A DNA stretch of 64,000 bases from Octopus vulgaris. Its lineage: Eukaryota. This document shows, piece by piece, positions 1-64,000 of this stretch. Under the pieces are notes generated by a model that made no database searches, was not told where the DNA came from, and worked only from the letters and a program-made list of their open reading frames with translations. The stretch spans positions 71,486,001 to 71,550,000 of the forward strand of contig OX597816.1 in assembly GCA_951406725.2 (NCBI GenBank). Reading direction: 5' to 3'. How positions within the stretch are numbered: the stretch's first letter is position 1; each line of letters begins with the position of its first letter. The translations under genes and the position numbers were made by a program.

Positions 1-742
1 TAAAGTGATGATGATGATGATGATGATGATGTGATGTGATAGTGGTGATGATGTGGATGATAATGGTGTTTATATTGATGTCAACATGATATCTCATATA
101 AATCTTGTGATAACATTCATATCTCTTCCTTTTCCAAGGCCCTTCATTACTTCACATGCCACAATCTATATCTATTTATTTGTGTGTGTGTGTGTGCGTG
201 CGCGCGTATACATAGACATTAAAGGTGACTAATTACAAGAATGAAGTCCCAGACATCACTCAGAAAATCTGTGCCAAAGTTAGTTCCCTCCTCCTGTATA
301 CTTGAACCGTTTTAAAAGGTTTTATGCCTGTCTAACTCTGAAGACACTGTTTCCACTGTGTATATAAAGCTGGAAAGGGTTTACAAAGCAATACAAATCA
401 AAGGTTATAAGTTAAATAGTAAAAATAGAAACAACACGAAAATATGTTTAAAGATTCCTTTTATATTTGTTACATTGAGTGGCTTTTATAAAATATTACC
501 AGGTTCAATGTACATGTCCATCTTATCAAATATCAAAAATTCAAAGTCAAAATTAGGAAGTAAAAAAGAATTAGGAAATAAGAAATAAATTAGAAATTAA
601 AAACAGTTCGTTATCATATTCTGTGTGCAGTTAAGAATGCATCGAATCTAGTAATATTTTACAAAAGTCATTTAATGGAAAAAATATAAAACAATCTATA
701 AACATACTTTCGTGCTCCTTCCACCTTTACTTTTTAACTATG

Positions 743-966
743 CAGTAATCCCTTGCCATATCGTGGTTCACCGATCACAGTTTATTATTTAAGCTTACAC
801 CGATTCATCTGTGGTGTCGTTTTGCATTTATAATAAAATAAATGTATACAAATTATGAAAATAAGTTTTTAAAAATATACAGTACAGTACTGTTTCTACT
901 TCATGGGTTTTCACCTATCATGGGGTGTTTTGGAGTGTAACACCTATGATACTCAAGGGGTTACTG
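743..966. mobile_element. pogo/Tigger-like MITE
   Basis: TIRs CAGTAATCCCTTG (743-755) and CAAGGGGTTACTG (954-966) match 12/13. TA follows the right end; the left flank reads TG. Confidence 0.7.
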
Positions 967-1010
967 TATATACATACACACACACATATATATATCACAT
1001 ATATATATAT

Positions 1011-1045
<35 letters not shown>

Positions 1046-1090
1046 CACACACTGAGGACAGGTAACCACCCAGAAACTCGAGTCTGTGTG
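1046..1090 (+). ncRNA. minimal hammerhead ribozyme-like motif (Penelope-type) at the start of a ~180-bp module between microsatellites
   Basis: cacaca-CTGAGGA-caggtaaccaccca-GAAA-ctcgag-TC-tgtgtg. Core boxes present, 6-bp stem I (cacaca/tgtgtg), palindromic stem III, GUC triplet. Stem II is imperfect. Confidence 0.65.
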
Positions 1091-1242
1091 TATCACGTAA
1101 AGCTAATCGGTCACAGAATGTGTGTCATTAGACAGCTGGAGGAGATGTCTTCTTGGGGCTATAAACATCAGTAGCACTGTCCTGTATAGGACACCACAAT
1201 TAGTTGGCAAATATATGTTACACCATATATATATATATATAT

Positions 1243-1488
1243 ATCATCATCATCATCATCATCGTTTAATGTCCGTTTTCCGCGCTAGCACGGGTTGGAC
1301 GGTTTCGACCGGGGTCTGGGGAGCTAGGGACTGCCCCAGGCTCCAGTCTAGTCTGGCAGTGTTTCTACAGCTGGATGCCCTTCCTAACGCCAACCACTCC
1401 GCGAGTGTAGTGGGTGTTTTTTACGTGCCACCTGCACAGGTGCCAGAGGGGTCTGGCATCGGCCACGTTCGGATGGTGCTTTTTATGT
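1243..1488 (-). mobile_element. family C retroposon, (GAT)n-tailed, 5'-truncated
   Basis: (CAT)n-CGTTTAATGTCCG...CTGGATGCCCTTCCTAACGCCAACCACTCC, shared with more than 10 copies in the window. Confidence 0.85.
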
Positions 1489-1502
1489 GGGGGGGGGGGG
1501 GG

Positions 1503-2290
1503 TGCAGAAATATATAGGGGAGCACCAGTGGGGAGGGGTGGTTCAGAGAAATGATGACAGGTTCTAGGCAAGTAGAATGTAGGATATCAAGAGAGGGGTA
1601 ATGCATGGTGAAATAGCGTATTGAAGGTGAGGGCGCGTGGCTTAGTGGTTAGGGCATTCGGCTCATGATCGTAAGGTTGTGAGTTCGATTCCCGGCGACG
1701 CGTTGTGTCCTTGAGCAAGACACTTTATTTCACGTTGCTCCAGTCCACTCAGCTGGCAAAAATGAGTTGTACTTGTATTTCAAAGGGTCAGCCTTGTCAC
1801 TCTCTGTGTCACGCTGATTATCCCTGAGAACTACGTTAAGGGTACACGTGTCTGTGGAATGCTCAGCCATTTGCACGTTAATTTCACGAGCAAGCTGTTC
1901 CGTTGATCGTATCAGCTGGGACCCTCGTCGTCGTAACCGGCGGAGTCTTCCATAAGCGTATTGAAGAGGGGGGTTCCAAGAGTAGACACCTATAATGGTG
2001 GTGGGAGAAGCGACATCCGGTATAGATGGAGCAAAAATATAGAGATATCCGTTATTGGGGGTGAGGGTGGGCAAGGGCGGGTGCACCGGGAATATGCGAA
2101 GGTTGAACTGATGGGCTGGCTTAAAAATGCTCTTAGCAATGGAAGGGGGGAAAGGAAGAGGGGGGGATGGCAGACAACGTAAAAGAGGGAGAGAGAGAAG
2201 GGAATAGTGGAACCCCGCGAAAATGGGCCGCCATTGAAAAAAAAACCCCTGTATGGAGAAATAATATGCAATACGAGGCGAAGCTGAAAA
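1503..2290 (-). pseudogene. possible decayed Penelope-like RT C-terminal fragment, interrupted by a SINE
   Basis: Minus-strand peptides such as RGSTIPFS and HYPSLDIL...PLVLPY loosely resemble PLE motifs (SIPFSQ, RGYP, PLVLxYHP). Heavily degraded. Confidence 0.3.
1627..1954 (+). mobile_element. full-length family D tRNA-derived SINE with 12-bp TSD
   Basis: A box TGGCTTAGTGG, B box GAGTTCGATTCC, central GTGTCCTTGAGCAAGACAC. TSD AGCGTATTGAAG at 1615-1626 and 1955-1966. Confidence 0.92.
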
Positions 2291-2298
2291 TAGTAGTA

Positions 2299-2332
<34 letters not shown>

Positions 2333-2365
2333 GCAAACTTTCGACCGAGGATCAAAGGGACAATA

Positions 2366-2402
<37 letters not shown>

Positions 2403-2612
2403 ATCCTTTCTGCTATAGGTACAAGGCCTGAAATTTGGGGGTAGGGGTTAAGTCGTTTACATCGACCCCAGTGTTCAACTGGTACTTAATTTATTGACCC
2501 TGAAAAGATGAAAGCAAAGTCGACCTCAGAATTTGAACTCAGAATGTAGCGATGAGCAAAATACTACTTAGCATTTTGTCCGGCATGCTAATGGTTCTGC
2601 CAGCTCACTGCC

Positions 2613-2614
<2 letters not shown>
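2403..2614 (-). mobile_element. family B tRNA-derived SINE
   Basis: Reverse complement of GGC.GTGAGCTGGCAGAA...TCTGAGTTCAAATTC...GTCGACTTTGC...AAGTACCAG, as in 43053-43283. Confidence 0.85.
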
Positions 2615-2650
<36 letters not shown>

Positions 2651-2654
2651 CATG

Positions 2655-2929
2655 GCCAGTCAGGCGGTACTGGCAACGGCCACACTCAAATGGTAAAAAA
2701 ACACCATTTGAGCATGGCTATTGCCAGTATTGCATGACTGTCCCTCATGCCAGTGGCACATAAAAGCACCCACTACACTCTCGGAGTGGTTGGCATTAGG
2801 AAGGGCATCCAGCTGTAGAAACTCTGCCAGATCAAGATTGGAGCCTGGTGCAGCCATCTGGTTCGCCAGTCCTCAGTCAAATCATCCAACCCATGCAAGC
2901 ATGGAAAGCGGATGTTAAACGATGATGAT
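2655..2929 (+). mobile_element. family C retroposon
   Basis: GGCATTAGGAAGGGCATCCAGCTGTAGAAA...GGATGTTAAACGATGATGAT tail. Confidence 0.85.
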
Positions 2930-3568
2930 ATATTCAGTTGCAGGATTTGTAGAATCTAGGTATTTCGATGTGTAGGATATCAGGAGAAACCAGGAACCAG
3001 TCTTGCAATATTCAGTTGTCATTTGCTGGTTGTGTACTGCAAGTATGTACATACACATGTACACACCTATCCAAATATAAGTACACAGACAAGTGTATAT
3101 TTACATATATAGGTACCCGATTCAATACAAAATGTAGAGCCACCCTAAGGGTGGTTCTAAGAGTTCTTCTTTTATATACAGTCTTTTCTTTTATCCTTTT
3201 ACTTGTTTCAGACATTAGCCTGTGGTTATGCTGGGGCACCACCATCTTGAAGAATTTTTACTCGAACGAATTGACCCCTACATAAAATACATACCATCAC
3301 ATACTAAGAAGTGAAGAAAGAAAGACATATGTATAGTCACAGGCTTGGCTGTGTGGTAAGAAGCTTGCTTCCCAGCCACATGGTTCAGAGTTCAGTTCCA
3401 CTGCATGGCACCTTGGGCAACTGTCTTCTAGCTCCACACATCTTGCAGCTCACCTGCGATGGACCGGCATCCCATCCAGGTGGGGAACCTATACTCCAAG
3501 GAAACCGGGGAAACTGGTCCTTATGAGTCAGGCATGGCTCGAGAAGGAACAAACATCTATATACATAC

Positions 3569-3603
<35 letters not shown>

Positions 3604-4035
3604 TAGTCCATAAGCTTTAACAACAAAATCTTATGTGGAATTCCCCCCACAAGAATCATATGGACTCATAGTTAAAAAGTAAAGTGGAAGCAGCACAAAA
3701 GTATGTTTATAGATTGTTTTATATTTTTTCCATTAAATGACTTTTATAAAAGCTTTGCAAGTGGATTTGGTAGATGGAAACTGAAAGAAGCCCATCATAT
3801 ATTTATGTATCTATGTGTGTGTGTGTCATTGTGTCTGTATTTGTCTCTTACCATCGCTTGACAACCAGTGTTGGTGTGTTTGCATCCCCATAACTTAGCA
3901 GTTTGGCAAAAAAAAACTGATAGAATAAGAACAAGGCTTAAAAAATAAGTACTGGAGTTGATTCATTTGACTAAAAATCTAAGGTGGTGCCCCAAAATGG
4001 CCACAGTCTAATGATTGAAACAAGTAAACGATAAA

Positions 4036-4076
<41 letters not shown>

Positions 4077-4077
<1 letters not shown>

Positions 4078-4396
4078 TATTTTATAATTACGAGTATAAT
4101 TATAATTAGGCTTCAGCAAAGATTTGCTTTACCACATACCGAAGTTTAGAAATAGCAGCCAAAGAACCTTTGTTATTTCTTTTGTTTTGTCCGGGAGTCT
4201 CTTCTTATAGTAGAAGAAATAGCTAAGGTTCTTTGGCTGCTATTTCTAAACTTCGGTATGTGGTAAAGCAAATCTTTGCCGAACCCTAATTATAATTATA
4301 CTCGCAATTATAAAATATTGTTTTTCATGCCGAATTCTACTTGGTGGAATTATTAATTACTAGTTAATTAATTAATTTTACCCTTTATTATAATTG

Positions 4397-4398
<2 letters not shown>
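4077..4398. mobile_element. (TA)n-flanked fold-back element, hairpin 1
   Basis: Inverted arms 4078-4181 and 4214-4317 (~104 bp, few mismatches), then an ~80-bp unique end. (TA)n on both sides. Confidence 0.85.
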
Positions 4399-4430
<32 letters not shown>

Positions 4431-4436
<6 letters not shown>

Positions 4437-4779
4437 TCAATATAGGGTGGCAAAAAAAAAATTTTGTAGAATTCTTTTGCCACCAGCGGCCTAGTGGGAA
4501 AAAATTAAATAGTCATAGACCATTTTTAAGTTCAACATCAACAATCAAGGAACGGCCATAATAGGCCATTCACCCACTAGAAATAACAGCCAAAGCTTCA
4601 ACCGCAAATAAAAATTAATTCCGTAAACCAGGAGAAAATTTAAAAAATTTAAAAAATTTACAGGGTAAATGTTTTTTGAAATTTTCTCCTGGTTTACGGA
4701 ATTAATTTTTATTTGCGGTTGAAGCTTTGGCTGTTATTTCTAGTGGGTGAATGGCCTATTATGGCCGTTCCTTGATTGT

Positions 4780-4783
<4 letters not shown>
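4431..4783. mobile_element. (TA)n-flanked fold-back element, hairpin 2
   Basis: Perfect 105-bp inverted arms 4537-4641 and 4679-4783, preceded by a ~105-bp unique end. (TA)n on both sides. Confidence 0.9.
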
Positions 4784-4815
<32 letters not shown>

Positions 4816-4824
4816 GTGTGTAGA

Positions 4825-4855
<31 letters not shown>

Positions 4856-4939
4856 GTATATAGATACACATGTAGATAGAAAGGTAGACAGACAAACAAA
4901 CAAAGAGTTACTTGGTAATATAGACTAAATCAAAGACTT

Positions 4940-5150
4940 TCAATTGGAATCTCCCAGTCACATTCATCTACTTGGAGTCTTTAATCAATGAAAATATAAT
5001 ATGCAGCATAGAGACAAAGAGACAAACTGAAATAGCAACAGCACGACTGAGAAAGATGAATAAGATTTGGAACAGCGATAACATTACAAAGAGTAACAAG
5101 TCTAGGCTAATACAATCTTTGGTAACTAATTGTATTGTAAGGACGTCTTA
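4940..5150 (+). pseudogene. decayed RTE-like LINE RT C-terminal fragment
   Basis: FIYLG followed by ETKR...ARLRKMNKIWNSDNIT...RLIQSLV (frameshifted), matching the RTE FxYLGS...KIW...KxRL pattern. Confidence 0.55.
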
Positions 5151-5301
5151 AGATTGGATTAGTGGTTCTCAACCAAATCATTCTATATGGATTCTCAAAA
5201 GCCCATATGATTCTTGGGGGAAGGGGGTGGATCCACATAAGATTTTGTTGTAAAAGCTTATGGACTATCTGTCTGTCTGTCTATCTATCTGTATATATAT
5301 A

Positions 5302-5535
5302 TGTTTCTTTATTACCCACAAGGGGCTAAATATAGAGGGGACAAACAAGGACAGACAAATGAATTAAGTCGATTACATTGACCCCAGTGTGTAACTGGTA
5401 CTAAATTTAATTGACCCCGAAAGGATGAAAGGCAAAGTCGACCTCGGCGGAATTTGAACTCAGAACATAACGCCAGACGAAATATGGCTATGCATTTCGC
5501 CCGACGTGCTAACGTTTCTGCCAGCTTGCTGCCTT
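5302..5535 (-). mobile_element. family B SINE, full length
   Basis: TTTCTTTATTACCCACAAGGGGCTAAA...GCTAACGTTTCTGCCAGCTTGCTGCC. Confidence 0.9.
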
Positions 5536-5700
5536 ACATACATACATAACAAATGATTGTGATATCTTGAACAATAAAAATCTGCGAGACTTTAAAATTT
5601 AAAGGAGGATGAATGAAACAAGATACTTTCATTCACAGTCTTGCTAATAAGCAAGTGGCTGTTCAAAAATTAGCTCTAAATTAAAAATAGAAAAAGAAAA

Positions 5701-6092
5701 CATGGTAAGTAGCTTGCTTACCAACCACATGGTTCTGGGTTCAGTCCCACTGTGTGGCACCTTGGGCAAGTGTCTGCTACTATAGCCTTGGGGTGACCAA
5801 AGCCTTGTGAGTGGATTTGGTAGACGGAAACTGAAAGAAGCCCATTGTATATATGTATATATATGTATGTGTGTGTATATGTTTGTGTGTCTGTGTTTGT
5901 CTCCCAACATCACTTGACAACCGATGCTGGTGTGTTTATTTCCCCGTAACTTAGCGGTTCAGCAAAAGAGACCGATAAAATAAGTACTAGGCTTACAAAG
6001 AATAAGTCCTGGGGTCGATGTCTTCGACTAAAAGGCGGTGTTCCAGCATGGCCACAGTCAAATGACTGAAACAAGTAAAAGAGTAAAAGAGT
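5701..6092 (+). mobile_element. family A tRNA-derived SINE with internal (TA/TG)n
   Basis: Head GGTAAGTAGCTTGCTTACCAACCACATGGTT, then GTGAGTGGATTTGGTAGACGGAAACTGAAAGAAGCCC, internal microsatellite and tail AATGACTGAAACAAGTAAAAGAG. Confidence 0.9.
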
Positions 6093-6474
6093 ATAAATGC
6101 ATACATACATCCATACATAAACACACATACACAACTGTCTTGTTGATGTTGTTGAAATTCCAACGAAGAGGTATTGGAGCTAGACTGGAAACTGGCCCTT
6201 TTCCCCATTGGAAAGGAATCTAGAAATAAACTTAATAATAGCATGCATGTCTACATACATACATACATACATACATACAGACAGACAGACAGACAGACAC
6301 ATTATATGCATGCATTCATAAATAAATATTCAGTTGGAAAACAAATGAGAAAAAAAGTATTCAATACATGTAATAGAGTATATTCATTCATATGACTTAA
6401 ATTATTGTGTGTGTGTGTGTGTGTGTACGGAGAGAGAGACTAATAATGATGTTAATAAAAATAAGAATAATATG

Positions 6475-6518
<44 letters not shown>

Positions 6519-8612
6519 CGTGCACGTCTATGTATGTAATACAGAAAAAACAAAAATTTACAAAGGCAAAAAAGAATATTGCATTCATTGAATGAGATGT
6601 CTGGCCAAGAAATAATGGTAATGCTGATGATAAGTAAACCATTTATGTAGAAAATGTTTATAGAAAGCAGATGGTGAAACGATAGATGGGTGGGTGGGTG
6701 GGTCGATGGGTACTTGGAAGTAGAGGTGTGTGTGTCTACGTGCATGTATATGTGTGTGTGTGTGCGTGTGCTTGAATGTACGTGTGTGTGTGTGTGTGTG
6801 TGTGTGTGCATGAATGTATGTATAGATGTATGAGTGGGGAGAGAGGGTGGTGGTGGTGGTGGTGGTGATGGTGCAAGGAGGGGATGTCAGCAGAGAAGAA
6901 CAGCTGTCAAGAGTCCTGCATCTGTGTCAGGAGTCAAGTAAGAACTGTTTGATGTTGCTTTTACAGTTTTATTAAGGATCTTTTTTTAAATGCTGAACGA
7001 AAATGGCCTTTCCTCCTCCTCCTACCCATCCCCCTTCTTGTTTTATCGTTTTCGTTTTTTTTTGTGTTTTTTCCCCCCCTATATGTTTTCCTCCCCCCCC
7101 CACACACTATCTGTCTATCTTTGTTATTTTGCTTTCTTTCCTTTCTGCCCTCATGTGTCTCTCTTTCTTTTTTGCCCCTCTACTTGGCTTTCTATTTTTC
7201 TCTACCTTTATTCATCTTATGTCCTCATATTTGTCAGCCACTTTATCTTATAGTCTATCACTATCCATCCATCTATCTATCTATCTATCTATCTGTCTGT
7301 CTGTCTCTCTATCTGTGTCTCTATCTATCTGTGTCTATCTATCTATCTGTCTATCTATCTCTCTCTCTCTCTATCTATCTCTCTATCTGTCTGTCTCTAT
7401 CTCTCTCTACTTATTTGTCTATCGGCATCTTTCTCTCTTCCCCACACATTTACTTATTTATTTTATTTTATTTTATTTATTTATTGTCTGTTCCCATGAA
7501 TGGAAAAGTTCAGCTGAGTTGAAAATAGAACAGAATCTCAGAATCTCTGGCACTGAGACACATATCTGCTTCTTAAGAACGGCCGTTATCCTATAATGGT
7601 GCCACATAAAAAGAACAAAAATACAACGAAAATAAAACAAAAACCATGGTAATTCCTCTTTAGGGAGAAATGGATTTATATTCTACAAGAATTGCAAAAA
7701 TAAAACATCAATATTCAAACAGATTCTTCAAATTAAGATTTTTTTTTATACTTTTTTTTGTTTTCCTGATATTTTGTTCTGACATGTTTTCTTCCAAACT
7801 GAAAGCTTTTGCATTGATTGCTTTAGCTTTTATGAAGAATTTTTGAAGGATGGGGGGGGAGTTGGTAGCATCAGTAGAGCACCGAACTAGATGTCTTAAG
7901 AATCAACAAGCAAACCTGTTTGTGGTCCTTTGACCTACTATATGCTAAAGATAGCAGCCAAAATCTTGTTCATATCAGTCCCAGCTTTTTACATTATGCT
8001 TTCAAATCTCCCCAAGGTCAAATTTGCTTTCATTTTTTTCAGTGTCCTTGAAATAAAATAACGTACCAGTCAAGTTCTAGGGTCAATGGAATCGCCTGAC
8101 AACTTCCCTCAAAAATTGCTAGCCTTGTCCATAAATAAGGGACCATTATTATACATTAGTGCATCTAGGACTACCTTATCTTAAGTGTCCTTTCAGTTTT
8201 AAGGTTGCAGTCATCTCTAAAATATCCCCAAGGAAGGATACTTTAGATAGGGTAGTCCTACATTCGCTAATATGTAATGATGCTTTATAATTCTGACACA
8301 GGCTGCCAGTTTTGAGGGAAAGTGTAACTTGATACCATCAACTCTAGTACTTGACTGGCATTTTATTTTATGGACCCTGAAAGCAAAAAAACCAAAGCTA
8401 ACCTCTGTGGGATTTGAACTCAGAACGTAGAGAACTGGAACAAATTTGTTGAGGGAAGGGGTAGTCAGTAACATTTGTAGAGCACAGACTAAGTGTCTTA
8501 AGAATCAACAAGCAAGCCTGAATGTAGTTATTCAACCTACTAGATTTCTTTAAAATAGTAACCAAAATTTCACACCACTCATTACAGTCTTAAAAAGAAA
8601 CATACTCTAGAT

Positions 8613-8845
8613 CAGGGGTTCTCAACCACTTTTTTTTTTAATCAATGGACCCCTTTGATTAGTATTTTATTCTGGTGGACCCTATAGCTATTCAATGTTT
8701 AAAAATTAGTTTTATAGAAACTTCTTTCAAAATTCCTATTTTGTTTTTCACACATTCACTTGTGTGGGTTGAACTATGTCAAATGTTAAAAAAGAGACCT
8801 AGCTGTTCCTTGCAATAAATACCACAACCTAAAGTAAAAACTTTT
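8613..8845 (+). mobile_element. hAT-like MITE fragment
   Basis: Begins CAGGGGTTCTCAACC after TCTAGAT, with GGACCCC subterminal motifs. Similar termini near 5161, 14727, 20862 and 54122. Second TIR not found. Confidence 0.5.
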
Positions 8846-8854
8846 CAGGGGCCC

Positions 8855-9135
8855 TTGGGCCTCACAGAGGCAATGACTGAGACCTTTGGCATTATATCGT
8901 GCTTGAGAAGAAGACCCATGAAACCAAGCAAAATCGCAGTCGTGGCAGATACTGGTGTCACACAAATGGCACCCATGCCGGTGGCATGTAAAAGCACCCA
9001 CTACACTGTTGGAGGGGTTGGCGTTAGGAAGGGCATCCAGCTTTAGAAAACTATGCCAAATCAGACTGGAGTTTGGTGCAGCCTTCCAGCTTATCAGCCC
9101 TGTCAATCCATCCAAACCATGCCAGCATGGACAAT
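8855..9135 (+). mobile_element. family C retroposon
   Basis: AAAAGCACCCACTACAC...GGCGTTAGGAAGGGCATCCAGC...CCATGCCAGCATGGA. Confidence 0.8.
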
Positions 9136-9601
9136 AGAATAATTACTAGGCTTACAATGAATAAGTCCTGGGTCAATTTGCTCCACTTAAGGTGGCCGCA
9201 GTCAAATGACTGAAACAAGTACAAGAGTACCCTTGTTGAGAACTACTGAATTAGCCCAACCCACGATTGCAAGAGAAAACCTTCACCAAGGTGTCAGGTG
9301 ATGGATTAAGTCTGCCACCTATGTAGGAAGCTATGACAGGATTTGAAATCTGAATGCAAACACTGCAAGGCACCTGGTCTGACATTTTTACAATCCTACC
9401 AACACACCACCCTGGACTGATCCTCCTTTTATAGACCCCCAAATACTCAAAGGCAAAGTTGACCCTGGCAGGATTTACTCATAGGTTCGTTTCTCAGGGC
9501 AGATTTGGGCCTAAAAATTAAAAAAAAAAATACATAACAAAGCTGACGGCAATAACAACAACAAAAACAACACTACCAGCAAGCTCCATATGTGTTTTTA
9601 A

Positions 9602-9817
9602 CCCTTTCACATTTAGATTATTCTACCAAATGCAAAGCTAATTTATTCACAATTTTAAATTAACCATGCTTTATCTTGTAGCTTCAAGGTTTTAATGATG
9701 TGAATGATATTACTATGAGACCGACATTATAGGGTGGGTGTAAGAGGCTGGATTTGGTCAGTTTGAACATAAAACAGATAGAATATTTAAACTGGACATG
9801 GTTTAAAGGCTAAAGGG
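9602..9817. mobile_element. piggyBac-like MITE
   Basis: TTAA-CCCTTT...AAAGGG-TTAA. A related copy in opposite orientation lies at 18319-18504. Confidence 0.7.
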
Positions 9818-10200
9818 TTAAATCAATCTGATCAATAATTTAAGTCGTTTATATCTTATGATATGATTGATTACCAAAATGTCTTCAGGCATCATACTAA
9901 GACAGCTCCTCCCTCTCCTCATTAGTGGGTTGGCTCGGTTGAATGTAGTTTCACTTTCTTCGAAATGTTAATTATATTAATGGTGGAGGTGATGATGGCG
10001 ATAATGATGATGTTGGTGATAACGAGGAAGATAATAAAAGTGACAACGAAGATCATACTGATGATAATGAGAATAATATTAGTGCTAATGATGTTGATGG
10101 ATGATAATAAGAATAACAATGATGATGATAAGGAACACTGAAGCACACAGCATCTTTCAATTGTTTAAAGGTGGAAAATGAAGAGTAACATTGACTGCAC

Positions 10201-10231
<31 letters not shown>

Positions 10232-10344
10232 TGACCCTCCCTGCCATCACTTGACAACAAGCATTAGTGCATTTATGTTTCGATACTAATTTAATGGTTC
10301 AGCAAACGAGACCAATAGGATAAGTACTAGGCTTTAAAAAGAGT

Positions 10345-10853
10345 CATCATCATCATCATCATCGTTTAACATCCGCTTTCCATGTTAGCATGGGTTGGAC
10401 GATTTTGACTGAGGGCTGGCGAACCAGATGGCTGCACCAGGCTCCAATTTTGATTTGGTGGAGTTTCTACAGCTGGATGCCCTTCCTAACGCTAACCCCT
10501 CCGAGAGTGTAGTGGGTGCTTTTTACGTGCCACCAGCACGGGGGCCAGTTGGACGGTACTGGCAATGACCTCGCTCGAATCTTTTTACACATGCCACCAG
10601 CACAGGTGCCAGTAAGGCGACGTTGGTAACGATCACGCTCGGATGGTGCTCTTGGCACCCTACTAGCATGGGCACAATTGCCAGTAAGGCGATGCTAGTA
10701 TCGATCACACTTGAATGGTGCCTTTTATATGCCACTGGCACGGAAGCCGGTTAGCCACTCTGTCAACAATCATGCTTGCATGGTGCTCTTTGCACCCCGC
10801 TAGTATAGATGCCAGTCATCAAATGTGATTTTGATTTTGATTTCACTTGCCTC
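10345..10853 (-). mobile_element. family C retroposon with multiple internal repeats, nested in a family A tail
   Basis: (CAT)n start and repeated GGTGCT(T/C)TT units. Imperfect TSD-like AGGCTT..AAAAA.AGT on both sides. Confidence 0.85.
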
Positions 10854-10854
10854 C

Positions 10855-11020
10855 AGGCTTAAAAAAGTACAAAGCTTAAAAAAAATGTACTGGGCTTTAA
10901 AAATGGTATAAAAAAGTACTGGGATTAAAAGAAGTACCAGATTTTTAAAAGTACCAGGTTTTTAAAAAAAATACTGGGCTTAAAAAAGAAGTACCAAGAT
11001 TTAAAAAAAAGTACTGGGCT
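10855..11020. repeat. tandem amplification of AAAAAAGTACTGGGCTT-like 17-22 bp units in a family A tail
   Basis: About 8 degenerate AAGTAC-containing units. Confidence 0.75.
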
Positions 11021-11097
11021 TGATTTGTTCACCTAAAATTCTTCATGGCAATGCCCCAGTACGGCCACAATCTAATGACTGAAACAAGTAAAAGGTT

Positions 11098-11604
11098 CAT
11101 TATTTACTTTATTTACAGTTGACGGATATTTGTCCTCATCTTGTTTGTTGCTAATACAATATTTCGGCTGACATACTCTCCAGCCTTCTTCAGGTGTCTT
11201 GGGGAAATTTCGAACCTGGGTTCTCATTCCTAAAGTATTTTTCAATGTTATTATTATTATCGAACTTGGAATCTTGGGGTTAGTAGCCCGCACTCTTAAC
11301 CGCCATGCCATATGCCTGTGGGTGTAGTGGTTGAGAGAGTGGGCTACTAACCCCAAGATTCCAAGTTCAATTTCAAGCAATGACCTCAACAACGACGACG
11401 ACGCTGCCGCCGCCGCCACCACCTCAACCATCAAAAAATACCTTAGGGATGAGAACCCAGGTTTGAAATTTCCCCAAGACACCTGATGAAGGCTGGAGGG
11501 TGTATCAGCCAAAAACAATGTGTTAACAACAAACAAGATGAGGACAAATATCCATCTAATGTAAATAATGTACCTAATTCCTCATCTCTTAAATATAGAA
11601 CTGT
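11098..11604. mobile_element. palindromic insertion of a tRNA-headed, hammerhead-bearing short element with 12-bp TSD
   Basis: Head-to-head arms centred near 11311. TSD AAGTAAAAGGTT at 11086-11097 and 11605-11616. Each arm has a tRNA-like head, a trinucleotide tract and CTGA(T/A)GA-a-ggctg..cagcc-(G/A)AAA. Confidence 0.85.
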
Positions 11605-11818
11605 AAGTAAAAGGTTGTTCTTTATACTAGAGGCACAAGGTCTTAAATTTTGGCGGGAAGGAGCTCGTTAATTACACTGACCCACCTCCCCATACTTGAC
11701 TGGTGCTTATTTCATCTACTCTGAAAAGATGAAAGGTAAAGTTCACCTTGGCATTGTTATATGCAATGTTTTGAGTTTTCTTTTCTTATTTCTTCAGTTC
11801 ATACAAACAATCCTACAC

Positions 11819-11851
<33 letters not shown>

Positions 11852-12603
11852 GGTGCAGATATGGTAGTGTGGATATTGAGCTTGCATAATAACCACCAGG
11901 TCACAAGTTCTATTTCTTTGCATGGCACTTTGAATAAGGGTCTGCTACTCTATCCTTGGCTCAACTTATGCCTTGTGAGTGAAACAGGTAGACAGAAAGT
12001 GTGAAGTGTGAATGCGTGTGTGTGTGTGGCATATATGCTTACATTGTGTATCCAGGCATGAAAAGCACTGAGTGCAAAAACAGTTACACTTGTTGACATT
12101 CTCTGCAAACAAATCCTTCCGAAGCACTGCATTTTCAAAGACAAGTGGAATAGAAAATCCATTAGTTGTCAAACAAACGGGGTTTAATGATAGGAACAGC
12201 CTATGACTGTAAAAACAATAGCTGAATACATATTCATGTAACCCATGCAGGCATAGATAAACAGATGTAAAGTAAACAATGACATGAATATAATATATAA
12301 TTCTCCACTATAGTTGGCATAAAAGGAACTTAACTTTAATAATGCCCTTTAAGATATACATCATATTATCATTATATAACTGGACAGAACCAGTTTCAGC
12401 CAGCCAGCCACCCAACCCAGCCAGCAATATGATTGGATAGAAGCAATCTTAACCAGTCTATCATCGTTATCTTCATCAACATCATCATTATCATTTAATG
12501 TCCACTTTTCCATGCTTGCCTGGGTCAGGCGGAATTTGTTGAGACAGATTTTCTACAGATGGATGTCCATCTTGTTACCCCAAGGCTAGATATGTCTTGC
12601 ATG

Positions 12604-12992
12604 TGGAGGCGCAATGGCCCAGTGGTTAGGGTAGCGGACTCGCGGTCGTAGGATCGCGGTTTCGATTCCCAGACCGGGCGTTGTGAGTGTTTATTGAGCG
12701 AAAACACCTAAAGCTCCATGAGGCTTCGGCAGGGATGGTGGTGATCCCTGCTGTACTCTTTCACCACAAATTTCTCTCATTCTTCCTTCCTGTTTCTGCT
12801 GTACTTGTATTTCAAAGGGCCGGCCTTGTCACTCTCTGTGTCTCGTTGAATATCCCCAAGAACTGTGTTATGGGTAGACATGTCTGTGGAGTGCTCAGCC
12901 ACTTACACGTTAATTTCACAAGCAGACTGTTCCGTTGATCGGATCAACCGGAACCCTCGTCGTCGTAACCGACGGAGTGCTTCCATCCATCC
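12604..12992 (+). mobile_element. family D-related tRNA SINE with (CCAT)n tail and 12-bp TSD
   Basis: A/B boxes TGGCCCAGTGG and GGTTTCGATTCC. TSD ATGTCTTGCATG at 12592-12603 and 12993-13004. The 3' half matches 1770-1954. Confidence 0.92.
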
Positions 12993-13694
12993 ATGTCTTG
13001 CATGCAAGATTAGTAAATGAAAGACAGTTTGTATGACACACACATTTGTTAACAACTATCACATGATGTTAAGACTAGGATACCCACACGTTTTCTTTTG
13101 TCTTGCTCAGTTACATTTTGGTTGTTTTGCTAAATTTTTCTTGAGAACATTTCTTAGTGGTAAGACCATAGCGGATCTATTTCTAGCATAAGGGTGTCCA
13201 CATAGTGATTTCCCTGATATGTACATATATATATATATATATATATATACATACATACATACGTATGTATATATACACACACATACACAAATACACACAC
13301 AAAACAGGCCTCTTTCAGTTTCCACCTACCAAATCTTCTCACAAGGCTTTGGTCTGCCTGAGGCTATGGTGGAAGACACATACCCAAGGTGCCATGTAGT
13401 AGTGGGAACTGAACCCAAGACCACATGGTTGGGAAGCAAACTTCTTAACCACATCCTCATTCATCCCCACACCCATCTACTAAAAAATGTTTTAATTTAA
13501 TATTCATATTTTTCTTATTCAGCCCTTTCTTTTCTCTCTTCTTAGTCAGGAGAGAAGGCAGTGTCTTTGACTTGATGGAGTGCCTCTGGAATTGGTGAAC
13601 AGGAGACAAAATATCTTCAAATCAGGAACTTAATACAATAGAATGGATTCTGCTAAAGGCGCCTAGTGATGGACTTCAGTGCAGTCTCTATAAA

Positions 13695-13914
13695 CCCTTT
13701 CATTACCAACCCGGCTGAAACCGGCTCTGGCTCTTTAGTATAAATGTCTTGTTTTCATAAGTTTTGAATTCAAATCTTCCTCCAAATTTAGTCGCAATTT
13801 ATGTTCCTAACACTAGCTTAATGATAACGATGTTATTTTACTAAATTCTTTGTTATATTTAAAATAATTGGAAGAAACACAGAGCATCTCAAAATAAATA
13901 GAGTAATGAAAGGG
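13695..13914. mobile_element. piggyBac-like MITE
   Basis: Perfect 12-bp TIR CCCTTTCATTAC/GTAATGAAAGGG. TTAA on the right, TAAA on the left. Confidence 0.8.
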
Positions 13915-14130
13915 TTAATGAAATTTCATTCTTAAGACTTTGGTTGAGCCAAGGCTATAGAAGAAGATCCATATCTAAAATGTTGCATGCTGGGATTGAA
14001 CCTGAAACCACACCACTGCAAAGCAAACCTACACAGCCATATCTTCACTAACTAACCAACCAACCAGCCAACCCAGACAGCTAACCAATCATCAAAATCA
14101 TTTGTAGCAAGTAACCAATGAAATGTTGAA

Positions 14131-14470
14131 CATCATCATCATCATCAAATGTCTGTTTTCTATGCTGGCATGGGTTGATGGTTTGACAGTAGCTGGTGAA
14201 CTTAAAGACTGCATCAAATTCCAATAACTGCTTTGGCATGGTTTCTATGGCTGGATGCCCTTCCTAATGCCAACCACTTTACAGAGTGTACTGGGTGCTT
14301 TTTATGTGGCACCAGCACCTGTGAGGTCTGCTTTGGTATGGTTTCTATGGCGGGATGCCCTTTCTAATGCCAGCTACTTAACAGAGTGTACAGGGTGCTT
14401 TTTACGTGGCACCAGCACCAGTGAGGTCACTAAACAACTCACAAGGCAAGACCCCTCAAATGAGGTGGAA
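14131..14470 (-). mobile_element. family C-related retroposon with internal duplication
   Basis: Two copies of CTTTGG.ATGGTTTCTATGGC.GGATGCCCTT.CTAATGCCA...GGGTGCTTTTTA.GTGGCACCAGCACC. Confidence 0.75.
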
Positions 14471-14979
14471 TGTATCAAGGGAGATAACTTTATGTCAGGT
14501 GATGCGAAGCTGAAGAATGATAGAGAGAGAGAGAGAGAGAGAAACAGATGTCATTTAGTAGAAGAGATACTAAATGGAAGAGGATGGTGGTGAAGATGTG
14601 TTAGTGTAACAGCTGCATATAGCTTTGGTTGTTCATTGTTGATGCATTTAGATGCTACTGGTGTATCTAGATGTTATCATTGTGTCAAAGTTGTTGTTGT
14701 TGCTATATCAATGTTGTGCTTAGATTAGTGGTTCTCAACCATTTTAATATCCAGGCCAGATCCAAAACCTGGATTCTTTTAGGGTGCAACACCGAAAAAA
14801 AAAAAGGTAAAATATGGGTCAATATTGGTAAAAACGGTAAGATAACAAAAGAAAGTAAGAGACCTCAATATTATGTAAATAGAGGAAATTTATCTGTAAA
14901 ATAATATTTGACAATTATTTGGTAGCCAGTTTTATCTTGGCTACCGAATAATTGTCATATATATATATATATATATATA

Positions 14980-15418
14980 GCACAGGCATGGCTGTGTGGT
15001 AAGAAGCTTGCTTTCCAACCACATGGTTCCAGGATCAGTCTCAATGCATGACACCTTGGGCAAGTGTCTTCTACTATAGCCTCCGGCTAACCAAATCCTT
15101 GTGAGTGGATTTAGTAGACGGAAACTGAAAGAACCCCATCGTATGTGTGTGTGTGTATATATATATATATGTATGTATACATACACACACATATATATAT
15201 ATATGTATGTATCTATGTGCTTGTGTTTGTCCCTGCCACTATCGCTTGGCAACCAATGTTGGTGTGTTTATGTCCCCATAACTTAGCAGTTCGGCAAAAG
15301 AGACCAAAAGAATAAGTACCAAACTTACAAAGAACAAGTCCTAGGGTTGATTTCTTTGACTAGAAGTCGGTGCTCCAGCATGGCTGCTATCAAATGACAA
15401 ACTAGTAAAAGAACAAAA

Positions 15419-15420
<2 letters not shown>
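14980..15420 (+). mobile_element. family A SINE, full length
   Basis: GCACAGGCATGGCTGTGTGGTAAG head through the AGTAAAAGAACAAAAGA tail. Confidence 0.9.
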
Positions 15421-15479
<59 letters not shown>

Positions 15480-16149
15480 TGTAAGGAAGACTATTGAGGA
15501 CTGCTGGAAGGATGCTTGAGGGAGGCTGATGGCCCTGGGAGCTGTGATTAAGGACCTCTGGTCTAGATGCTGTTGTACAGTCTAAATGCTATTTTCATGT
15601 CTAAAATTAGTTGTTGTTTAATGTTTGCACTGCTCTGAATTCTAACAAGTAGCAGGTGGTAAGCAATGAGGGAGAATCGGTGACCTTCATGATGTTCAAA
15701 TCATATCAACAAAAAAAAAAGAGCAAAAAACAAAAAATGCATTGAGTCAAATCAGTAGTAGTTGCTATGACAACCATGACACTGTTTACAATTGTCAAAC
15801 ATAGGAAATAATTTCATCATCATCAAACAACATCGAATGTCAAAACAACATTTCCAAATTGACAGCTTGTCATCACCGTCATTGTAATCCTCCACCTCAC
15901 TTCCCATCCTCCTCCTCATCCTCCCTCAACAAACCAATAAATACCATTGCTGCATATGCCTCATAACAAGCTGCATACATATACATACACATGCAGGCAC
16001 ACACACACACACACATACACACATACACATATATCACTTCCATAGACCTCTCTAGCACAGGAAATCAAAAATATTAAACCTGAAAGATTATAGAAAAGAT
16101 GAAAGAGCTCACCTCATGATGTCTGCTCACTCCCGCCCCCCTCTCTCTT

Positions 16150-16209
<60 letters not shown>

Positions 16210-16369
16210 TGAGCTCCAACCAGACACATCACTTTTCACAACTACATGTCTAATTAACCACGAATATGTAAACATGTCAACTGTAACATTGTGACATCAG
16301 TCTTCAGCATGTCTCCTCCAATTACCTCTCTAACAGCAGCACAGATGCATGAATATCGCCATGACTCTC

Positions 16370-17500
16370 CAGATGACTAGAACACTATGGAAAACTATCA
16401 TAAAACTACAGATATTTTAAACATGTTAACAATAATCTAGAACACTTTTACAACACCATGTATATTAAACACCTCAACAATGTACTATAGCATTACTATA
16501 ATTCTACAGATAGCTTAATGCCTTGAAAACACATCAAGAAATCCACTACAACCCCACAGATATCTAAACATGTTAAAAACAGAACAGAACACTACTACAG
16601 CACCACAGATATCTAAACATGTTAAAAACAGAAGAGAACACTACTACAACACTAAAGATATCTAAACATGTTAAAAACAGAAGAGAACACTACTACAGCA
16701 CCACAGATATCTAAACATGTTAAAAACAGAAGAGAACACTACTACAACACTACAGATATTTAAACATGTTTAAAACAGAACAGAACACTACTACAACACC
16801 ACAGATATCTAAACATGTTAAAAACAGAACAGAACACTACTACAACACTACAGATATTTAAACACATTCACAATATTTCAGAAAATTATTACACCACCAG
16901 AGAACACTATCACAGCACCACAGATATCTAAACATGTTAAAAATACCACAGAACACTACTAGAACAGAGAACACTATTACACTACCACAGATATCTAAAC
17001 GTGTTAAGAACACAAAACATTGCTACAGCACAAGAGAACACTGTGACACCATCACAATTATTTAAACATGTTAATAATATTCCAGAAGACTGCTACAACA
17101 CCAGAGAACATTATCGTAGCATTACAGATATCAGAGATGTTAAATGCACCATAGAACATCACTATAACACTATAGAACACTAGCACACCACCACAGATAT
17201 CTAAACATATTAAGAACCACACAGAACACTGCTACAATGTAAGAGAACACTATTACAACATTACAGATATCTAAACATATTAAGAACCACAGAACACTAT
17301 CACTATATGACTGATATTTAAACATATTAAAACACGTGCCTGAATATTATTATAACATCATAGATATTTTTTAAACATGTTAACAGAAGATTAGAACACT
17401 ACTACAAATATCATAGACATCTAAACCATCTTAAAAACACATTATAACACCACAGAACATCATCATAGCATTACAGATATTGAAACACTGCTACAATTTC
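16370..17500. repeat. 49-bp minisatellite with a homogeneous core (~16553-16865) and degenerate flanks
   Basis: Unit ACAGATATCTAAACATGTTAAAAACAGAA(C/G)AGAACACTACTACA(A/G)CAC(C/T). Period 49 (16561 to 16610). Confidence 0.92.
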
Positions 17501-17823
17501 AGACACATAACCACTACTACTCCAACAATAACACCACCTATATCTAAGCACCTTAACTATACTCCAAAGCACCTCTACTATGGCAGCTACCATCACAACA
17601 GACTTCACAGATAATCTTTCTACCAAATATATTTTGAGCCCACAATTTAGCCTCAATTTGGTTCCTCAGCCTGCTAGACGGAGCAACCAAATCTCCCTCA
17701 AATCACATCTTACTATCATAAATGAACACATACACACACATGCATGCACACATACACAATTGTTCCAATACATTATGTCTGAGGGTAGACACAGATGGAA
17801 TAATTTTTTCTTTCTTTGTAATA

Positions 17824-18228
17824 TCATCATCATCATCGTTTAACGTCCGTTTTCCACGCTAGAATGGGTTGGATGGTTCGACCGGGGTCTGGAAGCCATG
17901 GAGGCTGCAGTCTGGAGGCTCTAGCCTGATTTGGCAGTGTTTCTACAGCTGGATGCCCTTCCTAACGCCAACCACTCCGTGAGTGTAGTGGGTGGTTTTT
18001 ACGTGCCACTGGCACAGGGGCCAGAGCAGGCTGGCAAACGGCCACGATCGGTTGCTTTTACGTGTCACCAACACAGATGCCAGCCAGGCAGCGCTGGCAT
18101 CTGCCACGTTCGGACAGTGCTTTTTACATGTCACCAGCACGGGTGTCTTAACTACAATTTCCATTTGAATTTTTATTTTGATGTTGATATACCTGACACA
18201 GTAGGTCTCCTCAAGAACAACGGGTCAC
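17824..18228 (-). mobile_element. family C retroposon
   Basis: (CAT)nCGTTTAACGTCCG start, core motif and three internal repeat units. Confidence 0.85.
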
Positions 18229-18318
18229 TATATATATATATATATATATACACACACATACATGAGTGTAATTGCATGCATTTGTGTGTAAAGTACACAA
18301 GAACTAAGGTCAGCTTAA

Positions 18319-18504
18319 CCCTTTAAATATACAGGCCAAATATTCTAGCCATAGAGGCCATATCCAGTTCAAATATCCTAGCTACATACGCCATATCCAG
18401 TCCAAATATTCTACTTGCTCTATGTTCAACCAGCCAGATCTGGCCTCTCACACTTATTCTGCAATAAATATTACATTTGACAGAGTAATCGGAATGCTAA
18501 AAGG
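18319..18504. mobile_element. piggyBac-like MITE
   Basis: TTAA-CCCTTTA...TAAAAGG-TTAA. Internal similarity to 9602-9817. Confidence 0.65.
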
Positions 18505-18536
18505 TTAAGTGTGTCGAGTCACAGATTGTATATATA

Positions 18537-19090
18537 CGAGGGTGAGTCAAAAAGTAATGCCATTTTGTTTAGGACTGATATAATAACCAACATAGGAACA
18601 TGTATCATACATCAAAAGGAAGCTGGTCCTCTGCAGATCACATCCCTACTTCTCAACATAGTCACCGTCCCTCTCAATAGCAATGTTCCACCTTCGAATG
18701 AGAGCATGTATCCCTGCCCCATAAAATTCTGTTGACTGTTCTTTGAGCCACTTCTTCGCTAGTCTTCACTTCCTAGTCACTGGAATAATGTTTGCCTCTC
18801 AAACCCCCTTTCATGGCACCAAAGAGATGATAGTCTGAAGGTGCTAAATTTGGTGAGTGTGGAGGTAGGGAAGAAGTGGCTGAAAGAACGGTCAACAGAA
18901 TTTTACGGGGCAGGGATACATGCTCTCATTCAAAGGTGGAACATTGCTATTGAGAGAAACGGTGACTATGTTGAGGAGTAAAGATGTGATTCACAGAGGA
19001 CCAGCTTCATTTTGATGTATGATACATGTTCCTGTGTTGGTAATTGTACCTGTCCAAAACAAAATGGCATAACTTTTTGACTCACCCTCG
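18537..19090. mobile_element. mariner-derived fold-back non-autonomous transposon
   Basis: TA-CGAGGGTGAGTCAAAAAGT...ACTTTTTGACTCACCCTCG-TA with ~220-bp inverted arms. Right arm reads KKWLKERSTEFYGAGIHALIQRWNIAIERNGDYVEE*. The centre (minus strand) reads HSPNLAPSDYHLF, the mariner YSPDLAPSDY motif. Confidence 0.93.
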
Positions 19091-19548
19091 TATATCTGCT
19101 AGGTCACTTAATTTCTGTATATATAACTGCGCATTCAGACATATACTTACTGAGTTTGGACGGAGTTTATTTGAGGTAGATATTTTTTAGAACTGGATGC
19201 CCTTCTAGCTATCAACTCTCACCTGATTCCAAGCGAGACAATATTTCTCCATGCCCAGACATGTTTTTGCAGAATATTGGAAATGAACAACACTGCTTCT
19301 ATGACAGGGACATTCATTTACAACTAAAGTTCCTTCCTTCTCATGGCATGCTGACTCCCCTCCAGGACAGGACGCTGGTCTGTTGCAGGATTACTCATTT
19401 TTGCCAGCTGTGGACTGGAGCATCATGAAATGAAGTGCTTTGCTCAAGAACACAATGCATTGCCTAGTCCAGGAATCGAAACCACACTCTTACAATCATG
19501 AGTCCAACACCCGAACCATTGACTCCACCTTGACTCATTTACAACTAC

Positions 19549-19782
19549 CTATTTCTTTACTACCCACAATGGGCTAAACACAGAGAGGACAAACAAGGAT
19601 ACACAAACGGATTAAGTCGATTACATCGACCCCAGTGCGTAACTGGTACTTAATTTATCGACCCCGAAAGGATGAAAGGCAAAGTCGACCTCGGCGGAAT
19701 TTGAACTCAGAACGTAACGGTAGACGAAATACGGCTACACATTTCGCCCGGCATGCTAACGTTTCTGCCAGATCGCCGCCTT
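19549..19782 (-). mobile_element. family B SINE, full length
   Basis: Near-consensus reverse complement of 43053-43283. Confidence 0.92.
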
Positions 19783-21196
19783 TTACAGCTACCATGCACT
19801 GTCATGACAAGGGAACACAAACAACAGACACACGGTGGCTTTCTTTCAGTTTCACTCACAAGATTTTTGTTGACCTGAGGCTCTGTTAGAAGGCACCAGC
19901 CAAAAGTGCCATACAGTGGGATTGAACCGAAAAATACATAGTTGCAAAGCAAGTGTCTTAACTACAGCCATGTTTACACCTATTCAGTAATAATGCAGTC
20001 ACAAAGTGAATGGGTATTAAATGATAATTCCAGCACTTAATTACTGAGTATTAAGCAATAATTCAAACCACTATTTGCTTTCAAGTGAAAAAGACATTGT
20101 TTAGCAATAGAATGATAATGAAGGTATGACTGCTTCTGTAGAAATTCTTTGGAGGAATTTGACCAAATACAATTTAGATGAATCATGAGAGTAGGGTTAT
20201 TGCTCCTTGACATATTTATTTAGAAGTGACGTCGAATGAAAATGATCAAATTCATTGACATTGTTGAGGTAATTAACAAGTCCGTTTGTAATGTTGTTGT
20301 TGTTATTTAAAGTTTGGCCAGTCTAGATTTGGTTGATCTATGATTAAAATCCTTTCAGCTTTGGCCATCCTATTTTTGTTTCAGGCATAGTGTATCAAGG
20401 ACTATGTAATCCAATATGGCATTAAATTATTATTTTTGTTGTAAGGATAGGATGTGTGTGCATGTTAGGTGGGGGTTGTTTTTTTGTGGTAAGTGAGGGA
20501 AGAATCAACTACTATTTCTCACTGATTAAGCTTCCACGCAGATTTCTCTCTCGTGGGCAAGTTGTATGTCACAAGGTTGTCTTGAGAGAGAGGTTAAGAT
20601 AAAAGAGAGTCTTAGCCAGGAGTGATAATTTTGCTGACCCAGTAGAGCTATGAATAAAGGTCTTCCTCCTTTGACCATCAATTTTCTGTCTAGGACTATA
20701 TTGCCTAATGTCTCTTTTCATTTATAAAGATGACTGGCTGTGATGTGATGTTTGAGGGTGATTTGATTGTTATTTCTAGCAGGTTGATTGACTGCACACA
20801 GGCTCCTACTTTGACTTGGGCTAAGGCTTTTTTCTCTTGGGTCATGGGTGACTGTCTTAACCAGTGGTTTTCAGCTGGGGTCCATATGGACCCTCAGGTG
20901 GTTATATAAGATTTTTGGGGTCACTCAACAAAACAGTAAATTGGGTATCATCATCATCATCATCATCATCATCATTGTTTAACATCCATTTCCCATGTCT
21001 GCATGGGTGAAACTGAATTAATTGAAGCAGACAGCTGGATGCACTTTCTGTCACCAACATTCCTCTGTTTCCAAGCAAGGTAATATTTTCTCATGGCTAG
21101 ACATGTTTTTCATGAAAGACTTGAAGCAAAAAACACTGCTTAGCAAAAAACACTGCTTGTATGACAGAGCCTTCTTTCAGTTTCTTATTTCTTTTT

Positions 21197-21425
21197 TATT
21201 TCTTTATTGCCCACAAGGGGCTAAACATAGAGGGGATAACAAGGACAGACAAAGGGATTAAGTCGATTACATCGACCCCAGTGTGTAACTGGTATTTAAT
21301 TTATCGACCCTGAAAGGATGAAAGGCAAAGTTGACCTTGGCGGAATTTGAACTCAGAACGTAATGGCAGATGAAATACCGCAAAGCATTTCGCCCAGCGT
21401 GCTAATGTTTCTGCCAGCTCGCTAC
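21197..21425 (-). mobile_element. family B SINE inserted in a family A fragment
   Basis: Family B consensus. CCTTCTTTCAGTTTCT occurs on both sides (~21169 and ~21425), TSD-like. Confidence 0.85.
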
Positions 21426-21964
21426 CTTCTTTCAGTTTCTGTCTACCAAATTCACCCATAAGACCTTGATTGGCCCAGAGCTGTAATGGAAGACAGCTAC
21501 CCAAGGTACCATGCGCTAAGGGACTGAACCTGAAACCACATGGTTCATAAATAAGCTTCTTAACCACAAAAACAGAGGGATAAGACCTACAGTTTTTCCA
21601 GAACTTCTCAGACTAGTTGAATTGGTGTAGACAATAGTCAGCCTGAATATCTGTAGATCAATATAGAAAATACATAGGTGAGGAAAGAGAATTTGGGAGA
21701 CTGCATTGCGTGATTATAACAGAATGAACTCTGCTAAAAGCATCCAAAGACCAGGTGTTTGTTAAAACCAATTTGCATGTTTGAACCGTTTATTTTGTCT
21801 GTAATTCTTCTCTGAGGTGGTACCTCAGTTAGCATGATGTCACATTTGATGTAAATGATTTTACTCTTAACATTATACATTTAATGTGAATATTTAATAT
21901 ATCTATATATTAAATGTTCATACACACACACATTTACAACGTATAAATATTCATATGTATATAT

Positions 21965-22197
21965 ATTATATATCTGTATCTATCTATCTATATATATATA
22001 TATGCACATATACATATGAATATATATAAATATACTTATATATATAATGCCTTATAAATATTCATACATAATTATACACACACACATTATATATCTATAT
22101 CTATATCTATATATATGCACATATACATATGAATATATATAAATATACTTATATATATAATGCCTTATAAATATTCATACATAATTATACACACACA
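21965..22197. repeat. tandem duplication of a ~113-bp AT-rich unit
   Basis: TATGCACATATACATATGAATATATATAAATATACTT...ATTATACACACAC at 22001 and 22114. Confidence 0.85.
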
Positions 22198-22657
22198 TAT
22201 ATATATACATGTTCTTTATTTGTAAAAAAATAATAGATAAATATATATATGTAGTAGCTGCCTTCTTGTATACATATGTATAAATGTATGTATGTATATA
22301 TATATGTATGTGTGTTTGTGTATGTATACATATATATGTATATGAACACACACACACACACACACATATGTGTGCACATACATATAATGTTGAATATTCA
22401 GATTGCAGCTATTTCCGGTTAGATATTGTACAATGGGGATTTTTCACTTGGATGACTGTAAAATGATGAGGATATTAATTTGATGATAAATTAAATAGCA
22501 AAACACTCTATGCAAGTGTGTACGTGTGTTTGTGGGCAAGCACATGCGTGTGTGTGTGTGTATGTGTGTGTGATTAGGACTGATTGTGTGGGCTTATATG
22601 TGTTAGAATGTTTGTAACAGTGAATATTTAGGTAGGTATGTATTTATATTTACATTT

Positions 22658-22752
22658 ATGTGTGTGTGTGTGGGCGTTGTGTGTGTGTGTGGGCGTTGTG
22701 TGTGTGTGTGGGCGTCGTGTGTGTGTGTGGGCGTCGTGTGTGTGTGTGTGTG
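22658..22752. repeat. 19-bp (GT)n-GGGCGT(T/C) minisatellite, 4 copies
   Basis: GGGCGT recurs at 22672, 22691, 22710 and 22729. Confidence 0.85.
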
Positions 22753-23029
22753 GTAGTATGTATTGTAAGACTGTCTAAATATGAGTGTGTCTAAATATGA
22801 AGGCTTGTACATGTATGTGTTTATGTCCAGCTTTATCTACGTGTGTCTGTGTGGTCTGAAGGCTTGTTACTTGTATACATTGGTATGTGTGGTGTTTATG
22901 GATGTGATTAAGTCACAGGGTGAGGCTTGAGCTGTAGTAAATGGCGATTTTAAAATGAACTTGACCCTACTATTTAGTTCTGAGTCAACAGTAAAGTCAA
23001 TGCCCTATTGTAATCCTTAAAATTCCTTT

Positions 23030-23345
23030 AAAATAACAAAATCACAAGACAAATGCTTCATATAGCTATGGTTATATATAACTGTGATACGTACACACAA
23101 TTTGCATCGCCAGTTTGGAACCCCGTCTTGTCCACAATATTGATCTACTGGAAGCTGTCCAAAGACTTGCAATGACATTAATACCCTGTCAGTCGCTTAC
23201 CATATCTTGGACACCTTGCTTCTTTGGCACTGACACACTAAAGCTTCAACAGCTAACAATCGACTTGGGAGAAGCCCACAAAATTATCCACTATTTTACC
23301 AATAATAACTTTGGCTACCGTTTGAATTCAATATTTTCACCATCA
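23030..23345 (+). pseudogene. decayed CR1/L2-like LINE ORF2 C-terminal fragment
   Basis: FASPVWN/PRLVHNIDLLEAVQRLAM...TLKLQQLTIDLGEAHKII (frameshifted) matches the xxxVWxP...LExVQR...DLxxxxKI pattern. Confidence 0.7.
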
Positions 23346-23354
23346 ATAAAGGCC

Positions 23355-24051
23355 TAGGCATGGCTTTGCAGTAAAAATCTTGCTTCCCAACCACATGGTT
23401 CTGGGTTCAGTCCCACTGTATGGCACCTTGGGCAAGTGTCTTCTACTATAGCCTTGGGCTGATCAGAGCCTTGTGAATGGATTTGGTAGATGGAAACTGA
23501 AAGAAGTCCATCATATATATATATCATCATCATCATCATCGTTTAATGTCCGCTTTCCTCGCTGGCATGGGTTGGATGGTTTGACTGAGGACTGACAAGC
23601 CAGGAGGCTGCACCAGGTTCCAGTCTGATCTGGCAAGGTTTCTCCCACTGGATGTCCTTCTTAATGCCAAGCACTCCAAGAGTGTAGTGGGTGCTTTTTA
23701 TGTGTGACTGGTGGGGGCCAGTCAGACAGCACTGGCATCAACCACACTTGAATGGGGCTTTTTACATGCCACTTGCACAGGAGCTAGTCAAGTGGCACTG
23801 GCATCAACCATGCTCGAATGGTGCTTTTTACATGTCACCTAGATGTGTATGTTTTTGTGTCTGTCTCCCCCAGCCACCACTTGACAACCAGTATTGGTTT
23901 GTTTGTGTCCCAATAACTTAGTGCTTCAGTAAAAGCCACCACCAGAATAAGTACTAGGCTTTTTTTTAAAAAAAACAGGGTTCATTTGATTAAAATGTCA
24001 AAGAAGTGCCCCAACATGGCCACAGTCTAATGACTGACACAAATAAAAGAA
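23355..24051 (+). mobile_element. family A SINE with a family C copy (23523-23840, minus) inserted in its internal microsatellite
   Basis: A head at 23355-23512, C insert, then the A 3' half resumes at ~23842. Confidence 0.85.
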
Positions 24052-24169
24052 TAATGTGGCAAGCCAATAGAATTGTTAGCACACTGGGAAAAATGCTTTA
24101 TGGCATTGAACTGTCCAACCCATGCTAGCATAGAAAGTGGACGTTAAACAATGATCATGATGATATGTG

Positions 24170-24716
24170 TCATCATCAACCTCATCATCATTTAATGTCT
24201 GCTTTTCATGCTAGCATGGGTTGGACGATTTTGACTGAGGGCTGGTGAACCAGATGGCCGCACCAGGCTCCAATTTTGATTTGGAAGAGTTTCTACAGCT
24301 GGTTGCCCTTCCTCACGCCAACCACTCCGAGAGTGTAGTGGGTGCTTTTTACATGCCACCAGCATGGGGGCCAGTCAGGAGGTACTGGCAACAACCTCGA
24401 TTGAATCTTTTTACACATACCACCAGCACAGGTGACAGTAAGGCGACGTTGGTAACGATCACGCTCGAATGGTGCCCTTTTACGTGCCACTGGCACAGAA
24501 GCCAGTTGGCTGCTCTGGCAACGATCACGCTCGGATGGTGCTCTTGGCACCTACTAGCATGGGCACAAGTGCCAGTAAGGCAACGCTGATAATGATCACA
24601 CTTGAATGGTGCTTTTTATGTGCCACTGGCACGGAAGCCGGTTAGCCGCTCTGTCAACGATCACACTCGTATGGTGCTCTTTGCACCCCGCTAGCATGGA
24701 TGCCAGTCATCGAATG
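24170..24716 (-). mobile_element. family C retroposon, longest internal-repeat array in the window
   Basis: Highly similar to 10345-10853 but with an additional internal unit. Confidence 0.88.
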
Positions 24717-26104
24717 TGGTGTGTGTTATATCTCTTCCTTCTTTCAGTCATTGGAATGTGGCCATGCTGAGGCACTACCTTGAGGAATTTTAGTTCAACA
24801 AATCAACTTTGGTGCTTACATTTTTTAAAGTTTGGTACTTATTTTATTGACCTAATTTGATGAACCGCTAAGTTATGGGGAGGTAAACACATCAACACCA
24901 ATTGCCAGATAGTGGTGAGAAGACAAACACAGATGTGAACATGCACACACGCACACATCACTTAACATCCACTTTCCAAGCATATTACTCTATCTTTGGT
25001 ATTTTTTCCACTTTGCTTTGCACTTATGTGTTCACCTGTGTGTGTGTGTGTGTGTGTGTATGTGTGTGTGTGCACTCGATCAAACCATCCAACCCATGCC
25101 AGCATGGAAAGTGGATGTTAAACGATGATGATGATATATATATATGTGGTGTGTCTTGCAGGCATGAAGTGGATTCGATCCACCATAGACAATTTTAAAT
25201 TAACAGTTCAACAGAACTTTTCTCATGGTAGACCAATGGTTTTTCTCTAACAGCAGTTTTACATTTGCCAGATGCCTTAGCTAGGCCTGAAATAATGTCT
25301 TCATCACTTGACCTTTCTAACCTCTTCTAGACCACCAAAAGCTAGAATTAAAATAACAAATACCACCAACTAAATCTATTGTTCTCAATGATATGTCAAT
25401 CCTTCTGGATAGTTATAAAAACAAGAATCCCCAAGCAAAAATCAGTTAGTGACTTGGTGACAACTGAATTAGTCAGCTCGTGACAACTCAATCAGTTAGC
25501 TAATGAATGACAACTCGTGAGTTGAGAGAGAATTTCTTTATTCACCATAAGGTTGAGTAAAAGAGGGGCACCAATACGAGGACAGACAAAGCAAACATTG
25601 GAGTCAGGGTATCGAATGAGACAGCCGAAACATATGAATAAACGAACAATTAAAATATATACAATTAAATGAGAATGAGTTATTTTCCAAAAAATGAAGC
25701 GGAGGATGTGGTTGACCCCACAAACCACATACTCACACTGAAGACTTTGCTTTCTCCTTTTACATTCTCGTTTAAACCGGTTCTTTCACTCGCAACATAC
25801 TTGCTATATACTTCCATCTTTTACGAAACACAGTTTGCGACAGGTATTTCTTCTCCAGCCTTATTTTCCGTTTCATGTGGAAAACGAAAAAGTCAATTAG
25901 CTCGAGACTGGAGAAGAGAGCTGACATCAGTTAGTGAACCAACCACTAGAATCATGATCACAAGCAAGACAGCTACTAAAGACAATGGTTAGACAGAGAA
26001 ATTAAATTTACTGTCAGCAACTGTGAGACATCTACCCACGATTCTGCAACTTTCACTAGCTCTAAGTCTGTTCTCTTACAACATCATTCTACCTCTATCT
26101 GCAG

Positions 26105-26200
26105 ATTACTGCTAAGAAATTGGGTACACTATACAAGGAAAATCTATGGCATCTAATTTTTATTTTGCATGCTCTACGATTTCATCACCTGCCCATGGAG
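26105..26200 (+). CDS. candidate 96-nt exon (unconfirmed)
   Basis: Pyrimidine-rich acceptor ttctacctctatctgcAG and donor GAG|GTAAGG. Open in phase 0 (ITAKKLGTLYKENLWHLIFILHALRFHHLPME) within ~1.1 kb lacking the window's repeats. No recognised homology. Confidence 0.25.
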
Positions 26201-26299
26201 GTAAGGTATTGTATAATATAAAGGTAAAAATAAATATTTTCTTCACAACTTCATGCATTGTTTGCCTTACAACATGTCATTGCAATAAATTTCAACCGT

Positions 26300-26336
<37 letters not shown>

Positions 26337-26490
26337 AATGGACTTCTTTCAGTTTCCATCGATCAAAGTCACTCACAAGCCTTTGGTTAGCCTGAGGCGA
26401 TGGCAGAAGACACTCACCCAAGGTGTCACGCAGTGGGACTGAACCCAGAACCATGTAGTTGGGAAGCAAACTTCTTACCACACAGCCACA

Positions 26491-26884
26491 TTACTGGCTT
26501 CCGTGCCGGTGGCACATAAAAAGCACCAACCGATCGTGGCCGTTGCCAGCCTCCCCTGTGACCTGTGCCGATGGCACATAAAAAGCACCTTCCGTACGTG
26601 GCCAATGCCAGCGCTGCCTTGACTGGCTTCCGTGTAGGTGGCAAGTAAAAACCACCAACCGATCGTGGCCATTGCCAGCCTCCCCTGGCACCTGTGCCGG
26701 TGGCACGTAAAAAGCACCCACTACACTCACAGAGTGGTTGGTGTTAGGAAGGGCATCCAGCTGTAGAAACACTGCCAGATCAGACTGGAGCCTGGTGCAG
26801 ACTCCTGGCTTCCCAGACCCCCGGTCAAACCGTCCAACCCATGCTAGCATGGAAAACGGACATTAGACGATGATGATGATGATG
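26491..26884 (+). mobile_element. family C retroposon abutting a minus-strand family A head (26340-26490)
   Basis: Four GTGGCA..TAAAAA.CACC units, core motif and (GAT)n tail. Confidence 0.88.
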
Positions 26885-27535
26885 CAAAAATGAGTTTAAA
26901 GGGGATAAATTATCTTAGTGGTTACTGTGTTTCCCCTTGACTTGGTTTCAGTTGCCGGCTAATAAGAAAATCTCCATACTCTTTATCAATATTAATACTA
27001 TATACATACATATTCTATAATAGAAATTGAGAAACTCAGAGTAGCAACCTTGTGCAACCTCAGCATCAAGTAAATCAATAGACTTCTAGATAACTAGATG
27101 TATTAAATCCATTTTTTTTTTGTTCTCTTTCTCCGACTTGTACATCTAAATGCACACACACACACACACAAGGGATATATCAACACACAGAATATATACA
27201 TATATGCATACACAGGCAGAAACCCATACATACAGTCACACAAATACACATACACACATACACGTGTTATATAATGTCTATTTGGACTGAAAAACATTCA
27301 GCTTCATTATTCCCTTATTCTATTGTTCTTACTCTCTCTCTCTCTCTCTCTCTCTCTCACTTGCTTTGTCTTTCTCTCCCTTGCTCTGCACATATCTCTT
27401 AATCACTCAGTATATCTCACCTCATATCTATCACTCAGTCTCTCTCTCTCTCATTGCCTATTTTTCTTTGTCTTTCTCCTCATCAATCTCTCTCTCTCTC
27501 TCTCTCTCTCTTTTTCTCTGAATTTCATTTCCCAG

Positions 27536-27739
27536 TCCAGATCTTACATAGCTAGTCATCATCATACTGCACGATCAGTACCTCTATCGATTTACTACTA
27601 CAACAATACTAACAACAACAATACCTCTATCAACACAACCGCACTATCTACAACAACAACAATGCCGATGATGATGATATCTCTTAACCATTGTAGTTAC
27701 CTATCCAGATCGTTAGTCTATGACTTGCTGTCTAACTAA
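27536..27739 (+). CDS. candidate terminal exon, low-complexity N/T-rich (unconfirmed)
   Basis: Long pyrimidine tract ending tttcccAG, then phase-0 open frame SRSYIASHHH...YDLLSN*. Phase-compatible with 26105-26200. Confidence 0.15.
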   Translation, partial: SRSYIASHHHTARSVPLSIYYYNNTNNNNTSINTTALSTTTTMPMMMISLNHCSYLSRSLVYDLLSN

Positions 27740-28576
27740 CCATCTACCAACAGCTTCTAAATACACATACATACATACACACATTTATATTGATACACAC
27801 ACACACACACATATATATATATACAAACATATATACACATACACACATATATATATATACAAACATATATACACATATATACACACACATACATAAAACA
27901 CACATAAATACAAACATATACACATACATACAAACACATACACACATATATATACAATATATATATACACACACATACATTTATATACACACATACATAT
28001 ATATGCACATATGCAAATGTGTGTGTCTGTGTGTGTGTATATATACACACACACACACAAACACACACATATATACATATACACATACATTTATATACAC
28101 ACATACATATATACGCACATATGCAAATGTGTGCGTGTTAGTGTATACACACACACACACACATACATACATTCAATTACATAGCATATACACACAGCCT
28201 TTAGAATTTGTTTTTATCAAAAACCTCTCGTTTCATTTCACATTTTTATTTATTACTTCTTAATATATTTTTTTTTTACCATTTTATATAATTATTCCAG
28301 TTTTTATATTTTATTGTTACCTTTTTGGCGGTGTGCATTTTCTTTTGTTTATTTCGTTATCTCATTACATTGTCTTTTCTGGGGTTTTTTTTGGTTCTTT
28401 TTCCTTTGATGTTGTTTAGTCTTTTATCTACCTACCTCTTTATTTAAGCATCTAATTATGTTACCTGGCTTACACACAAACATACACACTCACAACAAGT
28501 AGTTTTGTGTATGAATATTGATGTAACTTATATATGTATGTTATACCTGTAGGTAACACACACACTTATATATGCA

Positions 28577-28626
<50 letters not shown>

Positions 28627-28702
28627 TCCTTGGTCACACACTGCAGTTTTATATGTTTATATAACACTGTATAGCATATGCATGTATCTTATACATAGAT
28701 AT

Positions 28703-28783
<81 letters not shown>

Positions 28784-28822
28784 GTGTGTGTATGTGTATA
28801 TATATATATGCACACACACCCA

Positions 28823-29000
28823 GTTACCTGATTTGTTTAATATATTTATCTAATACCTATATAACATGTTTGCACAGGTATATTATACAATATGCATATT
28901 TAATAAACATGCGGTTACCTGATTTGTTTAATATATTTATGTAATACCTATATAACATGTTTGCGCAGGTATGCTATGCATATTTAATAAATATAATATG
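28823..29000. repeat. 91-bp tandem duplication, with partial copies at ~29382 and ~29478
   Basis: GTTACCTGATTTGTTTAATATATTTAT.TAATACCTATATAACATGTTTGC.CAGGTA at 28823 and 28914. Confidence 0.8.
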
Positions 29001-29293
29001 TGTGTGTATATATATATGAAACGTGGAGTAGATAAAACAGGGGACAACTGATGAAGGGAATGTTCTTTATGTTGCATGTCTTGTTTCTCTATTTGTTTCT
29101 TTCGTTCTTCGAAAAAAAGTTCATTTTCCATGTTTTTGTTTTTCATATACTTGTTTCTCATTTTGTTCACGTTTTTTTTTGACATCCTGTACCCATATAT
29201 GCATGTATATATACATATCTATGTATGCATGTATATATGCATATATATATTATTTGTATTAATATATGATCGAATGCCATGCATCTATTTCCA

Positions 29294-29376
<83 letters not shown>

Positions 29377-30364
29377 ACACAGTTACTTGATTTGTTTAAT
29401 ATATTTATGCAATAAAATATGTATATATATATATTTAATAAATATAATATAATATATTATATATACTCACATACATAGTTACTTGATTTATTTAATACAT
29501 TTATGTAATACCTAGGTAATGTATATACAGGTGTGTTATACAATATATATTTAATAAATATACTATAATATATAATATTATATATATATAATGTCCTTTG
29601 TTTAATGTGCTTGCATATCTATCTACATACCTTACCAGTTTTATAGCAATGAAAGGAGAGAAAGGGTAAGAATAGAAGGGGAAAAGAAAGTGTGATAGAG
29701 AAAGGAACAGATTGCATGTGTGTATGTATGTGTGTGTCATCAGTAGATATTGATTATATCGTACCACTTAAAGAGAATGTTGGCATTTACTCAAATATTC
29801 TCAATAGATCTAGTTATGTAGAGACAACAGGTAGAGCATCTATCTTTGTATTGTTCATCGTTGCTGCACTGGTGTGTTGTGTTGTGAGCAGTTGTGTGTA
29901 GATTCACTGCAGTATTGTGTGTACACCTTGTGTACTTCTGTGTATGTGTGAGTATCTGTTGTGCTGTTGTATGCCAACTCACTGCACAATTACGTGTGTG
30001 GACACACGTATATTCACTGCACGGTTATGTACAAACTTGCTGCATAGATGTGTGTAGAACCAGCTATGTATCAACAATGCGTTAAGCGACTGCATGTCTG
30101 TGCACTTAGTAACAACACTGTCGGGTGTAATCTTTCTGCAGTGCTGTGTGTAAAGACACTTCTCAGCTGAATGTAATCTTTCAGCATAGCTATGTGTAAT
30201 ATCAGGAGATAACTATATGTAAACTAACTGCACATACATGTGCAATATCTGTGCATCTGTGTGTAAACTCTCTGCAAAGCAATGTTAAACTTATTGCTGA
30301 CATGCATAAGTTGTCTGCACAGTTATGTGCAATCTTAAAGTACACCTGTGAGTAAATTGAAAGG

Positions 30365-30708
30365 GTAATGGGTAAAGACCCCCTTCGGTCATGAATGACC
30401 ATGGGATTGCACCTAGAAATTCCCCTCTGATGCACAAATCTGGTCAAGGTTGTTTATGGAAGACCAGCAGTCGCCCATGCATACCGGCCTCCCACCTCCA
30501 TGCCACCGATTATTCAAAAGAAATGGCAATGGCTGATACAGCTTGACACCAGTGATATCGCAACACATTTCTACAGCTGAGTGAACTGGAGCAATGTGAA
30601 ATAAAGTGTCTTGCTCAAGAACACAACACGTAGCCCAATCTGGGAATCGAACTCACTACCTCGTGATTGTGAGCCCAATACTCTAACCACTGAGCCATGC
30701 CCCTTCAC
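30365..30708 (-). mobile_element. tRNA-headed SINE with family D-like head and a different 3' end
   Basis: Minus strand: TGGCTCAGTGGTTAGAG...GAGTTCGATTCCC...GTGTTCTTGAGCAAGACAC, then a distinct body ending in CTTTACC-like repeats. Confidence 0.8.
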
Positions 30709-30949
30709 TGTGCAAACTTATTGCACAGCTATGCTTAAATGCACTCCACAGCTGTGTGTAAACTCACTGCACAGCAATGCGTAAACTCACAGCATGCCAG
30801 TGCATAAACTCATTATATGTGTGCATAAGGTCTCAGCACATCTGTGTGTAAACTTACTATAAATGTGTGTAAACTTACTGAACACATGTGAAAAATTTAT
30901 GCCTGGCTATTTCCAATCCGAGAGTACACTTGCACATAAACTCACTGTA

Positions 30950-31499
30950 TGTATTCTTTTATTTGTTTCAGTTATTTGACAGTGGCCATGCTGGAGCACC
31001 ACATTTTTAGTCAAACAAATCAACCCCAGGACTCATTCTTTGTAAGTCTAGTATTTATTCTAGCCATCTCTTTTGCTGAACTACTACTGTTATGGGGGCG
31101 TAAACATACCAGCATCGGTTGTCAAGTGATGTTGGGGGGACAAACACAGACACACAAACACATATATAGGGGGAGAATTCACAAAAAAAAATATGACGAA
31201 GACAGGTGTTGTAGACAACAAACAGATGCATTAGTATAATGCTCGGGAAGTGAAAAAGTGTTTAACATTTCGAGCCTTCGCTCTTCCACAGAAAGAAACA
31301 CAGAAAGAAACAGGGAGAGAAAATAAGGAATATGTAGTGGCTAGTCATCTATCAGTTTCTGTCTACCAAATCCACTCACAAGGCTTTGATTGGCCTGAGG
31401 CTACAGTAGAAGACACTTTGCTCAAGGTGCCACACAGTGGGACTGAAGCCAGAACCATGTGGTTGGTAAGCAAGCTACTTACTATACAGCCACTCCTGT
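30950..31499 (-). mobile_element. family A SINE carrying a hammerhead-like module (31165-31345) in its internal microsatellite
   Basis: A tail at 30950-31160, A head at 31350-31499, unrelated insert between them. Confidence 0.85.
31261..31295 (-). ncRNA. hammerhead-like motif, variant core
   Basis: Minus strand: cttt-CTGTGGA-a-gagc-gaag-gctc-GAAA-tgtt-aaa. Perfect stem II, but the core deviates from CUGANGA. Confidence 0.45.
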
Positions 31500-31669
31500 A
31501 AACTTTCTGCACAGCCACATGTAGACATATGGTAAATGTGTATATCCTCTCTGCATAGATGTGTGTGTAAATTCACTGTTGTAAATTCCTTGTACAACTG
31601 TGTGTGAACTCACAGCACATCTCTGTGTAAACTTACTGTAGAAATGTATAAAGTGGAGATATGTGGTTT

Positions 31670-31831
31670 AGGCACAGGCATAGCTGCATGGTAAGAAGCT
31701 TGCTTCTCAACTACATGGTCGCCGGTTCAGTTTCATTGTGTGGCACCTTGGGCAAGTGTCTTCCAGTATAGCCTCAGGCCGATCAAAGTTTTGTGAATGG
31801 ATTTGGTAAACAGAAACTGAAAAAAGCCCAT

Positions 31832-31884
<53 letters not shown>

Positions 31885-32073
31885 TGTTTGAGAATCAGTG
31901 TTGGTGTGTCTACATCCCTGTAACTTAGCAGTTTGACAAAAGAAACTGATAGAATAAGTACCAAGCTTTAAAAAATAAATCCTGGAGTCGATTTGTTTGA
32001 CTAAAACCCTTCAAGGCGGTACCGCAGCATGGCCACAATCAATAATGACTGAATCAAGTAAAAGATAAAAGAT
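31670..32073 (+). mobile_element. family A SINE, full length
   Basis: Head, internal (TA)n and tail CAAGTAAAAGATAAAAGA. Confidence 0.88.
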
Positions 32074-32319
32074 ATAGATTCTTGATAAATGTAGACATTA
32101 AATAAATATAGATGCTACATAAATGCAGATACTTGATAATGCTACAGTAACCACTGAGTGCTATTTATAAGTACAGCTAACCTTTGCAAATATTAACTGA
32201 TCAAACAGGTATCAAACTGGATTGGGAAATGCTACATCATGTGGACTAAGGTACTATCCAGGAGATGGCTCTGTTTTGCTTTTTAGTGTAAAGTGGGGGT
32301 GTTAGTCATTCCCACATTG

Positions 32320-32575
32320 GTAATATCAGTGTAGTTGAAGGACAACTTAAAGGTCGTGTATGTGGGGGAAATCATAGATAAAGTGGTCTGCAGGGAAGGC
32401 CATGTATGGAAAACAAAAGTAAGGTGGGTTGTACAGAAGGGCATGTAAGGAAAATGATATGTGGAATGGTTTGTGTGGAAGGACATACATTTAAAACATA
32501 GATAAGGTACTTGGTAGGGAAAACAGAAGCAAAGCATTCTGGAGAGAAGGGCATGTTAAGAAATCATAGGCAAAG
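32320..32575. repeat. degenerate ~41-bp purine-rich minisatellite
   Basis: CATGTA.GGAAA...GG..TG....GAAGG units at ~32360, 32401, 32442 and 32484. Confidence 0.6.
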
Positions 32576-32641
32576 TTAGAGTTTTATTATAGCAACCGCA
32601 TAATTGTCATATATATATGTATGTATACAGCTATATACATA

Positions 32642-32885
32642 CAGGGTTGGCCAGAAGTTACCCGACAGTATATCAAAATTCCATAAATACTTAATATTCA
32701 GTTTTATTTATTCATTCCAATTATGAATATTTAATAACTGAATGTCGTGAATTAAAAAATCACCATTGTGTTTTTTTCAACGTTTGTCTATTTATTAGCA
32801 AAGTCACATATAAAATAATTTTTTGTTTTAATCTTGGAATTACATGGGTTTTGATTTACTGTCAAGTGACATATGGCTAACCCTG
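32642..32885. mobile_element. Tc1/mariner-type MITE
   Basis: TA-CAGGGTTGGCCAGAAGTTACCCGACAGTA...TACTGTCAAGTGACATATGGCTAACCCTG-TA, imperfect 29-bp TIR. Confidence 0.8.
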
Positions 32886-32910
32886 TATGTATGTGTATAT
32901 ATATATATAT

Positions 32911-33153
32911 CATTAAAGATATAGGGTTAAAGATTATTAATTTAATAAAATCAACAAATTTCACCCAGTAGTTTTTCAGTATGGAAAAGGACCATATTCA
33001 GTAAAAACTTATATAAAAAGTTTTTTTTATATATAATTATAACAATAAGGGTTTAGCAACAAGTTGCTTGACCACATACTGAAAATTTTAGAAATAGCAG
33101 CCAAATGACAACTATTTCTATTTTCGGTATGTGGTCAAGCAACTTGTTGCTAA

Positions 33154-33158
<5 letters not shown>
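32911..33158. mobile_element. (TA)n-flanked fold-back element, hairpin 3, related to hairpin 1
   Basis: Arms 33048-33097 and 33112-33158. Shares TTGCTT.ACCACATAC.GAA..TTTAGAAATAGCAGCCAAA with 4124-4163. Confidence 0.85.
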
Positions 33159-33207
<49 letters not shown>

Positions 33208-33646
33208 TGTAGTGGTTCCTGCTATAGCCTAGGGCCAACCTAAGCCTTGTGAGTTGATTTGGTAGATGGAAACTGAGAGAATCCTATTGTGTGCATGTGT
33301 TTATGTTCCTAAAACCCTTACAATAAGGGTTAATATCAGGAAGAGCATCCAACTGTCGAATATTGCTGTTATAAGACTCATCCAACAAGAAGAAATGTGG
33401 ACATAAAAGTAACAATAACAACGAAGATGATGTGAGAAAATCAGAAATAGAATCGAGGAAAAATATACTACAATAATTCATTCAGATTTTGGTTCAAGGC
33501 CTGCAGTTTTTGAAGGACGGTAGAACTCAATGCATTAACCCCTGACCTGACTGGTACATATTTTATCAACCCCGTAAAGATGAAAGACAAAGTCAACAAA
33601 TAAGAATAATAATAATCATGTACATTGTTTTGTCTTGGTATAAAAG

Positions 33647-33891
33647 TGGAGGCGCGTGGCTTAGTGGTTAGGGTGTTGAACTCATGATCGTAAGGTTGTG
33701 GTTTCGATTCTTGGACTGAGCGATGTGTTGTGTTCTTGAGCAAAACACTTCACTTCACATTGCTCCAGTCCACTCAGCTGGCAAAAATGAGTAATCCTGC
33801 GATGGACCGGAGTCCCGTCCAGGTGGGGAATTTCTACCCAACTGAAACTGGGAAACCGGCTCTTATGAGCCTAGCATGGCTCGAGAATGAA
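33647..33891 (+). mobile_element. family D-headed SINE with 13-bp TSD
   Basis: TSD CTTGGTATAAAAG at 33634-33646 and 33892-33904. The 3' end is similar to 3445-3552. Confidence 0.9.
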
Positions 33892-34556
33892 CTTGGTATA
33901 AAAGATGGGCTAAAGCAAATATTCTGCTCAATACCACAGAGTTGCTTGTCACTTGTTTGACCTTAACCAGATGAGCATGTCCCTTAGTGGTTGATGATAT
34001 GTGCATCTCTGATCATGAGCAGAAGTAGTTGGGGAGCATCATAGTCATGTGTTGAGAGGGATTCTTTGGGGTTTGGATAATTCACCTTTGGAAACATGGG
34101 TGTTTCGTTCAACATCCTTAAACAACATCCCTTTTGAGCAGGATAGGTTAATCAACCAGAAGAAAATTCTAACTGGGCCCCGCCTGCCAGGTCATGTGCT
34201 GTTTCTCTTGATATGCGATCACCATGTCATGCACATTTGGTTGTGATGCATGTGCCTTGTGTACCCTTGTCAGACGGGTAGTCATGATGTGTATACTGGG
34301 CTTCGTATATTTTACCTCAGTGTCACTTTGATGGTATGCACTGCTCTCTCACTCAATAATAAAGATTTTAAAATTTGGAACAAGGCCAGCAATCTTGGGA
34401 GAGGGGCTAAGTTGATTAAATCAACTCCAGTGCTCAACTGGTACTTATTTTCTTAACCCAAAAAGGATGAAAGGCAAAGTTGACTTCAATGACATTTGAA
34501 CTCAGAATGCTAAGCATTACGCCCAGCGTGGTAACGACTCTGACAGCTAACTGCCT

Positions 34557-34588
<32 letters not shown>

Positions 34589-35433
34589 CATTTCTACTAC
34601 GGGCACAAGGCCTGAAGTGGTGGGGGAGGGGCTAGTCAATTATATTGACACCAATGTGTAACTGGTACTTATTTCATTGGCCTTGAAAAAGTGAAAGGCA
34701 AGTTGACCTCGGCAGAATTTGAACTCAGAATGTAAGGACAGATGAAATGCTACTAAGCATTTTACCCAGCATTTCATGATAATTATTCTGCCAGCTCACC
34801 ACCTTTATAATAATATTAATAATAATATTGTAGAGGTACAATGGCCCAATGGTTAGGGCAGCGGAGTCACGATCATAGGATCACAGTTTCGATTCCCAGA
34901 CCGAGTGTTGTAAGTGTTTATTAAGCGAAAAATCCCTAAGCTCCGTGAGGCTCTGGGCAAGGGGTCATGGCAAACCCTGCTGTACTCTTTCTCTACAATT
35001 TTCTCTCACTCTTTCTTCCTGTTTCTGTTGTACCTATATTTCAAAGGGCCAGCTTTGTCACACTCTGTCACGCTGAATCTCCCACAATGGCTAAACATAG
35101 AGGGGACAAACAAAGGGATTAAGTCAATTACATCGACCCCACTGCGTAACTGGTACTTAATTTATAGACCCCGAAAGGATGAAAAGCAAAGTCGACCTCA
35201 GCGGAATTTGAACTCAGAACGCAGCAGCAGACGAAATAACACAAAGCATTTCGCCCGGCTTGCTAACGTTTCTGCCAGCTCGCAATAATAATAATAATAA
35301 TAATAATGTTGGTGTTCTCATTCCATTATTATAATGGAATAAAACCTATAATAAGGATTTACATTATTATAATAAATACCAGTCTGATAGGATTTACTGA
35401 AGTGAAAAGATAGAGAAATAAACACATATATTC

Positions 35434-35493
<60 letters not shown>

Positions 35494-36504
35494 TGAAAAG
35501 AACAGAAGTCTTGAGGGAGACTGCTGGAAGTGAAGAAACTTCATTCAAGAGGTGAGTCCCTGAGTTTCTAAGTGAGCCTCATGGGGATGACAGAAGATAT
35601 TTCCTTAGAAGAGAAACTTAGCAAACCATCATAAGAAAAAGAAATTGCTTTAAACACAATCGAGAGAAGTAGATAGAGAAAGAAAGAACAAACAAAACAT
35701 TATATCAAAGGGGTTAGGTGTTAAACATAATGTCATAAGAGAGGAGATGCGAAAGGAAAGCAGTAAGCAAGCACATGGCTTAATGGTTAGGGGCTTCAGC
35801 TCATAATAGGAAGGTTGTGTTCTTGAACAAGACGCTTACAATAGTAAGGTGATAAGTTCAATTCCTGGAGACAAGTTGTGCCCTGGAGCAAGAGACTTTA
35901 TTTTACATTGCTCCACTCAGCTGTCAAAAATGAGTAGTACCTGTATTTAAAAAGGCTGAATCTCCCCGAGAACTATGTTAAGGGTACATGTAAGACTGTG
36001 GAGTGCTTAACTACTTGCATGTTAATACCGCGAGCAGGCTGTTCCCCTGATCAAATCAGTTAGAACCTTCATCGTTGTGCCTGACAGAATGCCAGCTTTA
36101 AACATTAACTGGAAGAACAAAGGAAGAACACTAATTCCTACAGAGATACAAGGCCTCAAATTTTAACTGGTACTTAATTCATCAGTTCCAAAAGGGAAAA
36201 AAAAAATGGTCAAATTGTGTTTGAACTCACAACATAAAACCTGGAAAAATGCTGCTGGGTATTATGAAAAAGTATAAGCAACACCACTGCTGCTGAGGTG
36301 GTATTAATGTGAAGACACGCAGAGACAAACGCATACATGCATGTTCATGCCAAAACACACACACATATACACATACACACACATATTTTTTACCATTTAC
36401 TTCTTTCAGTAATTAGACTGTGGCCATGCTGGGGCATTGCTTTGAAGATTAATAAATATGAAAACAAGTACTAATTGTCATCATTATTTAATGTTCTTCT
36501 TTAA

Positions 36505-36900
36505 GGCAGTGAGCTGGCAGAAACATTAGCACGCCGGGCGAAATGCTTAGCGGTATTTCGTCTGCCATTATGTTCTGAGTTCAAATTCTGCCAAGGTCGA
36601 CTTTGCCTTTCATCCTTTTGGGGTCGATAAATAAAGTACCAGTTACGCACTGGGTCGATGTAATCGACTTAATCGGTGTGTCTGTCTTTGTTTGTCCTCT
36701 CTGTGTTTAGCCCCTTGTGGGTAGTAAAGAAATAGGTATTTCACCTATCACTATGATCTGAGTTCAAATTCTGCTGAGATCGACTTTGTCTTTTATCTTT
36801 ACAGGGTCTATAAATTAAACACCAATGAAACACTGGGATCATTGTAATCGACTAGTCCCCTCCAAATATTTCAGGCCTTGTGCCTATAGTAGAAAGGATT
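36505..36900 (+). mobile_element. family B SINE dimer
   Basis: Full unit followed by a second unit starting at GGTATTTC, with the alternative tail. TGTTCTTCTTT flanks both sides. Confidence 0.85.
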
Positions 36901-37386
36901 ATTTTGTTCTTCTTTTCATACCGGCATGGGTTAGATGGGGCTCCTGAGACAGCGTTTTGCATTTGGATGCCTTTGCTTTTACAAACACTTATAGTCGCCT
37001 CTTCAGAAGCATAGGAACACAGTGTACCTATTTTAATACAGGGGCATATCTGGTGAAAAAAATATCAATAAATACTAAAATTTATAGTTTAAAAATGCTA
37101 TTAAGATACTAATAAACATTTTTGAAAATACTAATGAAATACGTGAAAAAAATTTTAGTAGAATAGTTTTAAAATGATAAAAAAAAATATGTAGAAAATA
37201 TACTAAAAAATATAGAAATAAGCTCAACCCCTAAAAAGAAGTTCACAGATAAAACGAAATAAAAAGAAAGCCTCTAATTAATAATTAAAAGATCTAATGT
37301 AAAAGGCGAGTAATTAATATTGGTTTTGAAAGTTGTGTGTTTATGTGTGCTTGCACATTTATTCAAGTGAAGTTTGTTCGGAGAGA

Positions 37387-37449
<63 letters not shown>

Positions 37450-37629
37450 GAATTTGTAGAAATAACGTTGACAGAACGGAAATAGTTGTAACATATAATT
37501 AGTAACATAATTAGTAACATAATGGTGGTTTTTGTGATTCTGAAGCTATAAAATACTGATTGGATAGTGGGGTGGAGGTAAGTGGGTGGAGGACAGGGAA
37601 AAATAAAGAATTACATGTGAGTGTGTGTC

Positions 37630-38280
37630 TATATCTATCTATACATATATACACACATATACATATATATACATATATATATATATATACATATATACAT
37701 ATACATACATATATATACATACATATACATAAACATACATATATACATACATATACATACATATATACATATATTCATACACATATATACATACATATAT
37801 ATATATACATACACATATATACATATATATACATAATACATATATACATACATATATATACATGATACATATATACATACATATATATATATACATAATA
37901 TATATATACATACATATATATATATACATACTATATATATACATACATATATATATATACATACATATACATACATACATACATATACATACATACATAC
38001 ATATACATATATATATACATACATATACATACATACATACATATACATATATATATATATATACATACATATACATACATATACATATATATACATACAT
38101 ACATACATATACATATATATATATACATACATACATACATATACATATATATACATACATACATATACATACATACATATATATATACATATACATACAT
38201 ACATATATATATACATACATACACATATACATCCACACACACACACACACATATATATAAATATAGATATACACACATAT
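37630..38280. repeat. complex (TA)/(TACA) microsatellite
   Basis: About 650 bp almost entirely A/T/C di- and tetranucleotide repeats. Confidence 0.95.
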
Positions 38281-39348
38281 GTTAGCATCCCGCATATCCT
38301 GACGGACTGTACCCTCTTCCCAGCACTGACACAGAAGCTCATGAAGGTACTGAAGCAGAGTGGTGTTTTTGCCAGCTTTGATGATCTCACTGGCTAGGGA
38401 GTCTATAGCCTTGGTGAGCTCTACTGTGGATGGCAAACTGTCAAGTTCACACATGGCTGGCAAGATCTTGACACCTTCGATTGCAACTTCAGCGACTGTG
38501 GTCTCCCCTGAGTAGAGATCCTGGTAGTACTCCACCCATCTATCCATTTGCTTGCTTTGGTCTTTGTCGAGATCTCCAGTAGTTGATTTCAGAGGGGCTG
38601 ACTTGGTTGCTGATGGACCAACGGCCTTCTTCAAACCGGCATGCCTCCCACGGGTATCACCACTGTCAGCATCTGACTGGATACTCTGATAGATTTCCTG
38701 CCAATACCTATTTGCTCAGTGTCTGGCAGTCAGTTTGGTTTTATTTCTTGCCTTTCTGAGTTCATCGAGTGACTTTGTAGAAGAATCACTCTTGTATTGC
38801 ATCAGAGCTGCATGCTTTGCTTTGATAACTGGTTCCAGCTCTGAGAGCCCAGCACTGAACCACCTGGGTTTTGCCTTTCTCTCATGCCGAAAGTATCTAT
38901 TGATGTGGTATACAAAGCTTCCTTGATATAATTCCACATACTTTCAAAAGAGGAGGATGGGCAGCTACTGAGGGCAATCTTGACAAAAACAGCAAAAAGT
39001 TTTTGCAGTTTAAGGGTCCGAGGTTCTAGCAGTGTTAATGCGTGGTTGGCCCATTTTCTTGGAATGATGGATTTTTTTAGGTAAAATTCTCACCCTGCTT
39101 CTTATTAGCGAATGATCAGTGTCACAATCTGTACTGTGGTAACTATGGGTCAGTTGGACAGAATTCAGAAAGGATCTTCGTGTAATGATGAGATCCAGCT
39201 GGTGCAAGTGGTGAGATCTTGGACGTCTCCAAGATGCCTTGTGGGATGGCTTGCTGGCAAAGAATGTGCTGGTGATGCGTAGGTTATGGTATGTGCAAAA
39301 TTCAAGCAGTCTCTGACCATTGTCATGCATGTTGCCAATGCCAAAATG
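38278..39348 (-). pseudogene. RTE-clade LINE fragment, endonuclease end to pre-RT linker, inverted relative to its 3' end
   Basis: HFGIGNMHDNGQRLLEFC...SWRRPRSHH.HQLDLII...DCDTDHSLI...QMDRWVEYYQDLYS...[16 protein letters not shown], with frameshifts and stops. Confidence 0.92.
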
Positions 39349-39354
39349 TATGAG

Positions 39355-39809
39355 ATGGCTATGGAAGATGGCAGAATTCTCACGGATATACTCTATAGAG
39401 AGCTTGCTAGGGGCACTAGGTTTGTTGGAAGACCGTTCTTACAATACAAGGATGTTTGCAAAAGGGACATGAAGGCCTGTGACATCAATATTAGCAACTG
39501 GGAAGTGGTTGCCAGCAACTGTGGAGATTGGTGATGCACTGTAGAAGAGGGAACACAAAGGAGTGACATAGAGAGAGAGGAGAAATGGAAAGACAAGAAA
39601 AGACATCAACAAGAAACTATGACATTACAACCAGCCAGGCAAAGTCTTCACTACATTTGTGGCACCTGCCAGAGGGAGTGTTTGTCCAGGATAGGACTAC
39701 ACAGCCACAGCAGGAGATGTATTAAGGACATGAAATGTAAAAGCCTGACTAGATTATTTTATGCGCAACTCCATTGTCTCCTGAGACAAAAAGGATGCCA
39801 ACAACAACA
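39355..39809 (+). pseudogene. RTE-clade LINE 3' end with C-terminal zinc finger, short 3' UTR and (CAA)n tail
   Basis: MEDGRI..DILYREL..G.R..GRP.LQYKDVCKRDMK...WE, then YICGTCQRECLSRIGLHSHSRRC. UTR hairpin TGTCTC-CT-GAGACA and a CAACAACAAC tail. Confidence 0.92.
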
Positions 39810-40337
<528 letters not shown>

Positions 40338-40967
40338 TTTGGTAAATGAGAGAGACAAAATAAAAACCGGGCTTAAAAAATAAAAGTGCCGGTGTCAATT
40401 AGTTAGATTAAAATCTCTTTGAAGGCAGTACACCATCATGGATGCAGTCTAATGACTGAAGCAAGATAAAAAATGTCTGTGTTTGTATATATTAATAAAG
40501 GTGCAGGTTAGCCATGTGGTTAAGAAGCCTGTCTTCTTATCACATGGTTTTGTGTTCAGTCCTGCTGTGTGGCATCTTGAGCAGGTGTCTTTTACTATAG
40601 CCCAAGGCCAACCCAAAGCCTTGTGAGTGGATTTGGGAGACAGAGTCTGAAAGAAGCCTACTGTACACACACAATAAATTATAACAGTTCCATATATGAG
40701 CCAACAACAAGTGGTGAAACACACACACACACAAGTATTTCATGAGAGGGTAAGAGTGCGAGACAGAGGCAGAGGCACAGTGAGAGACGAATGAGGAACA
40801 AGGAGTGATGACTAAGAGAGGGAAGACCTCCAGCCTTAATGCTAGTAATTGATAAATTAAGCCCAACAAAAAACGAAACCTGTATAATGATATTAGATTT
40901 CAATATATTTGTTTTTAAATTTTTTTTACATTGTTCTAGTAATTCTTGATTTTGATTTTACTTGATT

Positions 40968-41130
40968 TAAAAAAAAATTCCTCTTCTACTTATAATTGTT
41001 ATTTCTATGTAGTTTCTTTTTTAATTTTATTTATATTATTTTATTTTTAAAAAATTCCTCTTCTTATAATCGTTATTTCTATGTAGCTTTTTTTTCAATT
41101 TTATTTATATTATTTTATTTAAAAAAAAAA
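40968..41130. repeat. ~77-bp AT-rich tandem duplication
   Basis: AAAAAATTCCTCTTCT..TATAAT.GTTATTTCTATGTAG...TTTTATTTATATTATTTTATTT occurs twice. Confidence 0.85.
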
Positions 41131-41467
41131 ATTAGGTGATTTTTTTTTTTGCAAAGCTCTGGGTGGTTGAAATAGGGATGGGTTAGGGTTGTATATTTTA
41201 GTTTAGAGAATCGTTGATAAAGAATATAACAAGAGTCCATTGTATTGGCAGAGGAGAAGTTTGCGGGTAGGGGGGTAGTTATTTATAAGTTGTAGGGATT
41301 CTTTGACACACAGACAGACATGCTGTTAGTGTCTGTTGTGTTGGAAATGGGATAATGTTAAATCACAGTTTGTGATGACAGTGATGATGGTGGTGATGTA
41401 GGTGATGGAGTTAGTTAAGATGATTGTTGTTGTTGATGATGGTGGTGGTGGTGGTGGTATTTAATAT

Positions 41468-41892
41468 CTTTTATCTTTTTCTTTTACTTGTTTCAGTTGT
41501 TAGGTTGGCCAAGGCCATGCTGGGGCACTGCCCTGAAGAAATTTTAGTCCAACAAATTGACCCCCACAACTTATTTTATTTGTCTAAGCTTGATACTTAT
41601 TCTATTAGTCTTCTTTTGATGAACTGCTAAGTTATGGGTGCATAAACACACTAACACTGGTTGCCAAGCAGTGGTGCTGGAACAAACACAAACATACATG
41701 CACTCACACATACACACACACATATATATATATGTGTATACGATGGGCTTCTTTCAGTTTCCATCAAACAAATCCACTTATAAGGCTTTGGTTGGCCTGA
41801 AGCTATAGTAGAAGACACTCACTCAAGATACCACATAGTGAGACTGAACTTGGAACCATGTGGTTGGAAAGCAAACATGTACCACACAGCCC
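41468..41892 (-). mobile_element. family A SINE
   Basis: Reverse complement of the head, body and tail. Confidence 0.85.
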
Positions 41893-42183
41893 ATAGGTTT
41901 TTTTTTATGGTGGTGGTGGTGGTGATGGCGGTAATGATATTAGTTAAGATGATAGTATTGATGATGATGGTGGTGGTGGTACATTTCACTTTGCCTTGGT
42001 AACTCCAAAAAGAGAGCCTTGATGTGGTCACTCAATATGACTGAAATAGTATCCAAATTCCTATCAAATTACAACTGCCTTAAAAAGAGAAAGGCACACA
42101 AGCAAATGCATTCTGTTGTTTAACTAAAGCTGGTACTCCAGCATGGCCACAGTCAGATGACTGAAACAATTAAGAGAAGAAAA

Positions 42184-42232
<49 letters not shown>

Positions 42233-42233
<1 letters not shown>

Positions 42234-42606
42234 GCAGGAGTGGCTGCATGGTAAGTAGCTTACTTACGAACCACATGTTTCTGGGTTCAGTCTCACTGCA
42301 TGGAACCTTGTGCAAGTGTCTTCTACTATAGCTTTGGGCCAACCAAAACCTTGTGAGTGGATTTGGTAGACAGAAACTGAAAGAAGCCCATTATATATAT
42401 ATGTGTGTGTGTGTGTTTGTATTTCTGTATTTGTACCCCCACGATCACCTGACAACCGATGTTGGTGTGTTCACGCCCCTGTAATTTAGTGGTTCAGCAA
42501 AAGAGACTGATAGAATAAGTACTAAGTTTACAAGAAATAAGTTTGTTCGACAAAAGGCGTTGCTCCAGCATGGCCGCAGTCAAATGACTGAAACAAATAA
42601 AAGGAT
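42233..42606 (+). mobile_element. family A SINE, full length
   Basis: CGCAGGAGTGGCTGCATGGTAAGTAGC...CAAATGACTGAAACAAATAAAAGG. Confidence 0.9.
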
Positions 42607-43052
42607 AACATGTATCATTTATGATGCATGGAGACTAAGGAAATATGTCTTGTGTGTCATAAGTGATAGACAGAACAGGGAAAGGGTAAAATTCTGAAAG
42701 AAACCAAACCAGACTGAATAAAACCAGATCAGACCAGACTGAAGAATGATATTGTGCAAGAATTCCATGGATTGTTGCCTAAGTATTTCATCAGATAACT
42801 CCACACCATGGGGCAGGCTGCGGGCAGCAGCACAAGAGGTTTTGATGATAACAATGGTCTCACAGTTAAAAAAAAAAAAAAATTCCTGCTTTATCTGGAT
42901 AACATTGAAAGTATGGAAGGGCTTATAATGTATACCAACATAAAAAAAACCAGCAAAAACAATAGGTAATGGTGGTGATGGTGGCGCTAGTGATGGTGCT
43001 GAAATATAGCATATTTAGTAACTAGCTATCAGATATATTTTGAGAGTTGATA

Positions 43053-43468
43053 GGCGGCGAGCTGGCAGAAATGTTAGCATGCCGGGCAAAATGCTTGGCA
43101 GTATTTCGTCTGCCGTTACGTTCCGAGTTCAAATTCCGCCGAGGTCAACTTTGCCTTTCATTCTTTCGGGGTCAATTAAATAAGTACCAGTTACGCACTG
43201 GGGTCGATATAATCGACTTAATCCGTTTGTCTGTCCTTGTTTGTCCTCTCTGTGTTTAGCCCCTTGCGGGTAGTAAAGAAATAGGTATTTTGTCTGCTGT
43301 TACATTCTGAGATCAAATTCCACCAAGGTCGACTTTGCCTTTCATCCTTTTGGGGGTCCATTAAATAAGTATCAGTTACGCACTGGGGTTGATATAATTG
43401 ACTTAATCCGTTTGTCTGTCCTTGTTTGTCCTCTCTGTGTTTAGCTCCTTCTGGGTAGTAAAGAAACA
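43053..43468 (+). mobile_element. family B SINE tandem dimer
   Basis: GGCGGCGAGCTGGCAGAA head and B box GAGTTCAAATTCC. The second unit restarts at GGTATTT (43284). Confidence 0.92.
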
Positions 43469-43982
43469 TATATTCGGAGGGTTGATGGGGTGGAAGAAAT
43501 AGCAATAGTAACGGTTCTCTCAATAGTTGCAGACCACTTACTCTTGACATCTAAGAAGCCATACTTCAAACACATGCACACACACACACACACACTTTCT
43601 CTCTTGCTCCACACATTATTCAAGAGCGCTCTTTAAAAGCAGACTGATTTTTAAATGAGACAAACTCAGAAAATAAACATACAAATTGTTGATTTTTGCT
43701 TTTGTTTGCGATTATTTTGGTTTGTTTTCTTTTAATTATTATTATTTTTATTTTTTTGTATTGTTGTCTGGAAACTTGAAAATAAAAGAATCTTTCTTTA
43801 AACAGTTTCCATTAGCAAGTACTTGAGTAATTAATGTTTTGTTTAATCAAGTTATTTGTTTTATAAGCAAGTATGAAATTTTGTTATAATTACTTTGTAC
43901 AAAATTGGTCTTGTGCAAAATGGAAAAAAAAAAATGCTGTTTCAAGTAAAATTATTATTTAGATGTGATATGGTAAATTTTC

Positions 43983-44036
<54 letters not shown>

Positions 44037-44649
44037 GTTGTTGTTATTATTATTATTATTTTGTAATTTTTCATTCGATTTTGTTTTCTTTAAATATTTT
44101 CAAAATATTTTTATCATTCTTAAATAGGTTAGATAATTATACAAATTTTTATATTTAAATAAATTACTAGTGCAGATAATTGGCTGTGAGTTATAAAGAT
44201 AATTATTTCATTTGAAGAAAGCAATTGGACTTGATGTGGCTAATTTATGTGATGGTGGCTCTTTATTTTCACATTAACTTTGACCAAACAAACCTTTGGT
44301 CAAAGACAACCCATCTTAACAAGGGTATCATCATCATCGTTTAACGTCCACTTTCCATGCTAGCATGGGTTGGACAAATGACTGAGGGCTGGCGAACCAG
44401 ATGGCTGCACCAGGCTTCAATCTTGATCTGGCAGAGTTACTACAGCTGGATGCCCTTCCTAACGCCAACCACGGTATCTAAAACTATATTATCACGTGAT
44501 GATGAGATGTGATTTCAACTAGATTTAGTTGCTATGTCTAGCATGTTGGACAACTATGTGGAGGCTTTCATAATGTTTTGTACTCTTAAGTCATGTTACC
44601 TTTTTCCACTGGTAGACTGTTATATATTCAGACTTTTAAAACAACAGAT

Positions 44650-45190
44650 TTCAAGGTGGAAATCACATGACCTAGTGGCCTTAGCACTGGAGGAGGCAAG
44701 GGTTTATCTCCCCACTATTAATATAAACAACAGTGTATTTTACACCAAAAGTCAATATGGGAGTTTCTCTCAAGGTAACTATTGCAGTATAATTTGTTCT
44801 AACAGTACTTCCATATTTAAGTGCGGATAACTATCACCTCTTGGTATTTATTCTGCCTCTATTACTAATAAATGTTTTTTAACAACTTCTTTGACTAATC
44901 GCGACATCAGTGCCTGTTCCTGCACTGTTATTCTACATGTTGCTGGTGGGGAGATGATTTGCTGCTATCTCTAGCGGTCAACTATTCATCATTTACAAGA
45001 CTAAACAACATCAAAATCACATGATCAGGTGGTCTTGCTTTGGAGGTGGCAATGATTTATCTCCCCATTAGCAATATAAACAAGAATGCATTTTGTACCA
45101 AAAGCCAATATTAGAGTTTCTCTCATGCTATCTAGTGCAGTATAGTTTGTCCTAACAGTACATCCATGATTAAGTGGAGATAAATGTTTT
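44650..45190. repeat. diverged ~170-bp direct duplication (44659-44830 and 45014-45184)
   Basis: AAATCACATGA...TTTATCTCCCCA...AATATAAACAA...GAGTTTCTCTCA...TAACAGTAC...GATAA in both copies. Confidence 0.8.
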
Positions 45191-45237
45191 TTATTCACAC
45201 AAAAATGTGTCAAAGGTAACCCACAAACATGCACATA

Positions 45238-45721
45238 CAGTGATACCTCGCAGTACGAGTTTAATTCATTCCATGACTGAACTCGTCTTATGATTTACTT
45301 GTTTTACAAATCAATTTTCCCCATTGAAATTAACTAAAATATATATTTCTTTATTGCCCACAAGGGGCTAAACATAGAGGGGACAAACAAGGGATTAAGT
45401 CGATTACATCGACCCCAGTGCGTAAATTAACAAAAATATAATGAATCAAACCCAGCCCTCCAAAACCACCCAACAAAAAATATTTTATGGGTTTTAAAAC
45501 AGAAAAAGTCTAGTTACAAGTAAAATGACAATTATAAAAAAGAGAGTGCAAAAGAAATATGTAAACTGGTTTTTATTAACTGAATTACCTTAAAGATGGA
45601 ACAATTTATGTGCTTGTTCTGTGGATTTCTGCTCATACTTCAAGACAAAAATTTACATGAGTCTCAGCTTGTACAGCAAATTACTCGTACAATGGAGCAC
45701 TCATACTGCGAGGTTCTGCTG
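45238..45721. mobile_element. pogo/Tigger-like non-autonomous transposon containing a 5'-truncated family B SINE
   Basis: TA-CAGTGATACCTCGCAGTACGAGT...ACTCATACTGCGAGGTTCTGCTG-TA. SINE 45344-45423 is flanked by 17-bp TSD AAATTAAC(T/A)AAAATATA. Confidence 0.82.
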
Positions 45722-46559
45722 TATATGCAGTTTCCATCTACCAAATCCACTCACTAAACATTGGTTGGATCAGGGCTATAGTAAAAGACACTTGCCCAAG
45801 ATGCCATGCAGTAGGATTGAAACAGGAACCATGTAGTTGGGGAGCAAACTGCTTGCAACAAACACAGCCACACATGCACCTAGTTTTCTACAAAAACCTA
45901 ACCCAGGCCTCCACCTTGGAGAGGAACTTGTCAGGTGCAGAAAATCTTGGTTAACTACAACCAGAACGGTCCTTTTGGTCCTTAAATTACTGAAACTAAG
46001 TTGTATCCCTGATTTGTCATTATTTAGTAGTATTTAGGACTACATTATCCAAATGTGCCCTTTTTGGAGGGTAAGGTAGTGGGCAGCATACAGGTGATTT
46101 CTTGTAAGTCCTGCTTATTATATGGTCTGAGATCTCACTTCTGATGTCTCAGAACTAAAAGGCATGGTAGCTAAATAGATAACTAATGTCCCAAATGATA
46201 AGTATGTATGTGTAAGTGCATGTCTATAGTAGAAGGCCTTGTGCAAGTGTCTTCTACTATAGCCCTAGGCAAAAAGACTCATGTGGATTTTATAGGTGAA
46301 AATTGGAGGGAGCCTGTCATATGTATGCGTGTGTGTTTGTCTCCCACCACAACTTGACAACCGGTGTCGGTTGTTTACACCACTGTAACCTATAAGTTCT
46401 GCAAAAGAGGCTGATATAATAAGTACCAAGTTTGAAATACTAAGAACTGCAGGTGATTTGTTTGTCTAAACATTTCAAGGTTATACCCTAGCTGAGCCAC
46501 AGCCCTATAAATGAAGCACATACACAATAAATAAATAAATAAATAAATAAATAAATGAA

Positions 46560-46594
<35 letters not shown>

Positions 46595-46947
46595 GGAACC
46601 TTGATTAATGGTGGAAATTAACTGAACTCAATAGAACTACAGAAATTCAGATTTCTTCCTCAATGTAAAAAGCCAAAAAAATCTCTGTTACAGAAAACAA
46701 GGAACTATATATGATAGATATCTGAAACAATTTCTACGGAAAGCTAACAGGTTTCTGATAAAATGGTTTTCTAAAATGAAGGAATATTTTCAATCAATAC
46801 ACACTCTTCCCCTGCCATTCCTAATATCATCATTTGATAAATGTCAAAGGAACAGAGGTCTAACCTTTGAGAAAATAAAAGACTAAAACCATCCAAGAAC
46901 TTGGCATATTTGTGTATTTGTTTTATATTTTCAGCTTTATATTGATA

Positions 46948-46979
<32 letters not shown>

Positions 46980-46982
46980 TAG

Positions 46983-47025
<43 letters not shown>

Positions 47026-47070
47026 TATATAGAAATAGATAGATAGATATGTATATATATGTATGTATAC

Positions 47071-47101
<31 letters not shown>

Positions 47102-47386
47102 TATACATATCTATATACGTGTATATATATATATATGTATATATATGTGTATATATATGTATATATATATATATACATATTATATATATATACATATGTG
47201 TATATAATATATATATGTTTATACAAATATATACCTATATATACATACATACTCATAGATATATACATAGAAGCATATACATATAAATACACACACAAAT
47301 ACACACAGATACACATTCACAGACAGACACAGATACACACACATATATGCATGCAGAATCACATACATATATATGTAAACACACAC

Positions 47387-47441
<55 letters not shown>

Positions 47442-48078
47442 CATACATACACATATATATATATATATATACATTTAGATAGACACACATACATAACACA
47501 TACTTGGACAAACACATACACATATACAAATGTACTTCGCTGTAGCTGCCTGTCTTTGATTCCAATATATCAAACTAATGGCTGATCATACCATTTCTCC
47601 AAGACTGACATATGACAGAAGAGAATCTGTTTTAAATATTGCAATATTGATAAGACAAAGAACCAATCAAATTACCATCCCAAATTAATGGAGCAAAAGT
47701 CTGTGATTCTTCAGAATTGTTTGGAATTAAAATCATCAGGTGGCTTCTTTGAAATTAGCAAGGTTCATAGATTTTATTAAGTTCCTTTATTTGTACGTAC
47801 ATATGTTCTCCCATGTGTGTATAATGTGTGTGAATGTGTATGTGTGCTTGTATGTGGATGTGTGGATGTGCATGTATGCATGTATTTGCGTTTGCATTTG
47901 TGTGCGTAAGTATGTCTTACATGCATGTGTATGTGTGAATATGTATATGTGTTTATGTAGATGTGTATGTATGTTTACGTGCATGGATGTACATTTGTAT
48001 GTACATGTGTTTATGTATTTGCATGTATGTGTGTTTGCATGTATAAGTTTGTGTGTGTTGTATGTATATATATATATA

Positions 48079-48242
48079 TAAGTTCAGCAAAAATTTAGAT
48101 TCAAATGAATATGGTACTTAAGTTAAAGGTTCCAGAATTTTGTATGGTAATATCCATATAAATCAAATGGGGTGATTATAAATGAAGTAGCATGAAACAA
48201 TTCTACTACTCTACCTTGGATATCCTTGTTGCTTATTTGGAT
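48079..48242. mobile_element. (TA)n-flanked short element, second copy at 62469-62738
   Basis: Shared start AAGTTCAGCAAAA(A)TTTAGATTCAAATGAATATGGTACTTAAGTTA and shared end CTTGTTGCTTATTT. Confidence 0.8.
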
Positions 48243-48293
<51 letters not shown>

Positions 48294-48384
48294 ATATATA
48301 TATTCCAAAATGTAACTACGCGTGGACTGTTGGTGATTTTTTTCCCATCTTCTTCCTTTTCTTTTGGACTTTCCTATGTCCCCG

Positions 48385-48419
48385 GTTTCTGAAGAAGAGC
48401 TTTGCTTGAAATCTAAAAC
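48385..48419 (+). ncRNA. minimal hammerhead-like motif in (TA)n-flanked module 48302-48532
   Basis: gttt-CTGAAGA-a-gagc-ttt-gctt-GAAA-tc-TA-aaac. Stem I gttt/aaac, stem II with a G-U pair. Confidence 0.55.
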
Positions 48420-48544
48420 AACCAATCTTGCTTTCCTTCTCTGAGTGTCTCATTAATACTTTGCATGTACCCCGTCCTCGCATTGTTGCTTTTTTTCTTG
48501 TCTTTCTTTCTCCGTTTTTTTTTTTATCAACTATATAAATATAT

Positions 48545-48576
<32 letters not shown>

Positions 48577-48962
48577 GCGCAGGAGTGACTGTGTGTTAAG
48601 TAGCTTGCTTACCTACCACATGGTTCCGGGTTCAGTCTCACTGTGCAGTACCTTGGGCAAGTGTCTTCTACTGTAGCCTTGGGCTGACCAAAGCCTTGTG
48701 AGTGGATTTTGTAGTCGGAAACCGAAAGAAGCCTGTTGTATATATATATATGTATGTATGTGTATTTGTGTTTGTCCCCACCAACATTGCTTCACAACCG
48801 ATGCTGGTGCGTTTACATCCCCGTAACTTAGCAGTTCAGCAAAAGAGACTGATAGAATCAGTACTAGGCTTACAAAGAATAAGTCCTGAGGTCGATTTGC
48901 TTGACTAAAGGCGGTGCTCCAGCATGGCCACAGTCACATGACTGAAACAAGTAAAAGAGTAA
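48577..48962 (+). mobile_element. family A SINE, full length
   Basis: Near-consensus head, body and tail. Confidence 0.92.
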
Positions 48963-49589
48963 GTATTTCTCTGTAAGGTAGTATCCACAATTATCATGCA
49001 TCATTTACCATCAAATCTGCAGGATTTCTGTAAGATATCTATGATGCTGTTATAACTTTTGGCAATGGCTTCATACTTGAGTTGTTTCCTCTAAATCCAA
49101 GAATAGTTCAAGAAAAGTCAAAATAAAGATAAATCAGCTGTTTAGAAATATTTATTCATATTTTTGGTTTTAACTCAAGATCAGTTGGCTGAGATTATTG
49201 ACACTATTCCCTTGTAATGAATGTGTTCAGTTCACATATTGGTTAAAGATTATCTTACATCTTTCATTTGCTTCAGGTACTGGACTACGAAGTCGACTTC
49301 AATGGAATTTGAAACCAGAACATAAACAGCTGATGGCTTGTACGCACACAGTATTTCATTGTGCAACTATCTTTTCTACTCTAGACACAAGGCCCGAAAT
49401 CTTTGGATTAGATTGACCTCAGTATGCAACTGGTACTTAATTTATCTACCCCAAAAGGATGAAAGACAAAGTCAACCTTGTCGGAATTTGAAATTGTGCA
49501 ACTATTATTTACTATAAAGTACATTAAAATGTTTTTAAAAGTCAATACTTTGTTCCATTGTGTTAGCAGTGTTCTTATTCTTAACAAAC

Positions 49590-49806
49590 AGGTGCAGGAG
49601 TGGTCATGTGGTAAGTAGGCACAGGAGTGGCCGTGTGGTAAGTAGGCGCAATAGTGGCCGAGTGGTAAGTAGCTTGCTTACCAACCACATGGTTCCAGGT
49701 TCAGTCCCACTGCATAGCACCTTGGGCAAGTGTCTTCTACTATAGCCTTGGGCCAACCAAAGCCTTGTGAGTGGATTTGGTTGATGGAAACTGAAAGAAG
49801 CCAATC

Positions 49807-49844
<38 letters not shown>

Positions 49845-49891
49845 GATTGGCTTCTTTCCAGTTTCCATCTACCAAATCCACTCACAAGGCT

Positions 49892-49941
<50 letters not shown>

Positions 49942-50148
49942 GTGTATGTTTGTGTGTTTGCGTCCCCAACATCGCTTGACAACCGATGGTGGTGTGTTTA
50001 CGTGCCCCCTAACTTAGCGGTTCGGCAAAAGAGACCGATGGGATAAGTACTAGGCTTACACAGAATAAGTCTTGGGGTCGATTTGCTCGACTAAAGGTGG
50101 TGCTCCAGCATGGCCACAGTCAAATGACTGAAACAAGTAAAAGAGTAA
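49590..50148 (+). mobile_element. family A SINE with triplicated 27-bp head and internal fold-back
   Basis: AGG.GCAGGAGTGG....GTGGTAAGT-like unit three times. 49759-49807 is inverted at 49844-49892 across (TA)n. Confidence 0.9.
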
Positions 50149-51668
50149 ACAAGGTGTTAAAATAAATATTGCAAAGCATTTTATCCACTGCTCCACAGGG
50201 TTTGCCCCTTCACTACCTCTACGTTCCATGTGGAGACTGTCATTAAGGAATAGACCCATTACCCCTGTATATCATAAAAGGTGATTAAAAGAGGTCGAGG
50301 AAGGATTTTGCACACCAACCATGTAAATCCCTCACCAGCAATGGCTATCCAAACAGACTCATGGGTTGGAAGATTGTTGCCTGAGTGGTGCAAAGGTGTC
50401 ATGTACCTGGAGTAGGAAATCACCATCATCATCATCATTTAACGTCCGCTTTCCATGCTAGCATGGGTTGGACGATTTTGACTGAGGGCTGACGAATCAG
50501 ATGGCTGCACCAGGCTCCAATCTTGATCTGGCAGAGTTTCTATAGCTAGATGCCCTTCCTAATGCCAAATACTCCGAGAGTACCAATAAATGGTGAATGC
50601 AGTGAGGTGCTGTTCCCCCATACTACTATTCCAACCTCTATCCTAGAACTCATAACAACAACATGGACATTACACCACCACACTCTTTATTCTCTTAATA
50701 ATAATGAAATTACATAAAAGCTTGTTTTTAGCACCAATGTTCAGAGTGTATGGTTACCTGCGACCTACCACACACATTCTTTGTTGTTTTCAGGACTGTC
50801 TACTCAGCTTAGATATTCTCTCTTTTACTCTTTTACTTGTTTCAGTCACTCTACTGCGCCACACCAGAGCACCACCTTTAGTCGAATGAATTGAACCCAG
50901 GACTCACTCCCATTAAGCCCAACACCCACTCCACCAGTCTCCCCTGCTGAACCGCCAAATTATGGGGATGCAAACACACTACCATCGGCTGTCAAGCGAT
51001 GTTGGGGTAACAAACACAGACACACAAACACATACACACAAACACATACACACACACACATACATGGACATTATACAAGTATCATCTCCGTTTCTCTACA
51101 AAGTCAAAGCTTTTTGCCTATATCTAAAAAAAAAAAAAAAATCAATACTGCATTGTGAGCAGTAAAATCAATTATTAGTATTTTGTTCAACCGACGACCT
51201 CTTTAAGAAACTGAAGAAAACATTGACAGCAGATCTTGCTCATAATTCTTCTAGTCTTTTACTGGTTTCACTCATGTGACTGTAGCTATATTGAGGCACC
51301 ACCTTTAAAAGGTGGAACTGTGGAGGATTATACCAAGCTCACTACTTGCAGATTTATCTTTCTTTGCTTTTATTGTTTACTTGTTTCAGTCACTGACCTG
51401 TGGCCATGCCGGAGCACTGCCTTCAAAAGTATAGTCAAACAAATTGACCTCCACCCCACTACTTATGTTGTAAGTCTACTACTTATTCTATCAGTCTCTT
51501 TCGCTGTTATGTACGGAAAAGGAGAAAGGGAGCTAGTTGTCCTTAGATTAGGGACTTGGTCCAATACAGCGTTATGTGTACATAAATAAATCAACACTGG
51601 TTGTCATGTGGTGGTGGTGGTAGAGGGACACCCAAACATGCAAATCATCAGAATTCAAAATTTGTTTT

Positions 51669-51715
<47 letters not shown>

Positions 51716-52681
51716 ACAATGGGCTTTTACACAGTTTTCATCAACCAAATTCACCTGCAAGGTATTGGTCAACCCAAGGCTATAAAAGAAGAAACTTGCC
51801 CAAGGTGCTATGCAGCGAAAGTGAACCCAAAACCTCATGGTTGCAAAGCAAGCTTCTTAACCACACAGCTATACCTGCACCCATACTTAATTTACCCTTT
51901 TTTTAATTACCATTTTCAGAGGAAGGAGGGTAGTGCTTGTGATCCTTGTCAGAGACACAAGGAATTGTACGGGAAAAGGAGAAAGGGAGCTAGTTGTCCT
52001 TAGATTAGGGACTTGGTCCAATACTTGTAACAGTGTGGACTCTAATAAGGGTATCCAAGAATCAGGTGGAGGTGTCTACTCCTTTTAATGCCTGCAGGAA
52101 AATGAAAAGCCATGACCATCAACTCAGAATTCTATAATACAACACTTTGTCATGTATCCTCCTGTAATTGTCCATATCGTCATGGTTTCAATGTCCTCTT
52201 TTTCAAACTTGCATGAAATTGTTTATTGGGGCAAATTTTCTATGGCCAGGTGCCCTTCCTGTCATCAACCCTCAACTGTTTCCAAGCAAGGTAATATTTC
52301 CCAATGATCAGACATGCTTATGCAGAATCATCATCATCATCATCATCATTGTTTAACATCTGCCTTCCATGCTAGCATGGGATGGTTTCACAAGGGAGAA
52401 GCCTGCACCAGACCTCTGCGACTGTTTCGGCAGGATTTTTACAGCTGGATGCCCTTCCTAACACCAACCACTCAGCAGAGTGGACTTAGTGCTTTTCATG
52501 TGGCACAAGCACAGGTGAGGTCAGTTTTGGCAAGGTTTTTACAGCTGGATGCCCTTCTGAAAACCAACCACTCAGCAGAGTGGACTGGATGCTTTTAAAT
52601 GGCAGAATATTTTAAATAAATGACATTCATTTACAACAATTATGCTATGTCAAGACAAGGTAACACAACCATGTACCCCAC

Positions 52682-52744
<63 letters not shown>

Positions 52745-52811
52745 AGATTTAGACACTTGGATAAGTTTCAGCCAGTATTGGCCTATGTCATGTCTAACTT
52801 AATAGCACACT

Positions 52812-53178
52812 TGTTTTAGTCATGAGACTGTGGCCATGCTGGGGCATTGTCTTGAAGAATTTTTAGTCGAATAAATAAATCTCGGTACTTGTTTTTTTTT
52901 TTAGCGCTTATTCTATTGGTCTCTTTTATGGAACCACGAAGTTACAGGGATGTTTGTCAAGTGGTGGTTGGGGACAAACACAGAGAGGAAGACACACACA
53001 AACACCCACATATATATATTTCAGGCTTCTTTAAGTTTCCACCTACCAAATCCACCACAAGGCTTTGGTCTGCCCAAAGCTATAGTACAAGTCACTTGTC
53101 CAATGTGCCACGCTGTGAAACTGAACCTGGAACCTGTTGGTTAGGAAGCAAATTTCTCAAGCACACAGCCACACTTGT
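52812..53178 (-). mobile_element. family A SINE, diverged
   Basis: Reverse-complement tail, body and head motifs. Confidence 0.8.
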
Positions 53179-53386
53179 CCATAATTAATACAAAATTAAT
53201 AGAAGAGAAATAAATATTTTTGCATTATATAATTTTAAACCTGTCTCATCTGAGGCCCCAAATTTGAATGAAAACAGTTTTTTTTGACAGGAAGAAATAA
53301 AGGTGCAAAGAATTAATGAAAGATTATATGTAACATAACCTACTTTTGTTCTGTTTACCTTGAAGCATAACTTAAGAGATTATATT

Positions 53387-53425
<39 letters not shown>

Positions 53426-55224
53426 ATGAGAGAGAGAGAGAAAATGATATGTATGTGTACATACAGCCATACATATATTAGACACACACATACACTCACA
53501 CACATATATATATACATATAGTATGCACGTATGTGTGGGTGTATATTTGTGTATGCACACACACACACACACAAATACACACAGAGAAAGTGAATGTATT
53601 ATATTGTTTCCGATACAGTTAATGAGAAACATTTGAAAGACTGAAAGGCTTCGGAATTAGTTCTGCAGCAAAGTAACATTACAATACCAAACACTATTTC
53701 TTCAGATTCTAAAGCCATTGCCTCGAGATATATTTTTAGCTTAATTATCAGTCAATTTCTAAACCAATAGAAGAACCTGTACAACTAATTACTTCATTTC
53801 CAATTTGATATTTCTTGCATTCTTCTAATTGTTATCTTCATACTTCTGAGAAACCAAATTACCAAAAATATGAACAGAAAAAAAACAAAGCAACAAAACA
53901 AAACAGAGAAATATATTTATATTGTAGCTATTCTATCAAGGAGATGGCGGAACTGGTAAGGTATCTGACAAAATATTTTGTCATAATATATGGTTATGAT
54001 CCTTTAAATTCTTATTTCAAATCCTACCTATGTTGGCTTGGCTATTTTTCTGCCAATTTCGAGGAAATTAATAAGTATACATATCTGTGCCCTAGTAAAT
54101 GATGTTTTCTTAAGGTCTAGTCAAGTGTTTCTCAACTGTGGTCTGTACTGCCCCCAAAGGGTCGATATACGGTTTTTTGGGGTCCATGCAACAAAACAGT
54201 AAACTGGAGATCCACAATAGCATTTTAAGGGTCCCTGAAAAAAAAATTTGCTTTAGATGTATGTATAGGTGCAGGCATAGCTGTGCGGTTAGAAGTTTGC
54301 TTCCTATTCACATGGTTGTGGGTTCAGTAATACTGTGTGACACCTTGGGCAAATGTCTTCTGCTATAGCCCCAGGCCAACCAAAGCCCAGTGAGTGGATT
54401 TGGTGGAGGGGAAACTGAAAGAAGCCCATCATATATATATGAACCAGTTGCCATGCATGATTGCTTAAATCAACACATTTTTTTTATTCTCACAAAGTAG
54501 TGCCCCAGAATGGCCAAAGTCAAATGAGTGAAACAAGTAAAAGTTAAAGAAATTTATACCCCAGCAGAATATTTCTTTAATAAATTTTGTGTACGCCAAT
54601 CTTTACAGTCTTTTACAATATAATTTTTATTCATTTAATGTAATCTTTCATATCGTATTCACCTAAATTTTATATTCAAATAATATTAATCTCAAAAAGG
54701 AATGGTCATAGATCAAATTGAGTTTATTTCTTTTTAAATGGTCATATGTTAAGTTCTTTGGGTGTTCAGGCTTTTAGTTTTAACTTTGATATACTTTAGA
54801 TGTTTGCAATGGTAAACAAAAAGGTTCCTTGAAATCTTCTTTCAAGTATTATATAATTTATTTAATACACAAATTTTTATAATATAAACTTTTGATTAAA
54901 ATAGCCACTTTTAAAAAAATTTGCAAGATCTGTCTTATATTAGTTTTTAACTTTAATAAATAATAAATACATATACACACACATCAAAAAACCACACACA
55001 TGCAAATAAATCACATTTACAGCCCTGCCCTTGTGCCCACCTCTATACACAGATGTCTTCCTATGTATGTGCACACTACTGTGCCCCCTTTTGCCCTCAC
55101 TAATTATCTTCATAGAACTGCATTCCCACCCAGTGCCTAACTCCTTCACCTTACCTTTTTCCCCTTTTTCTTTTGTAACCACATTTTCTCATTTATTCTC
55201 CTCTTATTTTTCTTTCCTATCTTC

Positions 55225-55258
55225 CTTCTGATGAAGGACTCATGTCCGAAAAGTCAAG
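55225..55258 (+). ncRNA. minimal hammerhead ribozyme-like motif
   Basis: ctt-CTGATGA-a-ggac-tcat-gtcc-GAAA-a-GTC-aag. Canonical core, perfect stem II, GUC triplet, 3-bp stem I. Confidence 0.65.
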
Positions 55259-55463
55259 ACTCCTTCCTTTCTTCTTGAAAATGTTACAGCTAAGATGTTT
55301 AATTAAAACTTGTTCCTTCAGTGTTGTCTTCTTTTTGTGCCTCATCAAACTCCACCCCCCACCCCCACACACAAGTGAATTGTCATCATTTCAGCATTCA
55401 CTTTTCCATGCTTGCATGGACCAGGCGGTGTATAAAAGAAGAGAAATAAAAGTGTTTCTAAGA

Positions 55464-55540
<77 letters not shown>

Positions 55541-57127
55541 ATTGTTTGTCCCCCAACATTGCTTGACAACCAATGCTGGTCTGTTTATGTCCCCGTATTT
55601 TACCACTTCGGCAAAAGAGACTGATGGGGTAAGTACTAGGCTTACAAAGAATAAGTCTTGGGGTCGATTTGCTCGACTAAAGGCGGTGCTCCAGCATGGC
55701 CACAGCCAAATGACTGAAACAAGTAAAAGTGTAAAGAAGGAGTTAAAATAAATATTGCAAAACATTTTATCCACTGCTCCATAGGATTTTCCCCTTCACT
55801 ACCTCTGCATTCCATGTGGAGACTCTCATATTAAGGAACAGCTCCAAGCTGGCACAGACCTATGTCCAAACGAAGGCCTCCTGGCCATCATATCATTACT
55901 TTTGTTAAAAATCATTGTAAGTTAATGAAAGTGTTGTTTGAAGGTGATTTTAGCTGCTATTTGTAGCTGATTGAGCATCAACTCGCAGACTCCCTGTGTT
56001 GATGGAAATTCTAACATGAGAAAGGGAGGGAAGAGAATGGCAGCAACAGAGTATCTTGAAACAGTTAAAGGAGTTAAAATAAAACTCTCCCTTTCTCTCT
56101 TTCGATGGATGGATGGATCACATGATGAAAGGTCAGAAGCAACAGCCTCATATTACCCCACACTCTCTTCTCTCCTCCATACATATACAGACACACACGT
56201 TTTTCGTCTCTCAACCACACTTGGATATACTGGCACACACATATACTTATACACACACACTCCCTCTCTCTCTCTTTCACATATGTACACTTTCTCTCGC
56301 ATAGATATACACACATTTTCATCTCTCAGTCACATACTTGAATATGCTGGCACACGCATGCACTTATACACACACACTCTCCATCTCTCTCTCTCTTGCA
56401 CACACACACCTCTCTCTCACATATACACACACATGCATGCATCTCTCTTTCACACACACACTCTCTCTCAAACATATGTATACTTTCTCTTGCATAGATA
56501 TACACATACACACACCCTCCATCTATCTCTCTCACATACTCTCCACCTCTTACAGATACACACACACACACACATTAACACACACTCTCCACCTCTTACA
56601 GATACACACACACACACACACACACACTCTCTCTCTCTCTCTCATGCACTAATACGTGCACACACAAACTTTCTTTCACTCTCTCAGAAACACACAAACA
56701 CACATATACACACACATGTTCACACAAGACATACAGCTAGCATAAATAATCTGGATGTTTCTTTAAGACAGCAGGAAATCAAGTAGTAAGAAGGTTAGCA
56801 GACAAAGCAAACACACGGCAGCAACGCCACCAACAACAGACTCGTTAGTTACATATGGGTGGTTAAGTGGAGTGAACAAGAGCTGGGAGAAATTGTTGAA
56901 TGTAATAAAAACTTATTGAAAATACATTTTTATTTATTTAATTCTAAACATAAGACCACACATTTTGAGAGAAAGATCATGCTTTATTTATAAAGATCCT
57001 AGTATTTAACCGGTATTTATTTCGCCATTAATGAGAATTTGAAAAAGCCAACTCGACTCTCACTGGATTTGAACACAGAATGTAAAAGAAGGTAACTCCT
57101 TTATTTTCAAACAAATATTGCAAAGCA

Positions 57128-57188
<61 letters not shown>

Positions 57189-57257
57189 GATTGAAAAACT
57201 CAGAAAGAAAATACAAAATCTGTAGGTAAAAAAGAAATGAAAATGTTACCTTTTTCT

Positions 57258-57838
57258 TGAGTGAATGCAGTAAGCTAGCACAAAATGAGTATAAACACAG
57301 ACATGGCTTTGTAAGAGTGCATTAGGATGTTGACTGATTGTATAGCTTCAAAGTAACAGAAAGGTGGTATGAATATAAACCAGAGGCTGTGAGAGGAAAA
57401 AAAGAATTACATGGACTCCCCCATAAATACCAACCATGCTACTGAAGCAAGAATAATTGATATGATGATAAAGGATAAAAGAAATAAAACAGCAAAAGGT
57501 CATAGACTTTGCAAAAACACATGACAACAGAGTGGATACTAAAGAAACTGAAGAAAGTTGAGAAATATTAGGGCCTAGCCAGATAGATGAAGATACAGTG
57601 GAGGATTAAGAAGACAGTTATTCCCATAGTAACTGGTGTGTTTGACACAACATCCAAACTACAAAAGATATTGGAAATGTGGTTCGCATTATCAACCAGC
57701 AGAAAAATGCAACCTTGTATTCTGCAAAAATCCTAAGAAAGATTCTTAATATTTGAAGAAACTTGTTGCCACCAAACCTTAAGACAACATCCCTACTGAC
57801 TAATGTAGTATGAAATAGTTGTGACAATAATTATAATG
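57258..57838 (+). pseudogene. R4/Dong-like non-LTR retrotransposon 3' fragment, restriction-like endonuclease region
   Basis: SECSKLAQNEYKHRH...RWYEYKPEAV...VIDFA...EKVEKY...VIPIVTG...SAKILRKILNI* across frameshifts, ending AATAATTATAAT. Confidence 0.8.
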
Positions 57839-58565
57839 GTTTCTGGTTTAGGCACAAACTCAGCCTGGCCAGAGATTTCTTAGGTTGTCTGTAGTCCTTG
57901 GGCTAAAAGTCCCCTGAAACAGGCTGTTATTTAATAGTAAAAATATTTATCATTCTCTCATGAAGAGTAAAACCCATCGCATATAAATAATTTATATATG
58001 ACAATTGCATAATTATATACATGATGTTTTTATTCCGGTGAAACAGCTGTCGAAGACAAATTATGAAGATTTAAAATTTATGCTTTTCTGATGTTTCCCA
58101 TTATGTATGTGTTGCTCACAACTACCATTTAGCCAATTCTGTATATAAGCACAAGCTTATTTTATCAATATTTACTGCATCATAATAAGGTATTGGAGTT
58201 TAACGATGTGTTATTAATAGAACTCTTAAACACTGAAGACATATTTTATGATGTTTATACATTAACTTTGCGTCATTCTAATGTCCACTTTTCCATGCTA
58301 GCATGTGTTGGACAACGTTCATTGAGACAAATTTTCTTTGGCTGGATGCCCTTCTTGTCACCAAACCTCACCTCTTTCCAAGCAAGGTAACATTTTCCCT
58401 GTAGTCAGACATGTTTTTGCAGAAAAAGGGAAATGAATGACACTGCTGCAACAGTGACAATTATTTTACAAATATCAATACAATGTCAAGACAAGGGAAC
58501 ACAAACATATACATTCTCACTCATACACACAAACACACACACACAATTGTGTGTATGTGCATGTG

Positions 58566-58817
58566 TGAAGGTGCATCACTTAGTGGTTAAGGTGTTACAC
58601 TCACGATTGTGAGATCGTGGGTTCAATTCCCAGACTAGGCATTGCATTGTGTTCTTGAGCAAAGCACTTCATTTCGACACCTGACATGTGGCACCTGTTG
58701 CACCTGTGCAGGTAATGTCAATCTGATGGAGGGAGTGAGCTTATATCTACACAAACATTTGACCACTATAAACAAATCATCTGTGTGGTTGTTCAGTAAG
58801 AAATTGTTGAACCCTCG
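58566..58817 (+). mobile_element. family D-headed tRNA SINE variant
   Basis: CTTAGTGGTTAAGG...GGTTCAATTCCC...GTGTTCTTGAGCAAAGCACTT, ending GAACCCTCGT. Confidence 0.75.
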
Positions 58818-58819
58818 TG

Positions 58820-58850
<31 letters not shown>

Positions 58851-59195
58851 TTATGAAGATTCAGGTGAATAAGGCACTTAAATGGTAATATACCAGGTTG
58901 GATCAAAGTTAAAATTGCATACACAGCAAACTATAGACAAATACAAACCTTGGTACCGAAGCACAGGTAGAAAGATATCCAGGTTATGTATACAATTAAT
59001 TGAACCCCTATTAGTATATTATCAGCCCTTGGGCTAATCCAGAAATGCACATGGTATTAAATGTACGATCCATAAAAACTTTGGAATATGTGAGGAGCAG
59101 GTTCTGAGAATTTGAACTCACAGCGTGGCAACAAGTAAAATACTGCTAAGCATTTCGTCCAGTGTGCTACCGATTTTGCCTGCTCTCTGCCTTAC

Positions 59196-59478
59196 TTGCT
59201 TACTGATAGACATTGCAGTCCATTCTGACCAAAATATTGACCAAAAGGAAGTGGAGAAATTGTCAAAGTACAAAGACCTCAAAATTGAAGTATTCAAGAT
59301 GTGGGGCATGAAGGTGAAAGCAACAGCAGTAATAATTGGAGCATTGGGCATGATAAAAAAAAAACATATGAACAAAAACGTAGAAGCTATACCTGGACCC
59401 TCAACACTACACACATTCCAAAAAATAGTCCTGCTAGAAACAGCCTACATCCTACACAAGACACTATCAATTCAATAA
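59196..59478 (+). pseudogene. second R4/Dong-like restriction-like endonuclease C-terminal fragment
   Basis: LLIDIAVHSDQNIDQKEVEKLSKYKDLKIEVFKMWGMKVKATAVIIGALG...QKIVLLETAYILHKTL*. Confidence 0.85.
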
Positions 59479-59784
59479 TACAACCTAAACAAAACAATCC
59501 TCAAACACTTGACACACTCTATGTAGCAAATATCAAATGAAAGAAAACTACTATTAGTAGGCTAGATATCCAACGTATTTCACATACAACACTAATACAA
59601 CAAAAAACTGCACTACACCCCATAAAAAGAGAAACTGATGCAATACAGTGTTAGGAAGAGTTTGCACACTCCCAAGAACAAAACAAAAAACACAATGCTG
59701 CATGCACCACCACCACCACAACCACCACCAACACAGAGGTGTAGCAGGTGATGCAGTGGAAATTTGCTTGAAACTACCAAATGT

Positions 59785-59973
59785 AGAAGAAGGAGGAGGA
59801 GGAGGAGGAGAAGGCGGAGATGGAGAAAAAGGAGGAGAAAAAGGAGGAGGAGGGGGGAAAGAAGAAGAAAAAGAAGAAGAAGAAGAAGAAGAAGAAGAAG
59901 AAGAAGAAGAAGAAGAAGAAGAAGAAGGAGGAGAAGGAGGAGAAGGAGCAGAAGAAGAAGAAGAAGAAGAAGA
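59785..59973. repeat. (GAA)/(GGA)n polypurine microsatellite
   Basis: About 190 bp of almost pure purine. Confidence 0.95.
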
Positions 59974-61197
59974 ATTCAGTTCAAGATTTGAATTTAAAAT
60001 TTGAACAATTTAATGCATAACAGAAGTGGTGCTGGATGGATTGCTATTGAAATGGTTAAAGAGGAAGCAATCGAGTCCTCAAGGAATTTGCAAACTGATT
60101 GATGTTATGGTAAAGCAAAACAGATTCTTAGAACTTATCTTCAAGTGAAAATATAAAATGTCTTCTACATCTGCATTCCCTCAAGCAGCGCAGAATGAAA
60201 ATACATCAAAATGAAATATATCTGAGACCAAACATATATTCAAAAAAAAAAAAAAAAAAAGAGAAAAATGAAAGATTTTAAACTTTGGTTCCAAAAGGAT
60301 ACAAATTTAAAAGAAAGAGAGACAGCAGGACGGTGATGGTACAATGAATTTGGTAAAGTAAACCTCAGGATCCGAGGAGACGAGCGAGTTTAAACCATTC
60401 CAAAAGTGGAATTTCACTTCTGATCTTTTTAAAGTAAATTGGATTTTTCTAAATACATTAGCAGAACAAATTATCAAGCTCACTACCCTGCCTCTGCTGG
60501 GATTTGAACTTTGTATGATAATGGAAGTAATTATATATATATATTCTTCAGGACAGTTCTCTATTTGTGTCACTAATGTAAAACAGAAGGAGCTTCTATA
60601 TGGTCACTTGAACTAAAAATCACAGCCAACTCTTCTTTGAATCATACCCTCGTCATCATAATTTTATATCTTCTTTACAAGGTGGCATGAGTTGGATACA
60701 AGCAAGCATCACCGTTTTTGCTCAAATGATGTCAACATGAAGACATTTGGAAACCAACACACCTCTTCACACACATAAGATATCTTTATAGCTTCCATCT
60801 CCCAAATTTCTCTTACAAGGCATTAGCCAGACAAGGCTATAGTAGATGTCACATTCCCATGGTTCAATACTGAGGTGTGTGTGTGGGTGTGTGTGCATGT
60901 GCATATACATGTGTGTGTGTGTGTGTATGTACATATATATTTTTTTTCTTTTATTTGTTTCAGTCATTTGACTGTGGCCATGCTGGAGCACCACCTTAAG
61001 TCAAACAAATCGACCCCAGGACTTATTCTTTGTAAGCCTAGTACTTACCTTATTGGTCTCTTTTGCAAGACCATTAAAACATAACATCCCAACATTGGTT
61101 GTCAAGCAATGGGAGGGAGGGGGACAAACACAGACACACACACATATATATATACATTATATATATATGTGTGTGTATATATATATATACATATATA

Positions 61198-61382
61198 TCA
61201 TCATCATCATCATCGTTTAACGTCCGTTCTCCATGCTAGCATGGGTTGGACGGTTCGACCGGGAATCTGGGAAGCCAGAAGGCTGCACCAGGCTCCAGTC
61301 TTATCTGGCAATGTTTCTACAGCTGGATGCCCTTCCTAACACCAACCACTCCGTGAGTGTAGTGGGTGCTTTTTACGTGCCA
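61198..61382 (-). mobile_element. family C retroposon, short
   Basis: (CAT)nCGTTTAACGTCCG...GGGTGCTTTTTACGTGCCA. Confidence 0.88.
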
Positions 61383-61397
61383 TATATATATATGTAT

Positions 61398-61441
<44 letters not shown>

Positions 61442-61552
61442 CAAAATGGAACAAGAATGCAAAACATCCAAATAGATGATACAAAAACCACGGACGGGTC
61501 GTTTGAAGCCTTTAATCTTGAGTCAAGAACCAGATCATCCTCGCAATTTCGG

Positions 61553-61607
<55 letters not shown>

Positions 61608-61736
61608 AAAGGAAATGAAGAAAATGCTGACAAATAATTGAAGTAATTTAAGTAATTTAATTAGGTGAAAGTTCTTTTTACCGGTTGTGCATTTGTTATG
61701 CTTATCAAAATATAAAAGAGAGAATAGAGTTCCTTT

Positions 61737-61797
<61 letters not shown>

Positions 61798-61950
61798 ATA
61801 TGAGGTATTGGCATTTAGAAAATCCAGAGAGTGACAGGTAACACTAAATAAGTGCTATGTATAAACCGTAGTTAAACTCTTGGTTTGATAAGGACATGAG
61901 TGAGGAATCTAATGTGAGTCTTGTATTTGCATGCATATATATATATATAT

Positions 61951-62294
61951 TACAGAGATGTACTCGCATAGCAAGTGATTTGATCTGAGATCGTGTGCTG
62001 GAATGAAAACAATTGCAGCATGGAAGGTGTTTGTAAGCCATTTAAGAAACACACAAAAGCCATTCAATTCACTTCAACGTTTAAGTTTAATTTGTCAAAA
62101 TATTTTCGTCGCTAAAATCCGCAACCTGTTCACTGACAAAAATCCGTGCTGCATCTCGGACTTTTGTCAGTTAACAGGTCGCGGATTTTAGCGATGAAAA
62201 TATTTTGACAAATTAAACTTAAATGTTGAAGTGAATCGAACGGCTTTTGTGTGTTTCTTAAATGGCTTACAAACACCTTCCATGCTGAAATTGT
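61951..62294. mobile_element. (TA)n-flanked fold-back element, hairpin 4
   Basis: 138-bp inverted arms 62009-62146 and 62157-62294, 10-nt loop, few mismatches, ~58-bp unique end. Confidence 0.9.
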
Positions 62295-62310
62295 GTATAT
62301 ATATATATAT

Positions 62311-62446
62311 ATTAGACAAAAATGAGATAACATGATGAAGGGATGTCCATAATATCCCAGAAACAGCTGTAAGACTATATCTATATCTTTTTCCTTATAG
62401 ATATCCTGAAAATTCACAACCTTGGCTTTATCTCATTTTGTCTAAT
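62311..62446 (+). mobile_element. (TA)n-flanked module with terminal inverted repeats and a hammerhead-like motif
   Basis: ATTAGACAAAA(A)TGAGATAA / TTATCTCATTTTGTCTAAT. Internal caTGATGA-a-gggat..atccc-a-GAAA-cagctg-TA with palindromic stem III. Confidence 0.65.
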
Positions 62447-63724
62447 ATATATATATTATATATATATATAAGTTCAGCAAAATTTAGATTCAAATGAATA
62501 TGGTACTTAAGTTAGAGGCACCAGAATTTTAAATTGACATCTTTGTCTATATATCTACCTTCTCTATAATGTTATCAATTGGTATGAAAATTATGTATTA
62601 ATTGGAAACCTCTATTAATGGCTGATGATTGCTCCAACATTTTAAAACTGTTGTAATACTAACAATATTTAATAAAATGATGTAGCGTGAAACAATCATA
62701 CCAAATTACCAAAGTTATTCTTGTTGCTTATTTTTGATATATATATATATATATACACACACAAGGGGCTTCTCCCAGTTTCTGTTTTCCAAATCCACTC
62801 ACATAGCTATAGTAGAAAATACTGGCCTATAATAGAGACTATAGTAAAAGACACTTGCCCCATGTGCCACACAGTGGGACTGAACCTGGAACCATGTGGT
62901 TGGGAAGCAAGTTTTTTTTTTATCATATAGCCATGCCTGCAACCTATGTGTGTGTGTTCTTGTCTTGACAACCTATGATTATTGTTAAATGGTTGTTAAT
63001 GTCATAGAAATAGTGCCATTCTTTTACAATACTCCTCAAGAATATATCTAGCCAAAAGGAAATATTACTTTGCTTGGTAACAAGGGAGGATTAGTGACAG
63101 GAAAGGTATCCCGTCACAGAAAATCTGCCTCAATAATCTTTATTTGACCCTTGAAAGCATGGAAAAGTGGGTGTTACAATGATGATTATGATGATGATGA
63201 TGATAAACTATCATGAAAAAGACAGTCTAATATTTTCTCTGGGGACAAGGAGGCCTTTGGGAACATGTTTCTGCCTCAATAAACTTCATCAGCACAGCAC
63301 TGTACTGTACTACCTTAATTCCAACCAGACGAAAGATTTAGATGTATATGAACGTTTATCGCCAAGGGTAATTGCATAATTAAAACAAAAATGAGCTATG
63401 AGAAATAACACAGAATGTCCAGTCACATGAATTTGGAAAGTAAAGACGAAGAAAGGTACAAGATATCTTTTTGATTTATTGTAAATGTCTTCACTTCAAG
63501 AGAAATGAAACCAACACTAAATCGGAGCTATACATAAATATATACATTCATATTCATTCATATGTACATATGTATGTTCATATATATATATATACACACA
63601 CAAACATATGCATGTACACATACATATCTACATATATATGTACATATATATACATATACACATACATATATGCACACACATGGACATACATATATGTACA
63701 CACACATGTATACACACACGTCAC

Positions 63725-63800
<76 letters not shown>

Positions 63801-63825
63801 ATGCATACTATAAATATAGGTTATT

Positions 63826-63862
<37 letters not shown>

Positions 63863-64000
63863 TATATCAAATATAACACATCTTAATCTTTGACCTTATC
63901 TCCATAAATTGAGAAATGAAATAATGTTGTGGTATTCCACTTATAGTAGAATATTTCCAGATATTTAGAAATCTGATTATTGATTTCTGCCTAGTACAAA

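Follow-up and report, generated by a model that had tools for sequence, protein, structure and literature searches.

Penelope-like elements (PLEs) of the EN+ Penelope/Poseidon type, represented by the anole Poseidon element PAc (PMC11167929; PMC8557442), are described as having one ORF that encodes an RT followed by a GIY-YIG domain. The ORF starts within the pseudo-LTR (pLTR) and overlaps a hammerhead there, and the pLTRs occur in tandem; insertions have an inverted truncated neighbour and lie in AT-rich targets, and two 3' ends bound a tail that lies some 120-155 nt inside the ORF. The octopus family reported here has all of this in common with the elements in those accounts but differs from them in that its pLTR has a tRNA-derived A/B-box head beside a sharp 5' edge and in that 5' ends in the genome also form an edge where the hammerhead is predicted to cut. 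The minimal type I hammerheads described for metazoan PLEs (PMC4209133) have, in common with the octopus motif, an extra nucleotide between A9 and G10.1, a G10.1-C11.1 pair, a palindromic 15.2-16.2 and no loop 3; because it has no loop 3, the octopus hammerhead is predicted to work as a dimer. The schistosome Sm-alpha and Sj-alpha SINE-like repeats (reviewed in PMC6765202) also have a Pol III-type promoter followed by a hammerhead but are described there as non-coding tandem repeats, whereas the octopus module belongs, as the pLTR, to a coding element and usually forms an inverted pair. Animal non-LTR retrozymes (PMC7229834; bioRxiv 10.64898/2026.07.22.740005) are likewise short hammerhead-bearing sequences related to PLE pLTRs; however, they form head-to-tail arrays of their own monomers, and the available text of the two reports mentions no tRNA head or promoter. 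Classification of the octopus family as a non-LTR retrozyme was rejected because inverted pairs dominate and two-unit direct joins are few. In Penelope of D. virilis the promoter and transcription start are within the pLTR, a feature in common with the octopus element, but the promoter is reported to be LINE-like and TATA-less and to overlap an intron (PMC2377424), whereas that of the octopus element is putatively tRNA-type and no intron was seen in its consensus. How the inverted insertions of PLEs form and what their hammerheads do in vivo are presented as open questions in the literature (PMC8557442, PMC11167929, PMC7761336). Neither a tRNA-type promoter in a PLE pLTR nor the octopus family was found in the full-text literature searched; Dfam, Repbase and the repeat library of PMC13282606 could already contain the family. 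The inverted form of insertion is already known, and the new features are the tRNA-derived head inside the pLTR of an autonomous PLE and two sharp 5' edges, at unit positions 2378 and 2576.

The window, a 64,000-nt stretch of Octopus vulgaris DNA, contains a palindromic insertion of this family at 11086..11616, with the following features.

11086..11097, plus strand: left TSD copy, also the 3' end of another high-copy repeat (the target)
11099..11322, minus strand: left arm, an inverted tail-less pLTR copy, unit positions 2379-2634
11153..11198, minus strand: minimal type I hammerhead motif of the left arm, by sequence inspection; core kept, one stem I mismatch
11259..11322, minus strand: tRNA-derived head of the left arm; includes the start of the 10-nt palindrome; end of the B box deleted
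11321..11322, no strand: head-to-head join with a 2-nt overlap
11321..11603, plus strand: right arm, a tail-bearing pLTR copy, unit positions 2392-2659
11321..11387, plus strand: tRNA-derived head of the right arm, with a clipped A box at 11321-11330
11344-11350, plus strand: anticodon-like loop of the right head
11363-11374, plus strand: decayed B box of the right head
11388..11428, plus strand: trinucleotide spacer, (AAT)n in the family consensus and AAC/GAC/GCC by drift here
11449..11451, plus strand: start codon of the 835-aa ORF, inside the pLTR and upstream of the hammerhead
11478..11524, plus strand: minimal type I hammerhead motif of the right arm; CUGAUGA intact, GAAACGUU broken
11576..11604, plus strand: PLE tail, in one arm only; runs on into the ORF body in tandem copies
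11605..11616, plus strand: right TSD copy

The 12-bp TSD AAGTAAAAGGTT is exact at 11086-11097 and 11605-11616, and the two inverted arms between its copies are arranged head to head, with 87% identity in the body and 91% in the common head. The insert folds as a single hairpin (z = -26.8). The left arm lacks the final 28-30 nt, the tail that the right arm has. A perfect TSD around head-to-head copies and a left copy short of its last ~30 bp had both been noted in a sequence-only reading of this DNA, and both hold. The join, placed earlier near 11311, was corrected to 11321-11322. The target site, window 11011-11097, is the 3' end of a separate high-copy repeat, which matches the window at 19 further places. 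Because the left TSD copy coincides with the natural end of this repeat, the right copy is a true duplication. Locus L052 has a TSD similar to that of the window insert.

Both heads in the window are clipped and decayed. In the right arm, the A box is one base short at its start and the B box has three changes; in the left arm a 31-nt deletion runs through the end of the B box. The right-arm hammerhead core is broken, GAAACGUU reading AAAAACAAU; the left-arm core is formally intact, with the conserved nucleotides retained, and the two arms differ at the diagnostic hammerhead position. ARAGORN and Rfam at default settings called no tRNA or hammerhead in the window insert, and the window arms were not scored by a tRNA covariance model at the level of better-preserved copies (18-22 bits). 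As for the divergent Pol III promoters proposed by the sequence-only reading, the head-to-head geometry is real, but it is a by-product of the PLE form of insertion and both heads are damaged here. An unrelated tRNA-like SINE head at window 12610-12686 gave 22.6 bits with the tRNA model.

In L116 and L120 the PLE reading frame enters the head directly, and the unit to which the arms belong was assembled by walking outward. Its consensus of 2,659 nt (2.66 kb) has a single 835-aa ORF, RT then GIY-YIG, with no intron seen and the following landmarks.

Unit 2354: stop codon
Unit 2384-2457: tRNA-like head
Unit 2459-2488: (AAT)n spacer
Unit 2506: ATG
Unit 2540-2575: hammerhead core
Unit 2632-2659: tail

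The head is 30 nt past the stop codon, and the start of the ORF is inside the arm. The RT was scored as RVT_1 (E=4e-8) on an intact stretch. A C-terminal GIY-YIG motif with CCHH residues is visible in L147 and in the consensus; Pfam left it unscored on copies from the genome itself and scored it on the homologue P0019 (E=1.1e-5). No extra Zn-finger (Cys-rich motif) was seen by inspection in the RT-EN linker. The 835-aa protein has 57% identity over residues 11-831 to a full-length homologue, the hammerhead-coded stretch included, and the top homologues contain PF00078, most of them with PF28514 and PF26215 as well. A 55%-identical homologue, P0008, clusters with proteins of the barnacle Amphibalanus amphitrite; the closest homologues (62-69%) are ENA sequences, and together with the P0008 cluster they hint at a patchy distribution. 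Homologues P0001-P0009 range from 53 to 69%. Viral contigs contained no relative.

Partial tandems that make pseudo-LTRs are present in L159, L160, L175, L212, L228 and most of the 30 ORF-start loci; those of L159, L160, L175 and L212 have the order pLTR, tail and ORF, and in tandem copies the tail passes into the ORF body. Among 39 head-anchored loci, the sequence continues past the spacer into the PLE body in 38 and reaches upstream into the ORF in 8, and no free-standing family of the head was found; nor was any sequence found that is specific to short copies. Since the head-anchored loci run into the PLE body or ORF, there is no separate SINE. Both window arms are pLTRs that belong to an autonomous PLE; the window palindrome is an ordinary PLE insertion. 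The sequence-only reading was right that the insertion depends on a Penelope element, to which the whole arm belongs, and that its 3' part comes from a PLE, the arm being a PLE pLTR; the separate non-coding tRNA SINE that it proposed is not supported, because the 3' UTR and the beginning of the ORF of the autonomous PLE make up the entire arm with its head. A second PLE family that could serve as a control in this genome was not found, all 30 loci examined belonging to the same family. Later insertions frequently lie in the (AAT)n spacer, which also expands or changes to different triplets (L016, L022, L324, L331, L339, L353), and three loci on one contig (L332, L333, L334; G000:C29) have an identical structure, probably through segmental duplication.

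The genome searched comprises 2.8 Gb in 227 contigs. A 28-nt stretch of the tail has at least 4,040 exact matches genome-wide, and a control had 0; an exact match over 26 nt is found in only 12 of 27 ORF-anchored tails, and the number of tail ends is therefore roughly 9,000. In the first 90 loci among the 100 matches listed, an adjacent inverted arm is present in 62, a lower bound because later insertions split some of the other loci. Of the 61 inverted loci, 36 have a TSD of at least 8 nt, as against 1 of 27 solo loci and 8 of 600 shuffled or mismatched flank pairs, with two loci at the edge of the retrieved sequence excluded from scoring. By this count of palindromic and solo copies, which the sequence-only reading had called for, the inverted dimer with TSDs is the usual product, as that reading had supposed. 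Most of the 36 TSDs (31) are 11-16 nt long, and the remainder are four 8-mers and one TA repeat. The arms are ~4% off the consensus at non-CpG sites, and the targets are AT-rich (77% AT). Two fixed 3' ends were observed among 420 arms, 219 at 2657-2659 and 155 at 2624-2635, and the tail is 28-30 nt long. Exactly one tail is present in 20 of 22 head-anchored pairs, none in 2 and both in 0 (with three duplicated loci taken once, and with two pairs excluded, one as ambiguous and one as truncated). The insertion signature described for PLEs is an adjacent inverted truncated copy with a one-sided tail of 30-40 bp (PMC8557442; PMC8969392), and the octopus family has the inverted 5'-truncated neighbour and the tail at one end. 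An apparent occurrence of GC-rich spacers in tail arms was an artefact of querying with the window's own arm and was dropped.

The pLTR head is tRNA-derived and degenerate. The model, built from 13 host tRNAs, gave 18-22 bits with the heads of L101, L212 and L213, which bears out the tRNA-derived head of the sequence-only reading in better-preserved copies and not in the window arms. Among the seven main isotypes sampled, the best pairwise match of the head is to host tRNA-Arg (z about 8). ARAGORN did not call the head at 80% or more of its default threshold, and Rfam had no match to it, also in the better-preserved copies. An HDV-like fold was rejected by eye, with no P1.1 pairing. In 79 control PLE loci, many of which have no 3' UTR, the tRNA model gave no hit in the interval from the ORF end to the hammerhead. 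A second tRNA-headed PLE was considered in L241 but is unsupported by the covariance model or Rfam; in this perfect tandem PLE of another host, positions 2845-2940 have an A-box-like and a B-box-like stretch, with CCA and AAT repeats before the hammerhead, and there are 2 TTTT runs per 2.79-kb unit.

The arms end preferentially near the head. In 50-nt bins, the probability of an arm end is 0.68-0.72 for 2360-2409, compared with about 0.1 for most of the others. Among 193 head occurrences, 5 start at 2364-2376, 35 at 2377-2378, 94 at 2379-2395 and 59 further upstream, with a sharp edge at G2378, which is preceded by T and is 13 nt upstream of the A box. A start 13 nt before the A box is the start pattern of type-2 Pol III promoters, and the G2378 edge is likely to be a Pol III start. 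The putative RNA start carries a nearly self-complementary 10-mer. Its centre forms a perfect palindrome in 7 of 13 palindromic joins as compared with 4 of 54 native copies; this palindrome inflates the count at 2377 by construction. A second cluster of starts at 2384 (13 of 193) would also be compatible with hairpin trimming or an RNase P-type cut. Roughly 30% of arms extend past the edge, and of the 5' pLTRs linked to an ORF in the 30 ORF-start loci, 5 end at the edge or within 45 nt after it and 4 run upstream; read-through RNAs therefore exist. G2378 starts are joined to unrelated sequence in L103, L324, L351, L357, L361 and L366, and in L342 both arms end at G2378, with two complete palindromic ends butted together. 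In three RNA runs with the same label, the strands were covered about equally and there were no pile-ups of ends, so that the reads are uninformative on the promoter. At L234:1383-3720, RNA reads of the same label span the whole element on both strands, rise steeply toward the pLTR and include strand-switch joints in the head region.

In the consensus hammerhead, stems I and II are 5 bp each, A9 is followed by an extra base, and stem III is palindromic and has no loop; by inspection its core and stems correspond to the minimal hammerheads described in PMC4209133, in agreement with the motif named in the sequence-only reading. Rfam gave no hammerhead match in the window or in better copies. Compared with the hammerheads of PMC4209133, the octopus motif has the triplet GUU, its core is retained in 48 of 125 arms, and its activity is predicted. 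Position 7 is the sole strongly variable non-CpG site of the core. The cut is predicted after GUU, giving a product that begins with G2576, and 27 arms start at 2574-2585 as against 11.4 expected (P=6e-5), with a few duplicates among the 27 and a possible contribution from the palindrome at 2577-2584. This excess of 5' ends suggests that the hammerhead cleaves in vivo. Most arms span the cut site, so uncut RNA is the main template. For the anole element, no RNA ends at the hammerhead site are reported, and cleavage was dispensable in vitro (PMC11167929).

We favour, with a probability of roughly 60%, a reading in which the arms are two cDNAs primed off opposite strands of one staggered cut, each ending at an RNA start that is probably set by a tRNA-derived Pol III promoter. 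Pol III would start at G2378 and transcribe through the hammerhead into the ORF, and part of the RNA would be cut after GUU by the dimer-type hammerhead to give the 2576 edge. A protein dimer would nick both target strands, and one cDNA would be primed at each of the two start sites from the same RNA or source element. Joining of the cDNA 3' ends through short homology, most easily the 10-mer at the RNA start, would then give a head-to-head insert with one tail. In 43 of 46 pairs, the two arms of a locus have the same nucleotide at the free hammerhead position, variants that are otherwise rare are common to both arms at 0.50% within a locus as compared with 0.15% between loci (3.4x), and joint entry of both arms into the ORF was seen in 6 of 8 cases as against 5 of 54 (P=2e-4). 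The anole Poseidon protein is reported to cut and extend both strands, with starts at the two boundaries of the tail, and a dimer is predicted for it (PMC11167929). One tail per pair and the shared source variants fit paired priming on both target strands.

A serious alternative, though one that we consider somewhat unlikely, is that a single cDNA folds back and copies itself and that an endonuclease resolves the intermediate at the tail boundary, with no second priming. Long pairs with near-equal breakpoints (1300/1302, 2184/2209, 2010/2038, 2042/2060, 1711/1711) and the variants common to both arms would be expected from such copying, and resolution of the tail by the endonuclease is proposed in PMC8557442. 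However, the longer arm varies, being the tail arm in 18 loci and the tail-less arm in 27, with the arms within 20 nt of each other in 17; L342 consists of two complete palindromic ends that abut; and the anole protein extends both strands in vitro from two start sites (PMC11167929).

It is unlikely, too, that the tRNA-like segment is carried along by the same element as a passenger in the 3' UTR of a Pol II transcript, derived from an old SINE or a tRNA pseudogene, with the edge at 2378/2384 produced by RNA processing or by an RT stop and fold-back at a GC hairpin. The head with its (AAT)n does resemble a SINE that has simply been inserted, there is a native hairpin at about 2367-2393, many copies have short fold-backs at the head edge, headless PLEs also have TTTT-free ORFs (3 of 11 long control loci), and the internal promoter of D. 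virilis Penelope is described as LINE-like and TATA-less (PMC2377424). A stall, however, would be expected near 2393, where the hairpin has its 3' base, and not in the loop, and hardly any ends lie at 2364-2376. Exact G2378 starts against unrelated sequence in several copies, the ending of both L342 arms at this position and the shape of the 2378 edge, which resembles that of the hammerhead-cut edge, also speak against a passenger, as does the absence of a free-standing head family from the 39 head-anchored loci. We regard as very improbable a distinct tRNA SINE, non-autonomous and with a 3' end borrowed from a PLE, whose own short master would give rise to the inverted dimers. In its favour, 78 of 90 tail arms stop short of the region upstream of unit 2360, centre variants rare in ORF-linked copies occur in 7 of 23 head-starting copies as compared with 4 of 54, so that the 3' pLTR of the element does not match every source copy, and two pairs of independent inserts have common pLTR-ORF(1-234)-pLTR joins. 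Against it, the head is integral to the autonomous element, the short copies have no sequence of their own, and the shared join is at only 2 genomic places within one mismatch.

These joins belong to a wider group. Jumps from ORF 199-266 back into the pLTR occur in ~11 of the 30 ORF-start loci, a pattern that suggests small circles, template jumps or a short RNA whose 3' end recurs. Independent inserts in L361 (G000:C3:3758221) and L366 (G000:C3:4756808) have ORF position 234 joined to G2378 with AA between, and L364 and L381 are also among the independent inserts that join ORF 234 to G2378 or to G2576, the predicted hammerhead product. Segmental duplication as the source of the shared 234-to-2378 joins was rejected because the flanks differ, and a high-copy master with this join was not found, the join being at two genomic places.

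The thousands of fossil products in this family carry fixed landmarks, namely two 3' start sites paired one per arm and two 5' edges, from which predictions follow directly for the in vitro PLE assay that already exists. A tRNA-type promoter in an autonomous coding element would blur the divide between SINEs and autonomous elements and suggest a route of origin for repeats that combine a tRNA with a hammerhead. For annotation, short pLTR arms are easily misfiled as SINEs or MITEs.

The sense consensus of the 2.66-kb unit contains 0 TTTT as compared with 2.8-4.7 expected (P 0.006-0.03). As proof of Pol III transcription this is weak, since GGGG is likewise absent from the unit and 3 of 11 control ORFs of at least 1.9 kb (2 families) are TTTT-free. 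In 79 PLE loci of other hosts, TTTT occurs 359 times as compared with 262 expected. It is a distinctly doubtful proposition that the whole coding RNA would be made by Pol III from a captured tRNA promoter, with the unit kept TTTT-free, and that tRNA-headed PLE-dependent repeats elsewhere would arise from such pLTRs. A PLE family of another host (L261, L264, L265) combines a TTTT-free ORF with a T-rich pLTR and no tRNA head.
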